A stretch of DNA of 64,000 nucleotides from positions 1 through 64,000 of the forward strand of contig JAUVXW010000021.1 of the NCBI GenBank assembly GCA_030603385.1, in the 5' to 3' direction. The translations under genes were made by a program, and so were the position numbers. The notes under the pieces were generated by a model. It was not told the DNA's origin, ran no database searches, and saw only the letters and a program-made list of their open reading frames with translations. Position 1 is the first letter of the stretch, and every line of letters begins with the position of its first letter. The stretch comes from Promethearchaeota archaeon (lineage in GTDB: Archaea; Asgardarchaeota; Lokiarchaeia; Sigyniarchaeales; SOKP01). Positions 1 to 64,000 of this stretch are shown here, one piece after another.

Positions 1-790
1 GATGGAAATTGGATTGTAGCAGGTAGTACAGATAAAAAAATATATTTATTTGAAAAATTTGATCCTACTCCATTATGGGATTATTCAACAGGAGGAAATG
101 TAAGATCGGTTGCGATATCCTCAGATGGGAATTATATTGTAGCAGGTAGTACAGATAATAAAATATATTTATTTAATAAATCAAGCTCCACTCCACTATG
201 GGATTATTCAACAGGAGGAAATGTAGGATCGGTTGCAATATCCTCAGATGGAAATTGGATTGTAGCAGGTAGTACAGATAAAAAAATATATTTATTTGAA
301 AAATTTGATCCTACTCCATTATGGGATTATTCAACAGGAGGAATTGTAAGATCGGTTGCAATATCCTCGGATGGGAATTATGTTGTAGGAGGAAGCTATG
401 ACGACCGTGTATATTTATTTAATAAATCGAGCCCCACTCCACTATGGGATTATTCAACAGGAGGAATTGTAAGATCGGTTGCAATATCCTCAGATGGGAA
501 TTATATTGTAGGAGGAGGCTATGGCAACCGTGTATATTTATTTAATAAATCAAGCTCCACTCCACTATGGGATTATTTAACAGGAGGAAATGTAAGATCG
601 GTTGCAATATCCTCAGATGGGAACTATATTGTAGGAGGAAGCGATGACAACCGTGTATATTTATTTAATAAATCAAGCTCAACCCCACTATGGGATTATT
701 TAACAGAAGGAGATATAAGTTCAGTTGGAATATCCTCAGATGGAGCATACACAGTATTAGGAAATTTAGATTGGAATATTATATTTTTTT
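1..790 (+). repeat. Intragenic tandem repeat with a 123-nt (41-aa) unit, at least 6 copies
   Basis: Units start at 1, 124, 247, 370, 493, 616 and 739 and are near-identical at nucleotide level. Confidence 0.9.
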
Positions 791-1512
791 TTAATTATCC
801 CCTTGATCATATTACATTAATTAATATCGCAGGGAGGGCAGATATTGATGGCGATTTTGATTTAATATGGACCCACTTTAAGAACGCTGATAACTATTCG
901 ATTTATTATTCTACTAGGTATATACATGAAGTAAATGAAAGTGTATCATTACTTAAAAGTAATATCACTACTAATTCTTATTCGGTAGAAGAGTTTAGGG
1001 CAGGTGAATATTATTTTAAAATAGTGGCGTATCTTAAAACAGGAAACTTTAGTTCTAATTGTATTTTTATAAAAATAGGATCAATTCCACTTAATTTATT
1101 TAACCAAATTTTCTTATTAGTAATAATTCCAATAATAGTTGGAATGGTATCCATTAGTTCTTCTGTGGGAGCTTATTATGCTGTAAGAAGATATAAACAA
1201 AAAAAATCATTATTTGAAATTTCGAAAGAACCAGGATATAAAACGTCTCAAGAACTAATAGAAGAAATCAAAGAAGATACTCCCTTCATTAAAAATTATA
1301 TAGATACATATTATCAATATGAAGAGGTTCCAAAAATTAAGGATTACATATTTTCCAGGCTCACCTCTGGGGAATTGCAAAAGCTTGATTTGATTGAATT
1401 ATCACCGCAAGAAAAAAAAAAGTTTATAAAAGAAATCATAAACCTTGAACCTCAAGAAAGGAAGCAATTAATTGATGAGATGTTAAAAAATCAAGAAGAA
1501 ATTCAAAAATGA
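1..1512 (+). CDS. Membrane-anchored WD40/PQQ-like beta-propeller protein with FN3-like domain, one TM helix and cytoplasmic tail (5'-truncated by window)
   Basis: Frame 1 is open from position 1 to TGA at 1510-1512. It encodes 41-aa repeats (DGNYIVAGSTDNKIYLFNKSSSTPLWDYSTGGNVRSVAISS), then FN3-like DGDFDLIW...YSIY...GEYYFKIVA, a hydrophobic helix and a basic stop-transfer. The ORF track only calls the last 162 aa. Confidence 0.85.
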   Translation, partial: DGNWIVAGSTDKKIYLFEKFDPTPLWDYSTGGNVRSVAISSDGNYIVAGSTDNKIYLFNKSSSTPLWDYSTGGNVGSVAISSDGNWIVAGSTDKKIYLFEKFDPTPLWDYSTGGIVRSVAISSDGNYVVGGSYDDRVYLFNKSSPTPLWDYSTGGIVRSVAISSDGNYIVGGGYGNRVYLFNKSSSTPLWDYLTGGNVRSVAISSDGNYIVGGSDDNRVYLFNKSSSTPLWDYLTEGDISSVGISSDGAYTVLGNLDWNIIFFFNYPLDHITLINIAGRADIDGDFDLIWTHFKNADNYSIYYSTRYIHEVNESVSLLKSNITTNSYSVEEFRAGEYYFKIVAYLKTGNFSSNCIFIKIGSIPLNLFNQIFLLVIIPIIVGMVSISSSVGAYYAVRRYKQKKSLFEISKEPGYKTSQELIEEIKEDTPFIKNYIDTYYQYEEVPKIKDYIFSRLTSGELQKLDLIELSPQEKKKFIKEIINLEPQERKQLIDEMLKNQEEIQK

Positions 1513-1934
1513 GAAAATCAAATTATATTAAACGCTCGTGCCATCCAATAAACAATTAAATAAGATATAGGTACTGCTTAGAAGAGACCATTACTAGAAG
1601 AATTTTTTTCTAAATATTTAAGAAAGAACTTCTGAAAATTAAAAGAAATACGTTCTATTTATTAATTTCTAAAAGTTATAAGTTTCCTGTATTGATCTCT
1701 AAGACATAAATCATTGGAAAAATTGGATATGGTAATCTCTTTGTTCTTTACCAATGTTTCTTCCCTTTCCTTGTAGTTCTTTTAGCAAAAGGTATTTCAT
1801 AAAAATGTATTTATAAAAAGCTTTTAATTAAATTAGGTCCTACTTATCTACGATTAAATTATATAGTTAGCTTAATTTCACCTTAAAAATGTTGCCTTAC
1901 AATATTTTTTCAATTTTTTTTATAAAATGTACAA

Positions 1935-2198
1935 TCAGTTTGTTAATAGCTTTGGAAATCTATTTTCCATTGATAATTCTTTTTCAATAACTTTACTTAA
2001 TAATTCTTCACGTTCTTTACCCGCAAGAATCTCGAGTTTCCTTATTCCTAACGGATCTACTTTTTCTCCTAAAAGTGTAATTTCTTTTACGGTAGGACGT
2101 TTGGTTTCCTTAACATCTTTTGGAATAATTAAATCAAACCCAGTTGAGTCTTTAACTGTTTCAATATCTACTCCTGAATGAATAGATGCTAATCTCAT
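1935..2198 (-). pseudogene. C-terminal fragment of a CoA-transferase beta subunit (paralog of 16386-17258)
   Basis: The 87 aa align with the last ~86 aa of the 16386-17258 protein (KDSTGF.LIIP...EKVDPL.IRKLE.L.GKEREELL). The N-terminal two-thirds is missing. Confidence 0.8.
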
Positions 2199-2213
2199 TC
2201 TTTTTTATACTTC

Positions 2214-3164
2214 TTATTTGGTTAATTCTGAAGACATCAAATATATCTCAGATGTAATTTTTTGATAAATCGCTCGTAAGACAATTTCAAAAGCCTTATT
2301 TTCAATATTTTGAGGTACTCCTAGATTCTCTAAAGTCTCTATGATTTTTCCTGGTTTTTTTAACTTAAAATCAATATTAAAATCATCTTCTCCTAATTTT
2401 TTTTGCATTTTGGATAATTCTTGAATAGAGATTTTTGGTATATTAAACTTAAATTCAATTTTATTATTTAATAAGGTTTTTTCTATATTCTTCCTACTTT
2501 TTGATGGCTGAGCTAGACTTAAATCAGTAAATATTTCACTCTTAGGCTTTCCTCGTAATTCTAATAATAAAAATGGATTAAAATCTATAACTCGTGCGAG
2601 ATATAAAATTACAGCTGCAATGTGTTTACACGGGATTGCCTTATCAGGACAAGAACAAGTGGCATTTAAACCTTTTGATGCATCTGGAAATAATGAGCAT
2701 TTACTCTTATTAAAAATAGTAATTATTTCTTCTGGTAATGATCCTTCTAATAATTCTATAATATTGATGGTTTTATTTGTAAGTTTTTTTAGTATAATTT
2801 TCCATTCTTCTTCTAGGATGGTTTCAAATCTTATTTTTACTCGATATGGTGTTGGAGCAGTACCTTGCACTGTTGCAAAAATCTGACCTGGGATAATGGA
2901 AAAATTATCTAATCGCCTTTTATCTCTTACATATTCAATTCCTCTTTGCATTCTAAAGGGACGTCCAATTTTTAAATTTGATTGAATCCATTGTTTTCCC
3001 CATGATGTTTGAGCAAAGTTTATAAGATCTATTTTAATTTGTTCTACTTCTTCATGAGTACGTTGTCTTTCAAATTCAGTCTTTTTTTGAGATATTTCCT
3101 GTTTTTTTCGTTTGATCCTTCTATTATTCATGAATTCTTTTTTTCGGTTATCTATTTTTATCAC
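2214..3164 (-). CDS. SWIM zinc-finger protein (partner of SNF2 helicase)
   Basis: CSCPD...PCKHIAAV SWIM motif, R..RG..Y N-terminal motif, adjacent to the SNF2 gene. Confidence 0.9.
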   Translation of the reverse strand: MIKIDNRKKEFMNNRRIKRKKQEISQKKTEFERQRTHEEVEQIKIDLINFAQTSWGKQWIQSNLKIGRPFRMQRGIEYVRDKRRLDNFSIIPGQIFATVQGTAPTPYRVKIRFETILEEEWKIILKKLTNKTINIIELLEGSLPEEIITIFNKSKCSLFPDASKGLNATCSCPDKAIPCKHIAAVILYLARVIDFNPFLLLELRGKPKSEIFTDLSLAQPSKSRKNIEKTLLNNKIEFKFNIPKISIQELSKMQKKLGEDDFNIDFKLKKPGKIIETLENLGVPQNIENKAFEIVLRAIYQKITSEIYLMSSELTK

Positions 3165-3173
3165 CTCTAATTT

Positions 3174-6100
3174 TTAATCACTTAATACTAATAATTCTTT
3201 TAGTTTTTCAGTATTCAAATTAGAAATCCAAGATTCTCCGGTGGAGGTTACGATTTTTTCTGATAAATCTCGTTTTTCCTCTAATAATGAGTCGATTTTT
3301 TCTTCAATCGATCTATGTGTAATGAATTTATATACATTCACCATAGATTTTTGACCAATTCGATAAGCTCTGTCTGTAGCTTGGTCTTCAACTGCTGGAT
3401 TCCACCACCTGTCAAAATGAATAACCGTCGTTCCTTGGGTTAAATTTAACCCAGTTCCCCCTGCTTTTAGAGATAAAATTAATATTGGAGGACTTTCAAT
3501 ATTTTCTGATTGAAATTCGTCTATTATTTCACTTCTTTTTTTCTCAGGTACACTACCATGAAAGTAAAGAATTTTAAATTTATACTTCCATTCAAGTATT
3601 TTTTTTATTATTGATCCCATCTGTGTAAATTGGGTAAAAATCAAAACTTTCTCCCCATTGGAAATAACTTCATCAGTAATTTCTAATAATCTTTCCAACT
3701 TATTTGATTGGGAAATAATTTTTTTTATTTCTTTATCAGTTCCAATTGATGTGATATCTTTTTTGAGATATTGATAGGGATGGTTACAAATTTGCTTTAA
3801 TTTAACTAATAAGGCTAAGATTAATCCCCTTTTCTTTCTATTATCGATTGTGCTGTCATTAATCGTTATTAATGTCTCTTTGGTAAGATCTTTATACAAT
3901 ATCACTTGCTCCTTAGTCAATTCTATTGTTAATTTCATTTCATTTTTTTCAGGCAAGTCTTTTATTATTGATCTATCGGATTTAACACGGCGTAAAATAA
4001 AGGGAGCGATGATTATCTTTAAATCATTAATTGCTTCTTGATTTTGAAATCGTTCAATAGGTAAGATAAACCTATCTTGAAATTCCTCTCTATTTCCTAA
4101 AAGACCAGGATTTAAAAAATTAAAAAGTGACCAAAGTTCAAGTAAACGATTTTCTATTGGAGTTCCGCTTAAACAAATTCGATATTGACTTTTCAGTTTG
4201 TATATTGCTAGGGTCTGTTTTGAAATATAATTCTTCATATTTTGACTCTCATCTATAATAATGCCACTAAACTGAATTGTTTCGAGGAAATCAATATCAT
4301 TTCTAATAGTTCCATAAGATGTTAGAAATATTCGATGTGCTTTTAAAAATTCTGGAATCTCTGAGGCGTTTTTATATCGATTAGGACCATGATGAAGTAT
4401 AACTTCTAAATTGGGTGCAAATTTCTTAAATTCACGATGCCAATTAAACAGTACTGAAGTAGGACAGACAACTAAAACACTACCCTTATTATTCGGATAT
4501 TTTTCTTTTATATGAAGCAAAAACGCAATTACTTGAATAGTTTTCCCAAGACCCATGTCATCAGCTAAACACAATCCAAAGTTGAGTTTTGTCATATTTA
4601 CCATCCATTTAAGGCCTGCTTCCTGATATTTACGCAGTTTTCCATTAAAAGTTGAAGGACAAGGGATTTCTTCAAAAGAATCTATAGATTGTATACGTGT
4701 AATTATTTCGTGTAAGGTTCCTTCAACAATTACATCATACTTAGTACCGTTTTCTTGTAGTTGGACCTTCCCAATTAATCCTAATTTTAAGACATCTAAA
4801 TAATTTTTCACTTGGAATTTCTTAATATTCCTTAAATCTTCGACATCGTTTTGGTCAATTAATATCCATTTTCCATTTAAATTGACTAATGGTTCGTTAG
4901 AATCAATTAAATTATTAAATTCTTCTTCTGTAATTTTCTTTCCTTCAATTCTAGCTTCCCATTTAGTATCTAACATTGAATCGATATCAAATATAGATGG
5001 TAAAACACTAGTTAATCCTCTTTTTTTCTTCGCATCCTCTTTTGAACGAATAATTAAGCGGGTGGTTAAACGTTGCTTTCCACCTAATGTAAACACTTCA
5101 GGTAGAATAATGTTAAATCCACTTTGAATTAGCAAATCTTTTGGGTATTTTAAAAATTCCATTACCTCGCTCGAAGTAAGTTTAATCTCATTTTGAATGT
5201 TTTCTAAAAAGGCTTTTTTAATTGGTGGAAATATCTTTGACGCTGCTCCTAGAGCTCTTAAAATTATTTCCAAATATTGCTCATCACCTTCAAAGATTTT
5301 TGAATAAATCTCCTTTTTTAGTTCATGTCCTTCCCAGAGCTCATTTAAAGGTATAGATTTAGTTTCATCATGAGATGAGAGGAAAATTTTTAATAGCCAA
5401 CCATCTTCTACCTTTTTTGGATATTTTAATTCAAAACTTAACGCAAAATCATACCTTAATTGAAATCCTAATGCAGATTGAGTCCAATTCTGAATTAATG
5501 CCGGTAAAATAGATTCATAAAATTCATCAACTCTAAAGACATTATCCTTTTTAATAAGTGTTTTAAGAAATTTATAATCCCAATTTAATCTAAAATCTGG
5601 ATCTACTTCTTTTTTTATTTCAGTGCTATAAAATTCATCAAAAGTTTGAAATTTACTTTTTTTTAAGGTAGAACGTATCAAATAATCCCCAACACTATCC
5701 AAAAATACTGAAAAAAGGTAAGAAGGGTGCCAAAGACCATTCGTTTTAATCACCCCATTTTCATGAAAATTATTTATAGGAAGACAAAAAGCTGACCAAG
5801 AACTATGATTCAAAATAGATTTAAAACGATCATTATCATATTGAGATTTTAAAATTAACCGCCATTGGCTATTATACAGCTTCTCCATAGTCGGCTCTAT
5901 TACAGGGACAAATTGACCTTTATTTAATAGTTCAAATACTAATTTTGTTAGAAGAGCCCATGTTTTAATGGAATTACTATAATGTATTCTACTTCGATCC
6001 AAATTTTCAATTATTTCCAATTGGTAAAGTAATTTTGTAGCAGGTAAAATTGGCATGATTTTTCCTATATGTGATATAACTTCAAAATGTTTCTCTGAAT

Positions 6101-6371
6101 AGATTTCATTTTTTTCTGCTTTTGATTTGTAAGAAGGAATCGCAAGGTTAATTTTGCATGTTAGAAGTTTTTTTAGTGGTATACTTGGAAATGTAAGTTT
6201 GATATGCTCATTGAGCTTTTTATCTGATTGATTCGAAGGAATCCACAAAATAAAAAAGCTACTCTTTGCAGGAGGCTGTTCTCCTATAGAAATTACTTCA
6301 AAATTACTTGATGGATCATTCCAATACGTTGCGGGAATATAAAGTAATTGAAGTTTATTAACTACATTCAT
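3174..6371 (-). CDS. SNF2/SWI2-family helicase/translocase
   Basis: LADDMGLGKT, DESQ, LSGTPIEN, KAGGTGLNL and QATDRAYRIGQ motifs. Confidence 0.95.
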   Translation of the reverse strand: MNVVNKLQLLYIPATYWNDPSSNFEVISIGEQPPAKSSFFILWIPSNQSDKKLNEHIKLTFPSIPLKKLLTCKINLAIPSYKSKAEKNEIYSEKHFEVISHIGKIMPILPATKLLYQLEIIENLDRSRIHYSNSIKTWALLTKLVFELLNKGQFVPVIEPTMEKLYNSQWRLILKSQYDNDRFKSILNHSSWSAFCLPINNFHENGVIKTNGLWHPSYLFSVFLDSVGDYLIRSTLKKSKFQTFDEFYSTEIKKEVDPDFRLNWDYKFLKTLIKKDNVFRVDEFYESILPALIQNWTQSALGFQLRYDFALSFELKYPKKVEDGWLLKIFLSSHDETKSIPLNELWEGHELKKEIYSKIFEGDEQYLEIILRALGAASKIFPPIKKAFLENIQNEIKLTSSEVMEFLKYPKDLLIQSGFNIILPEVFTLGGKQRLTTRLIIRSKEDAKKKRGLTSVLPSIFDIDSMLDTKWEARIEGKKITEEEFNNLIDSNEPLVNLNGKWILIDQNDVEDLRNIKKFQVKNYLDVLKLGLIGKVQLQENGTKYDVIVEGTLHEIITRIQSIDSFEEIPCPSTFNGKLRKYQEAGLKWMVNMTKLNFGLCLADDMGLGKTIQVIAFLLHIKEKYPNNKGSVLVVCPTSVLFNWHREFKKFAPNLEVILHHGPNRYKNASEIPEFLKAHRIFLTSYGTIRNDIDFLETIQFSGIIIDESQNMKNYISKQTLAIYKLKSQYRICLSGTPIENRLLELWSLFNFLNPGLLGNREEFQDRFILPIERFQNQEAINDLKIIIAPFILRRVKSDRSIIKDLPEKNEMKLTIELTKEQVILYKDLTKETLITINDSTIDNRKKRGLILALLVKLKQICNHPYQYLKKDITSIGTDKEIKKIISQSNKLERLLEITDEVISNGEKVLIFTQFTQMGSIIKKILEWKYKFKILYFHGSVPEKKRSEIIDEFQSENIESPPILILSLKAGGTGLNLTQGTTVIHFDRWWNPAVEDQATDRAYRIGQKSMVNVYKFITHRSIEEKIDSLLEEKRDLSEKIVTSTGESWISNLNTEKLKELLVLSD

Positions 6372-6498
6372 ATATTAATTTCGCTCAAAATCTATGAGAT
6401 ATTTCTATTTTAATATAAAATATTAATTAATTAATGGTGGAAACCTTTTTTTCATAGATAATTCTTTTTTGATAATTTCATTTAGTGATTTCTTACAG

Positions 6499-7956
6499 TT
6501 ATAAATTTCCTGTAACTCTTTTTTTCTCATCAATATCGATGAGTTCTTGCGCATAGGCTCTGTATAATTTTTTATATACCCTTACATTCTGCTTGATTGG
6601 CTCTTTTACATCAGTGAATCTTATCATATTAGTTATTGCATTACCTAAGCTTTCATATCTCTTGGAATTGTAAAAGACCAATATTGCAGCACCTAAAGCA
6701 GCAGCATCTTTTACTTCTGGGATTAAAATCTTTTTTGAGGTAACATCTGCAAGAATTTGTGCCCATAGTGGGCTGTTCATTGCGCCCCCATCAGCTCTTA
6801 CTTCGGATACTTTTCTTCCTCCTATAGCCTCTAGCATTTCAAGACACATTTGAGCGCCTAAACAAGCAGATTCCATGATGGCACGTATAAAGTGAGCTCT
6901 TGTATGATTCCATCCTAATCCGTGAATAGTACCTTTTCTAAACATGTATAAAGGTATGAAAAGTAAACCTTCACTACCAGGTGGGATAGTTGATGCTTCA
7001 TTTGCTAACATATCATAAACATTTTTTTTTTCTTCAGAACTTTGGTTAACTTGTAATTGAGAAAAATTATCTTTAAACCATTTCAGCATAGAACCTGCTC
7101 CAAACATAGCACCTTCAATATGCCACTTTTTTTTAATAACGGAGGGATATGAAAAAATTGGAGCATCTTCAGACGGTTTTACAGGATTATCAACAACGTA
7201 ATCAACAAAGGTTCCAGTTCCAATGGTAATTTTTGTTTGATATGTTTCTATAACCCCTAATCCTAAAGCAGCACATTGTTGATCCCCTCCTCCCATAAAA
7301 ATTGGAAGATTTTTTTTTAATCCTAATTCTTTTGCAGCTACATTAGATAATTCTCCTATAACTTCTCCAGGGAAATAAACATCAGGCCATAAGTCAATGG
7401 GGATTTCATAATGTTCCGCTAAATTCTCATCCCATTTTAAAGTATTATAATTTAAGATTCCCATTACTCCATTGGTAGGATCAGTCGCAATTACGTTGCA
7501 TAATCTATTATAAACATATGTATCTACAAATGAAATTTTCGATATCTTTTTGAATACCTCTGGTTTATTTTTTTTAATCCAGAGAGTTTTTGGAATTGTC
7601 CTCCTTGTTCCCTCTTCCTTAAACCAATCCTTCGCGCTAGTCTCTTCTCTCCCATCCATCCAGGTTAAAGCAGGATGTAATACAATTCCTTTATTATCTA
7701 AAAAAGTAACAGTCTGTCTTTGAAATGCAGCTCCAATTCCTATTATGTCATTGATGTTAATTTTTTTTACCACATCATTGCATGTTTTTCTTATTGCATT
7801 CCACCATATCAAAGGATCTTGTTCTGATATTCCCTTAGGTTGCTTAGGAATAGTATATTCTTCATAGGATTTTGCTATTAGCTTCCCATTAACATCAAAT
7901 ATAAAGGTTCTAGCTCCTGTTGTTCCAACGTCAAAAACACATGCTAATTCACTCAT
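6499..7956 (-). CDS. FGGY-family carbohydrate kinase (xylulose/glycerol kinase-like)
   Basis: FDVGTTGAR, GGGDQQCAALG, GTG and ADGGAMNS motifs; divergent from glpA. Confidence 0.9.
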   Translation of the reverse strand: MSELACVFDVGTTGARTFIFDVNGKLIAKSYEEYTIPKQPKGISEQDPLIWWNAIRKTCNDVVKKININDIIGIGAAFQRQTVTFLDNKGIVLHPALTWMDGREETSAKDWFKEEGTRRTIPKTLWIKKNKPEVFKKISKISFVDTYVYNRLCNVIATDPTNGVMGILNYNTLKWDENLAEHYEIPIDLWPDVYFPGEVIGELSNVAAKELGLKKNLPIFMGGGDQQCAALGLGVIETYQTKITIGTGTFVDYVVDNPVKPSEDAPIFSYPSVIKKKWHIEGAMFGAGSMLKWFKDNFSQLQVNQSSEEKKNVYDMLANEASTIPPGSEGLLFIPLYMFRKGTIHGLGWNHTRAHFIRAIMESACLGAQMCLEMLEAIGGRKVSEVRADGGAMNSPLWAQILADVTSKKILIPEVKDAAALGAAILVFYNSKRYESLGNAITNMIRFTDVKEPIKQNVRVYKKLYRAYAQELIDIDEKKRVTGNL

Positions 7957-8085
7957 ATACAGCTCAATTATCCAAATTTTTAGCTTTTTACCTTTAGAAA
8001 CACTAAATCAATAAAGATTTTTAATCACACTAAATAATTTAATAATATAATTATCAAAAGAATTTAAAAAAGAGCTTTTAGAAGG

Positions 8086-9777
8086 ATGGTAATCATGAAA
8101 GATCTAGTGAAAAAATTATTTGAAAAAACTTGGAATTTCAAAAATAGAGACACTATTATCCATAAATTGCAGGAAACGGATTATGATATTTTAATCATTG
8201 GTGGAGGTATTACAGGAGCAGGGATTGCACGAGAAGCTGCGATGAGAGGATTAAAAGTGGGTTTAGTTGAGATGCAAGATTTTGCATCAGGTACTTCCTC
8301 TAGAAGCTCAAAATTAGCCCATGGGGGGCTAAGATATCTCGCTTATGGAGAATTAGATTTAGTTAAAGAGGCAACAACTGAAAGAAACTGGATGAGAGCT
8401 CATATTCCTCATTTAATTAGACCAGTACCATTTTTATGGGTTAATTGGAAAGGAGATACTCTAGAGATACAGTCAATAAAATCAGCTTTAAACCTTTATG
8501 ATTCCTTAAGTGATGATTCACAAGAATTTAAAAACTTCAAAAAATATCAATGGTTCTCAGCAGAAGAGCTGCAAAAGTTAGAACCCGAAATTAAAAATAA
8601 AATGAGTCAAGGGGGCGCAATATATTATGACACCAACGTGGATGATGCTCGATTAACGATTGAAACCTTAAAGGAAGCTGTGATCAGGGGGGCTGATGTT
8701 ATTAGCTATTGCAAAGTAATAGATTACATTATGGAAGAAGATAAGATCACTGGGATTAAATGCCAAGATCTGGAGAATAATAAAGATTTTAAAATTAAAG
8801 CAAGTCTAATTGTGAATGCTACAGGAATTTGGAGTGATAATCTAATTAATAATTATCCTGAATTTGTACCCAAACCTTTAATCAGACCGACTAAAGGCGT
8901 CCACCTAATATTTAAAAGAAAACATATACGAAACGAAAATGGCGTAATAATACGTTCCATATCACAGGAACGTGGGTTTTTTGTCTTACCTCGAGGTGAT
9001 TTTACCATAATTGGTACCACAGACACAGATTTTAAAGGAGATATTGCTAATCCCTTTTGCAGTAAAGAGGATGCAGATGATCTAATTAATTCTGTGAAAT
9101 ATTATTTCCCTAATGCTGATATAGGATATAACAATCTTATAGCAACTTATGCTGGGGTCAGACCTTTAGTTAAAGAGATTGGGAAGTCAGAGAGAGATGT
9201 TTCTCGAAAACATCTAATTTTCTTCAATAAACATGGGTTACTTTCAATAGCAGGAGGAAAATTAACAACTATGAGAAGGATGGCTGAAGATTTGCTCGAA
9301 ATTGTCGCAAAAGAGCAAATTTTTTTAGATATTACTAAAGATAAAGGATTTTCAAAACAAAAATTTCTTATTGGACTAGACCATGAAGAATGGCAAGAAT
9401 TTCTCAAACAAAATGATCTTGGATTAGATGATAAGATTACTCATCATCTATATCAACAATATGGCCGTGGTGCTTTTGAAATAATGAAACTTATCGCAGA
9501 AAAACCTAGTTTAGGTGAAAGAATAATAGATGAAAATGATTTCATTAAAGCAGAGGTAATTTATATATTACATCATGAATTAACAACCCATTTAATAGAT
9601 GTCTTTTGCAGAAGGACAGAAATGAGTTTGTTTATAGATCATCGAAAACAATCAGATGCCGCTAAAAAAGTTGCAGATATTATGGCAGACGAATACCGAT
9701 GGGATGAAGATAAAAAGAATCGAGAAATCAAAACTTACCTTGAATATAATAGGAAAACTCTTGAATTTATTGGGTAA
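8086..9777 (+). CDS. glpA: FAD-dependent glycerol-3-phosphate dehydrogenase (GlpA/GlpD family)
   Basis: IIGGGITGAG, DFASGTSSRSSKLAHGGLRYL, YAGVRPL and GGKLTT motifs. Confidence 0.9.
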   Translation: MVIMKDLVKKLFEKTWNFKNRDTIIHKLQETDYDILIIGGGITGAGIAREAAMRGLKVGLVEMQDFASGTSSRSSKLAHGGLRYLAYGELDLVKEATTERNWMRAHIPHLIRPVPFLWVNWKGDTLEIQSIKSALNLYDSLSDDSQEFKNFKKYQWFSAEELQKLEPEIKNKMSQGGAIYYDTNVDDARLTIETLKEAVIRGADVISYCKVIDYIMEEDKITGIKCQDLENNKDFKIKASLIVNATGIWSDNLINNYPEFVPKPLIRPTKGVHLIFKRKHIRNENGVIIRSISQERGFFVLPRGDFTIIGTTDTDFKGDIANPFCSKEDADDLINSVKYYFPNADIGYNNLIATYAGVRPLVKEIGKSERDVSRKHLIFFNKHGLLSIAGGKLTTMRRMAEDLLEIVAKEQIFLDITKDKGFSKQKFLIGLDHEEWQEFLKQNDLGLDDKITHHLYQQYGRGAFEIMKLIAEKPSLGERIIDENDFIKAEVIYILHHELTTHLIDVFCRRTEMSLFIDHRKQSDAAKKVADIMADEYRWDEDKKNREIKTYLEYNRKTLEFIG

Positions 9778-9981
9778 ATTTTTCGTCTCTTTAGTTATTT
9801 TTCATAGATTTTACTTTAAATTTTTAGCCGAAATGCTATGGAGGTTACCACATGCAATTCCTAATATCGTTATTATCGATATTATGAATATGGAAGAAGT
9901 CTCTGAGAAAGATTTTATTTGTATGGCTCGTGAGTCGGCATAATTTTAAACACGTAATTATTAATCAATCTTGATTAAGAT

Positions 9982-10380
9982 TTATTTAATTAAAGCAAGC
10001 CTTTCACGATGGCTTGAGAATTGGTTAGATAGGATCCGATGTTTACAATCGTCCCATTTTTTACGAACAGAATAAAAATATTCAGAAATTTCCAAGATAT
10101 CTCCAAAAACAACCTTATAATTGTCAATAATAGAGATTTGAATATATATCGGAAATAGTTCAAATACCCTAACATCAAATGTTAAAGGAAATTTACCTAA
10201 TAGTTTCTCTTGTAATTCTATATTCTTTTCTACATTTTTTTCAAGGGAAATCACTGCTATATCAATATCTGAATTGGGGCGAGCACCTCCTTCTACGTGA
10301 GATCCATACAGAATAACATCATATTTTTCCTTTAATGGTCTCAGGTTCTCCCGTAATTCCTCAATCTCAAGAGATTTCAT
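9982..10380 (-). CDS. Minimal nucleotidyltransferase (MNT) antitoxin
   Basis: LYGS...SDIDIAV Pol-beta motif, 132 aa, overlapping the HEPN gene. Confidence 0.85.
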   Translation of the reverse strand: MKSLEIEELRENLRPLKEKYDVILYGSHVEGGARPNSDIDIAVISLEKNVEKNIELQEKLLGKFPLTFDVRVFELFPIYIQISIIDNYKVVFGDILEISEYFYSVRKKWDDCKHRILSNQFSSHRERLALIK

Positions 10381-10771
10381 TTAAAATCTCCTCCACCACT
10401 TTTATCCACTTTGATAATAGATCTTTAATTTCTTCAACTGAATTTAAGATGATCTGTTCTTCAAAATCGTTGTAACGATGGACTATGATATTTCGCATAC
10501 CATTAGCTTTTTTCAATTTCACTCCTAATTCAGATTTTAGTTTTCGTTTTTTAACAATTTCAGAAATATTTGTATTATCATCTTTGACTTGAATCCCTAG
10601 ATCTTTTGTAAGCATTGCAATTAAATCTACAATTGCTTCGATAGAAGTTTGTAATGAATAGAATATTCCACGTTTTTCAAGTTCATTTTTTGGTTCAAAT
10701 GGTAAGTCCTTTATATAATCCACAACGTGGTTGATTTTGTCGCGATAACGTTTAATTCTCAGTTCATCCAT
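10367..10771 (-). CDS. HEPN/DUF86 (HepT-like) RNase toxin
   Basis: GMRNIIVHRY (Rx4H) motif; paired with MNT. Confidence 0.9.
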   Translation of the reverse strand: MDELRIKRYRDKINHVVDYIKDLPFEPKNELEKRGIFYSLQTSIEAIVDLIAMLTKDLGIQVKDDNTNISEIVKKRKLKSELGVKLKKANGMRNIIVHRYNDFEEQIILNSVEEIKDLLSKWIKVVEEILNEIS

Positions 10772-10906
10772 TCGAAATCACTATAAAAATACTTTTACGC
10801 CTATATATAAAATCATCTTTCTGTTATTTATACTATATCAAAGTATTTTTAAAATACAGATAAATTTGAAACAGAATAAAAATGAATAAAAAATTGGTTT
10901 AAATAT

Positions 10907-10988
10907 CTAATTTTCACGTGGAGGGAGCATTCTTACCATTCTTTGCCCTTCAATAAGAGAAATTGCATTTTCGGGGCAATGATAAGCG
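10907..10988 (-). pseudogene. Remnant C-terminus of a 4Fe-4S ferredoxin-like domain
   Basis: AYHCPENAISLIEGQR... matches the tail of a CxxCxxCxxxCP motif. The upstream cysteines are absent. Confidence 0.4.
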
Positions 10989-11401
10989 TTTGAGTTGGAA
11001 AAGGAATTAGATACTCTGAGTACTAAGGATACAATGCCCGGTTTGTGGATCTGCACAAACTGGTTCAAGACAGTATCATCGCTCGAACGGAACACGGACT
11101 GTAGAAGAATGAAGGGCTTTTTTTACCATTAATTTTATTTTTAAACTGAGTTAGACGTTCAATTCAAGATTTTATTTAATGAAATTTTCTATAATGTGTT
11201 ACTGCAATTTTAAAGGATATTAGAATATATATATCAGCAACGGGATCCATGAAGCTAACATTACCCCATTTATTGGTAGCTGAAAAAAAAGATCTAAAAA
11301 TGAATTCTTTAGAATTATATTAAAGATATAATTACTGAAAAATAATAAAAATCAAGCAAAAAAATTTAAAGTTGATTATCTATTAAATTTATAGAATAAA
11401 T

Positions 11402-11644
11402 ATGACAGATATTAAATTTTCCATTTCAGAACATCTAATAGAAAGAATGAAGAAATATCCTGAAATTGATTGGGAAAGAGTGGCAAAAAGCGCTGTAAAA
11501 AAATATTTACAGAAGCTTGAGGTTACAGATAAATTATTATCAAACAGCACAGTAACATTAGAAGACGCTGAAAAGATGGGGGATGATATTAAACAAAAAA
11601 TGTGGGAAAGACATAAACTTTACTTAGAGAATATCGAAGAATGA
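11402..11644 (+). CDS. Putative antitoxin (RHH/VapB-like)
   Basis: 80 aa with ERMKKYPEIDWERVAKSAV, typical of archaeal RHH-type antitoxins; ATGA overlap with the PIN gene. Confidence 0.7.
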   Translation: MTDIKFSISEHLIERMKKYPEIDWERVAKSAVKKYLQKLEVTDKLLSNSTVTLEDAEKMGDDIKQKMWERHKLYLENIEE

Positions 11645-12060
11645 AGTTAATTTTAGATACTAATGTCTTTTTTTCTGGAATAATAAAAGATTCAATAACT
11701 AGAAAAATTTTATTGTATCCAGATTATGAATTTTACATCCCCGACTTCTTCCTAATTGAACTAAAGAAATACGAAGAGTATCTTATAAATAAAACTGGAC
11801 TTGAAAAACTTAAATTCAAACAATTATTAAAAGATATTCTTGAGAATATTTATCTTGTTCCTATTAATGAGTACTCGGACAAATTAATTAAAGCCAAAGA
11901 AATTATTGGTAATATTGATAAGAAAGATATTCCATTCATAGCAGTCGCCTTATCCTTCAAGAATAATGGAATATGGACTGACGATAAACATTTTAAAGAA
12001 CAATTTGAAATAAAGATTTATTCTACAAAAGAATTGATTGTAGAGTTAGGATTGGAATAG
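11641..12060 (+). CDS. PIN-domain (VapC-like) toxin
   Basis: LILDTNV, D.KD.PFIAVAL and IWTDDKHF motifs. Confidence 0.9.
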   Translation: MKLILDTNVFFSGIIKDSITRKILLYPDYEFYIPDFFLIELKKYEEYLINKTGLEKLKFKQLLKDILENIYLVPINEYSDKLIKAKEIIGNIDKKDIPFIAVALSFKNNGIWTDDKHFKEQFEIKIYSTKELIVELGLE

Positions 12061-12150
12061 AAGAATCAAAAAGTCTATTTTTTTTTAAGAAGGATTATTA
12101 CCTTTTATACTTGAATTTAAATTCGAATAAAATCAAAAAGAAAGAGACAA

Positions 12151-13725
12151 TTGATGTTTTACAAGACAATTGAGAAAGACAAGCTCAAGCTTTCATTCAC
12201 ATCATATATGAGGAGGAGACCTGAGCTTGAAGAGAAGCGTTTAGAAATTCATACGGCGCTATCGAAGATAGTTGGTAAAGAGGATGTTGTCACTGAAGAA
12301 TCACAATTACTCTCCTACCACTACTCACAACTGCCTGGAGGAATTCCTCTAAGACGTACCACAGTAGCAAAGGGTATGTACGTAATTGTAATGGCTGACT
12401 TTGCCGTCTATCCTGAAACAACAGAGGAAGTACAGGAGATAGTCAAGCTAGCAAATCAATACATCATCCCCATAGTACCCTTCGCTGGGGGAAGTGGCCT
12501 CGGAATCACAGCGCCTTCTGGTGGTATCATTCTAGATTTGAAAAAATTAGACCGAATTATTGACATTGACGAGATATCTCATACAGTGACAGTTGAAGCA
12601 GGGATCTATGTGTTCGACTTAGAAAATGAGTTGAATAAAAGAGGCTTTGAACTTGAACACTACCCCGCCTCCTATTTTTGTTCATGTATTGGTGGTTTTA
12701 TTGGAGATCGTTCGGCAGGTCGATTGTCGACGAAATATGGAAAGATAGAGAAAATGGTTCTTGGCATGAAGGTTGTACTGCCAAATGGTAAGTTGATTGA
12801 TACACCGAAAGTCCCTGCTCACGCTGTTGGTCCTGACCTGAATAACCTTTTCATTGGGATGGGGGGCACACTTGGAGTTACCACAGAAGTCACTCTCAAA
12901 ATATACCCGAAACCTGAGAAGCGGACATTCAAATCTTTTCTTTTACCGGACCTCGATAGTGGGTTCGAAGCAATGAGAAAGATTATGCAGGAGGATCTTA
13001 ATCCATGTATGGCTCGATTGTATGATCCTATCGAAACTAACAGTCAGTTATTCAAGTATCATCTTGTGACACCACCCTCTAGAGAAAAACTGGAGAGCAT
13101 GCCAGGTTGCTGTTAGCTAATCTTAGGATTCGATGGAAAAGAAGAGCTCGTAGATCTTTTGAATCAATGGGCATTGAAAATCCTTCAGCAACATGGAGCT
13201 ACAGATCTTGGATTTGCTGAGGGACAATTTTGGTGGGATCATAGTCTCGATGATTACTATAAGGGATTTGGTAGACCAACAAGACAATCAGAGTTCTTCC
13301 CCGATGATACTCCCTATACAGGAGGAGTTTTTGATTATATAGTACCTATGAAATACATCAGTCAAATTTGGAAAGAAACCAGTGAAGCACTCAAGAAAGC
13401 CTATCCTAAGTCAATCCTTTATGGACACTTCTCGCATTGGTATAAAACTGCGACGATGATGTATCCAATGGTATACATCTGGGATTTGCCAGATGATCCC
13501 GCGGAGTTAGCAAAGGCATACTTTAAGGCTCAAGCCATTTGCTTAGAGCCTGTTTACAAATATGGTGGAGCTTTTCAGCACCATCATGGAGTAGGTAGGA
13601 TTTATGCTATGCAGATGCCAAGACAATGGGGCAAAGGGGGATTCGAGGCTATTCGTGCCATCAAGAATGCTCTTGATCCTAATAATATAATGAATCCTGG
13701 TAATCTAGGTTTTGAGGTGAAATAA
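12151..13725 (+). CDS. FAD-binding oxidoreductase, alkyl-DHAP synthase (AGPS)-like, interrupted by in-frame TAG at 13114-13116 (recoded or pseudogene)
   Basis: ORFs 12151-13116 and 13159-13725 are in the same frame (...MPGCC*LILGFDGKEELVDLLNQW...). FAD_binding_4 N-terminus (PFAGGSG, HYPAS...IGG) and C-terminal HFSHWY and QHHHGVG. Confidence 0.75.
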
Positions 13726-14856
13726 ATGACTGAGAAAGACTATCTTACTAATAACATTCAAGATGAGATTTGGTATTGCCTACAGTGCATGATGTGCAAA
13801 GCAACATGTACAACACATCATTATACACGACGAGAGGAGGATGCTCCTGAGCCCAGAGTCCATCTTGTTGAATTAGTGCGTAGAGGATTTTTGGATTGGG
13901 ATGAATCTTCTGCTGAAACAATATATCATTGTAGCCTTTGCGGACTTTGTAGAGAATGGTGCGCATCTAAACAAGACATCTCTACAATCATGACCACAGC
14001 AAGAGCAGATGTTGTGAATCAAGGATTAGCACCTGATAGTGTTGTAAGAGTCGATGAGAGTCTGAACAATCTCAAAAATGCTTATGGAAAACCATTGGGT
14101 GAACGCTTCAATGGCATTCCCCTAGCTGGTAGCAGTGTCAATGATGCAGAGGTTATCTATTTCATAGGGTGTCTCAGCGGTTATGATAGACAAGAGATTC
14201 CAAAAGCTATGATCAAAATCCTTGAAGCTGCGGGAGTGAATTATACTGTTCTAAAAGGAGAAGAATGGTGTTGTGGTCTTCCTGCATATCAACTAGGTCT
14301 CAGGGATAGAGCCAGGGAGATGTCCGAGCATAATGCGAAGTTTATAACAGCAACTGGCGTCAAGACTGTAATTGCTTCCTGTCCTGGATGTGCAAGAGCC
14401 TTAGATCTTGAATATCCAAAGTGGGGGACAAAACTCGATGTGGAAGTCTTGCATCACACAGTATTCATCAAGAAATTGCTTGATGAGGGGAGATTAAAGC
14501 TAAAGAAGCCTATCACGAAAAAACTGACCTATCACGATCCTTGTCACTTGGGTCGAGACATGAAAATTTATGATGCTCCTCGAGAGGTTCTCAAGCAGGT
14601 TTCTGAATCTGATATTCTTGAGATGTTCGCTACACGTGAGAAAGCTCTCTGCTGTGGGTCTGGAGGAGGATACAAACTCACCAATCCAGAACAGGCTAAT
14701 AAAATGGGGAGCAGGATTACTGATGAAGCCGCCTTCGTGAAAGCTGATATCCTTGTTTCTGCTTGCCCCCTATGTAAAGAATCCTTCTCCAAGGATGCAG
14801 GAGAAAAAGGGCTTGAATTGAAGGATATTGCCGAGCTTATAATTGACTCACTGTAG
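13726..14856 (+). CDS. Fe-S oxidoreductase (GlpC/HdrD-like, two 4Fe-4S motifs plus CCG domains)
   Basis: CLQCMMCKATC, CSLCGLCREWC, EWCCG, YHDPCHLGR and CCGSGGG motifs. Confidence 0.9.
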   Translation: MTEKDYLTNNIQDEIWYCLQCMMCKATCTTHHYTRREEDAPEPRVHLVELVRRGFLDWDESSAETIYHCSLCGLCREWCASKQDISTIMTTARADVVNQGLAPDSVVRVDESLNNLKNAYGKPLGERFNGIPLAGSSVNDAEVIYFIGCLSGYDRQEIPKAMIKILEAAGVNYTVLKGEEWCCGLPAYQLGLRDRAREMSEHNAKFITATGVKTVIASCPGCARALDLEYPKWGTKLDVEVLHHTVFIKKLLDEGRLKLKKPITKKLTYHDPCHLGRDMKIYDAPREVLKQVSESDILEMFATREKALCCGSGGGYKLTNPEQANKMGSRITDEAAFVKADILVSACPLCKESFSKDAGEKGLELKDIAELIIDSL

Positions 14857-15034
14857 GGAGCTAATGAATGATGAAGACAACTCTGTTTTCCTCATACATG
14901 AGCTTGAGTTAATTTAGATCCATAACATTTTCAACTTTTTTTTTATACAATTTTCGAGAAATGTTTTTTATTCTTTTAAGATTAAAGTACTTTAATATTA
15001 TTCAATTAAATCTTAAGTTTGAGATGGAAAGATA

Positions 15035-16360
15035 ATGACTAAGGTTTTTATTTCTGATACGAAAAGAGGGGTAAAAAAGGCTGTTGAGGAGATTTTTTCT
15101 AATCTCGAAAAAGATGGACTCGAAATAAAAAGTTCAAAAGATATTTATATTAAAGTTAATGGGATAAACATTTATCCACATGTTCACACATCACCTGAAG
15201 TTTTAGAAGCTGTGATAGAATATCTTAAAAATAAAGGGGGAAAAATTCACGTAATGGAAAATGCATCCCAATGTGCTGTTACCAGAGTTGTCTTTGCAGT
15301 GACGGGGTATAAGGAAATTTGCGAAAAATTAAGAGCAAATATAATATATCTAGACGAAGAAGATACAAAAACATTTGAGTTCAAGGGGAAGGCTTCAGTG
15401 AAAGATGATCCTAAGGGATATAATTTAAAGACATTTAGATTGCCGGAAACAATAGTTAAGATAATAGAAAATAGAGATAAGTACACCTATATAAATTTAC
15501 CAAAACTTAAAACTCATTGTATGACAAGAGTAACCCTTGGTATTAAAAATCAATGGGGCTATCCACAACACGAGGATCGTGGCAAGGATCACAATTTCAA
15601 TTTGCATTCTAAACTGGTGGATGTATTTGAGTATATTCGTCCCGATGTAACAATTATTGATGGTATAACTGGTACTATTCACGGACATTATCCTCCTATA
15701 GCTTTTAATGATAGACAAATCATTAGGTTCGATATTCTTATAGGAGGGAGAGATACACTAGCCGTTGATGTTGTAGGAGCAAGAATATTTGGAATGACAC
15801 TAGATGAAGTTCCACATCTTAAAATAGCTAATGAAAGAGGACTCGGTGAAGGGATTTTGAGTAACATCAACGTGATTGGAAAGAATTTAGATGATTATAA
15901 GGAGAAATATGAATGGGATTTAATACAACAATTTCCAGAGGACGTCAAAATTGTAAAGGGTAAAGATTTGTTGTGTATAGAAGGTTGTCAAAATAATACG
16001 TTAAATTGCTTGCAACTATGTGCTTATGATGTTCCAGAAAAATTCAAGGGCGGTTGGTTCATAATCATGGGTAAGGGTCATGATGATAATCTCGTAGAGC
16101 AGTTAAAAGAAGAAGGATATAAGAAAGGACTCGTGGTTGGGTATTGCGCAATCGATGAGGTGGACGAAAAACTCATGAAGGAGTTTGGTAAGAGGAATGT
16201 ATATTTATCTGGAGATTGCAATAACCTTGTGGAAACTCTAGGGGCAGAACTTGCATTATCTGGAGTGAACGGGTTTGATCTATTGCCAAACATCCCACCA
16301 GATCGATTTCTAAAACTTGTTAAAGAGGCTCGGAAGCACGGAACTACAGCGTTATTTTAA
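15035..16360 (+). CDS. DUF362 family Fe-S protein
   Basis: IKVN, INLPKLKTH...VTLGIKNQWG and D.LAVD motifs. Confidence 0.8.
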   Translation: MTKVFISDTKRGVKKAVEEIFSNLEKDGLEIKSSKDIYIKVNGINIYPHVHTSPEVLEAVIEYLKNKGGKIHVMENASQCAVTRVVFAVTGYKEICEKLRANIIYLDEEDTKTFEFKGKASVKDDPKGYNLKTFRLPETIVKIIENRDKYTYINLPKLKTHCMTRVTLGIKNQWGYPQHEDRGKDHNFNLHSKLVDVFEYIRPDVTIIDGITGTIHGHYPPIAFNDRQIIRFDILIGGRDTLAVDVVGARIFGMTLDEVPHLKIANERGLGEGILSNINVIGKNLDDYKEKYEWDLIQQFPEDVKIVKGKDLLCIEGCQNNTLNCLQLCAYDVPEKFKGGWFIIMGKGHDDNLVEQLKEEGYKKGLVVGYCAIDEVDEKLMKEFGKRNVYLSGDCNNLVETLGAELALSGVNGFDLLPNIPPDRFLKLVKEARKHGTTALF

Positions 16361-16385
16361 TCATAATAGAAAAGGTTTAACTCCT

Positions 16386-17258
16386 TTAAACTAATAATTT
16401 GGGGTATTTATTTTCCCTTCTAAGTTCAATTTCAATAACCTTGTTCAATAGTTCTTCACGTTCTTTACCAGATAATACCTCTAATTTTCTAATATTTAAT
16501 GGATCCACCTTTTCTCTCAAAAGAGAGATTTCAGAATCCGTGGGTGGCCTTGTTTCCTTCAACTTATCTGGGATGATTAATTCAAATCCAGTTGAATCTT
16601 TAAGAGTTTCAAGGTTAACACCAGGATGAAGTGATCCTAATCTCATGCTTTTAGTATCATCATCAAAATCTAAATAAGCAAGATTAGTAATAACGCACTG
16701 AGGTCCTGATCCCCCACATATAGAAGGTTTCCCTTTAGGAAATCCTACGCCAGAGATAAAATCAAGTTTTTCAACAAAGGTTCGTGTGTCATGTCGGGGT
16801 GTATAGAGGAAAGACCCACGAGCATAAAACATGCTAAAATCAAGTATACCCGCAGCCCCTGGAAGCCTTATTTTTGGTTTATCCCAATCTCCAATACATA
16901 TATTATTTGTATTTCCATATTGATCTATCTGAGCTGGCCTAAAGAATTCGATTGTCGTTAACTTATCAGAAGGAAGTGATTCCAATGTACATTCTACACT
17001 GTCTTGAAATCTATAAGCTCTCGCTGTGTTCATTTCAAGATATAGTAAACTAACCTGCCGAGGTTCCATAACAAATGTATTTCCCATAATGTAATGGTAA
17101 ATTGCATCAGGTGCATGGGTTACTTTTGCTAAAGTGAAAGCAGCCCATACCATGGGAGTTGCAACTCCTACGATCATCACATCATCATTTCTAACTTCCC
17201 TTGCCATTAAGACAGTCATCAATTCATCTATAGTATAGTCTTTCGAAAATTCACTCAT
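16386..17258 (-). CDS. CoA-transferase beta subunit (GctB/CatJ-like)
   Basis: AQIDQYGNTN, RLPGAAG, FVEKLDFISG and VITNLA motifs. Confidence 0.85.
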   Translation of the reverse strand: MSEFSKDYTIDELMTVLMAREVRNDDVMIVGVATPMVWAAFTLAKVTHAPDAIYHYIMGNTFVMEPRQVSLLYLEMNTARAYRFQDSVECTLESLPSDKLTTIEFFRPAQIDQYGNTNNICIGDWDKPKIRLPGAAGILDFSMFYARGSFLYTPRHDTRTFVEKLDFISGVGFPKGKPSICGGSGPQCVITNLAYLDFDDDTKSMRLGSLHPGVNLETLKDSTGFELIIPDKLKETRPPTDSEISLLREKVDPLNIRKLEVLSGKEREELLNKVIEIELRRENKYPKLLV

Positions 17259-17270
17259 TATCTTTCCCTC

Positions 17271-18131
17271 CTACAATAGAATATTATAAATAGTTTGTAC
17301 TCCACCTGCTTCTTCCAAATATTGAGCAGCAGTTTTATTTGTTATGAATTTCTTTTTATATTCTTCAAAATTTGTTTTTAAATAGCATTGAATATGAAGC
17401 GGATCAAATGTGTAAAAAGGGTAGCATGAGGTTGGATGTGCTCCAAAAGGTTTTTTCACAACAGCATTGGTAGTTTGCATAGGTAATTGCGCTTTCCCTG
17501 GTAAATAGCGAATGTCTTCAGTTTCCACTAATTTTTCACAGATAATAATTGTTTTTTTTGCGGTCTTTGCCATATCCGCATCCATCCACACAGCACCTGG
17601 GATATTTCCGTTTCCGAATTCATCAGCATATGGTACATGTAAAATTGCCACATCTAGATCAATCTTCGGAACAGCCATAATCTGAGTTCCCGAGCCAAGA
17701 GGATCTTCAATTTGCTTTATATCCTTCCTTACTTTTGGCATATCGGTTCCAATGATTCCTTTTAAAGGCATGAATGGAACTTTCAAGTAAGAAGCTCTTA
17801 ATCCTAAACCAATAGTTGCTTCACTTTCCTCAGAAATCTTTATTGAACCCGACTCTACTGCTTTTCTATAGTGTGGTGCCATGCCAAAAATCTCCATACC
17901 CACGAAACAACTCTTTACTTCTGATATGCATCTACCAGCGATAAGCATATCAACATCAATTCCTCCGACGAATGTACATACTGTTAAATCTTTTTTATTT
18001 TGCCGAATTATCTCCCGACATGCGCTGATTGCCTTTCTCCAAAACGAAAGTCCTCCAATCCCAACAATATCTCCATCATTTACATAAGTTGAAACTGCTT
18101 CTTCTAAGGTCATTAATTTACTCTCAACCAT
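17271..18131 (-). CDS. CoA-transferase alpha subunit (GctA/CatI-like)
   Basis: VNDGDIVGIGG, DVAILHV..ADEFGN and PFGAHPTSC motifs. Confidence 0.85.
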   Translation of the reverse strand: MVESKLMTLEEAVSTYVNDGDIVGIGGLSFWRKAISACREIIRQNKKDLTVCTFVGGIDVDMLIAGRCISEVKSCFVGMEIFGMAPHYRKAVESGSIKISEESEATIGLGLRASYLKVPFMPLKGIIGTDMPKVRKDIKQIEDPLGSGTQIMAVPKIDLDVAILHVPYADEFGNGNIPGAVWMDADMAKTAKKTIIICEKLVETEDIRYLPGKAQLPMQTTNAVVKKPFGAHPTSCYPFYTFDPLHIQCYLKTNFEEYKKKFITNKTAAQYLEEAGGVQTIYNILL

Positions 18132-18408
18132 TAAGACTCTCCAATTTTTAAGCTACTTTAGGATCTTTTTGAGTTTCATTTAGGAATAATAATTGTTTTT
18201 CAAATTAAAAGTAATAAGTTATTTCAGAGGTAAAATTCCTTTATTCATACAAGAACATTTTCTGATAAATTGAACAAATAAAATTTATTTTCAATTATAA
18301 TATGATTACTCATAAGTGATTTAGTTTAAATGTAAATCTACCTTACTACTTTTACAACCGATGTTTTTATTGTTCTAAAGCCATTTCTATTATATTTAAA
18401 GATTAACG

Positions 18409-19131
18409 ATGGTATCCAAAAACACTGATTGCATAAATTCATTTCAAGAAAGAATAACTCTTGCTGCAGAGTGGATTAAAAAATCTAAATATCTTGTTGT
18501 TTTTACGGGAGCGGGAATTAGCACTGAATCCGGGCTTCCTGATTACAGAGGAATATGGAGTTCAGAAATAAATAAAGACGCTCTCTATAATGCATTATCA
18601 GTTGATTGGAAAAAAGTAAAACCCAACGATGCTCATGTTGCATTGGTTAAGCTACAAGAACTAAACATTTTGAAATTTCTTATCTCTCAAAATATCGATA
18701 ATCTCCACTTAGCATCTGGAATTCGCGATGAACTAATAGCAGAACTCCATGGGAATCTGACATTGGCCAGATGCCAGCAGTGTGGAAAGAAACATGCTAA
18801 AACATGGGATCGCCCCAATATGTGCTATTGTGGAGGCCATATTACATCTTTTATCATTAAATTTGGTGATGACCTTCCCAAAGAGGAGTTAGACAAGTCA
18901 TTAAATCACTCAAAACTAGCTGATGTCTTTCTAATGGTTGGCTCATCTCTAATAACACAACCTGCTGGAAGTTTACCAAGAATTGCTAAAAGGAACAAAG
19001 CTAAGCTAATTTTCGTTAATCGAGGGGAAACCGCTTTAGATCGATTAGCAGATTTAAGATTCAATGAGAACGCTAGTAAAGTGTTAAATGAAATTATAAA
19101 AAAAATTGTTAAAAAGGAGAAATCTCAATAA
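18409..19131 (+). CDS. Sir2-family NAD-dependent protein deacylase
   Basis: TGAGISTESGLPDYRG, SQNIDNLH, ELHGN, CxxC and VGSSL motifs. Confidence 0.9.
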   Translation: MVSKNTDCINSFQERITLAAEWIKKSKYLVVFTGAGISTESGLPDYRGIWSSEINKDALYNALSVDWKKVKPNDAHVALVKLQELNILKFLISQNIDNLHLASGIRDELIAELHGNLTLARCQQCGKKHAKTWDRPNMCYCGGHITSFIIKFGDDLPKEELDKSLNHSKLADVFLMVGSSLITQPAGSLPRIAKRNKAKLIFVNRGETALDRLADLRFNENASKVLNEIIKKIVKKEKSQ

Positions 19132-19132
19132 A

Positions 19133-19312
19133 ATGAACTTGTCTAATGAAAAGTCCCAAAAATCTTTACAAGAGTTTAAAGTCAATGACTTTATTACCTT
19201 AAAATTGGAAGGAAACAATACTGTCATTTATGTAGACGGTAAAGAATTCAATCATTGTAAATATTTATTATTAAAAATCCCAATTGATGAAAAATTAAAG
19301 AATTTAGGATGA
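19133..19312 (+). pseudogene. Truncated N-terminal domain of the Lokiarchaeia-expanded LRR-associated protein family
   Basis: EFKVNDFITLKLEGNNTVIYVDGKEFNHCKYLLLKIP resembles the recurrent Loki N-terminal module; it stops after ~59 aa. Confidence 0.55.
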
Positions 19313-19425
19313 ATACACATATTTTAAAGTTTCTAAGCAATAATGATTCAATTAAAAATAGTAATAGTTTTATAAAATTTCATATGTTTTGAGTATATTG
19401 AAATCAATAAAAAAGGTAAATTAAT

Positions 19426-21693
19426 TTGAATAAATATGAAAAATTTGAGGGCGTGATTGGTCGCACTCATAATGAATCAACTCCTTGGTGGCCTGCTCCA
19501 AAACGGGTAGGAGACGGTAGCCCAAATGTGATTATAGTCCTGCTTGATGACACTGGTTTTGCCCATTTTGGTTGTTATGGCTCAAGTATCGAAACTCCCA
19601 ATTTTGATCGTCTAGCTGAAGGTGGTCTTCGATACACTAATTTTCACACTACAGCTTTGTGTTCTCCTACCCGTGCTTGTTTATTAACCGGACGGAATCA
19701 TCATACTGTAGGTATGCGAGCTATCTCTAATTTTAATCCTGGATTTCCTAATATGCGAGGATATATCACTCCACATGCAGCAACTCTGGCAGAAATCCTA
19801 CGTGACGATGGTTATGCTACCATGGCTGTTGGTAAATGGCATCTAGCTCCTATGGAACATGCATCAGTCGCAGGTCCATTTGACCATTGGCCTCTCCAAC
19901 GTGGGTTTAATCGATTCTACGGATTTATGCAAGGTGAAACTGATCAATTTTATCCTGAGTTAACCTATGATAATCATCCTATTGATCCTCCTTATCGTCC
20001 TGAAGAAGGATATCACGTTACTGAGGATTTCATTGACAAATCTATTCAATTCATACGTGATCATAAATCAATAAGACCTGATCAGCCATTTTTTCTATAT
20101 CTTGCAACTGGTGCGACACATGCTCCGCATCAATCACCAAGAGAGTTTATTGAAAAATATCGTGGTCGATTTGATGCTGGTTGGGATGTTCTTCGAGAAG
20201 AATGGTACAAAAGGCAACTCCAGATGGGTATTATCCCTCCTGACACCAAACTTGCCCCTCGTAATCCTGGAGTACAACCTTGGGATGAATTGTCAGAGAA
20301 TATGAAAAAATTTGCTCTGCGGCTTCAGGAAGCTTTCGCAGCCTTTCTTGATCACACTGATCATCATATTGGACGGTTAATCTCTTTTCTTGAAGAGTTG
20401 GGTGAATTGGAGAATACTCTTATTATATTATTAGCTGACAATGGAGCAAGCATGGAAGGGGGACATACGGGTGTAATGGACGAGTTCAAATATTTTAATG
20501 CGATATCAGAGGACGTAGATGCTATACAGAATAGATTAGATGATATTGGTGGACCACATAGTCACACTAACATTCCTTGGGGATGGGCTCAAGTGGGCAA
20601 TACACCTCTTAAGTGGTATAAATCACATATTTTTGGGGGTGGTGTTCGTGATCCACTAATTATCCATTGGCCAAAACGAATTAAAGATCAGGGTGGTATA
20701 CGCAATCAATTCCATTATATCACAGATATTGCACCAACAATCCTTGATATCCTCAAAATTGAGCCCCCTTTGATATATAGGGGAAATAATCAGATACCAA
20801 TATCAGGTACATCGATGACCTACACTTTTAATGCACCAAGTGAGAAATCTCATAAGAAAGTCCAACATTTTGAAATGTTCGGCAACCGTGGTATCTGGGT
20901 TGATGGTTGGAAAGCAGTAACCACTCACAGACAAGGACAACCATATGATGATGAAGAGTGGGAGCTATATAACTTAAAAGAAGACTTTTCAGAATGCAAT
21001 AACTTAGCTGAGAAGTATCCTGATAAGCTTCGGAAGTTAATCGACCTATGGTGGGTTGAAGCTGGTAAGTATGATGTGCTACCATTAGATGATAGGAGAG
21101 CTGAGCTATTTGGGGTTCGATTTGAACCTGGATCCCCTCATGCACGCCGAGAATATACATATTTTCCTCCAATTGCTCATTTACCTGCTGAAGTTTCTCC
21201 TGCCGTTGGAAATCGAACCTGGTTAATGACAGCAGACATCGAGCGATCTAATGAAAGAGATGAAGGTGCACTGGTTGCGATGGGAACTCAAAATTGCGGA
21301 TACTGTTGGTATATTAAAGACAATCACTCTGTATTTGACTATAACATCTTCACAGAACACCACATAGTGCGTTCAAATACTACTGTTCCCTCCGGTGAAT
21401 GCTCACTTGGGGTCAATTTTGTACGAAAAGGAAGGAAAGGTACAATCATTCTTACAATAGACGAAAAGGAATGCGGTTCTATTCAAGTTCCCTATATAAT
21501 GCGAATGATATCATCTACAGGATTAGATATTGGGAGAAATAGTTTATCACCCATCACAGATGACTATAAAGCACCGTTTGATTTTACAGGGACAATAAAA
21601 AAGATAAACATTAAGTTACCTCGCTATAAAAAACCATCGCAAATACGTGAGGATGCTAAAACTCAATTTCGTGCTGAGATGTCTAAACAATAA
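19426..21693 (+). CDS. Arylsulfatase (Cys-type, AtsA/AtsD-like)
   Basis: LLDDTGF, CSPTRACLLTGR and GKWHL motifs. Confidence 0.92.
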   Translation: MNKYEKFEGVIGRTHNESTPWWPAPKRVGDGSPNVIIVLLDDTGFAHFGCYGSSIETPNFDRLAEGGLRYTNFHTTALCSPTRACLLTGRNHHTVGMRAISNFNPGFPNMRGYITPHAATLAEILRDDGYATMAVGKWHLAPMEHASVAGPFDHWPLQRGFNRFYGFMQGETDQFYPELTYDNHPIDPPYRPEEGYHVTEDFIDKSIQFIRDHKSIRPDQPFFLYLATGATHAPHQSPREFIEKYRGRFDAGWDVLREEWYKRQLQMGIIPPDTKLAPRNPGVQPWDELSENMKKFALRLQEAFAAFLDHTDHHIGRLISFLEELGELENTLIILLADNGASMEGGHTGVMDEFKYFNAISEDVDAIQNRLDDIGGPHSHTNIPWGWAQVGNTPLKWYKSHIFGGGVRDPLIIHWPKRIKDQGGIRNQFHYITDIAPTILDILKIEPPLIYRGNNQIPISGTSMTYTFNAPSEKSHKKVQHFEMFGNRGIWVDGWKAVTTHRQGQPYDDEEWELYNLKEDFSECNNLAEKYPDKLRKLIDLWWVEAGKYDVLPLDDRRAELFGVRFEPGSPHARREYTYFPPIAHLPAEVSPAVGNRTWLMTADIERSNERDEGALVAMGTQNCGYCWYIKDNHSVFDYNIFTEHHIVRSNTTVPSGECSLGVNFVRKGRKGTIILTIDEKECGSIQVPYIMRMISSTGLDIGRNSLSPITDDYKAPFDFTGTIKKINIKLPRYKKPSQIREDAKTQFRAEMSKQ

Positions 21694-21901
21694 TCTCCTA
21701 ATCAATATTTAAATTTCAAATATGAAGTTATATAACATTTTTTTTTACATTAAAATCCAATTTTAAATGAGTAGAACAACTTATTTTAAAAATTTATATA
21801 ATTTGCTACTGAAATAATAATATTATTTATTTTATGAATCACATCCTAGATAAAAAAATTAAATAAAATACCAACATGAATCAATAATTTGGAGATAAAA
21901 T

Positions 21902-23629
21902 ATGGTTAACAGAACATATCCCGAATTTAGTTCACATTATCCGCTACTTCTAACAACTTTTATGAAAAGACCAGTGAAAGTTTATCCAAACGAGATAGGT
22001 GTGGTTTACAGAAACCATATCACAGGTAAATATTATAGGTTTACTTGGCTTGAATGGTATAAACGTACATGTCGCCTAGCAAATGCTTTAAAAACGCTGA
22101 AAATAAAACCTGGGGGTCCTTTTAAACCTGGAGACAGGATTGCCACCATGGCACTTAATACACATAGACATTTGGAGATTTATTATGCTGCTCCATGCAG
22201 CGGGGCTATGCTACATCCAATTAATGTAAGACTTTCACAAGATCATATCATTTTTACAATAAAACATGCGGAAGATAAAATACTATTTTTTGATGATTCA
22301 CTTCTCCCCTTAGTTGAGGGAATTTACGACAAAATAAAAGATACCATAAAGAAATTCGTTTATATGTCAGATAAGTCAGGACTCCCTGATACAAAGATAC
22401 AGAACTTATATGAGTATGAAGAGTTACTTAAGGAGGAATCTGATGTATTTGAATGGCCGCATTTAAGTGAGGATAATTATGCAACACTATGTTATACAAC
22501 AGGTACCACCGGTCTTCCAAAAGGGTCTATGTTTACTCACAGAGCTATTTACTTGTTAATTATACACGGTCTAGCCTATGGTGTTTTCAGCAATGATCCC
22601 TCACGTGTTTATCTAGGAGAGAATGCAATTCCTATGATTATCACACCTCTGTTTCATATCCATGCCTGGGGAGCTCCTTTCTACCATGTTTTCATGGCAT
22701 TAAGGATTGTGCTACCAGGAACATTCACAGTTGAGGGCTTCTGTGAGCTTGTTCAAACTGAGAAAGTTACATCTGTAGCAGTAGTTCCAACCATTCTTGC
22801 ATTACTTCTTGAGTATAAAGATCTGGATAAATACGATTTAAGCAGTCTTGTATCGGTTGCTGTAGGTGGTGGAGCTCTACCATTAGGATTAAAAACTAAG
22901 ATTGAGAAAAAGATTCCCGGATTTACGGCTTCCTCCGGATATGGAATGACTGAGACTGCCCCTACTACTGTTGCAGCATTCGTGAAAAAATATATGAAAG
23001 GCTGGTCAAAAGAGAAATTAGATGAGGTAAGAGTAAAAACAGGATTACCTTATCCCGGTCTTGAGGTAGATGTTGTCGATGAAAATGGAAAACCAATCCC
23101 TCATGATAATAATGCTCTTGGGCAGATAGTTATTCGTGGTCCTTGGGTAATGGAAAAATATTATAAAAATCCTGAAAAAACTGCTGCTGTATGGTATGAT
23201 GGATGGTTCCATACTGGAGATATGGCTAAAATTGATGAAGAAGATTTCTTAGTTATCGCTGATAGGATGTCGGATATCATCAGAAGCGGAGCAGAGATGG
23301 TTCCTACTGTCTTACTAGAAAACTTGATTGCCATGGCTGATTTTGTACTCGAAGCTACTGTTGTAGGAGTTCCAGATGAAGTATGGGGGGAAAAAACAAT
23401 GGCCATAATGAAACTTGTTCCTAATTCTAATAAGAAGGAAGAGGATCTGATTGAGTTTCTCAAAACCGAAGGAGTAGATAAAGGAAAGATAACTAATTGG
23501 ATGCTTCCTAAACTCGTAGTAATTGTCAATGAGATACCTAGAACTAGTGTTGGAAAATTTAATAAAATAGAAATTAGAAAGAATCTAGACGAGTTCCTAT
23601 CTAAGGCTAAAGATATAAAAACCAATTAA
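21902..23629 (+). CDS. Long/medium-chain fatty acid-CoA ligase
   Basis: YTTGTTGLPKG, GYGMTET, WFHTGD and PRTSVGKF motifs. Confidence 0.92.
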   Translation: MVNRTYPEFSSHYPLLLTTFMKRPVKVYPNEIGVVYRNHITGKYYRFTWLEWYKRTCRLANALKTLKIKPGGPFKPGDRIATMALNTHRHLEIYYAAPCSGAMLHPINVRLSQDHIIFTIKHAEDKILFFDDSLLPLVEGIYDKIKDTIKKFVYMSDKSGLPDTKIQNLYEYEELLKEESDVFEWPHLSEDNYATLCYTTGTTGLPKGSMFTHRAIYLLIIHGLAYGVFSNDPSRVYLGENAIPMIITPLFHIHAWGAPFYHVFMALRIVLPGTFTVEGFCELVQTEKVTSVAVVPTILALLLEYKDLDKYDLSSLVSVAVGGGALPLGLKTKIEKKIPGFTASSGYGMTETAPTTVAAFVKKYMKGWSKEKLDEVRVKTGLPYPGLEVDVVDENGKPIPHDNNALGQIVIRGPWVMEKYYKNPEKTAAVWYDGWFHTGDMAKIDEEDFLVIADRMSDIIRSGAEMVPTVLLENLIAMADFVLEATVVGVPDEVWGEKTMAIMKLVPNSNKKEEDLIEFLKTEGVDKGKITNWMLPKLVVIVNEIPRTSVGKFNKIEIRKNLDEFLSKAKDIKTN

Positions 23630-23680
23630 TTTCTTTCAATTAACCTTATTTTTTAGTATTCTCTTTTTATTTGAAAAGAA

Positions 23681-24970
23681 TTATCTATAAGAGAGAAATT
23701 TTCCAGATTCCATCATTTTGCACGGCTTAAAATAGGATTTCCCTGTTTTTTCAGCTAGATCATAGAGTTTTTTACTAAATTCCTTGTATTTTCCCTTTCC
23801 TTCTCTGAATGGTCCAGGCATAGAAATTCCCTTAAAAATAATTTTATCAATTAATCTATAACTTGTTACAACTCCCTCCTCTAATAACCTGCAAGCTTCA
23901 TTTAAGCTAAGTGCTGAAAATACTTCTGCATCAAGATGAGGCATTAAAAATTCAGTTGCTTTCTCATCTATTAAAGGAGGATTTTCAATTGATCCATTTT
24001 CATTCCAATCCAAGTAACCTTTCCCAACTTTTTTACCAACCCTTCCCGCATTTATCAGTTTTGTGAGTAATTTTCCGGGGGCAAAATCAGGTGAGACATG
24101 TTCTTCAAAATATTTTAGAATATTATAACTTGTATCTAAACCAATAGAATCTGTTAATCCAAACACAAAATTTAGAGCACCCAGCTGTTCAAAAGAAAAT
24201 CCACTATCCAATGTATAATCTATAAGCCATTCAAAGTATATCCCCGACGGAAGAGAAATCCTATTCGCTATTAATCCAGCTGTTTCTTTTTCAAGTTGAA
24301 CAGTAAATCTCTTGCCAATTAAGCAGGGGAACTTTTGTGCAATAGTTTGACTTACTTTAAGTGACTCATCGGATGATTTTTCTCCAGGTGTAATTTCAAT
24401 TAACATCCCCAATATCGGAAAAAATGTATGAAAATGCATCCCTATTACTTTTTCAGGTCGACCAGAATGTTGACCTATCTTTGTGATGCTCATGGCAGAA
24501 GTATTTGATGCCAAAATTGTGTTGGGTGGTGAATATTCTCCTAAATATTTGAATATCTTTTGCTTAAGCTCTAATTTTTCTGTAACTGCTTCTATTACAA
24601 AATGAGCATCCTTTACTCCTTCTGAAATATCAGTTTCTAGTTTCAATCGACTCATTATTGTTTTAGTATCAACATTTTCTGCAAGTATGCCTACAGATTC
24701 GGATTTATCTAATTTCCGTTTAATATCTAAGTTCTTCAATACTGGATCTTCCATATTATTTGCGTTTAGGAATTTTAGGTAATTTTCTTCAGTTTCAAGA
24801 GCTTTTATTCGTTCTTGGATGAGTTCCTTAGATTTATGAAGTATCTCCGTATCTAAATCGATAACCGTAACTTTCTCATAACCCGAGAGAAGAGCAACCT
24901 GAGCGATACCAGAACCCATGATACCACCTCCTATAACTGCTATGTTTTTGATATTATCTAAATCAACCAA
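23681..24970 (-). CDS. 3-hydroxyacyl-CoA dehydrogenase family protein
   Basis: VIGGGIMGSGIA, VIEAVTEKLELK, LASNTS and GMHF motifs; duplicated C-terminal helical domain. Confidence 0.85.
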   Translation of the reverse strand: MVDLDNIKNIAVIGGGIMGSGIAQVALLSGYEKVTVIDLDTEILHKSKELIQERIKALETEENYLKFLNANNMEDPVLKNLDIKRKLDKSESVGILAENVDTKTIMSRLKLETDISEGVKDAHFVIEAVTEKLELKQKIFKYLGEYSPPNTILASNTSAMSITKIGQHSGRPEKVIGMHFHTFFPILGMLIEITPGEKSSDESLKVSQTIAQKFPCLIGKRFTVQLEKETAGLIANRISLPSGIYFEWLIDYTLDSGFSFEQLGALNFVFGLTDSIGLDTSYNILKYFEEHVSPDFAPGKLLTKLINAGRVGKKVGKGYLDWNENGSIENPPLIDEKATEFLMPHLDAEVFSALSLNEACRLLEEGVVTSYRLIDKIIFKGISMPGPFREGKGKYKEFSKKLYDLAEKTGKSYFKPCKMMESGKFLSYR

Positions 24971-25160
24971 GATATAACACCAATCATTTTAATAAAATTA
25001 AACTTTTATTTGAATAATAATCCTAATTTCTCTAATTTATTTAGCTTGATCGTTTTGTATATGGCATAGTATCTTATCAATACTATACTAAATATAGTAT
25101 TATAATATATAAACATTAGTAAAAATAAATTTCAAAAACCATTGAAGGTTAAAAGAAATA

Positions 25161-26678
25161 GTGGTAGTATTCATGTCAAAAAAACCTAATATAATTTACA
25201 TTTTTTCAGATCAACATCGCGGTGACACGTTAGGTTCAGTAGGTCATCCAGCAATTCTTACACCAAATTTGGATAAACTAGCTTCTGAAGGAGTTAATTT
25301 CATTAACTGTTTTACAAATTCTCCGCTTTGTATGCCCGCAAGGGCTTCTATGATGACTGGTCAGTATGTTTGTGAGCATGGGATCTGGACAAATAATAAT
25401 GAGCTTGATCCGATGAGTCCAAGCCATGTGAGAAATATCCGTGATGCGGGATATCACACAGCTGTTATCGGTAAAACACATCTTTATAGACACGGAGTTG
25501 GTTCTTGGAAAGATACAAGAGAAAAAATTGATGTATTGAAAGATTGGGGTTTTATTGACACTCATGAGTTAACAGGACCGCTAGCTACTGGAAGACACGA
25601 TTCACCTTATACAGATTATCTTAAAGAAAAGGGATTGTTAAAGAAACATAGAGAATACATTGCCGAATATGCATGGAATTGGGCTCGAGGAACTGCCAAA
25701 CCTTGGACGGTACCCCCATGCCCACTTCCTGCCGAAGATCATCTGGACAGTTATACAGGACGTACTGCTATGGAGTGGTTGCAAAATTATAATACTGATA
25801 AACCATTTTATTTGCAAATACTATTTCCTGGTCCCCATGATCCTTTTGACTCACCTCAAGAATATAGAGACATGTACAAACCTGAAGAAATGCCTATAGG
25901 AATTATGGAATGGCCTCAAAATCCTGTAGCTAGATATGTTAGGATGGTATTACGTTGGAGTGGGCTTAAGGGTATGACTCCTGCACAGAAGCAAACTTTG
26001 CGAACTTATTATTATGCCAAGATTACTTTGATTGATGATTACATTGGGAGGATTATGCGTGTTTTAGAAGAAAAAGGCTCATTAGACAATACATGGTTAT
26101 TTTATAATTCTGATCACGGTGAAATGCTTGGAGATCATATGATGAGTCACAAGATTGTATTTTACGACGGAGCTCTACGTGTTCCTTTAATCATTAGACC
26201 TCCTGGTGGAGTTAAGGGTTGGCAATGTAAAGGATTAACTGATCATCTTGATGTAGCCACATCTCTCATTGATATTGCACAGGCTGAACCGTTAACTGGA
26301 TGTGATGGTCGATCACTTATTCCTCAAATCGTGGATGGACCTACAGGTGTTGAAGCTCAAAAAGGAAAGGAAGTAATCTTCAGTGAGGTTTACGGATTTA
26401 GCATGGTTTTTAATGGAAGATATAAAATGGTTGTCAATCCAATGACTCGAAAACCTGTTGAATTTTACGATCTTAAAGAAGATCCTAATGAGTTAAAAAA
26501 TCTAATAAGAGATCCCTCCTATGAATCTATAAGTAAAGAATTATTGAATAAACAATTAAGTAGGCTACTTAATCACCTAGATGAAGAAAAATTAAAGAAT
26601 ATGAGAGTTGGGAATTTGAGCAAGCAAATTGAAAAAGAAATTAAAAATGAAAAACGACAAACCCCAACTAAAAAGTAG
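25161..26678 (+). CDS. Sulfatase (choline-sulfatase-like)
   Basis: KPNIIYIFSDQHR, CMPARASMMTG, GKTH and SDHGEMLGDH motifs. Start is probably the ATG at 25173. Confidence 0.9.
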   Translation: MVVFMSKKPNIIYIFSDQHRGDTLGSVGHPAILTPNLDKLASEGVNFINCFTNSPLCMPARASMMTGQYVCEHGIWTNNNELDPMSPSHVRNIRDAGYHTAVIGKTHLYRHGVGSWKDTREKIDVLKDWGFIDTHELTGPLATGRHDSPYTDYLKEKGLLKKHREYIAEYAWNWARGTAKPWTVPPCPLPAEDHLDSYTGRTAMEWLQNYNTDKPFYLQILFPGPHDPFDSPQEYRDMYKPEEMPIGIMEWPQNPVARYVRMVLRWSGLKGMTPAQKQTLRTYYYAKITLIDDYIGRIMRVLEEKGSLDNTWLFYNSDHGEMLGDHMMSHKIVFYDGALRVPLIIRPPGGVKGWQCKGLTDHLDVATSLIDIAQAEPLTGCDGRSLIPQIVDGPTGVEAQKGKEVIFSEVYGFSMVFNGRYKMVVNPMTRKPVEFYDLKEDPNELKNLIRDPSYESISKELLNKQLSRLLNHLDEEKLKNMRVGNLSKQIEKEIKNEKRQTPTKK

Positions 26679-26679
26679 G

Positions 26680-27456
26680 TTAATTCTTCTTGATCCTACC
26701 CATTTGTTTTTTCAGTTTTAAAAAGAATTCAGGGGTAGAAATCTGGTAAGGTATTGGATATCTAGTGCCTGCTTTATGGGTTTTTTCCATTCCTTCTATT
26801 ATTTCTTCCACAATTCCAAATGGTATGGATGCTATTAAATCAGAATCCATTGCTAAACCAAAACGACGATCTCCAAGACAAGGGAAAGCAACTTGGAGTT
26901 CTCCAGTTAACATTGCGTTTGAAATTGTATCAGCACATACACCATCACAAAATGTTGACATTGAAATTCTTCCTCCTCTTTTCCATAAATAACCCTGAAT
27001 TAGTCTCATAATTTGAGAGGAATTCCCCCATATTAATATTAAATCTGGTTTGAAATCAATTCTACTTAAAGCTCCTGATACTATGGCAGAATATTGTCCA
27101 TATTTAAGTTGAGGCATTGTTGAGCTTGTTTTTTTAGCTGCCTCTTTGGTTTCGTTATATCTTCCAATAAAAAAAGCACCTTCTTCGAAAAGTTTGTTTG
27201 ACTTTTCAAAACCTATAGATATTTCTGCTAAAGGACACAAATTATCTTCTTTTGTACATCCCATAGTCCATCCATAATATCTAGCATAACTGAATATCTG
27301 GCATAACGCAATCTTATGTTCTGGTTTTTTTAAATATTTTATTGCATTCAAATCTTCAGAATTTTCAAGTAATTTCATACCTATAGGAAATGTAGCTAAT
27401 CTAAGATATTTATTAAGTTGATTATCTAATCCTTCATAATTACCCATAAAACTCAA
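26680..27456 (-). CDS. DUF169 family protein
   Basis: CQ...AR..G, NLCP, PDLILIWGN..Q, VCAD and PCLGDRRFG motifs. Confidence 0.8.
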   Translation of the reverse strand: MSFMGNYEGLDNQLNKYLRLATFPIGMKLLENSEDLNAIKYLKKPEHKIALCQIFSYARYYGWTMGCTKEDNLCPLAEISIGFEKSNKLFEEGAFFIGRYNETKEAAKKTSSTMPQLKYGQYSAIVSGALSRIDFKPDLILIWGNSSQIMRLIQGYLWKRGGRISMSTFCDGVCADTISNAMLTGELQVAFPCLGDRRFGLAMDSDLIASIPFGIVEEIIEGMEKTHKAGTRYPIPYQISTPEFFLKLKKQMGRIKKN

Positions 27457-27526
27457 CCTTAAGGTATTAAAAAATAATTAAATAATAGAGTATTTCAAAA
27501 TATAATAAATTAATAGGAAAAAAATT

Positions 27527-28069
27527 ATGAGCTCAAGTAGAAAAAGATTAAAAGTTGGTCTTGTACAAGTTTATTTTGGACGAGGTAAAGGAAAAACTAC
27601 TGCTGCAATAGGTCAAGGTGTGCGCGCAACGGGACATGGTTTTAAAGTCTATATGATTCAATTTATGAAAGGTAATTACAAATACGGAGAAATCGAAGCT
27701 ATTAAAGGTATTTCTAACTTTGATCTAAAACAATTTGGAAGCCCAGAACTTATATCTGAACCGAGGGAATTTGATAAAGATGAAGGAAAAAAAGCACTCG
27801 ATTTTGCTAAGGAAATTATCATGAGCGATGATTATGATATTGTTATTCTTGATGAAGTTGGTGTTGCCATCTCTATGAATGTAATAACTGTTGAGCCTGT
27901 ATTAGAATTGATAAAAAATAAGCCTGATAAGGTTGAGTTAATCCTTACCGGCGGGCCAAAAATGCATCCTAAAATTAAGGAAGTTGCTGATTTAGTAACT
28001 GAAATGAAAATGATAAAACATTATTATTCCTCACAAGGGTTAACCGCTCGATATGGGATTGAATACTAA
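27527..28069 (+). CDS. cobO: Cob(I)alamin adenosyltransferase (CobO/BtuR)
   Basis: GLVQVYFGRGKGKTTAAIG, QFMKG, ILDE, ELILTG and ADLVTEM motifs. Confidence 0.92.
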   Translation: MSSSRKRLKVGLVQVYFGRGKGKTTAAIGQGVRATGHGFKVYMIQFMKGNYKYGEIEAIKGISNFDLKQFGSPELISEPREFDKDEGKKALDFAKEIIMSDDYDIVILDEVGVAISMNVITVEPVLELIKNKPDKVELILTGGPKMHPKIKEVADLVTEMKMIKHYYSSQGLTARYGIEY

Positions 28070-28105
28070 TATTCTAAAAATAATATAAAAAAAATAATAA
28101 GAGAG

Positions 28106-28540
28106 TTACATAAAAACTATTGTACCTTCTCCAGTAGTTACTACCTCATCATTTTGGTTTTTTACAATAGTATCACAAATGATGAATTTCAACTTGCCTT
28201 CCTTTTTCGTAAACATTTCTTTTACCGTGGCAACTGCGGTGCACGTATCACCAAAAAACACTGGTTTAACAAATTTAACCGTTTGACCTCCGTATAATAT
28301 ACCTGGTCCAAATAGCTTAGTGCCTAAAACTGCTGATATTAGACCAGAACTCAAAGCTCCGTGTGCGACTTGTTTTCCAAACATCTGAGTCTTTGCAAAG
28401 TCAGGATTAACATGGATAGGGTTGTAATCTCCAGTTACTTCGGCAAATTTCATAACATCTTCTTCGGTTATTTTTTTAGTAAATGAGGCAGATTGTCCTA
28501 CTTCATAATCCTCATATTTAACAGGTTCTAAATCTGACAT
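28106..28540 (-). CDS. MaoC-family (R)-enoyl-CoA hydratase
   Basis: FAEVTGDYNPIH...VAHGAL motif. Confidence 0.92.
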   Translation of the reverse strand: MSDLEPVKYEDYEVGQSASFTKKITEEDVMKFAEVTGDYNPIHVNPDFAKTQMFGKQVAHGALSSGLISAVLGTKLFGPGILYGGQTVKFVKPVFFGDTCTAVATVKEMFTKKEGKLKFIICDTIVKNQNDEVVTTGEGTIVFM

Positions 28541-28637
28541 AAAATAAATTAATGAAAATGTGGATAAAAATTTTAACTTTTAAAATAAAAAAGATTTGTC
28601 TAGTAAGTATACAAAGTGTCTTTATTTAAAAAGAATA

Positions 28638-28887
28638 TTAAGACCATTGAACTAAACGATGTTCTCCTTCAATTTTTTTTATATTTGTAATATCCTGCGA
28701 CACTTCCAATGTCCCAATATACTTACCTTCATCGTCTCTTACCGCAAAATAACGAATATGAATAGTTTTTTCCCCTAATTGTATCCAAAACTCAGCAGTA
28801 TTCCTTTCCCCACTTTTGAATTTATTTAAAATATCCTCTACAATATGAACACTATTAGGTGGATGGCATTTTTGAACTTTTCTCCCA
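28638..28887 (-). pseudogene. C-terminal remnant of a DUF438/PAS-domain protein
   Basis: Translates GRKVQKCHPPNSVHIVEDILNKFKSGERNTAEFWIQLGEKTIHIRYFAVRDDEGKYIGTLEVSQDIT...WS*. There is no start codon and it is not in the ORF track. Confidence 0.8.
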
Positions 28888-29277
28888 TCTCACTGATAAA
28901 ATCGGAAAAAAAAAACCTTAATAATCTGTGAATCATTTGGTTTATCATTTTTTTCCTTAATTGTTATGACTTTTTTTCTATGGTCAAGTGGCTTTAAAAG
29001 TTCATTACTTCATTTATTAATTATAGGAGAAATTATTAATGTTGTGGTAGCTACTACATTTATCCCCTCAGAAGCTATAACTTTAACAAATTTAGACGAA
29101 ACCAGAAAAGCAGAATCCTTTGGGATAGTTTCACTTATTAGAGGAATTAATGTAATGCCTACAGCCATAATTGCAGGATTCTTAATACAGAGCGTGCATT
29201 ATATTGCCCCTTTTATTTTCACTATAATAGGGATCATCTTTGAGATTTGGCTCTTAATAAAATATTTTCAAGATTAA
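28886..29277 (+). pseudogene. C-terminal remnant of an MFS transporter (paralog of 29420-30652)
   Basis: HLTDKIGKKK, then a frameshift in an A10 run, then TLIICESFGLSFF...FIPSEAITLTNLDETRKAESFG. Matches the C-terminal third of the neighbouring MFS. Confidence 0.8.
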
Positions 29278-29419
29278 ACATCATAAGATTGACAAAAATA
29301 TGGAAGAGAAACTAGTTATCAAAAAACTCATATGATTTGAACCGTTTCTCATTAACAAGCAAATTATGATTGTGTAGTTTAAACAAAGTTAATAAAATTT
29401 AATAGAAGAATCTTAGACT

Positions 29420-30652
29420 ATGAATAAATACCTAAACTCAGCGGAAATTGACAAAATAAAACGTAAGAACTTATGGGTTTTGTTCTTTATCAATTTACTT
29501 CATGGAATGGGCGCGGGTATGTTCAATGTAGTATACCAACCTTTTATTTTAGACCTAACAGGCTCTGTGCTTATCATGGGGATTTTGGTTACTATTGGTG
29601 GGATTGTACAATTCCTCCCAATGCCCTTAATTGGGAGATTATCAGATAGATTCGGAAGGAAGAAGATGATGTTAAGTAGCATCCCATTTTATTTTTTAGG
29701 ATTAATATCTCTCATTTTCTCGAGTTCTACTGCTATAATTTTCCTAATTTTAGGAATTGTATTATATTTTCTCGGTGTAGTAATCAATAATCTTAGTAGT
29801 TTGATTTTCATATCCGAAAATAGTAACAAATCAAAAGGTTTGATGTATGGATTAATATTATTTTCTTTTTTTGGTGGAACTATATTTGGATCTACTTTTG
29901 TTCTACTTGGGGGTGCTTTTGATTCACGCGTTTTCTTTTTGATATTCCTAGGGATTATAATTGGCGAGGGTACCATTAATTTAGTTTTTATATCTGAGAA
30001 ATTTCGGTTTGATAAAAATCCAAGATCTATTTCTCTCAAATCTATTGATACAGAACTTAGTGTATGGAAAAAAATAATGAAAAATCCTAAAAGTAAAGCT
30101 TTATTGATATTTTTGACCTTAGACTTGTTTATCTATAATATTGGTCTTTCAATCTATAGTGGGGGATTAAAAGATTTTTATTTTATTACTCGTGAAGAAC
30201 TTGCTTTGATAACTATAGTCTTTAGTACTTCTAATATGCTTTTTCAAATTCCTGGAGGTCATTTAGCAGATAAAATAGGAAAAAAGAAATCCCTCATTTT
30301 TAGTCAATATTTTGGCTTATCATTTTTCGCGATTAACATTTTAGCATATTTTGTTTGGGCAGGTGGTTTCACAGCTTTCTTACTTCCTGCTTTAATTATT
30401 AGTCACATTCCATTTGCTATGAGTGTATGTACATTTATCCCCTCTGAACAGATGGCTTTAACCGATTTAGATGAAACCAGAAAAGCGGAATCCTATGGAA
30501 TAGTTGGAATGATAAGGGGAATAGGCTTCATTCCTACTGGATATATTGGTGGATTTTTAGTCGTAAATGTACATTATGTTGCACCTCTGATTATCTCGTT
30601 TTTCGGAATTTTCTTTGAGATCTGGTATTTATTCAAATATTTCCATGATTAA
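29420..30652 (+). CDS. MFS transporter
   Basis: GRLSDRFGRK and GHLADKIGKK motif A copies; about 12 hydrophobic segments. Confidence 0.92.
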   Translation: MNKYLNSAEIDKIKRKNLWVLFFINLLHGMGAGMFNVVYQPFILDLTGSVLIMGILVTIGGIVQFLPMPLIGRLSDRFGRKKMMLSSIPFYFLGLISLIFSSSTAIIFLILGIVLYFLGVVINNLSSLIFISENSNKSKGLMYGLILFSFFGGTIFGSTFVLLGGAFDSRVFFLIFLGIIIGEGTINLVFISEKFRFDKNPRSISLKSIDTELSVWKKIMKNPKSKALLIFLTLDLFIYNIGLSIYSGGLKDFYFITREELALITIVFSTSNMLFQIPGGHLADKIGKKKSLIFSQYFGLSFFAINILAYFVWAGGFTAFLLPALIISHIPFAMSVCTFIPSEQMALTDLDETRKAESYGIVGMIRGIGFIPTGYIGGFLVVNVHYVAPLIISFFGIFFEIWYLFKYFHD

Positions 30653-30754
30653 GTAAGTCAATTTTTATAAAATAATAACAAATTTAATTTTGCGATAATT
30701 AAATTCTTTGAATTTAAAAATATTAAAATTAAAGAAAAAAAAATTGGTGAAATA

Positions 30755-32014
30755 ATGGGTAAATTAGCTAGAAAAGTAGCAATGATAGGAGCCGGAATGA
30801 GTACGTTTGGCGCTCACTTTCCACATAAAAGAATCCCTGATTTATGGGTTGATGCATGGCTAGACGCAGTAGGCAGAGTTGATAATGGAATTGAGCCAAA
30901 AGATGTTGACGCGTGTTATGTAGGAAATTATTCTTCAGATCTATTTAATCATCAAGGACATTTGGGACCACAAATGGCAAATTTAGTAGGCTTAACCCCA
31001 AAACCAGCAGGTCGTTTTGAGGGTGCTTGCGCCAGTAGTGGAATTGCCTTACGTCAAGCAATCTTAGCCATAGCCTCAGGAGTACATGATGTTATTGCTG
31101 TATCTGGAGTTGAATGCATGACAGAACTACCTACAACAGGAGTTACTGATGTATTAGCAACAGCATCAGACAGTCTATTTGAATATCCCGCTGGTGCGAC
31201 GTTCCCAGGACTATATGCGACTTTAGCATCGGCACATTTTAATAAGTATGGTACTACTGTAGAAGATTTGATGAGAGTTGCGATAAAAAACCATGAAAAT
31301 GGAAAAGAGAATCCTTATGCTCATATGCAAAGGTCAATTTCTGACTTTATGGCAAGTAAAATCGCCAAGATAGAAAAATCCGGAGGAGAAGTTCCAGATT
31401 GGAAAGATGAGTTTGATTATCTTAAAAGTAGTTCAAATCCAATGATCGCTTCTCCCCTACGTTTGTTCGATTGCAGTCTGATAACCGACGGAGCAGCTTG
31501 TGTATTTTTAGCTGCTGAAGATGTCGTTAAAAATTATACTGATACTCCAATTTGGATTGCTGGTACTGGTCAAGGGAGTGCAGCATTAGCTTTGCATGAT
31601 CGAGAAGACTTAACTAGTTTTATTGCATCAAAAGAGGCAGCACGACAAGCTTATGAAATGTCGGGATTTAAACCTAAAGATATTCAAGTAGCAGAAGTTC
31701 ACGACTGTTTCACTATTGCAGAAGTAGTCGCTTTGGAAGATTTAGGTTTTTATGAAAAGGGTAAGGCTGTTGAAGCAATTAAAAATGGAGAAACAAAGCG
31801 AGATGGTTCATTACCAATTAATACAAGTGGAGGATTAAAGAGTAAAGGTCATCCTGTAGGTGCTACTGGTGCAGCATTTTGCGTAGAAGTCTTTAAACAA
31901 ATGAGAGGTATTGCTGAGAGAAATCGCCAAGTGAAGTTTGATGTGGAACGTATGTTGGCTCATAATTTAGGTGGTTCAGGAGCAACATGTGTTGTAACTA
32001 TTTTTGAAAAATAA
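30755..32014 (+). CDS. Thiolase (archaeal/SCP-x type acetyl-CoA acyltransferase)
   Basis: EGACASS, EVHDCFT, GHPVGATG and HNLGG motifs. Confidence 0.92.
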   Translation: MGKLARKVAMIGAGMSTFGAHFPHKRIPDLWVDAWLDAVGRVDNGIEPKDVDACYVGNYSSDLFNHQGHLGPQMANLVGLTPKPAGRFEGACASSGIALRQAILAIASGVHDVIAVSGVECMTELPTTGVTDVLATASDSLFEYPAGATFPGLYATLASAHFNKYGTTVEDLMRVAIKNHENGKENPYAHMQRSISDFMASKIAKIEKSGGEVPDWKDEFDYLKSSSNPMIASPLRLFDCSLITDGAACVFLAAEDVVKNYTDTPIWIAGTGQGSAALALHDREDLTSFIASKEAARQAYEMSGFKPKDIQVAEVHDCFTIAEVVALEDLGFYEKGKAVEAIKNGETKRDGSLPINTSGGLKSKGHPVGATGAAFCVEVFKQMRGIAERNRQVKFDVERMLAHNLGGSGATCVVTIFEK

Positions 32015-32026
32015 AGGTGAAAATAA

Positions 32027-32449
32027 ATGTCAGAGAGTGAAAGAGAATTTACTATTAAAAGTTATATAGATTATTTATCTGAGAAGAAACTAATGGGTTC
32101 AAAGTGTAAAGATTGTGGTGCTTCCTATGTACCTGTTAGAAAACTATGTACTAAATGTAACAGTGTAAATATGGAATGGGTTGAAATGTCAGGAAAAGGA
32201 AAAATTGCAGCATTCACGAGTATTACCGTAGGGACCCCTTTCTTTGTTGAAAAGGGTTACGGTAGAAATAAACCATATTGCTTTTCAGTTATAAAATTAG
32301 ATGAGGGACCGATGATCAGTGGCCAATTAATTGGTGTTGATGAAAGTAAACCTGATACCATCAATATAGGAATGCAAGTTAAAGCAACATTTATTGAAAC
32401 TGAAATTAGAGGAGAAACAAGAGTAGATTTGGGCTTTGAGCCTGTCTAA
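32027..32449 (+). CDS. DUF35 Zn-ribbon/OB-fold thiolase partner
   Basis: KCKDCG...CTKC followed by an OB-fold; directly downstream of the thiolase. Confidence 0.9.
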   Translation: MSESEREFTIKSYIDYLSEKKLMGSKCKDCGASYVPVRKLCTKCNSVNMEWVEMSGKGKIAAFTSITVGTPFFVEKGYGRNKPYCFSVIKLDEGPMISGQLIGVDESKPDTINIGMQVKATFIETEIRGETRVDLGFEPV

Positions 32450-32507
32450 ACTTATTTATTATTTTTTTTTTAAAAATTACTAATAGCTGTAGTTTAGTCC
32501 TGGTATT

Positions 32508-33857
32508 TTATATTCCCTTATGCATTGCATGTTCAACTTCAGTAAAAGCAATATCAAGAATTTGACATGATTTTTCAACTTGTTCATGAGTTAATTCAAG
32601 AGGGGGTTGTATCCTTATAACATTACCATCAATGCCGCCTTTACCTATAAGGAGTCCTTTTTGACGACATATCTCCATTACCTTTAGCATTTCTTGAGTG
32701 GCAGGCTCCTTTGAACCTTGATCACAGACGAGTTCTATCCCTAACATCATTCCTTGTCCGCGCACATCGCCAACTATCTTGTGATCCGCTTTCAGTATCT
32801 GGAGCTGTCGCTTAAAATTCTCACCGAGTTGAATGGCTTTTTTGAGATACTGTTCTTCCTGGATTATTTCAATAACAGCAACCGCTGCTGCACACGACAA
32901 GGGATTCCCTCCAAAAGTAGTGAAAGAATCTGTTGTAGTATATTCTGCTGCATATTCAGGACGTGTTAGAATCCCTGCAATAGGGATACCGCTCCCAAAG
33001 CCTTTAGCAATGGTAATAATATCGGGATTTACTTCTGCATTCTGAATACCCCACCAATGATCACCAGTACGTCCAAATCCAGTTTGGACTTCATCAGCAA
33101 TGAAAAGTCCATCATACTCTTTCACAATTTCATAGGCAATCTGAAAAAATTCTGGAGGAGGTTGAATTATACCTCCAACTCCTTGGATCGGTTCAACAAT
33201 AAAAGCAGCAATAGCGTTATTAGTTTGAGTACGGATTATTTCACGGAGATAACGAGCACATTCAATATCACAATCAGGGTATATCTTCCCAAAAAGACAT
33301 CGGTAACAGTACCCATATGGAGTAAATCGGACACCTGGGGGATGAGACTCAGGCACGGTACGCCAACCTACGCTAGAGATCTCTCGAGTTAATTGAGTAC
33401 GTCCATGATAAGCATGAGTACATGCCACAATATAAGGATTTTTCTTACATTTTCGTGCCATAAACAGTGCCGATTCATTGGCTTCGGAACCACTATTTAC
33501 AATGAATGTCTGTGTTAAACCAGAAGGGGCAATCTGAGCTAACTTTTGTGAAAGCACCGCATAAGGAATTGATGAATACAGTGTACTGGTATATACGAGC
33601 TGGTCTATCTGCCATTTAAGTGTTGCAACAAACTTTGGATGGTGATGTCCTGTAATCTTTGTGCAGATACCGGAAAACAGATCAATATACTGTTTTCCTG
33701 AATTATCTTTTACTAATGCTCCTTCACCTTCCACAATAAGGATTGGATCTTGATAATAATGAGTAACTGCGGGTATCATATACTTTTGTTCAATGGAGAG
33801 AATCTCCTTATTTGTATATTCCTTGCGTAGATCCTTAGGAACAAGATTTTCATTCAT
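32508..33857 (-). CDS. Class III PLP aminotransferase (beta-alanine/alanine-glyoxylate/GABA-type)
   Basis: NSGSEANE, EPIQGVGG, FIADEVQTGFGRTG and IAKGFG motifs. Confidence 0.9.
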   Translation of the reverse strand: MNENLVPKDLRKEYTNKEILSIEQKYMIPAVTHYYQDPILIVEGEGALVKDNSGKQYIDLFSGICTKITGHHHPKFVATLKWQIDQLVYTSTLYSSIPYAVLSQKLAQIAPSGLTQTFIVNSGSEANESALFMARKCKKNPYIVACTHAYHGRTQLTREISSVGWRTVPESHPPGVRFTPYGYCYRCLFGKIYPDCDIECARYLREIIRTQTNNAIAAFIVEPIQGVGGIIQPPPEFFQIAYEIVKEYDGLFIADEVQTGFGRTGDHWWGIQNAEVNPDIITIAKGFGSGIPIAGILTRPEYAAEYTTTDSFTTFGGNPLSCAAAVAVIEIIQEEQYLKKAIQLGENFKRQLQILKADHKIVGDVRGQGMMLGIELVCDQGSKEPATQEMLKVMEICRQKGLLIGKGGIDGNVIRIQPPLELTHEQVEKSCQILDIAFTEVEHAMHKGI

Positions 33858-33942
33858 TTAATACACCATTTTATAGTTTTTTTGACACATCACACATCAG
33901 TAAAGAAAACTGAAAAAAAATTGATCAATTTTTCAAATTTAT

Positions 33943-33999
33943 TTACAATATAAATTTTATATAAATTAATATTGAAACATAAATTAAAAATATCTAATT
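33943..33999 (+). repeat. 57-bp direct repeat, copy 1 (promoter-like, palindromic TATAAATTTTATA)
   Basis: 55/57 identical to 35079-35135. Confidence 0.85.
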
Positions 34000-34082
34000 T
34001 CTTGACTTCTTCCTAATTATTCTCTGTTTCTTTCCTTTCTTGAGCTCTTGATAACTGAATTAAAATTTGGATTCTGATGTTT

Positions 34083-34964
34083 TTAGTTGTTTTTCATAAT
34101 CCTTTTCATAATTAAAACAAATAAGGCGATACCGACAAGTAAGCCACCACCAAAAATAATTGTCAGCATATCACCCTCTTCTATGAGATCTGGTACATAT
34201 AACCAATAATTAACAAACAGTTTTCCTCCATATTTAAATTCATAATATGTAAGAACACCATTAGAATTATATTTAACCTGTATGTCAATAGCTACACTAT
34301 TGTTTTCAAATCCTCGGGCTGGCACATTTAATGAATATCCATTAGATTTTGCTGTAGCAGAAATGTTATTATAAAACCCTCCTCGAGAATTCATTACTCC
34401 AAGAAACTCTGTTATAAAAGATGTCCAATTAATAGTTTTAGGTGCAAAAGGAACGCCCATAATACCATATGGACTAAATGAAAGAGTTAAATTAAATGTT
34501 TGTCGTAAGAAACTTGATGTATCATTCACTATATACCAAGTTCCGTTATAATATGAATGATACTGCTTAAACCAAGGTATTTCCCATCCCGCTGTTGCAT
34601 TAACAGGCGTTGAGGTGATTATTGTATTATCAAATGGAGATAGTAATGTTCCAGTTTCTTCAGAACTTATAGCTGTGATACTAAAAGGCCAATGAGATTG
34701 GGGTGGATCATGCTGCCAGATGAACCAGTCAAGGTAAACATTGAGCATGTGTAAATCTCCTAATGGCCAGAGATCACCTAAAGTTTCTTCCAAATTATCC
34801 ATAAAGTACCCTTCCCAATTTACGCTATGTAAACCGAGTCTCCATAAATATTCATTACCGTCTTGTATTCCAACATAAGACCCTTGAGCTGGAGAGACTT
34901 TAACGAAAGGAAGAAAAAGTAGCAATCCAAGGAATAAAAGGCATAATTTTTTCATCTTTTTCAT
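34083..34964 (-). CDS. Secreted, C-terminally membrane-anchored hypothetical protein
   Basis: Signal peptide MKKMKKLCLLFLGLLLFLP, C-terminal TM helix plus basic tail, many N-x-S/T sequons. Confidence 0.75.
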   Translation of the reverse strand: MKKMKKLCLLFLGLLLFLPFVKVSPAQGSYVGIQDGNEYLWRLGLHSVNWEGYFMDNLEETLGDLWPLGDLHMLNVYLDWFIWQHDPPQSHWPFSITAISSEETGTLLSPFDNTIITSTPVNATAGWEIPWFKQYHSYYNGTWYIVNDTSSFLRQTFNLTLSFSPYGIMGVPFAPKTINWTSFITEFLGVMNSRGGFYNNISATAKSNGYSLNVPARGFENNSVAIDIQVKYNSNGVLTYYEFKYGGKLFVNYWLYVPDLIEEGDMLTIIFGGGLLVGIALFVLIMKRIMKNN

Positions 34965-35078
34965 ATCTTGTTAACCTTATTTTTTATAATTATTGGTTTT
35001 TTAATTAGTTATTGCATATTAGATTTGGGCTTTGAGCATGTTTAAACTTATTAATTATTTTTTTTATTTCAAATACTA

Positions 35079-35135
35079 TTACTATATAAATTTTATATAA
35101 ATTAATATTGAAACATAAATTAGAAATATCTAATT
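35079..35135 (+). repeat. 57-bp direct repeat, copy 2 (upstream of mmsA)
   Basis: 55/57 identical to 33943-33999. Confidence 0.85.
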
Positions 35136-35155
35136 CAGAAAATCTTGATAAAGAT

Positions 35156-36634
35156 ATGAAAATCTTAAAAAATTATATTAATGGAAAATTTGTAGATTCA
35201 AAAAGCAGTAGATTCATCGAATTCATGAATCCTGCTTTAGATGAACCACTTGGTAAAATCCCGATGTCAACAAAAGAAGAAGTGGATTTAGTCGTCAAAG
35301 CAGCTAAAGATGCTTTTTCAGAATGGAGAAAAGTACCTGGAATTCAGAGGATTCAACCTCTTTTCCGGTTATTAAACCTAATTAAAGAAAATATTGATGA
35401 AATCGCAGAATCTGTCGTGATAAATCATGGTAAAGAATGGAAAGCGGCAGTAGGAGAAGTTATTCGAGCTTACCAAATGATTGAAGCCTCATTTACTATG
35501 CCTGAATATCAAAAAGGCCAGTACATGCACAACATTGCTACTGGAATTGATGAATATTCTATTCTTGAACCTTTAGGTGTTTTCATTATGATTCCCCCAT
35601 TTAATTTTCCAGCTATGATCCCATTCTGGTTTTGGCCATTTGCGGTTGCTGCGGGAAACCCTTACATCATAAAATCAAATGAACAAACCCCATTAGCGTT
35701 TCAAAATATCTTTAAATACATTGATGAGGCTGGTTTTCCGCCTGGAGTCATCAATTTTATCCATGGCGATGTAGAAATTGCTAATCAACTAATTGAACAT
35801 CCTGATGTTGTTGGTGTGTCGAGTGTGGGGTCAACTCCTGTAGCTCAAGCTATTTATAAAAAAGCAAGTAGTTTCTATAAACGAGCTCAGTGCCATGGAG
35901 GTGCCAACAACTTCTTAGTTGTTACAGAAAAAGCTAATGTTGAAAAAATCATGCCTAATATAATGAATTCGGTTTTTGGCAACTCTGGGCAACGATGTTT
36001 ATCCGGAGCAGTGATTATGACTGTAGGAAAGAAATCGTTCTACGAGAATTTTAAAGAGCAACTTCTTAAAGCAACAAAGGAACTAAAGATTGGTTATGGC
36101 ATGGATAAAGAAACTTTCATGGGACCTGTAGTCTCGAAAAAAGCACTTAACAAACTTCATGAACAAATACAAAACGGGATTGATGAGGGTGCTGAATTAA
36201 TCTTAGACGGTCGAGGATTAAAAATGCCAGGATATGAAAAGGGATATTTCTTAGGTCCCTGTTACTTTGAAAAAGCTAAACCCGGTATGACAATATATGA
36301 TGAAGAAGTTTTTGGACCAGTTGCATGTATTGATCATGTAAACAATTTAGAAGAAGCAATAAAAATAATAAATCAAAATCCGAAGGGCAATGCTGTTACA
36401 ATTTATACAGAAAGTGGAGAAGAGGCACGATTTTTTCGTGATGGTATTTATAATATACAACTTGGTATAAATATTGGTGTAGTAGCTCCTCTTGCTTGGT
36501 TTCCATTTGCGGGAGCAAAAAATTCATTTTTTGGCACCCTTCGAGCTCAAGGTTATGAAGCTTTAAAGTTTTTTACTCAAGAACGTGTAGTAATTGAAAG
36601 ATTTCATGGCAGCACGAAGATCGAGTGGGACTAA
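35156..36634 (+). CDS. mmsA: CoA-acylating (methyl)malonate-semialdehyde dehydrogenase
   Basis: PFNFPAMIPFW, VGSTPVA, FGNSGQRCLS, EEVFGPV and GINIGV motifs. The ATG at 35156 is preferred over the TTG at 35108, which lies in the promoter repeat. Confidence 0.9.
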   Translation: MKILKNYINGKFVDSKSSRFIEFMNPALDEPLGKIPMSTKEEVDLVVKAAKDAFSEWRKVPGIQRIQPLFRLLNLIKENIDEIAESVVINHGKEWKAAVGEVIRAYQMIEASFTMPEYQKGQYMHNIATGIDEYSILEPLGVFIMIPPFNFPAMIPFWFWPFAVAAGNPYIIKSNEQTPLAFQNIFKYIDEAGFPPGVINFIHGDVEIANQLIEHPDVVGVSSVGSTPVAQAIYKKASSFYKRAQCHGGANNFLVVTEKANVEKIMPNIMNSVFGNSGQRCLSGAVIMTVGKKSFYENFKEQLLKATKELKIGYGMDKETFMGPVVSKKALNKLHEQIQNGIDEGAELILDGRGLKMPGYEKGYFLGPCYFEKAKPGMTIYDEEVFGPVACIDHVNNLEEAIKIINQNPKGNAVTIYTESGEEARFFRDGIYNIQLGINIGVVAPLAWFPFAGAKNSFFGTLRAQGYEALKFFTQERVVIERFHGSTKIEWD

Positions 36635-36716
36635 ATTAATAAAACAATTTTATATTATTAAAAATTAAAAATTAATAGAATTGATTAAATCAAAAAAGAA
36701 TTGAGAGTTAAAAATT

Positions 36717-37994
36717 ATGTCATTTGAAACAATTTTCACAATGGATACCTCCAGTATCAAATATGGTCCTGGGGCGACAAGGGAGGTGGGATATGATATG
36801 AAAAAACTTGGTGCAAAACGGGTTTTAGTAGTTACAGATCCTAACCTATCTAATAGTGAACCCGTGATCGTTACCCTTCAAGCCTTACAAGAAGAAAATA
36901 TAGAAACAGTCTTGTTTGATAAAGTACGGGTTGAACCCACCGATGATTCCTTCAAAGATGTGATTAAATTTGCTATTGAGGGTCAGTTCGACGGATTTAT
37001 TGGTGTTGGGGGTGGATCAAGTATGGATACTGCTAAGGTGGCAAATTTGTATTCAACATATCCTGCAGATTTATTGGATTATGTCAACAAGCCAATTGGT
37101 AAAGCATATCCTGTACCAGGACTTTTGAAACCGATGATTGCGATCCCAACAACTGCAGGGACTGGAAGTGAAACAACAGGAGTCGCAATTTTTGATTTAG
37201 AAGCAATGCGTGCGAAAACTGGTATTGCTCATCGTGCGATACGACCAATCATGGGAATCATAGATCCTAATAATACTCGGACTGTACCGAAGATCGCCAC
37301 TGCCGCTTGTGGTTTTGATGTTCTTTGTCATGCATTGGAATCAATTACAGCTCTTCCATACAACAAACGCCCTGCTCCTGAAAGCCTTGAATTACGCCCA
37401 GCTTACCAGGGTGCTAACCCAATTAGCCACCTTTGGGCGTCTAAAGCAATTGAAATGGTTTCAAAAAATATTGTACGTGTGGTTCAAGATCCGTCCGATG
37501 ATAAAGCTCGATCAGAGATGATTCTTGCGTCTACATTTGCGGGTATCGGTTTTGGGAACGCAGGGGTTCATTTAGCTCACGGTATGTCCTATCCCGTTTC
37601 AGGGATGGTGAAGGAATACCTTCCTGAAGGATTTAAATCGGAACACCCAATCATTCCACATGGCATGTCTGTGGTACTTGCCTCTCCTGCCGTGTTTCGG
37701 TTCACCGCAAAAACAAATCCAGAACTACATTTAAACGCAGCACAATTAATGGGTGTTGATATATCTAAGGCAGATAAAAACAAAGCGGGAGAAATTATTG
37801 CCACTGAAATTATTAAACTTATGAAAGCTACGGGGATGCCTAATGGTCTGAGCGCTGTTGGTTATGGGCCGAGTGATATCGAAGACCTAGTTCAAGGAAC
37901 TTTGCCACAGCACCGTGTAACCAAGCTATCTCCTCGTCCCGCTAGTGCCGAAGATCTCAGACAATTATTCACCGAGTCAATGACCTTATGGTAA
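36717..37994 (+). CDS. Hydroxyacid-oxoacid transhydrogenase (Fe-ADH family, ADHFE1-like)
   Basis: VEPTD.SF, GGGSSMDTAKVANLY, HALESITA, RPAYQGANPIS and GVHLAHGMSYPVSG motifs. Confidence 0.9.
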   Translation: MSFETIFTMDTSSIKYGPGATREVGYDMKKLGAKRVLVVTDPNLSNSEPVIVTLQALQEENIETVLFDKVRVEPTDDSFKDVIKFAIEGQFDGFIGVGGGSSMDTAKVANLYSTYPADLLDYVNKPIGKAYPVPGLLKPMIAIPTTAGTGSETTGVAIFDLEAMRAKTGIAHRAIRPIMGIIDPNNTRTVPKIATAACGFDVLCHALESITALPYNKRPAPESLELRPAYQGANPISHLWASKAIEMVSKNIVRVVQDPSDDKARSEMILASTFAGIGFGNAGVHLAHGMSYPVSGMVKEYLPEGFKSEHPIIPHGMSVVLASPAVFRFTAKTNPELHLNAAQLMGVDISKADKNKAGEIIATEIIKLMKATGMPNGLSAVGYGPSDIEDLVQGTLPQHRVTKLSPRPASAEDLRQLFTESMTLW

Positions 37995-38020
37995 TGAATT
38001 TTAAATAATTTTTAAATTTT

Positions 38021-38818
38021 TCATCCTATTTTTGAAATTTGGCCTCCATCCACAGGGAGTATAACTGAAGTAATAAATTTTGCCTCATCTGATGCCAAGA
38101 AAAGTGCCGCATAAGCAGTATCCCAAGCATCCCCCATTCCCCCTTTTAATGGGACCATCTTATTCCTTGACTTAATTATATCTTCTTTGCTCCTTCCAGT
38201 ATTTCTCGCGATTCCTTCGATAGCCATAGGGGTGTTCATTAATCCAGGCATAATCGCATTGGCACGGATGCCTTTCTTGGCATACTTCATGGCGATTTGG
38301 TGAGTTAAAGAATTTACCCCTGATTTTGATATTTTATAAGCTACATATCTTACAGCACTAACAGCAGCAGCAGAAGAAATGTTTATTATTGAACCATTTT
38401 CCTGTTTCTCCATCACTGGTAACACATATTTACATGTGAAAAACATTCCTTTAAGGTTTACATCAAAAATTTTATCCCATATCTCTTCACTAAGTCTAAC
38501 TAAACTTTTATCTTCCTCACCGATTCCAACATTATTGACAAGAATATCAATTCGTCCGTAAATCTCCACACATTTATCGGCTATCCCACGACAATCATCT
38601 TCCCTAATAATATCTGCTTCAAATACAAAAGATTCTCTTCCCTCTTTTTCGATCATAGATTTTGTTTCTAAAGCAGAATCAAGATTCTTATCAACCAACA
38701 TTACTTTTGCACCCTCACGGGCAAAGAGGATTGATATTGCTCTTCCATTTCCTATATTGTCTCCTGGTTGTTGTCCTGCTCCAACTACTACAGCAATTTT
38801 TTCCTTTAAACGATCCAC
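38021..38818 (-). CDS. Short-chain dehydrogenase/reductase
   Basis: LVNNVGI, NISS, YKISK and VDGG motifs. Likely start is the GTG at 38818. Confidence 0.88.
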   Translation of the reverse strand: MDRLKEKIAVVVGAGQQPGDNIGNGRAISILFAREGAKVMLVDKNLDSALETKSMIEKEGRESFVFEADIIREDDCRGIADKCVEIYGRIDILVNNVGIGEEDKSLVRLSEEIWDKIFDVNLKGMFFTCKYVLPVMEKQENGSIINISSAAAVSAVRYVAYKISKSGVNSLTHQIAMKYAKKGIRANAIMPGLMNTPMAIEGIARNTGRSKEDIIKSRNKMVPLKGGMGDAWDTAYAALFLASDEAKFITSVILPVDGGQISKIG

Positions 38819-39004
38819 TATTCTATTACACCTTTTTATGCTTTTTTTTAAGATTCCTAAATTCCCAAAATATCTAATTATGAGAATCATTTAGAATTCT
38901 ATTGAAATAAAAGAAGAGCCTTTTATTTAAAAAATTTATAATTTTAGAGGTTACTATATCCTTTTATTGATATTTTTAATATGATATAAACTAATATCGA
39001 TTAA

Positions 39005-40282
39005 CTATTTCTTAAATCCACGAATATAAGTTAAAGTCTCTCTACTTTTTTTTAGGTCCCTAACTATTTGACTTTCAAGAGACTTACTAATTTCAATATT
39101 ATTTTTGGTTGTATATTCTCTTACCATTGCTCTAGTTATCTTTTCTATTTTATTATTTTTTGCCCAATTTGAGATGTTATTGACAAGTTCTCCACCATCT
39201 CCTCCCACAAATTTAGGTAAATAACACTCCGCTAAACTTTTTGTAATGAACACAGCGTAGACAAATAATCCTCTGGGATCTAATTGATTATATACCTTTG
39301 GAACCATTGGATAATCTAAAATTGTCATATGAATGTTTTTTCCAGCTTTTTGGATCTTCTTATAAAGCGGCATCCACTCATCAGCGCCATCTTGTGGCAT
39401 TCCAGGTTTTGCTCCTGGCACCCACTGAATCCCATCAACTACTTTTAAAATATCGTCAAGAAATCTAATTTGTTCAGGACCATCTAAATGGTAAAATGAA
39501 TAATCCATATGCTCTGCTTGTTGTTTAAGGTCTGGTAACACAAATCTTTCAAAATATTTCTGATTAAGCATAACACAAAAATCACTTTGCATGGTATAAT
39601 ACCGCTTAGGACACCAAAGATTTAACCATGTATCGCAGCCATCCACATGTTTATTAATAATATTTTGTAGTTCATCGTAAAGTCTCAGATATTTTTCCAT
39701 AATAATGGCTCTACACGTATCTATTAGATCTGGATTCCTTCTCATTTGAATGATAATCTCTTGAGGTCCTAGAAATGATACTAATATGTCAAGGATCCCT
39801 CCTAAATCAGTCATAGCAACACAATAATTATTTTCTGCGCCTCGCTTAGCAGCAATTTCTGTCGTACGCTTTAATCTAACATACCACTCATTATCATTGT
39901 TTAATTTAGCATTTTCAAGAAGAGGAACAATATCTTTCACCTCGGTTCTTCTGTGAAACCATATAGTACCTGATTTATATTCAGGAGCTGCACCTAATAC
40001 TGTTGCCATCGCCCCAGGGCCATAGTTAGGAAAATACCTAGGAATACATTCACCGCCCCAAACTAAACCATCACTATTGTTTTCGAGGGTGTCCAAAATT
40101 GGCTTAATCCCATCCCAATTTTTACCTAAATCATAATTTAACGCACCTGATGCTATAAGTGCCCTTGCAGAGCTCGGACTTTCTGGTATGTTATATGCAA
40201 TTGTAGGTCTATCAGTAGTTTCATGATCCCACCAAGCTTTCATTCTCTCCTTTGCTTCTTCTAAATCTTCTTTTACAATCAT
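39005..40282 (-). CDS. Uroporphyrinogen decarboxylase/corrinoid methyltransferase-like (URO-D superfamily) protein
   Basis: MQSDF...FERFVLP, YHLDG..Q and IQWVPG motifs. Confidence 0.65.
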   Translation of the reverse strand: MIVKEDLEEAKERMKAWWDHETTDRPTIAYNIPESPSSARALIASGALNYDLGKNWDGIKPILDTLENNSDGLVWGGECIPRYFPNYGPGAMATVLGAAPEYKSGTIWFHRRTEVKDIVPLLENAKLNNDNEWYVRLKRTTEIAAKRGAENNYCVAMTDLGGILDILVSFLGPQEIIIQMRRNPDLIDTCRAIIMEKYLRLYDELQNIINKHVDGCDTWLNLWCPKRYYTMQSDFCVMLNQKYFERFVLPDLKQQAEHMDYSFYHLDGPEQIRFLDDILKVVDGIQWVPGAKPGMPQDGADEWMPLYKKIQKAGKNIHMTILDYPMVPKVYNQLDPRGLFVYAVFITKSLAECYLPKFVGGDGGELVNNISNWAKNNKIEKITRAMVREYTTKNNIEISKSLESQIVRDLKKSRETLTYIRGFKK

Positions 40283-40295
40283 TTTAAATTATTAC

Positions 40296-42335
40296 CTAAC
40301 CTAAATATTCAATCTCTCCTTCTATCCTAATGTCTCTTGATGATCTTCCAATGAGGATGTTGAAAATCCCCTTCTCAGCTTTCCAGCAATTATCTTTTTC
40401 ATCAAAAAAGGAGAGATCTTCTTTCCGCAATTCAAACTTAATCGTTTTCTTCTCATTCGGTTCTAATTTAACCTTTTCAAATCCTTTAAGTTCTTTGAGC
40501 GGTCTTTCTACACTACACTCAACATCTTGGCTATATAATTGAACAACTTCCGCTCCAAAACGTTCACCTGAATTCGTGATATCTAGTGTTATATTAAGAA
40601 CCTCATCACCCGACACTTTATCCTTACCTATTTCAAGGTTTTCATATGTGAATTTGGTGTAAGATAAACCATGACCAAATGGGAAAAGTGGTTCAATATT
40701 CTGTGTTTCAAAATGACGATATCCTACAAAGATGCCCTCCTCATAAAAAACCTTCTCACTACCTGGGTAAGTGCGCTCCGAAGCATGTGCAGGTGAATCT
40801 GAAAGTTTTTTAGGAAATGTAATAGGAAGTTTACCTGAAGGATTTACATCCCCAAAAATTATGGCAGCAATTGCATTTCCCGCTTCCATTCCGCCATACC
40901 ACGCCTGCACCACAGTTGGAACCTTATCGATCCATTCAACCATAGATACTGGACTGCCACTAATGAGAATTACTATTGTATTTGGATTTTCTTTAATAGT
41001 TTTGTTTATAAGATCAATTTGACTCAATGGTAGACTAAATAAATCTTTATCCCATTGCTCAGCATCCCCCCCCTCTTTATGTCTTAAACCTACAAATAAT
41101 AGGGTTACATCTGCTTCTGAGGGATTGGTAATTATCTCCACTTGTTTTTTACACTTTTCTTTTATCCCTTCTATTGGTTTAACCTCATATGGGGGAAAAT
41201 TCGAGGAACTTCCCCCTCCTAAATAAGTTCTTTTATTTGCGGTAGGCCCTATGACAGCGATCTTTTTCACTTTTTCTAGATCTAGTGGAAGAAGATCTCC
41301 TGTATTTTTTAAAAGTACTATTCCCTCTTCAGCGATTTCACGAGCTAAGGCTTGGTGTTCAGGGGTGTTACGACTACCTTTTGGTAACGTGTTCTCATCA
41401 TCGAAAAGCCCTACAAGAAACATCACTCTCAGCAATCGTTTTACATTTTCATTAAATATTTCTAGCGTAAATTTTCCTTCCTTATAAGCTTGCGACATCT
41501 TATTAGTATTATATTTAATGGCTGTTGGCATTTCAAGTGTTAGTCCTGCATTTATGCAACTTTCCGTGGTAGTACCCCACCTTGTGGCTGCCCAGTCGGT
41601 AACTACAAAACCCCTAAATCCCCATTCATCCATCAACACTTCTTTTAGAAGGTGTTTATTTTCTGCACCATAAATTCCGTTAAGCTTATTATAACAACTC
41701 ATTACAGACCAAGCATCAGCTTCTTGTACTGCTGCCTTGAAGGCTGGATAGTATATCTCCTGTAAAGCTCTTTCACTAACTTCTGAACTTACTGTAAACC
41801 GGTTTGTTTCTTGATTATTACATATGAAATGTTTTATACAAGCAGCAACTCTCTGACTTTGAACTCCCTTTACGACAGCAATCGCTGATTTTTTATTTAA
41901 GTATGGATCCTCTGTTTGATATTCAAAGGTGCGACCACACATCGGGGTTCTATGAATGTTAATTCCTGGAGCAAGTAGCATATGTGCCCCAACATCACGT
42001 ATCTCTTGTGCTATTGCAACTCCGAATTTTCCAGATAAATCTAGATTCCATGTGGCAGTTCTACATATAGCTGAAGGAAAATAAGTACTTCTAATCTTTC
42101 CTTCATTATCAACTCGAACACCATGAGGTCCATCGTGCATTGCAAACGATCGAATTCCTAATCTTTTTATCGGTTTTGTATACCACCACTGCTTCCCAGA
42201 GCTTATCATAAACTTTTCTTGTAATGTCAATCGTTCTAGCAAATCTTCTACTCTACTTTCAAGATCGAGGTTAATATCCATAAAAGGTAATTTCGATAAA
42301 TCCAATTCTGATCTTTCTTTACTCATATTAAGCAT
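40296..42335 (-). CDS. GH3 beta-glucosidase
   Basis: DGPHGVR, KHFICNNQE, VVTDW, PSGKLPITFP, FPFGHGLSYT and LKGFEKV motifs. Confidence 0.93.
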   Translation of the reverse strand: MLNMSKERSELDLSKLPFMDINLDLESRVEDLLERLTLQEKFMISSGKQWWYTKPIKRLGIRSFAMHDGPHGVRVDNEGKIRSTYFPSAICRTATWNLDLSGKFGVAIAQEIRDVGAHMLLAPGINIHRTPMCGRTFEYQTEDPYLNKKSAIAVVKGVQSQRVAACIKHFICNNQETNRFTVSSEVSERALQEIYYPAFKAAVQEADAWSVMSCYNKLNGIYGAENKHLLKEVLMDEWGFRGFVVTDWAATRWGTTTESCINAGLTLEMPTAIKYNTNKMSQAYKEGKFTLEIFNENVKRLLRVMFLVGLFDDENTLPKGSRNTPEHQALAREIAEEGIVLLKNTGDLLPLDLEKVKKIAVIGPTANKRTYLGGGSSSNFPPYEVKPIEGIKEKCKKQVEIITNPSEADVTLLFVGLRHKEGGDAEQWDKDLFSLPLSQIDLINKTIKENPNTIVILISGSPVSMVEWIDKVPTVVQAWYGGMEAGNAIAAIIFGDVNPSGKLPITFPKKLSDSPAHASERTYPGSEKVFYEEGIFVGYRHFETQNIEPLFPFGHGLSYTKFTYENLEIGKDKVSGDEVLNITLDITNSGERFGAEVVQLYSQDVECSVERPLKELKGFEKVKLEPNEKKTIKFELRKEDLSFFDEKDNCWKAEKGIFNILIGRSSRDIRIEGEIEYLG

Positions 42336-42420
42336 CCTATTTAATTATAAATAAAATTTTATAATAATATTAAGACTTATGAAAAATGCAGATATTCTAA
42401 AGTTCCTTACATTTTGGTGA

Positions 42421-43596
42421 ATTACTATTAGGGAAAAATTTAAACTTATTATACCACTAATTTTTATTTTCTTAGGTTTCCTTTCTTACTATCTCCCTTA
42501 CTTTGCAACCAATAATTTAGAGATTCAAAATGTTGATGTAGAATTAAAATTTAATGGTGATAATGCTTATAAATATGTTCAAGATCAACTGGATATTGGT
42601 TTTCGAATTCCTGGAACAGAAGGGAGAATTAATTGTACCAACTACTTCATTTCTAAATTTAAAGAAGTAGATAGCAACTTTCCTTACTTTTTACATAATT
42701 TTACAACTCATTTAACTGAATGTCAGAATGTTCTATTTAAATTAAACCAAAATTATAGTAATATTGTCATTTTAGGGGCACATTATGATTCGCGTGCAAA
42801 GGCAACAAAAGATCCTAATCTATTAAATAGAACTGATCCCGTGCCAGGGGCGAATGATGGTGCCAGTGGATCTGCTGTTTTAATTGAATTAGCCAAAATC
42901 TTATATCAAAATAGAGAAAGCCTATCTTGCCAAGTATGGTTTTTGTTTTTCGATGCTGAAGATCAAGGAGCAGATAGTGGTGGTTATGGAATGGATGGAT
43001 GGAATTGGTGTGAAGGGTCTCAAAGATTCGTCACTGACATCAATAGTTTTTATGATTCGGGAACAGAACATTTTGATTGCATGGTTCTGTTAGATATGGT
43101 AGGAGGGATCAATTTACGATTTATCAATGAACAATATTCTACTTCCTCATTGTTAGATGAATTATTTGCAGTAGGTAGAGCATTGGGGTATTCTAGTCAA
43201 TTCCCATCTAATCCTGAAAGGAAGCAGATAATAGATGATCATAGAGCATTTGTTAATATTGGAATACCCTCCGCAGATCTAATCATAAATTTTTGGGATA
43301 ATCCAAATTGGCCATACCATCACACTACTCAAGATAATATAACTTATATTTCAAATAATAGCTTAGAAATAACTGGTAGAACTGTAGAACAATTTATTTA
43401 TAATAATTATTTAAACTCATCTGGTTATATATATGACGGGAATTATCCTTGGAATAAAGATATAGATATACTTAATATAGAAATAATTATGATTCTTTTA
43501 ATTACCATAGCCATTATGGCAATTACGATATTAATGATAAATTATATTAAATCTATTCCTTCTAGGAATATGGTTGAGTCAGAAAAACAAGATTGA
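42421..43596 (+). CDS. M28 peptidase / glutaminyl-cyclase-like membrane-anchored metalloenzyme; start probably a non-canonical ATT near 42421-42427
   Basis: Frame is open from 42421 with a signal-like hydrophobic stretch, LGAHYDSR, PGANDGASG, FFDAEDQG, DDH, HHT and a C-terminal TM. The track start (42841) lies inside the catalytic domain. Confidence 0.8.
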   Translation: MTIREKFKLIIPLIFIFLGFLSYYLPYFATNNLEIQNVDVELKFNGDNAYKYVQDQLDIGFRIPGTEGRINCTNYFISKFKEVDSNFPYFLHNFTTHLTECQNVLFKLNQNYSNIVILGAHYDSRAKATKDPNLLNRTDPVPGANDGASGSAVLIELAKILYQNRESLSCQVWFLFFDAEDQGADSGGYGMDGWNWCEGSQRFVTDINSFYDSGTEHFDCMVLLDMVGGINLRFINEQYSTSSLLDELFAVGRALGYSSQFPSNPERKQIIDDHRAFVNIGIPSADLIINFWDNPNWPYHHTTQDNITYISNNSLEITGRTVEQFIYNNYLNSSGYIYDGNYPWNKDIDILNIEIIMILLITIAIMAITILMINYIKSIPSRNMVESEKQD

Positions 43597-43610
43597 AATT
43601 TTATATAATT

Positions 43611-44156
43611 CTACTTAATTTTTATTATCATTCCGCATTGTAGACAAAAAGCTTTATTTTTAGGTAACCTCATTCCACAGAATTTACAGACACGAGGTTC
43701 TTTTTTACGTTTTTCTTCTTTTTTAACATAAACTGGCGGAATTGGTTGTATTTCTTCAGCAAGGGTTATTTTAGGCGTCTCTTCTTCTATATCTGAAATT
43801 GGTGGAATTGGTTTTAGGACTTCAACTTTTTGACCACAGTTAAAGCAAAATTTTGCTCTTAAATGTAATTTCTGTCTACAGTGAGGACAAGTTGTAAATG
43901 ATTTTTTTACTTTTTTTTCTGAAATTGATGGAATTGGTTTTAGTACTTCAATTTTTTGACCACAAGTAACACAAAATTTTGCTCCTAAAGGTAATTTCTG
44001 CCTACAGTGAGGGCAAGTTGTAAATGATTTTTCTACTTTTTTATCTGAGATAGTAGGAATTTGTCTAGATTCACTAAAAAATTTATAACCACATGTAAAA
44101 CAGAGGTCATAGCCATGAGATCTTTTTGTTCCACATTTTGGACATTTATTTTTCAT
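43611..44156 (-). CDS. Multi zinc-ribbon (double zinc ribbon) protein
   Basis: Four CxxC-x10-CxxC units. Confidence 0.8.
   Translation of the reverse strand: MKNKCPKCGTKRSHGYDLCFTCGYKFFSESRQIPTISDKKVEKSFTTCPHCRQKLPLGAKFCVTCGQKIEVLKPIPSISEKKVKKSFTTCPHCRQKLHLRAKFCFNCGQKVEVLKPIPPISDIEEETPKITLAEEIQPIPPVYVKKEEKRKKEPRVCKFCGMRLPKNKAFCLQCGMIIKIK
43792..44050 (-). repeat. Intragenic tandem duplication with a 126-nt (42-aa) unit, about 2 copies
   Basis: TCTGA at 43792, 43918 and 44044; KSFTTCPHCRQKL...AKFC..CGQK.EVLKPIP is repeated. Confidence 0.85.
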
Positions 44157-44259
44157 ATTAAAAAGTTGAATCTCTAAAAAAATTGGATTAATATTATTAT
44201 GGATAAGTTAGAATTTAAACATTCAGTTGTATTTGTAATTGCACATTTTTGCACTATTT

Positions 44260-44883
44260 TTATTTTCTTACCCCTAAAATGGCTCTATGATTAGTACTAT
44301 CTATATAATTCTCTAATAAGTAAAAAGATTTAAATAATTCTTGAATCTCCTCCAGCGAAAAAAAATGGTGCAAAACTCCTTTTTCATTACCTTTTTGTGG
44401 AATATAGGTGCCTTCTTCAACCTTCTTTAAATCCCAATTGTCATTTCGAGAATTCTTTTTTAAATAAGGGAAGGTGATAAAAATATAACCTCCTTTTCTT
44501 AATACTCTTTCAATTTATCTAACAGTTTTTAAAATATCTTCCATTAAATTATGATGAATAACGTTAATGGAAATGATGGCATCAAAAAAATTATCCCCAT
44601 AAGGGAAACTATGTTCGATTCTACAACATTCAGTTTCTACTCTTATTCCATCTTCAGATAACCATTCTTCTGCTATTTCAATACCTCTGGGAGATCCATC
44701 AAGCCCATAAATATCGAAATTTTTCTTGGCAAAAAATATGAGATGGCGACCAGTTCCACATCCAAGATCTAAAATTGTCTGAACGTTGTTTTTCTTAAAT
44801 AGTTTTGCTAGTCTTTCCATATCTGAATGAGGTTCCAGAAATATCTTTCCTCTCTTTGTAAAAATATCATTCCATCCAGACAT
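44260..44883 (-). pseudogene. Class I SAM-dependent methyltransferase with an in-frame TAA (44515-44517)
   Basis: ILDLGCGTGRH motif. The frame continues past the stop: KTVR*IERVLRKGGYIFITF...HHFFSLEEIQELF...GVRK*. Confidence 0.75.
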
Positions 44884-44910
44884 ATAATTTTAAAGAAGAT
44901 ATTTTATCGA

Positions 44911-45876
44911 TTAATGATCACATTCCCAGAAATAATGCCCATATTTCTCTTTAAATGCTTCTGCTACTTCATTTCTTTGAGGTCGAATAAATTCATATCC
45001 ATCTTTTAAAGTTTCATAAGTAACAGGTAAATCCCCTAACATTTCACCGTCCACTTGACATAAGTAAGATTCGTCTTCTGGGTTTAACATTTCAATTCGA
45101 ACTTTCTTGCTCTGATATTCAAAAATATTAGGATGGGGTGATAAAGAGCCACTGTACATTCTTTTAAATTGAAATAGTAATTTGAGTTTTTTAATATCTG
45201 CTATACTGATATCAAACAAACCATCATCAACTTTAGCTTTTTGACAAATATACATTCCAGCACCATAAGAGCCTCCATTGCCTACTGCAACTAGATTCGC
45301 ATATCCTTCATATGTTTCATTATCCATTATAACTTTGACTTCTTTACTTTTCCATGCAAACAGTGCTTTAATGACCATAGCATTATAATTTTTTTCTTTA
45401 TTTTCATTTGCTCTTCTTGCAACCTCAGCATCAAACCCTTGACTTCCCACACCAAGAAAATATCGCTTAATTCCATCGTCTTTGAGCGCTAAACCAACGT
45501 CACATTTACCAGTATAACCCTCAGCAATTATTTTACATGCTCTTTTAATATCTGGTATAATTCCAATTACTGCTGGTACATCATTCCCAGAACCCATAGG
45601 AATAAAACCACATAATACTCCCGTATTAGAGCTAATGGCACCATGAAAAACTTCATTACATGTTCCATCGCCTCCTGCTCCAATAACACGATATCCATCT
45701 TTTGCCAATTGAGTGGCTAATTCTATAGCATGTCCTGCATATTCTGTATTAAATAATTTATAAGATACGTTAAAATTATCTAGATATTCACTTGCAAATT
45801 CAATAGGTCTTTTACCTTTTTGTTGCTTTCCAGCAAGCGGATTACAAATAATAGCATAATCTTCCATTTTTATCAC
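44911..45876 (-). CDS. Diacylglycerol/lipid kinase family (YegS/DgkB-like)
   Basis: NPLAG, GGDGT, PMGSGND, GNGGSYGAG and QVDGE motifs. Confidence 0.9.
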   Translation of the reverse strand: MIKMEDYAIICNPLAGKQQKGKRPIEFASEYLDNFNVSYKLFNTEYAGHAIELATQLAKDGYRVIGAGGDGTCNEVFHGAISSNTGVLCGFIPMGSGNDVPAVIGIIPDIKRACKIIAEGYTGKCDVGLALKDDGIKRYFLGVGSQGFDAEVARRANENKEKNYNAMVIKALFAWKSKEVKVIMDNETYEGYANLVAVGNGGSYGAGMYICQKAKVDDGLFDISIADIKKLKLLFQFKRMYSGSLSPHPNIFEYQSKKVRIEMLNPEDESYLCQVDGEMLGDLPVTYETLKDGYEFIRPQRNEVAEAFKEKYGHYFWECDH

Positions 45877-45982
45877 TTCGTATTTTAAATTATAAATTTT
45901 AAAATAATTATATGATCACATTGAATAATAAAGTATTTAAGACTTTATTTAAATACACTCTAAAAGCATTGGTTAAGATTTT

Positions 45983-46768
45983 TTACTTCCGCCATTCTTT
46001 TCCACATTTTGGACAGCAATTCTTCTTGCCGTATATTCGTGGATAATCCATTAAAATAATGTTTTTATCATCTACTTCATGAATTAATCCCTCATTTCCA
46101 CAGCTAGGACATTTCCTACGTCCAATGGGATTCTCAAGTACTACCATATTATTATTATAACTTTCTTGTATTTCATCAAGATTTCCTTCTAATATTGATT
46201 CTATACTTTCTGATAAAGGCTCACTTTGAATTGATGCTTCGGTTTTTTCTAAGAGATAATCTTCATTAATCATTATTACATACCCCTTAACTATTGAACT
46301 TATCTCCTCATTTTTAGGTAATCTAGCATATTTCTCCTCAAAATTTTCGAGAAAATCTTGAGCATCATTATAATCGATAGTATAACCCTTTAACTTTATT
46401 AATTCAATAATCTCTTGTATGATTTCTTGTTTACTTGGTAGTGTTACTTTTTTCTGTTTTATTTGTTTAGATAAATTTAAATCATTTTCTAATTTTGTCC
46501 ACATTTGCCTAATTTGATCATCTCTTAACCGTCCCATTATCTGAATATAGACTCTTCTTTCCGGTTCTTGTAATATAGTTATCCTATTATCTTTTTGCTC
46601 TTCTTTATCTATATCTTCATTGAAGTAACTTATACGGAGTAATGTCTTCCCTAACCTTTTTGTATCAGTTGAATACATTAAATCTTTTTGTAAAATATGC
46701 TCTACCTTTTGTCGAATACTCTCATAATTCTGGCCATTCATATCAAATGATTGAGTTTTCTCAAACAT
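45983..46768 (-). CDS. Hypothetical protein with C-terminal zinc ribbon
   Basis: RRKCPSCG...CPKCGKEW. Confidence 0.65.
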   Translation of the reverse strand: MFEKTQSFDMNGQNYESIRQKVEHILQKDLMYSTDTKRLGKTLLRISYFNEDIDKEEQKDNRITILQEPERRVYIQIMGRLRDDQIRQMWTKLENDLNLSKQIKQKKVTLPSKQEIIQEIIELIKLKGYTIDYNDAQDFLENFEEKYARLPKNEEISSIVKGYVIMINEDYLLEKTEASIQSEPLSESIESILEGNLDEIQESYNNNMVVLENPIGRRKCPSCGNEGLIHEVDDKNIILMDYPRIYGKKNCCPKCGKEWRK

Positions 46769-47033
46769 TTAAAAAATCTTAACCCTATAATAGTTTTATA
46801 GTAAGTGATAATGAATGATTAAAATCAAGAATCTATTGTTTAAAATATTAATGCAAAATTTTACTTAAATTATTATAAAACAAAAAATATTCCCTACTTT
46901 AAAAGAAGGGCAAGAGAGCAAAGTCTTAAACTATTACATTTTTTTAATGGGATTTGTCGACAGATTCATTGATTATAGAAAATTTTAATTTGGATTTTAA
47001 TTACATAGTCCTTAAGACGATAAAATTATAACT

Positions 47034-47702
47034 ATGAAAAGAAAAAATATTAAAGCACCAGTCAAACATGAAAAGGAAACTTCATCAAAAAGAAAGATTG
47101 TTGTAACAATAATTTTACTTGGTGTTGCTTTTTCTGGAGCTTTTATAGTTTATTTTATAATGCAAATCGCATTAAATACAAAAACACCAATGGTTGTCGT
47201 TGTTTCAGGTTCTATGGAACCTAACCTACATAGAGGAGATTTGTTATTTTTAAGAGGGAAAGATGCTGATAATATAAAAAATGGTACAATCGAAGGAAAA
47301 GAAGGGGATATTATTGTTTTTAATGCACGTGGATTATGGGTTAATGCCCCTAGTGATCCGATTGTTCATCGAGTTATCGATAAGATGTATGATAATGAAT
47401 GGTTATTCTTAACAAAAGGAGATGCGAACCCTAGTGAAGATGCTGCTTGGGTTCCAGAAACAAGGATTTTGGGGGTAGTCGTAGGAAAGATCCCTTATAT
47501 AGGTTGGGTAAAAATCGTATTAACAGATTCAGGATTATTAATTCCTCTCCTTGTAATTGTCTCAGTATTACTTGTAATTAGTTTAGTTTGGGACATAGCT
47601 AAAAAGGAAGATGATGAGGAAGAAAAAAATAGTGAAAAGAAAATTTATGACGAAGCTAATATTAAAAGAGAAATTGACATTGATTTCACTAAAGATAACT
47701 AA
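47034..47702 (+). CDS. sec11: Signal peptidase I (Sec11/SipW type)
   Basis: VVVSGSMEP, GDLL, PIVHRV, LTKGDAN and GKIPYIGW motifs. Confidence 0.92.
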   Translation: MKRKNIKAPVKHEKETSSKRKIVVTIILLGVAFSGAFIVYFIMQIALNTKTPMVVVVSGSMEPNLHRGDLLFLRGKDADNIKNGTIEGKEGDIIVFNARGLWVNAPSDPIVHRVIDKMYDNEWLFLTKGDANPSEDAAWVPETRILGVVVGKIPYIGWVKIVLTDSGLLIPLLVIVSVLLVISLVWDIAKKEDDEEEKNSEKKIYDEANIKREIDIDFTKDN

Positions 47703-47803
47703 ATAGATTAGATTTATAATATATTGAGTAAAATAATATTATACTAACACTTCTATATAAAATTATTAGAACAAAGCAAATTAATAAAAGAGTTGATTAT
47801 TAA

Positions 47804-48037
47804 ATGGGATGGACACCACCAACTAAATTCACAGTTTTTATATCCTTCCTCTTGATGGCATTTGGGCTATTTATCGTAATTGACCTAGTATTTATGGCAC
47901 CAGATTTTATAATAATCCATATAGAGTTAATTATCGGAGATTTCACTCAATTTGAAACATGGGGCTTAATTGCAATAATTGTATTATTTCTATCTTGGTT
48001 TGTATTCTATCTTGGCGTAAGATTGACAGGTTTATAA
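47804..48037 (+). CDS. Small two-TM membrane protein
   Basis: 77 aa with two hydrophobic helices, followed by a T-rich terminator. Confidence 0.65.
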   Translation: MGWTPPTKFTVFISFLLMAFGLFIVIDLVFMAPDFIIIHIELIIGDFTQFETWGLIAIIVLFLSWFVFYLGVRLTGL

Positions 48038-48341
48038 ATCTTCAGATTAAATTTTCTTTTTTTCCTTTTTCTTACATTTGCCATTAATCTGATAATGAGA
48101 TTTAAATTTTTTTTTGGATAAAATCAATAGTATTCAGAATGAGTAATTGCTACAATTTATCCAAATTCTATATAAATCAGACAATAAAGTTTAAAATATT
48201 TCTAAAATTTCAAGAAAATATTATTACCGTAATTTAAAATTAAAATTACGAGAAAACTTTAATACGTAATACGGAAACGCAAAAAAGCTATATTAAATAT
48301 AGATATACAATAAAAAATTAAAAACAAAAGAGGAAATAAAA

Positions 48342-48651
48342 ATGTCAAAAGACGAAAACGCTGTATTTGTCGGTCGCCGTCCAACTATGAATTATGTGAT
48401 GGCCACTATGATGATCCTTAACAAAGGTGTAGAATGTACTGTCAAAGCCCGAGGTAGAGCTATTTCTCATGCTGTTGATGTGTGTGAAATTTTAAGAAAT
48501 AGATTCTTAAAGGGTACTGAGTATAAGGATATCCAACTTAGCACTGAGCAGCTTGAGGGCGAAAAAATTATCGGAAAATCCCTTTAATTTCGCACACGGA
48601 CAAAGTAACAACGTCTCAAGCATTGAAATTACATTATCACCACCAAAATAA
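48342..48651 (+). CDS. alba: DNA/RNA-binding protein Alba, split by a 31-nt intron: join(48342..48564,48596..48651), 92 aa
   Basis: VFVGRRPTMNYV and VKARGRAISHAVDV motifs. The missing C-terminus GQSNNVSSIEITLSPPK is in the +1 frame at 48598-48651. The predicted spliced junction GAA AAC GGA gives LEGENGQSNNVSSIEITL. Confidence 0.9.
48565..48595 (+). other. Predicted bulge-helix-bulge (BHB) intron in alba mRNA
   Basis: Sequence AAATTATCGGAAAATCCCTTTAATTTCGCAC. It has a 4-bp helix GCGA/TCGC, 3-nt bulges AAA and ACA, and an intron stem AATTA/TAATT. Canonical cleavage restores the frame. Confidence 0.85.
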
Positions 48652-48725
48652 GTAATCGAATTAAGCAAAGAACTTAATTGTTCGGTATTGCGAAAAAATA
48701 ATAACAACCTTTATCTTTTTTTTTA
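48652..48725 (+). terminator. 3'-UTR hairpin followed by a T-tract after alba
   Basis: GTAATCG-AATTAAG...CTTAATT-GTTCGGTATTGC imperfect stem, then CTTTTTTTTT near 48715-48724. Confidence 0.45.
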
Positions 48726-49067
48726 TAATATTCCTACTCTTCGATAATCAAAAGGTTTAATTTGTGAATGTATAGCCTAATAGTTTAAAATCATGAAATT
48801 TATTTGTTTTCTAATAGAGCTAGAGGCACTGAAAATAGTGTATAACAAAAAGACTGCAAATTTCAGTCTAATTAGTTTTTGAGAGTTAAAATTCCACTTA
48901 TAAATTTTCCCACAAATTCAGTAGAAAAAAAGGAATTTCAAAATATTGTCCTAAAATTACAAAGATTTAATAATACAGTTGAAAAAATAATACTTAACAA
49001 ATAAATAATTTAATTCAATTTTAAACCGTATTTTAATAAAATCTTAAAAAATTAGTAAAAAAAGAGG

Positions 49068-49271
49068 ATGAGTAAGTTGGCAAAAAAGGTTGTTGAACCG
49101 TTATATGTTAAGTCCAAGATACGAGAATATATTAAAGCGCATGAATGCAATACAAGCAGCGGAGTCCTTGATGGAGAAACTTTAAATGGCATCATCATGA
49201 GCATACTTGATAAAGCTATTGCGCGAGCAAAAGGAAATAACCGAAAGACTGTAAAAGCAAGAGATTTATAA
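49068..49271 (+). CDS. Short histone-fold protein (non-HMf type, face-to-face/Bd0055-like)
   Basis: LYVKSKIREYIK...ILDKAIARAKGNNRKTVKARDL with an RKTV..RD terminus and truncated alpha3. Confidence 0.8.
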   Translation: MSKLAKKVVEPLYVKSKIREYIKAHECNTSSGVLDGETLNGIIMSILDKAIARAKGNNRKTVKARDL

Positions 49272-49538
49272 TCTTTCTTTTCAATCACTTTTTTTTTATT
49301 TTTCTATTCCTACTATTTTAGTTCTTACTTTATTTATTATTATATTTATCTCCTTAGATAATACACTCAAATCTCTTTTTCTCTATTCAATTCTGAATTT
49401 TTTATTTAAATAGGAAGAATTCAATAAGCTATTAATAAAAAATTAAATATTTGCCTAAAAACTGTTAAATCTATTGAGTCTAAATGATTTATTAACAAAA
49501 AAGATATATAATGAAGAACTAGCATCGAATTTACAATC

Positions 49539-50675
49539 ATGTATGCTGAAAAAAGAAAAAATCCATTGAAAGAATGCGTGGAATTTATAGAAAGTCGTAA
49601 ATTGGAATATTCTAAAGAAGATGAACCATATTCTTCTGACCCAGAAGAGGAAACATTTGAGATTCAAGAAGATAAAATATTCGAAATTCTAAAATGTAAC
49701 GACATAAATGTTAAGAATATTGGATTTGTAGATGGTGGAAATGGTCCTATTCTAAGAAGCGCAGACTTTAATATAAGCTTGAATCGTGTAGCAGGAGTAT
49801 TATTCACATCAAATAGATGGACTAAACCTATCAAAACTCCTGTGAAAATAGAGTTTTATAGTGCAACCGTCCTGGATGTTCTTGATGATAACACATTAGC
49901 TTATATTACACACTTTTTTCCAAGAGAACCTGAATTCTCAGAATATCTGCCTAAACATGAACTGAAATTTTCTATAAACGATCCTTCCATAAGAGAAGGA
50001 AGATTCCGTTTACCAAATATCGATGTTTTTGGGGGTATTGCTATGAGGTTCGCTGAATGGACATATGCAAATAAATTTATTTCAAACGAACTAGATGAGG
50101 GAAGTATTTTTGTGAGAGATGGTTCACTTCAATCTGGCTATACTGGGGAGAATGAAATCGCTGAAAGTTTATACAAAACAGCAAGAAAAAAGGGAGTAAT
50201 AGTTACAGGGCTTTCAAAGACTTGTCGATTAATCACTCAAACTGGAAATTCATTAAATTCATTAGTTCATTATATGGGTAACAAAAAATTTCCAGATAGT
50301 GCGTGGTATTACCATCCTGTATATAGAATCACAAAAGCTCAAGAACAAGCTGATTTGTATTTTGTAAAATTACATAAAAATTCATATTATTCGTTTCGAT
50401 TTGATATTTTATTGGATCAAGCGAAAAAAATGTCTGAAGATCAGCGTGAAATGATTATCTCTAATCTAGCAAATAATTCTAATGATCTCTCTTATCCAGG
50501 CTACCCGTATGGCCTCATCAAGGCAGACCAGCTTGCTGCTGTTAGTTTTAAAGAATTGGAACCCCAAAAAATTCAACTAATTGCAGAATTTAATCAAGAA
50601 GATTATAATGAATTTATCTTACCACGTCTTCGATCGGTAAATGCGCATGATTTATTAAATATAATAAGAAGATAA
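49539..50675 (+). CDS. nurA: NurA 5'-3' nuclease
   Basis: GFVDGG, VRDGSL, GLSKT and GYPYGL..AD..A motifs; first gene of the herA-mre11-rad50 operon. Confidence 0.85.
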   Translation: MYAEKRKNPLKECVEFIESRKLEYSKEDEPYSSDPEEETFEIQEDKIFEILKCNDINVKNIGFVDGGNGPILRSADFNISLNRVAGVLFTSNRWTKPIKTPVKIEFYSATVLDVLDDNTLAYITHFFPREPEFSEYLPKHELKFSINDPSIREGRFRLPNIDVFGGIAMRFAEWTYANKFISNELDEGSIFVRDGSLQSGYTGENEIAESLYKTARKKGVIVTGLSKTCRLITQTGNSLNSLVHYMGNKKFPDSAWYYHPVYRITKAQEQADLYFVKLHKNSYYSFRFDILLDQAKKMSEDQREMIISNLANNSNDLSYPGYPYGLIKADQLAAVSFKELEPQKIQLIAEFNQEDYNEFILPRLRSVNAHDLLNIIRR

Positions 50676-50697
50676 TATAATAGTAATAGTGTAAAAA

Positions 50698-52275
50698 ATG
50701 GTGGATTTAGGAAAAAAAATAGGAAGTTTTGTTCGTGGTACCTCTTTAGTTAAATTAATATTAAGACAGAAATCAGATCAAGAATTTGAGTTAGGGCAGC
50801 TTTTTATTGCTGGTAAGAATAGAAAAGAGTATAGCATTTATCAAATCAAGGATCTATTTTATGGTAGTCAAATTCCGGATAATGTTCTTGAATTAATGGC
50901 GGGTTATGGACTAGAGAGAGATAGGTCTGATTTGAAAGTATATGAGCCAGAATTAAGAAATTATGTTTTAGCTCTAGCAAGACCATTAGTATTTGTTAAG
51001 GAAAATAAATTATTATTGCCGAAGCGACTGCCTAGCTTCTTCTCAGATACTTTTGACATTGATGATGGTCATTTGGAATTTTTTAAGGAAGAAAAAATCG
51101 AGAATCCATTAAATTTTGGAAAAATCCGCTCTGGTTCTAAAGTTCTAAATACGGAGGTGAAACTTGAAGCAACAAAAGTTTTAAGGCACCATATTCTAAT
51201 TCCCGCAACTACGGGTAGAGGTAAATCGAATTTAGTTAAAACGATTCTTTTTAACTTAATGGAAAATGAAAATTGCGGTAAATTAGTATTTGACCCTCAT
51301 AATGAATATTATGGAACTGGAAGTCAGAAGGGATTAAAAGATCATCCTGAAAGTTCAAAGTATGTCGATTTTTATACGATAAGATCAATTCCTGGGCATC
51401 TAGATTTGAAGTTCAATGTGAAATTAATAGAACCAATACATGCAATGGGGAGTCTTAATTTTACTCAACCTCAAATAGAGGCTTTAATTGGTTTTTATCG
51501 ATTACATAGGGAGACGTGGATTCAAGCAATTTTTAGTGATGATACTGGTATCTATGGAAGACCTGGAGGCCTAGCACAGGGTACTTTGGATGTTCTTAGA
51601 AGAAGATTATCAATTTTATTAAATCTTGGATTTGATGAAGATAATAACATTGTAGAAAGGGGTATTTATACTTTAAGTGGATATGAATCAACTATCAGTA
51701 ATATAGTGAACTCTTTAATTGAAGGTAAAACCGTAATTGTTGATACCTCTTTATTCGAAGGGGCTCGAGAGATATTTATAGCAACTATTATTGTAGAGAA
51801 CTTATTTAATGAGTATAAAAGATTTAAATTCAAAGATGAATTGGAAGATAAACCCGTTATAACTATTATATTAGAAGAAGCACCTAGAGTAATAGGGAAA
51901 AAAGTATTAGAAACGAGAGATAACGTTTTCGGTAAAATTGCAAGAGAAGGTAGAAAGTTTAATATTGGATTAATTGGAATTACCCAGCTACCAAGTTTAA
52001 TCGATAGAGAAATCTTAGCAAATATGAATACTAAAATAATTCTCGGAAATGAAATGGGTCCGGAAAGAAGAACTTTAATAGAAAGTTCTGCTCAAGATCT
52101 ATCGGATGATAGTCAAACAATTGCAAGTTTAGATATTGGTGAAGCTATTGTTACGTCAAATTTTACTAAATTCGCAGTACCAATTAAGATACCCTTGTTT
52201 GAAGATTTACTAAGTGGTAAAATAGTTGAGGCTAAATCTGATAATAAAATTAAGAAATCATACCCAGGACTTTAA
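50698..52275 (+). CDS. herA: HerA/FtsK-family ATPase
   Basis: [32 protein letters not shown] and ITQLPS motifs. Confidence 0.9.
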
Positions 52276-52302
52276 TTTAAACATTAATAAGATAGAAATA
52301 AA

Positions 52303-53601
52303 ATGAATGTTAAATTTGCTCATATCTCCGATGTTCACTTAGGTGCTTGGCGAAATGAACGATTAAATGAGTTAGGCTATAAAGCATTTGAAAAAACTGT
52401 GACTACTATCATTGAAGAAGGCGTAGATTTTGTGATTATCGGTGGTGATTTATATGATGTTAGCAATCCAAAGGTTGAAGTGATTGATTTAGCAACAAAA
52501 GAGTTAAAGAAGCTGAAAGATAATGAAATTCCTGTGTATGGAATTCAAGGTTCTCATGACTTTTCTCCTTCAAATAAATCGATGATTCGACCTCTTATTA
52601 CAGCAGGATTGTTTATTGATGTGTCGAAAAGAGATCCAACGGAAGAAGATAAGTTAAGGTTAAAATTTTTTCAAGATGACAAAACAAAAATTAAATTAAC
52701 AGGTTTAAGAGCTAGGAAACGTAGTCTTGAAATAGAAGATTATCATAATTTAGATAGAGAATCTCTTGAAGCTGAAAAAGGTCCGAAAATTTTTATTCTG
52801 CATACAATGCTAAATGAATTGAAACCTAAAGAATTTAAAGATATGGAATCTGCTCCGAAATCTTTATTACCTCAAAATTTTGACTATTACGCTGGAGGTC
52901 ATCTCCATAAAACACTTCCAGATAAATTGAAGGAGGGAGGAATTTCTCTACAAATCAGTGAGAAAAATAACATTATTTATCCTGGTTGTGTTTTCCCTAC
53001 AGATTTTAGAGAGCTTGAAAGAATTAAGCATGGTGGTTTCTGTTTCGTATCGGGTGAAATTAAAGGTGAAAAACTAGATCTAAAAGTTAAATTCAACCCA
53101 ATCAAAGTAATCGATATAGAAAATATATCTCTGGATTGTACCAATAAATCAGTGTCTGCAGTTCTAAGTAAACTGAAAGATGAATTATCTAATAGAAATT
53201 GTCAAGATAAAATCGTAACTATCAGATTATTTGGACCATTATCTTCGGGTAAGACATATGATATAAAATCTAACGAAATCATTCAAAATTTTAAAGATAA
53301 AGGTGCTTATGAAGTTTTAATTAATAAAAATGCTCTTACAACAGTAGAATACCAAGCGATAAGTGTTTCTGCAGGGAAAACTAATGAAGAAATTGAAGCA
53401 ACTTTAATAAAAGAACATGCGAATAAAGTTAAAATAAAAGACTTTCCAAATATTAAGATAGAAAAAAAAATATATCAGCTCTTAAGCACGCTTGGAACAG
53501 AAAGACAAATTGGTACAAAAGTAATGAGTTATAATGAGTCTCTAAAACAAACATTTCTAAGTATATTTGAAATCCAGAAAACTAAGGAGCATAAACAATG
53601 A
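52303..53601 (+). CDS. mre11: Mre11 nuclease
   Basis: AHISDVHLG, GDLYD, GSHD, YYAGGHLH and YPG motifs. Confidence 0.92.
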   Translation: MNVKFAHISDVHLGAWRNERLNELGYKAFEKTVTTIIEEGVDFVIIGGDLYDVSNPKVEVIDLATKELKKLKDNEIPVYGIQGSHDFSPSNKSMIRPLITAGLFIDVSKRDPTEEDKLRLKFFQDDKTKIKLTGLRARKRSLEIEDYHNLDRESLEAEKGPKIFILHTMLNELKPKEFKDMESAPKSLLPQNFDYYAGGHLHKTLPDKLKEGGISLQISEKNNIIYPGCVFPTDFRELERIKHGGFCFVSGEIKGEKLDLKVKFNPIKVIDIENISLDCTNKSVSAVLSKLKDELSNRNCQDKIVTIRLFGPLSSGKTYDIKSNEIIQNFKDKGAYEVLINKNALTTVEYQAISVSAGKTNEEIEATLIKEHANKVKIKDFPNIKIEKKIYQLLSTLGTERQIGTKVMSYNESLKQTFLSIFEIQKTKEHKQ

Positions 53602-55685
53602 TATTAGAGTCAATTGAAATAACAAATATTCGAAGTATTAGAAAACAAGATATTGAATTTCCTTCATCTACAATGCTATTTTTTGGAGATGTAGGAAGTG
53701 GAAAGTCATCAGTTTTAAAATCCATAGAATTTGCATTATTTGGGACATTGGTTCATGGGGATTTAAGTGGTGATTCTCTCTTAAGGAGAGGGAGAAACAC
53801 AGCTTCAGTAAATTTAACATTTTCTATTGATGGTAAGAAGTATTCAATTAAACGGAGTTTATCAAAAGATAGAAAAGGAAGAGTTTCTCAAAAAGAATGT
53901 GTATTTACCGACCATGATAATGGAACAAGAACAACTTATGCTCCTACAGATATGCGAAGGAAAATATTATCTTTACTTTCATATTCGGTATCTCGTTATG
54001 AAAAGGCGACAAAAATACCATTATTCAGATATACTGTATATACACCTCAAGAACAGATAAAAGAAATCATTCAAGCAGATCCAGATGTTCGTTTTGAGAT
54101 ATTAAAAGAAGTCTTTGGTATTGAAAAATATGAGATTACCCTAAGGAATATAGAAATTATTAAAGATTACTTAAATGATAAATTAAGAGAATATAAGATT
54201 AAAATTGAGCAAATTGGTGAACCTGAAGAAGATATACTTCAAAAGGAAAAAGTAATAGAAGAAACAAAACAGCAAATCAATAATATTGGAACCGAAATTA
54301 AAAAGAAAGAGAATAAAATAAGTTCTCAAGAAAAAATTATTGAAGAAATCCAAAAAGATTTAGATATTTATTCTAAGAAAATAGTGCAAATTGAAAATAA
54401 AGAATCTAATATCAATGAATACAAAGCTAAACAACGTAAAAATAAATCATCACTGAATAAAATTCAAAAAGAAATCGCTGGAAAAGAAGAAGAACTAAAA
54501 AATTTAAAAGAAATTAAAGTTAAGACAGAACTCAGCGAAGATCAATTAGAAAATCAATTGGAAAAAATACAAAAATTAAAATCGCAAAAAGAAAAAGAAA
54601 TAGCCGTCGTAAAAAAAATTTTAGCAGATGTTGATAAGTTATTAAAGGAAGGCAAGTGTTCTTTATGTGGACAAGCAATTCATGAGAAAGACAGATTTGA
54701 AAAAGAATTTCAAGACACGACTTTAAAAGTAGGAAGTTTTTCAAATGAAATTGATGATTTAACTCAAAAAAATAATGAACAAAAAAAATTACTTAAAATT
54801 ATACGCGAATTTCAAAAAGTTAAAAATAAAAGGGATTCATTAAGCAGTCTAATCTCAGAAAAGAGGAAGAGAGAAGCAGACTTAAACACTCTAATAAAAG
54901 AATTGTTTGAGAAGATAAATCGTAATCAAGAAGAGATAATGGCGATATTATCAGAATACAAAATTACTAACTTGCTTAAATTTAAGAATTTTGGAGAAGA
55001 AATAGAAGTTAAACTAAATGCTGAAAAAAAATCACTAAACAAACTGAATTCCAGTAAAGAATCATCTGGAAATGAACTTAGCGCTCAAAAAAAGAGTCTT
55101 GAATATCTACAGAAAGAACTAGTGGAACTAAATTCTAATATCCAGTTAAAAAATTCACTACAAGATAATTTAACGTACTACTCTCAATTAAAAAATTGGG
55201 TTGGTGAGCAATTTCCTATATTAATCAGAGATATTGAAAAAAAGATTCTCTCTTCAAGTGCTCATCATTTTAATTCTTATTTTAAAGAATGGTTTCATGA
55301 ATTAGTAGAAGATGAAAATATAGAAGTTGAGATAAGAACTGACGACTTTCAACCAATTGTATATGTTAACGGTTATGTATCCCCCTTTAAGGATTTATCT
55401 GGAGGAGAAAAAAGCGCACTTTCCTTAGCTTACAGATTAGCTTTAAATAAAATTATTAATGAGCGATATCAAGAAGTTAAAACAAAGGATCTGTTGATCT
55501 TAGACGAGCCAACAGATGGATTCAGTCAGCAACAAATTAATAGAATGCAACCAATTTTTGAGAAATTAAATACATCTCAAATGATAATAATATCTCATGA
55601 AAGGAATCTTGATTCTTTTGTAACTGATATATTTAACTTTAAAAAGGAAAACCACATAACCAGAGTTACAAAAGAAAGTATATAA
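53598..55685 (+). CDS. rad50: Rad50 SMC-like ATPase
   Basis: GDVGSGKSS, coiled coil, CSLC zinc hook, LSGGE, LILDEPTDG and ISH motifs. Confidence 0.93.
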   Translation: MILESIEITNIRSIRKQDIEFPSSTMLFFGDVGSGKSSVLKSIEFALFGTLVHGDLSGDSLLRRGRNTASVNLTFSIDGKKYSIKRSLSKDRKGRVSQKECVFTDHDNGTRTTYAPTDMRRKILSLLSYSVSRYEKATKIPLFRYTVYTPQEQIKEIIQADPDVRFEILKEVFGIEKYEITLRNIEIIKDYLNDKLREYKIKIEQIGEPEEDILQKEKVIEETKQQINNIGTEIKKKENKISSQEKIIEEIQKDLDIYSKKIVQIENKESNINEYKAKQRKNKSSLNKIQKEIAGKEEELKNLKEIKVKTELSEDQLENQLEKIQKLKSQKEKEIAVVKKILADVDKLLKEGKCSLCGQAIHEKDRFEKEFQDTTLKVGSFSNEIDDLTQKNNEQKKLLKIIREFQKVKNKRDSLSSLISEKRKREADLNTLIKELFEKINRNQEEIMAILSEYKITNLLKFKNFGEEIEVKLNAEKKSLNKLNSSKESSGNELSAQKKSLEYLQKELVELNSNIQLKNSLQDNLTYYSQLKNWVGEQFPILIRDIEKKILSSSAHHFNSYFKEWFHELVEDENIEVEIRTDDFQPIVYVNGYVSPFKDLSGGEKSALSLAYRLALNKIINERYQEVKTKDLLILDEPTDGFSQQQINRMQPIFEKLNTSQMIIISHERNLDSFVTDIFNFKKENHITRVTKESI

Positions 55686-55800
55686 TATTCATAAGAATTT
55701 TTCTCGTCAAAAAATAACTCCTTATCCTCTAATTACTTTTTCTTTTAAATATAAAGAGAAATAAGATTCTGTAATAATTAAAAAATTGATATGAGAAAAA

Positions 55801-56001
55801 ATGAGTATAGAATCAAATAAAAAAAATGAAAGTAAGAAAAGGAATAAATCTTTAGATCTAAATTTTAAATATTTTAAAATTTATATTCAGTGCCCTTATT
55901 GTGGTGATGTAATAAAAATTAATTCAGAAAGAAAATATCTTTGTAGATCATGTGATCATATCTTTACAGAAAATGAGATAAGAGAAAAATGTGGCTTATA
56001 A
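55801..56001 (+). CDS. Small zinc-ribbon protein
   Basis: CPYCG...CRSC. Confidence 0.6.
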   Translation: MSIESNKKNESKKRNKSLDLNFKYFKIYIQCPYCGDVIKINSERKYLCRSCDHIFTENEIREKCGL

Positions 56002-56019
56002 TTCATTAAATCAAATTAT

Positions 56020-56580
56020 TCAATATATTTCTTTAAACGCAGGGAGAAGACCACGTCTATAGATTTCAAAAAAAATCATTGCTTCATGGTGCGCATCATC
56101 CAGAGCACGATGTTGCTCAATATAATAGGAATTCGGAAAGAAATAGTTCCAAGCTTCTTGGCAATTTGGCCATTTAAATTCTTTGGTACTTCTTGGAAAT
56201 GGTATTTTGAGAATATTTGTAGCAGTTAACATGATACATGGAAGTTCATTAGGCACGGTTATTCCTCGAGCTTTTAAAAACCCTAAATCAAATGACTTGT
56301 TAAAAGCTGTTATGTTATATTTAGTTAAAATATCTTGTACATCCGTCATTATATCGTCAAATAAAGGAGCATTTTGTACGACTTCAAATGTAAGATCTGA
56401 ATTTTCAAAAATCCAAGAGTTTCTATATTCTTCTCCAAACAAAGGTTCCTTTACAACAGAGTCAAATAGAACTCTTGTTTTTCCTGTTAATAAATTCAAT
56501 TCAACAATTCCAATTTCCACGATTAAGTCATATATAGGATCCAAGCCTGTAGTCTCTAAATCTATGATAGCTATATCCAA
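56020..56580 (-). CDS. DEDDh 3'-5' exonuclease (DnaQ-like)
   Basis: IDLETTG, AFNKSFD and HRALDDA motifs. Confidence 0.9.
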   Translation of the reverse strand: MDIAIIDLETTGLDPIYDLIVEIGIVELNLLTGKTRVLFDSVVKEPLFGEEYRNSWIFENSDLTFEVVQNAPLFDDIMTDVQDILTKYNITAFNKSFDLGFLKARGITVPNELPCIMLTATNILKIPFPRSTKEFKWPNCQEAWNYFFPNSYYIEQHRALDDAHHEAMIFFEIYRRGLLPAFKEIY

Positions 56581-56817
56581 ATCTATTCACTCATTATTCC
56601 GAATTTATAATATTAAGCTATAATAACTGGTGGTAAATAAAATAATATATTAATCTCAAAATAGAAATTTATTTATCTTCTTTTAAATAATTTTAAATTT
56701 CTTATTTATACTTTAACAGTCTGCTATTGAAGTAATAAAAAGATTAAAAGCATTAATTTTAAATGAAATAGTAATTTTAGATTTGATTTAAAGGACTTAG
56801 TCTTTATTTCAATTGTT

Positions 56818-59037
56818 TTATTTTCGTGATTTACCTTTTTTCAATAATTCATCTGCTGTTTGAAAAAGAGATTTTTGTTGTTTATCAGACACCTTTTTAG
56901 TTTGATCCTTTTTTGATCTGATTTGGACGGAAGATTTTTGATAACCTTTAGGATTCAATTCTGAAATAAAAGGGGAAAGTCGCATAGTTTGATATCCTCT
57001 AGATCCTTGAACTAAAGAGGGAGATATCAAATAGAGTTGATCTTTAGTTCTCGTTACAGCTACATAGAACACGCGACGCTCTTCCTCGATACCTTCAGGA
57101 TCTCCCTTTACTCTAGAAGAAGGAAAAGAATCTTCACATAACATTGGAATGAATACTACTCTCCATTCAAGACCCTTTGCTCGGTGAATAGTAGATAAAA
57201 TCAAAGGTTTTTCTTCTTCCATTGTGCTTCCAGCTAAAACTGTTTTAGATTCTAAATTGGATAAGTTCAAACTCAGATTTTCTAAAAGTTTGCGAATAGT
57301 TGAAAAATTGTTTGCATATATGCTTAATTGATTTAAATCGTCTATTCGATCTTGCCAATTATCATATTTTGATTTAACATGATCCTCTAATATTAACATT
57401 AATTCTTTAATTGTATCGGAAGGTGTGTCTTCTGGAGTAAATCCCACCAACTTCTTTACGTGGGATATAGTATTTTTTATTCCTTCCTTAGATATTCTAG
57501 ATCCTTTTAATTTTTCAGTATAGAACATTTTATTAATTAATAGTTCTATTGGATTTTCAACCTTGGAAATTTGTTCAAAAATTTTTATTCCTGATGAGGT
57601 TCCTATTCCTTGAATGATAGAAAAAATACGAGACCATGAAATTTCATCATATGGATTTTCAATTATTCGTAAATGTGCGATCATATCTTTAATATGAGCT
57701 TTTTCGAAAAACGCTACTCCTGCTCGCACCTCATATGGAATATTTTTAGCTCTCAGTTCAAGTTCAATTCTTAATGAGTGGAAACCAGCACGGACAAGAA
57801 TCGCCATATCCTTTAAATCATACCCATCTGAGCGTAATTTTAATATCTGATTTGCAATAAAGTATGCTTGTTCTTTATCATCTCCCAAGTTAACTTGAAA
57901 CGGAAGTATTCCTTCAGGACGAGTTGTTCTCATAGATTTTTTAAACTGCTTTACATTGTGTTGAATGGAGTTATTTGCTAAAGCTAAAATCTGTGGAACA
58001 CTTCTATAATTATAGGTTATAGTATAGCTCTTACATTCCTGGTATTTTTTTTCAAAATTCAAAATATTTTGGAAATTAGCTCCGCGAAAAGCATATATAC
58101 TTTGAGCATCATCTCCAACTGCTATTACATTATGATCTGGGTTTTGTTTTACTATTTTATATATAATTTCATCTTGGATATAATTTGTATCTTGATATTC
58201 ATCAACAAGCACATATTTAATCTTCCTCGCAATTAGCTGAGCAACAGATCTCTCATCTAATAATTGATTCCAATATATTAAGAGATCATCGAAATCAATC
58301 AGATTATCCTGAGCTTTTTTATTCCTATAGATTTTAAAGACTTCTTCTAATTTTCTAATGACATCTTCACTATCGAATTGAGAATATTTCCAAAGGATTA
58401 CATCTTGAATTGATTTATTACAATTAATAGAAAAAGACAAAACAGCCTTTGCCATTCTAGAATTAGGAAAACGTTCTTCTATTTCTTTTACATTAGCTTT
58501 CTCAATGGAAAGTTTCATTAATGCTCTTGCATCGGTTTCATCCATTATTGTATAATTTGGTTTCAAACCCAGCGTTTTTGCATACATTCGTATAAAACGA
58601 TTTGCAATTGAATGAAATGTTCCACCCCAGATCCCTTTCGGTCGCTTACCTAAAAGAGTTTCTACGCGTTCAATCATTTCATTGGCTGCTTTATTAGTAA
58701 ATGTTACAAGCATTATTTCGCTTGGTCTTACTCCTGATAATAATAATTTGGCAACTGAATAAGTTATTGTTCTTGTTTTACCACTTCCCGCACCAGCAAT
58801 TACAAGCATTGGCCCTTTAATGTTATTGATGATTTCAAGTTGTTCATCGTTTAAATCCTCCTCAAAATTTATATCATTGTATTCTTCTATAACTTCTGGT
58901 TTCTCTATTTCCAAGGAATCAGCATAATCCTCATCGTAGAACTCGAATACAAACTCCTCTTCAACAGGATCTTTTTTTGAATTCAAATTTTTTGCCATAT
59001 TTAATTTCAATCTCAGTGAATTTATATAATGGTTCAT
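56818..59037 (-). CDS. UvrD/PcrA superfamily 1 helicase
   Basis: AGAGSGKT, VDEYQD, VGDDAQSIYAFRGA, NYRS, STIHRAKGLEW and EERRVFYVAVTR motifs. Confidence 0.95.
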   Translation of the reverse strand: MNHYINSLRLKLNMAKNLNSKKDPVEEEFVFEFYDEDYADSLEIEKPEVIEEYNDINFEEDLNDEQLEIINNIKGPMLVIAGAGSGKTRTITYSVAKLLLSGVRPSEIMLVTFTNKAANEMIERVETLLGKRPKGIWGGTFHSIANRFIRMYAKTLGLKPNYTIMDETDARALMKLSIEKANVKEIEERFPNSRMAKAVLSFSINCNKSIQDVILWKYSQFDSEDVIRKLEEVFKIYRNKKAQDNLIDFDDLLIYWNQLLDERSVAQLIARKIKYVLVDEYQDTNYIQDEIIYKIVKQNPDHNVIAVGDDAQSIYAFRGANFQNILNFEKKYQECKSYTITYNYRSVPQILALANNSIQHNVKQFKKSMRTTRPEGILPFQVNLGDDKEQAYFIANQILKLRSDGYDLKDMAILVRAGFHSLRIELELRAKNIPYEVRAGVAFFEKAHIKDMIAHLRIIENPYDEISWSRIFSIIQGIGTSSGIKIFEQISKVENPIELLINKMFYTEKLKGSRISKEGIKNTISHVKKLVGFTPEDTPSDTIKELMLILEDHVKSKYDNWQDRIDDLNQLSIYANNFSTIRKLLENLSLNLSNLESKTVLAGSTMEEEKPLILSTIHRAKGLEWRVVFIPMLCEDSFPSSRVKGDPEGIEEERRVFYVAVTRTKDQLYLISPSLVQGSRGYQTMRLSPFISELNPKGYQKSSVQIRSKKDQTKKVSDKQQKSLFQTADELLKKGKSRK

Positions 59038-59171
59038 ATAATAAGGGTTTTATATTAAATCTCCCTACAAATTTTTCCATTGAAATTGGAGAATTTTCTA
59101 TGCTAATATATTAAAAAAACTTCAGAAAATCCACTATTTTATAAAATAATAATACAAATAATGATAGAAAC

Positions 59172-59465
59172 TTAGATAAGGCCAACCAGTATTTTAAAGG
59201 CGGCAGTCTCATCACCCTCATCAACTGAACTGAGTGTAAATGCTATATCATGCTTATCTCGAATTTTTGGTGCTTCTTGAGCAGAAATAAATTTCATTCT
59301 TGTAGAAGTATTCTTTCCCTGCCATACCCATACCTTTTCACTATGAACATCAACAAGAAGTAGAATTTTGTCAGAATCCAATAATTCAAACAAAGGGACA
59401 TTCTCTTTTATTTCTATTCCTTCAAATTCTCCTAATTCTTCATTGAATTTATAAATAAATATCAA
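59172..59465 (-). CDS. Single-domain gelsolin-like protein
   Basis: LLDSDKILLLVD....VWVWQGKNTS....F...VDEGDET..F matches the gelsolin repeat pattern. Confidence 0.75.
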   Translation of the reverse strand: MIFIYKFNEELGEFEGIEIKENVPLFELLDSDKILLLVDVHSEKVWVWQGKNTSTRMKFISAQEAPKIRDKHDIAFTLSSVDEGDETAAFKILVGLI

Positions 59466-59708
59466 TATTCTTACGTTTGAATTTCTTATGCTTTATTATA
59501 ATATTTTTGATTGGTGATTTATAAATTTTTAACATTTTAATTATAATCAACCATAAAATCCCAATAAGTCTTTAGGAATCAAGATTAAATCCTTTCTTTT
59601 TATTCACTTAAGGAATGTAAAATTAAGTCAAATTTGATGAAATTAGTTGTTGAATTAAACGAATTCTTAGGTTATGATATGTTAACTTAAGAACTGTTAG
59701 AAATATTT

Positions 59709-60077
59709 TTAAAAATTGTTTTGAAATTGCCTTCTTCTTAAGGTCGAAATTAAATGCCCCCTAGAAAGCAGTTGGAGTCCAAATTGAGTGCTGTAATCCC
59801 TAGAAAAATCTGTTATAATATTGCATACCATAATACCACCTTGGATGTTAGTATCAATACAAGCTTTATGTAATTGCCGAAGCTGTGTAATTGAAATCTC
59901 TCTCTTCCAATCTCTAATAAATACTCCAAAACTGTTCAGTTTGCTTTTTACAACAGCATCAAAGGTCCAAAGTTTTCCAGATTTACCTTTAACTTGTATT
60001 GGACCATTAACAAATTCATATTTGTCTGAAAAAACATTCTTGGCTAAATCATTTAAGCTTTTTTCTGAATATGCCAT
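59709..60077 (-). CDS. PD-(D/E)xK restriction-endonuclease-fold (Mrr-like) small protein
   Basis: VKGKSGKLWTFDAVV, GGIMVCN and LQLLS; the catalytic E-x-K appears degenerate. Confidence 0.55.
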   Translation of the reverse strand: MAYSEKSLNDLAKNVFSDKYEFVNGPIQVKGKSGKLWTFDAVVKSKLNSFGVFIRDWKREISITQLRQLHKACIDTNIQGGIMVCNIITDFSRDYSTQFGLQLLSRGHLISTLRRRQFQNNF

Positions 60078-60148
60078 CTATACTCACTATACAAAATCTG
60101 ATTATAGTATGTAAATATTATTTCAATAAAATTACTTAAAAACAAGTA

Positions 60149-60967
60149 TTATGCAGAAAATATATCGTCAAAATTTAATTCATTAAATAAATATTCCCCT
60201 TCTATATCTGCACCCATTTTGTTTACATAATTATACAAGTTTTGTTGTAAAAAATCAATGATGGCATTAGAGACTTTATCACAAATTGACTTACATTCCA
60301 TGAAATTTTGCGTAACGGTTTCACATGCTTTATTATATCTTTGACAAAACTTTTTTAACTGCAAAGAGATTCCCTCTGATGGTAAGATTGTAAAACAATC
60401 CCAACTATCTTTAAAACCAGAAATCTGACTCGGGGGTGTATTTTTCAACAGAGATTTTAGGCTACCATTTGATAGACTTTTAATAACACGTTTCATAATG
60501 CTTCTTATTTCACTTTTAGCTTCAAGTTGGCAAAGAAAGACATAATATTTTAAGAGACGTTCTGCTTCTTTGGCTTTTTCAGTATCGATAATTTTCCATC
60601 CATTTGCTTTTTTACAACTTATTTCCTTATTTTCCGGATTAGAAAAATTTGTAGGGTAAATCCAACACTGTGGAGGTTTGATTCCTGAACTATGGACAAG
60701 ACATCCATTTATTTTCTTATCATATAAAAAACATTTTCTTTTCTCATTATCAAACCTTAACTTAAAACTAAAAACATCACTTCTAACAAAATCATTTTTG
60801 ATAGCATAACCTCGTTTAATATACTCTTCAGCTAATATTTTAGGGACATCAATCTTAATTGAACAACAATCACCATTGCACACAGATACGCAATTTGGAC
60901 CTTCTATTGCTGATCTCATTAAAAAGTTAAACTTTTTAACAACTTCCCAAAATTTGTCGTCAACCAC
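60149..60967 (-). CDS. YkgJ-like cysteine-cluster (Zn/Fe-chelating) protein
   Basis: CVSVCNGDCC...CFLY....GCLVH...KPPQCWIYP. Confidence 0.7.
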   Translation of the reverse strand: MVDDKFWEVVKKFNFLMRSAIEGPNCVSVCNGDCCSIKIDVPKILAEEYIKRGYAIKNDFVRSDVFSFKLRFDNEKRKCFLYDKKINGCLVHSSGIKPPQCWIYPTNFSNPENKEISCKKANGWKIIDTEKAKEAERLLKYYVFLCQLEAKSEIRSIMKRVIKSLSNGSLKSLLKNTPPSQISGFKDSWDCFTILPSEGISLQLKKFCQRYNKACETVTQNFMECKSICDKVSNAIIDFLQQNLYNYVNKMGADIEGEYLFNELNFDDIFSA

Positions 60968-61137
60968 AGTATTTTTTATTAATTTAATTATTATTTTTAA
61001 TCATAAAGATTGTCATTTAAAAATTATTTTATCTTTCCTTAAGAAAAGATATAAAAATCTATAATTTATTTTTTTATTGTTAAAAATTTTGTATGCAAAA
61101 TTTTTTCTAAATAATACAAATACGAGAAGAATATAGA

Positions 61138-63249
61138 ATGTCAGAAAACCTTATAGTTATAGATATTACCGATGAGGAACACATAGTTCTCGATGGTTCG
61201 CAAAATCTTAAAGAAATATCCGGCAAAGGAACACTTGTTGTGAAAAATCCAACACAAAGAAGTAGATTATGGAATTTATTGTGTAATGTTAAAGAAAATG
61301 TAAACACTTCATTGGAATCGAAAGAACTTACACTAGGAACGTTAAATCCTGCACAAGATTTTAGTAAAGAATATGAAATAAAAGAACTCAAAGGCTCTTC
61401 TTTAAAGGTTGAGGAAATCTTTGATACAGATAAATCCGATTCTGCTAAAGTAAATAATGCATTTCTTTACAAAACAGATAACAAATGTAGTCTAAAACTC
61501 GTACTCACAAATCCTTTAAACTTACCTATCTTAGAAATAAAAGTTAAAAGGGACATGCCTGACTTTATTCAGGAAATTGAAATGAGGAATCCTAGTCATG
61601 GTGATGCTAGTTTAAAAGATGAAGAGGGGAAAAGAATTCTCGCTTGGGAGCTATCATCTTTAGATGCTCAAGCTAATGCTGAGCTTGAAATTTTCTTTAC
61701 CGTAAATATTAAGGAATTAGCTGCCCAAGAACTCGGTGTTTTAAACGTGAACTATCTAATTAATAATTATAAACTAACTATGATGAATCCCGAAGTTAGA
61801 GGATTAACAGATTCAATGAGTGGAATTGATAGAGATGAAGGCACTCAACCGGGCGTATGGGATTGCAATGTTGAATTTATTAATGAATCTGAATTCCAAG
61901 TAAAACTGGAAGATACAAAGGTAACTCAAAAAATTGCCACTGGTAGTGAGATGGTTGTTTCGCAGACGCCTGACAAAGTCTTAAATCCTGATGAATCATG
62001 GGATTTTGATTTTCAAGTTGAGGCTAAGGATGTACCTGAATTAAGCTCAGAAATAGGATTTACACCATTGTTTGTGGTAATTCCTAGAGTTGTTGGTGAA
62101 ATTATAAAAGAATCAACAATTTATGATGTGTTAAGCGCAACTATTGATAAAGCGATAAATCCACCAGAAGTTGATGCCTATGCTAATACTGATATGTCAA
62201 TTGTCAATACAATCGTAAATGAGGGTTCTTCAATAATCGAAAAGTTTTTCTTATCAGATGAGATTCCTACTGATTTTATTCCTCCTTTAGTTAAAGATAT
62301 AAAAATTACTTTAGGAGATATAGATATAAGTTCAAGGGAAGAATTTGTCAAAAAGATATTAATGGATCCGAGTGATCAAGATTTCTCTAAAAAACACCAA
62401 ATTTATGTTGAGTTATTTAACCTTACAAATGAATTTCTTGCAGGAAAAAAGATGGTAATTTCATATCCTCTTTTAGCAAGAAATCCTCGTCCACCTACTG
62501 AAACAAAATACATGACTCCGGTGAAAATAGAGATTAATAGTCCCCTAGAAGGTAAATCATTTATTAGAAGACCAGATGAAGAACCAGAATTAAAAGTAAG
62601 GTACGTAAAACGTAAATTGAAAACTCTTAAAAGTATTAAACCAGGACTTACTGAAGGAGAATTTAGCATTGGAGTAAGAGTACAGAATAAAGGAGAAGTA
62701 GAATTAGAAAATGTGCTAGTAAAAGAAATTATTCCAACCGGTTTTAGCCTAACTGAATTTACACCTCCAGCTGATGCAACTCATGAAGTGGTGCAAGTAG
62801 GAGATCTATCCGAATTGCATGTAAAGGTTACTGAGATAAAAGGTGGGTCATCCGTAAGCATTAACTACATTTGCTCTGGCTCAGGAGATTATCCTCGATC
62901 TGAACCTGTTATTATCGTTTTAGGTCGGGGCGGAGGAGAATCATCGAATTCTTCAGGAGCACCCCCAACAGGCACAGAAACACCAGAAGCGCATGTAGCA
63001 CATTCACAACTAAGCATGATCCATGATATCTTTATTGATCTTTCTAAGCAGGTAGATCAAGCAATTACCGGAGAAAAACTCGGTGATATTTTAGAAGGGA
63101 AAAGAGATGCATTACCTCCAGGGCCTATACTTCATCAAATATTAGCATATGCTAAAGATATGAAAGCTCTTGGTGATAAAATAATCGTTGGTTCATTGAG
63201 AGACGAAGTTATGGATAAGTTAAATGATTTTAAAAGCAAATATGTATGA
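61138..63249 (+). CDS. Large acidic multi-beta-sandwich cytoplasmic protein; N-terminal part resembles a mu-homology domain
   Basis: 703 aa with no signal peptide or TM; repeated Ig-like strands (..V.N.G...LENV.V.E.IP.GF) and a C-terminal helical domain after a G/S linker. Confidence 0.6.
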   Translation: MSENLIVIDITDEEHIVLDGSQNLKEISGKGTLVVKNPTQRSRLWNLLCNVKENVNTSLESKELTLGTLNPAQDFSKEYEIKELKGSSLKVEEIFDTDKSDSAKVNNAFLYKTDNKCSLKLVLTNPLNLPILEIKVKRDMPDFIQEIEMRNPSHGDASLKDEEGKRILAWELSSLDAQANAELEIFFTVNIKELAAQELGVLNVNYLINNYKLTMMNPEVRGLTDSMSGIDRDEGTQPGVWDCNVEFINESEFQVKLEDTKVTQKIATGSEMVVSQTPDKVLNPDESWDFDFQVEAKDVPELSSEIGFTPLFVVIPRVVGEIIKESTIYDVLSATIDKAINPPEVDAYANTDMSIVNTIVNEGSSIIEKFFLSDEIPTDFIPPLVKDIKITLGDIDISSREEFVKKILMDPSDQDFSKKHQIYVELFNLTNEFLAGKKMVISYPLLARNPRPPTETKYMTPVKIEINSPLEGKSFIRRPDEEPELKVRYVKRKLKTLKSIKPGLTEGEFSIGVRVQNKGEVELENVLVKEIIPTGFSLTEFTPPADATHEVVQVGDLSELHVKVTEIKGGSSVSINYICSGSGDYPRSEPVIIVLGRGGGESSNSSGAPPTGTETPEAHVAHSQLSMIHDIFIDLSKQVDQAITGEKLGDILEGKRDALPPGPILHQILAYAKDMKALGDKIIVGSLRDEVMDKLNDFKSKYV

Positions 63250-63516
63250 TTTTTTTTATTAAATTTATTTCTATTTTTTTCCAATTTTTTTATGGTAGTC
63301 ATTAAAATCCATTCAAAGTCATTTAAGGTCAATAACAATATGTAAGATTTAAAACTGAAAATATTAATCAATAAGAATATAAAAAAAGTTCTTCTCTTGA
63401 TAAATTTTCCAGTCTAATAACTAAAATTTAAGTTAAATTAAAAACTAGATTTTAACATATCCTATTTCAAAAAACATATTTCAAACAATACTATTAGTTA
63501 AGAAAAGGTTGATAAA

Positions 63517-64000
63517 ATGATACTTTTAATAACGATTGTTTTAGTATTTATTTTTTTATTAAATCTATTCATATACTGGAAAATATTTCTAAAAGAAAAG
63601 GATAAAAATAACAAATTAGTCAGATTTTTTTATAAGATATTTCCTATAATATGGACATTTACACTTATAACGATACCTATAATTAATTCAAGCTTTTTAA
63701 GAGCTTATTTTCCTGAAAATTCGAGCTATTTCGATGATTATTGGAATTTATTTGCATTGCTAGGTATAGTTTTCATCATTATTGGTATAAGTTTTGCCAA
63801 AAAAGCAAGAAAAGTATATAAGGTCAAACCTATGGACAAAGAAAGTTCTGAATTGATTACTTCCGATATTTTTAGAATTATTAGACATCCAGTCTATTCA
63901 GGATGGGTAATTATTTATCTTGGAGCTGCATTGATATCAGATTCACTTATTTCATTGATTCTATGTCCTATAATTTATATAATTTTAGAGTCCCATGCTT
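63517..64000 (+). CDS. Isoprenylcysteine carboxyl methyltransferase/PEMT family membrane protein (3'-truncated by window)
   Basis: Open frame from the ATG at 63517 with TM helices and LITSDIFRIIRHPVYSG. Confidence 0.8.
   Translation, partial: MILLITIVLVFIFLLNLFIYWKIFLKEKDKNNKLVRFFYKIFPIIWTFTLITIPIINSSFLRAYFPENSSYFDDYWNLFALLGIVFIIIGISFAKKARKVYKVKPMDKESSELITSDIFRIIRHPVYSGWVIIYLGAALISDSLISLILCPIIYIILESHA

What the first reader, a model, noticed from the sequence alone, without database searches (positions are those of the whole stretch)
48551..48651. Canonical bulge-helix-bulge intron inside the alba protein-coding gene of an Asgard archaeon
SEEN: the alba ORF stops early (...LEGEKIIGKSL*, TAA 48585-87), while the conserved Alba C-terminal strand GQSNNVSSIEITLSPPK* sits in the +1 frame at 48598-48651. 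The intervening RNA folds as a textbook BHB. The central 4-bp helix is G48559-C-G-A48562 paired with U48590-C-G-C48593. The 3-nt bulges are AAA (48563-65) and ACA (48594-96). The intron stem is AAUUA (48566-70)/UAAUU (48585-89), capped by GGA-AAA-UCC. The exon side closes with G48558-C48597 plus GCUUGAG (48551-57)/CUCAAGC (48615-21). KNOWN: archaeal tRNA-splicing endonuclease (EndA) cuts after the 2nd nucleotide of each bulge and RtcB ligates. Applying that rule removes exactly 48565-48595 (31 nt, 3n+1), deletes the stop and gives GAA-AAC-GGA (E-N-G), a normal 92-aa Alba. The standard precedent for archaeal mRNA introns is crenarchaeal cbf5; I am not aware of one in alba or in Lokiarchaeia, but cannot search. 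INFERENCE: EndA/RtcB-dependent mRNA splicing controls a chromatin protein in a eukaryote-related lineage, comparable in logic to non-spliceosomal HAC1/XBP1 splicing. Such introns would be misannotated as frameshifts.
Basis: partly seen in the sequence, partly recalled or inferred. Interest (0 to 1): 0.95.

Follow-up and report, generated by a model that had tools for sequence, protein, structure and literature searches.

The report
tRNA-type intron splitting Lokiarchaeial alba
One of the genes for the chromatin/RNA-binding protein Alba in this cold-seep Lokiarchaeial (Asgard) archaeon is interrupted by a 31-base intron of the kind normally cut out of tRNAs. At least three other protein genes of the same genome carry similar mini-introns, a kind of mRNA splicing that the papers I could search describe inside the coding sequence of only one archaeal gene (cbf5).

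Summary
Alba exon 1 (48342-48564) and exon 2 (48596-48651) are separated by 31 nt that fold into a 4-bp helix flanked by two 3-nt bulges. Cutting after the second nucleotide of each bulge gives a 92-aa Alba ending LEGENGQSNNVSSIEITLSPPK, the sequence of most intron-less homologues.

- **Other alleles.** Six independent alleles carry 29-, 30- or 31-nt inserts at the same site. The same cutting rule restores the frame in all of them.
- **Covariation.** The hairpin shows compensatory changes, and the exon codons that pair with the intron (GGC, AAC) track intron presence.
- **Selection.** Exon 2 stays under purifying selection.
- **Enzymes.** The genome encodes an alpha/beta pair of splicing-endonuclease subunits and RtcB.
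- **Polymorphism.** A 95.7%-identical contig lacks the intron.
- **RNA evidence.** One metatranscriptome contig joins the exons at that junction and carries the intron-associated exon flank. This is suggestive only.

The intron is rare: 2 of 80 species representatives. It is not special to alba. By comparison with intron-less orthologues I confirmed similar introns in the mutase small-subunit, iorB and histone genes of this genome.

An intact alba paralogue exists.

Earlier notes of this scan report alba introns on other DNA (Woesearchaeota, Jordarchaeia). I found none in print.

The parts
48330..48333 (+). GAGG ribosome-binding-like motif 8 nt before the alba ATG
   Evidence: read
48342..48564 (+). 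alba exon 1 (74 codons plus the first base of the Asn75 codon)
   Evidence: ORF; Pfam Alba 1-65/66, E 1e-15; 74 residues 86-99% identical to 92-aa Albas
48551..48557 (+). GCUUGAG, 5' strand of a long-range exon-exon helix (partner 48615-48621)
   Evidence: 7/7 pairs here and in L023, only 4-6/7 in the other intron alleles. Four synonymous changes relative to the 95.7%-identical intron-less contig L134 create it.
48558..48558 (+). G of the closing exon-exon pair G48558-C48597
   Evidence: GC in 6/6 alleles
48559..48562 (+). GCGA, 5' (exon) strand of the central 4-bp helix
   Evidence: pairs with 48590-48593
48563..48565 (+). 5' bulge AAA; predicted cut between 48564 and 48565
   Evidence: Cutting rule (between bulge nt 2 and 3) from PMC2738675; frame restoration
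48565..48595 (+). 31-nt BHB intron, containing the in-frame TAA at 48585-87
48566..48589 (+). intron hairpin (inner helix h' 48566-70/48585-89, internal loop, GG/CC cap)
   Evidence: 92.6% of cells paired across 6 alleles; 4 pairs with changes on both sides
48590..48593 (+). UCGC, 3' (intron) strand of the central helix
   Evidence: In L006 the exon has GGAG and the intron CUCU, a compensating change.
48594..48596 (+). 3' bulge ACA; predicted cut between 48595 and 48596
   Evidence: the joint 48564->48596 is seen in an RNA-library contig
48596..48651 (+). alba exon 2 (last two bases of Asn75, 17 codons, TAA stop)
   Evidence: pN/pS 0.16 at pS 0.73 among intron-bearing alleles; aligns with the C-terminal end of solved Albas
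48615..48621 (+). CUCAAGC, 3' strand of the long-range exon-exon helix

Best explanation
The 31 nt at 48565-48595 are a genuine bulge-helix-bulge (tRNA-type) intron in the alba pre-mRNA.

Inferred mechanism:
1. The transcript folds so that the exon bases GCGA pair with the intron bases UCGC, with a 3-nt bulge on each strand and an intron hairpin beyond.
2. The heteromeric (alpha-beta)2 splicing endonuclease encoded on contigs C44 and C9 cuts between the second and third nucleotide of each bulge.
3. RtcB (contig C39) joins the exons. The mRNA then reads GAA-AAC-GGA and yields a complete 92-aa Alba.
4. Unspliced RNA would give an 81-aa protein that lacks the last beta-strand.

The intron is one member of a population of 28-31-nt BHB introns in protein-coding genes of this Lokiarchaeial genus. 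These introns are gained or lost at the species and strain level.

Shown: the structure, covariation, frame restoration, selection on exon 2, presence of the enzyme genes, and presence/absence polymorphism.
Inferred: the cleavage and ligation themselves.
For: 1. **Exact junction.** Excision gives ...LEGENGQSNNVSSIEITLSPPK. Of the 120 listed homologues, 115 are complete intron-less Albas, and the junction octamer LEGENGQS is the commonest (47 of the 98 that fit the strictest C-terminal motif). The spliced-type protein aligns end to end with solved Alba structures.

2. **Six further alleles.** L005, L006, L007, L008, L023 and L082 carry inserts of 31, 30, 29, 29, 30 and 30 nt at the same site. 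These lengths differ modulo 3. In each allele the cut-after-bulge-nt-2 rule restores the frame to E-(N/S/D)-G-Q.

3. **Covariation.**
   - 94% of cells are paired, against 27-44% when the partner is slid.
   - 4 pairs changed on both sides.
   - RNAalifold finds the same helices on its own.

4. **Exon-intron co-adaptation.**
   - Gly73 = GGC together with Asn75 = AAC occurs in 5/6 intron-bearing alleles against 1/76 intron-less ones (Fisher 1.3e-6).
   - L006 uses GGA with a compensating change in the intron.

5. **Selection on exon 2.** pN/pS is 0.16 at saturating pS of 0.73 among intron-bearing alleles, like the intron-less ones (0.11). Exon 2 is therefore translated in the post-splicing frame.

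6. **Enzymes.** There are two EndA paralogues. One has the Tyr/His/Lys catalytic residues; the other lacks the His. There is one RtcB. Asgard archaea are reported to have (alpha-beta)2 EndA with broad specificity (PMC5829648).

7. **Same class of intron in other genes of this genome**, each checked against intron-less orthologues:
   - mutase small subunit: 3/14 loci carry it;
   - iorB: 5/14 loci carry it;
   - histone: among the 16 fetched loci only the own gene carries it; the other 15 are continuous.

8. **RNA library contig.** A 295-nt contig from RNA run X15 (depth 570) joins 48564 to 48596. Its last 30 exon-1 bases differ from the window at no more than 1 position. Intron-less alleles differ there at 7-8 positions.
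Against: - **No direct proof of splicing for this allele.**
  - The X15 contig differs from the window at 13 positions, so it comes from a relative whose DNA I could not inspect.
  - It could be an allele that lost the intron precisely, or DNA carried in an RNA library.
  - No circular intron or cleavage data are available.
- **Register ambiguity.** The thermodynamic folds prefer a 5-bp register, which would not restore the frame.
- **Weak outer helix.** It is only 1 bp plus a distant 7-bp helix that is not conserved in all alleles.
- **Non-independence.** The codon association is not corrected for relatedness.
Confidence: 0.87

Rival explanations
1. The intron is real and also acts as a regulatory switch. 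Conditional splicing, or a competing fold, would set the level of functional Alba, as in HAC1/XBP1.
For: - Unspliced mRNA would end in a truncated 81-aa product.
- An alternative register of the helix exists.
- Alba binds RNA (established knowledge), so autoregulation is conceivable.
Against: - 77 of 80 species representatives, and a 95.7%-identical strain, have the gene without the intron.
- Only 1 other genome of 150 in the class carries it.
- An intact paralogue exists on C44.
- Equivalent introns sit in metabolic genes of the same genome.
- The alternative register is just slippage in an A-run.
Confidence: 0.08
2. The insert is an inactivating insertion. This alba copy would be a pseudogene or make only a truncated protein, with the C44 paralogue covering the function.
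For: - A stop codon lies in the insert.
- An intact paralogue is present.
- Splicing has not been shown directly for this allele.
Against: - Exon 2 is under purifying selection across deeply diverged intron-bearing alleles.
- The BHB pairing is kept by compensatory changes.
- Exon synonymous sites are adapted to pair with the intron.
- Insert lengths of 29, 30 and 31 nt all restore the frame under one rule.
Confidence: 0.03
3. Assembly artefact, or translational bypassing or frameshifting rather than RNA splicing.
For: Per PMC2738675, cbf5 introns were once mistaken for translational frameshifts, so the two readings can be confused.
Against: - Seven independent assemblies from different studies carry inserts at this site.
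- I saw no matching take-off and landing codons.
- The 30-nt alleles contain in-frame stops.
- The conserved feature is the BHB geometry.
Confidence: 0.02

Closest known systems
BHB intron in the cbf5 (pseudouridine synthase) pre-mRNA of Crenarchaeota (Watanabe 2002; Yoshinari 2006; Yokobori 2009, PMC2738675)
   Same: - A short intron inside a coding sequence.
- A relaxed BHB motif, with predicted cuts between bulge nucleotides 2 and 3.
- A host with hetero-oligomeric EndA.
- A patchy gain/loss pattern among relatives.
- A risk of annotation as a frameshift.
   Different: - The gene differs (alba) and so does the lineage (Lokiarchaeia, Asgard).
- cbf5 of this genome is uninterrupted.
- Here several unrelated genes of one genome carry such introns.
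- Intron presence is polymorphic at about 96% DNA identity.
- There is no cDNA proof yet.
BHB intron in the 5' UTR of HVO_1309 mRNA, Haloferax volcanii (PMC7714728)
   Same: It is an mRNA substrate of the archaeal splicing endonuclease outside tRNA and rRNA.
   Different: That intron lies in the untranslated leader and was verified in vivo and in vitro. This one interrupts the reading frame and is so far inferred.
Archaeal pre-tRNA BHB introns (EndA + RtcB pathway)
   Same: It has the same structural motif and presumably uses the same enzymes. ARAGORN finds intron-containing tRNAs in this genome (7 of 18 detected).
   Different: The substrate is an mRNA. The exon strand of the helix is constrained by codons, and selection is visible at synonymous sites.
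HAC1/XBP1 unconventional mRNA splicing (IRE1 + tRNA ligase/RtcB)
   Same: It is non-spliceosomal. It removes a short intron that changes the C-terminal reading frame, and ligation is by a tRNA ligase.
   Different: That system uses a different nuclease (IRE1, stress-activated) and is a documented regulatory switch. No sensor or conditionality is evident here.

Membership tests
Archaeal bulge-helix-bulge intron (EndA substrate) | Two 3-nt bulges on opposite strands separated by a 4-bp helix | tested here: met
   48559-62/48590-93 with bulges 48563-65 and 48594-96. The helix is 95.8% paired across 6 alleles. A one-base register slip is equally stable.
Archaeal bulge-helix-bulge intron (EndA substrate) | Flanking helices h (exon-exon) and h' (intron) of the strict hBHBh' form | tested here: inconclusive
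   h' is present and covarying. h is a single G-C pair plus a discontinuous 7-bp helix that is perfect only in the window and L023. The best description is a relaxed (HBh'-like) motif.
Archaeal bulge-helix-bulge intron (EndA substrate) | Cleavage between bulge nt 2 and 3 yields a functional joined RNA | tested here: met
   The frame and the consensus junction are restored in 7 alleles with introns of 29, 30 and 31 nt. This is an in-silico test only.
Archaeal bulge-helix-bulge intron (EndA substrate) | Host encodes a splicing endonuclease able to cut relaxed motifs, and an RtcB ligase | tested here: met
   Two EndA paralogues, alpha-like and beta-like, 33% identical. RtcB E 1e-167. (alpha-beta)2 type with the L1 loop is reported for Asgard archaea (PMC5829648).
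Archaeal bulge-helix-bulge intron (EndA substrate) | Spliced RNA and excised (often circular) intron observed | tested here: inconclusive
   One RNA-library contig joins 48564->48596 with the intron-associated flank, but it comes from a relative. Circular introns cannot be assessed from contigs.
Regulated unconventional mRNA splicing (HAC1/XBP1-like) | Splicing is conditional and coupled to a sensor | not testable with these tools
   No expression series is available. The distribution argues against an essential switch.

The most novel reading that the evidence does not exclude
Lokiarchaeial genomes may hold a dynamic population of 28-31-nt BHB introns in ordinary protein-coding genes. At least alba, a histone, iorB and a B12-mutase subunit carry them in this genome.

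These introns come and go between species and even strains. They arrive with, or select for, a short tract of co-adapted exon sequence.

This would amount to a mobile, endonuclease-spliced mRNA intron system, with an unknown insertion mechanism, in the closest prokaryotic relatives of eukaryotes.
Probability: 0.6. Interest if true: 0.85.

Novelty: new member of a known kind. Interest (0 to 1): 0.68.

Why it matters
- **Rarity in print.** In the papers I could search, archaeal mRNA splicing by the tRNA machinery rests on one coding-sequence case (cbf5) and one 5'-UTR case.
- **What this adds.** A well-supported alba intron, together with introns in histone, iorB and mutase genes of the same Asgard genome, suggests protein-gene introns are a regular feature of at least one Lokiarchaeial genus.
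- **Annotation.** These genes are called truncated or frameshifted.
- **Intron gain and loss.** Presence/absence at 96% identity, with a co-varying exon tract, gives a tractable system for studying it.
- **Eukaryote origins.** It adds a data point to discussions of RNA processing in the lineage related to eukaryotes.
- **What it does not show.** It does not show regulation of chromatin.

Tried and rejected
- **Metagenome pattern scans.** Two patterns built on the intron and its flanks found nothing, or one chance hit (L089, not alba).
- **Covariance model R1.** Across 151 genomes of the class, the weak hits L095-L097 are chance matches in unrelated genes.
- **Genome-wide count of introns.** BHB geometry plus ORF merging has no discriminating power. 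Counts are the same when the 3' cut is shifted by 1-4 nt. I therefore give no genome-wide number.
- **blastn-short of the seven intron sequences against the genome.** I inspected only the start of the output, which held the window intron's hits. Those show no related copies.
- **RNA runs.** Nothing from X17 or X20 was laid on the stretch, and X19 gave only a fragment of an intron-less-type allele. These are not evidence either way.
- **The X15 contig.** I first read it as an L039-type intron-less allele. I revised this after counting flank mismatches.
- **'Stops inside' alba matches in another Asgard family.** These lie at the N-terminus (a start-codon issue) and are not introns.
- **Rfam.** No family matches around the gene.
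- **Gene tree.** It is too weakly resolved to decide between one origin with many losses and several gains.

Full report
**Observation.**
- The alba ORF starts at ATG 48342 behind a GAGG motif and stops at TAA 48585-87 after ...LEGEKIIGKSL (81 aa).
- Its first 67 residues cover the Pfam Alba model 1-65 of 66 (E 1e-15).
- The missing C-terminal strand GQSNNVSSIEITLSPPK lies in the +1 frame.
- G48559-A48562 pairs with U48590-C48593.
- AAA (48563-65) and ACA (48594-96) are 3-nt bulges on opposite strands.
- 48566-70 pairs with 48585-89, and G48558 pairs with C48597.
- Deleting 48565-48595 (31 nt) gives a 92-aa protein.

Three qualifications apply.
- The minimum-energy fold of the single sequence is only mildly better than shuffles (z -1.8). 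It slides the 5' bulge by one A, which makes a 5-bp helix.
- The exon-exon helix next to the motif is a single base pair. The 7-bp GCUUGAG/CUCAAGC helix lies 17 nt away.
- BHB-like geometry by itself is frequent in this AT-rich genome: 16,698 candidates in 7.8 Mb of both strands under the 6-of-7 inner-pair rule.

The case therefore rests on what follows, not on the fold.

**The junction is the natural one.**
- A search with exon 1 returned 404 homologues. Of the 120 listed, 115 are complete intron-less Albas, mostly of 92 aa.
- Under the strictest C-terminal motif, 98 of the 120 fit it. In 47 of these the eight residues across the predicted junction read LEGENGQS, exactly the predicted spliced sequence.
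- P0002 is identical to the predicted product except for one residue. It aligns from residue 5 to 89 with solved Alba structures such as 1NFH.
- From the known Alba fold, the intron falls in the turn before the last strand.

**Other alleles carry an intron at the same site.**
- Four of the listed homologues end abnormally right after LEGE/IEGE.
  - Their contigs (L005, L006, L007, L008) have inserts of 31, 30, 29 and 29 nt.
  - L005 also carries a 19-nt tandem duplication just upstream of the insert, which I removed before the frame check.
- Among 80 species-representative Promethearchaeota genomes, 77 are intron-less and 2 (L023, L082) carry 30-nt inserts. One locus is cut short by the end of its contig, but it is already continuous across the insertion site.
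- In all seven alleles, cutting after the second nucleotide of each bulge restores the frame. This is the rule stated for cbf5 in PMC2738675.
- The restored junction reads E-(N/S/D)-G-Q, although the intron lengths differ modulo 3.
- The 30-nt introns carry in-frame stops.

**Structure is conserved by compensation.**
- On an alignment of six alleles, the BHB structure has 94% of cells paired, against 27-44% when the 3' partners are slid by 1-3 columns.
- Four inner-helix pairs changed on both sides. The covariation score was reached by 1 of 500 shuffles.
- RNAalifold recovers the same helices without my input, with the one-base register slip.
- L006 has GGAG in the exon and CUCU in the intron, where the others have GGCG/(U)CGC(C). 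This is an exon-intron compensation.

**Exon sequence is adapted to the intron.**
- Gly73 is GGC and Asn75 is AAC in 5 of 6 intron-bearing alleles but in 1 of 76 intron-less ones, which mostly use GGA and AAT. Fisher's p is 1.3e-6, not corrected for relatedness.
- These are the bases that form C48560-G48592 and G48558-C48597.
- The single intron-less exception (L068) is the sister of the intron-bearing L005 in the gene tree.
- Contig L134 is colinear with the window and 95.7% identical over 2,083 nt, but it lacks the intron.
  - 10 of the 13 differences inside alba lie within 20 nt of the insertion site.
  - All 10 are synonymous.
  - Together they create GGC, AAC and the perfect GCUUGAG/CUCAAGC helix.
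- This pattern fits either selection for RNA pairing or a short co-conversion tract that travelled with the intron. Both imply a functional, evolving element and a recent gain or loss.

**Exon 2 is translated.**
Among intron-bearing alleles, exon 2 has pS 0.73 and pN 0.11 (pN/pS 0.16). This is close to the intron-less alleles (0.11). Without removal of the insert that frame cannot be reached.

**The machinery is present.**
- The genome has two tRNA-intron-endonuclease genes of about 200 aa, 33% identical.
  - One keeps the Tyr/His/Lys catalytic residues.
  - The other has the His replaced. This is my reading of the alignment and ORFs.
- It also has one RtcB.
- Kaneta et al. (PMC5829648) report that Asgard archaea have the (alpha-beta)2 enzyme with the L1 loop. 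[quoted passage not shown]

**RNA evidence.**
I laid four metatranscriptome runs, which are held as contigs, on the stretch.
- In X15, a 295-nt contig at depth 570 covers 48320-48564 and continues at 48596-48630. It skips exactly the 31 nt.
- It has 13 mismatches to the window, so it comes from a relative. At first I dismissed it.
- Recounting gave a different picture.
  - The ten listed exon-1 mismatches all lie more than 30 nt from the joint and match an L039-like allele.
  - Within the last 30 nt of exon 1 there is at most one mismatch to the window.
  - Intron-less alleles L039 and L134 differ there at 7-8 positions.
  - None of the other 83 DNA alleles I hold fits that flank.
- So an RNA-library molecule joins the exons at the predicted point and carries the intron-associated flank.
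- This is suggestive of a spliced transcript. An allele that lost the intron precisely, or DNA in the library, would look the same.

**Distribution.**
- The intron is rare and scattered.
  - 2 of 80 species representatives carry it.
  - 1 other genome of 150 sampled in the class carries it, and it belongs to the same genus.
  - Among the listed matches, which include every close alba orthologue in a 250-genome sample of the phylum, none other than the window's own is cut off at residue 75. A further 237 weaker matches were not shown.
- On the alba gene tree the intron-bearing alleles need 5 changes. Only the window and L023 are sisters.
- The tree is too weak to choose between one old origin with many losses and repeated gains.

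**Context in the same genome.**
Earlier first-stage notes on this genome listed candidate BHB introns in other genes. I recovered four with my own scan and tested three against orthologues from the genus.

| Gene | Position | Length | Restored sequence | Loci of the genus carrying it |
|---|---|---|---|---|
| Methylmalonyl-CoA-mutase-type small subunit | C26:94206-94233 | 28 nt | KPGL\|DGHDRGAKV | 3 of 14 |
| iorB | C46:6068-6098 | 31 nt | FGSE\|MHGLAQRE | 5 of 14 |
| Histone | C6:1296-1325 | 30 nt | HAGRK\|KLTLGDMD | own gene only among the 16 fetched; the other 15 are continuous |

- The inner hairpins differ between carriers.
- cbf5, the classical host of such an intron, is uninterrupted here.
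- An intact alba paralogue lies on C44.

**Interpretation.**
- The best-supported reading is a real BHB intron removed by EndA and RtcB.
- It is one of several such introns in protein-coding genes of this genus.
  - The intron is dispensable in nearly all relatives.
  - A paralogue is intact.
  - The same kind of intron sits in metabolic genes.

**Literature.**
- Six full-text searches found only cbf5 (Watanabe 2002; Yokobori 2009, PMC2738675) and the Haloferax HVO_1309 5'-UTR intron (PMC7714728). The latter states that cbf5 was the only earlier mRNA case.
- I found no report of an alba intron or of Asgard mRNA introns. The library is not complete.
- This scan has noted alba BHB introns before on other DNA (Woesearchaeota, Jordarchaeia). 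I did not test those notes.

**Verdict.**
The intron reading is supported at about 0.87. The regulatory reading is unsupported. The finding is a new member of a known kind, and its wider interest comes from the multi-gene, polymorphic intron population around it.

Noticed in passing
G000 C26:94206-94233 (locus L098/L102): A 28-nt BHB insert splits the B12-binding motif of a methylmalonyl-CoA-mutase-type small subunit (KPGL|DGHDRGAKV). Of 14 loci from the genus, 3 carry an insert at this site, with different hairpins; the rest are continuous.
   Followed up: yes
G000 C46:6068-6098 (locus L099/L116): A 31-nt BHB insert in iorB (ERVFGSE|MHGLAQRE). Of 14 loci from the genus, 5 carry inserts at the same site (one is 30 nt with in-frame stops); the others are continuous.
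   Followed up: yes
G000 C6:1296-1325 (locus L100/L138): A 30-nt BHB insert in a histone gene (HAGRK|KLTLGDMDLAMTIL). Fifteen orthologues of the genus are continuous. In G059 (C61:20837-21037) the orthologue seems to carry a different 30-nt in-frame insert with two stops.
   Followed up: partly
G000 C2:899-928 (locus L101): A 30-nt BHB-shaped insert whose removal rebuilds a CPxCG zinc-ribbon motif (FTCPK|CGAKS). I did not compare it with orthologues.
   Followed up: no
L005:1707-1745 (JGI 3300033141 contig, protein P0048): This intron-bearing alba allele has a 19-nt tandem duplication of the exon-1 end, including the 5' splice site (CAATTGGAAGGCGAAAAAA twice). Only use of the upstream 5' site (a 50-nt intron) would keep the frame. 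It could be a real variant or an assembly artefact.
   Followed up: no
L134 (JGI 3300028835 contig) versus window 46842-48924: A colinear contig, 95.7% identical, lacks the alba intron. Its differences within alba cluster in the 20 nt on each side of the insertion site. This is a strain-level presence/absence polymorphism with a co-varying exon tract.
   Followed up: yes
whole genome G000: ARAGORN finds only 18 tRNA genes, 7 with introns, in a genome estimated 94% complete. Many tRNA genes are probably disrupted in ways the program misses.
   Followed up: no
window 49068-49271 (+): A 67-aa ORF ending ...NRKTVKARDL lies about 400 nt downstream of alba on the same strand. From that ending it looks like a histone-fold gene, so two chromatin genes would be neighbours; I did not check this against a family library.
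   Followed up: no
L130-L133 (G216, G231, G196, G211; another Asgard family): The alba homologues there have a stop codon immediately before ...NILSDENTIFIGKK and no ATG/GTG/TTG nearby. This suggests a non-canonical start codon.
   Followed up: no
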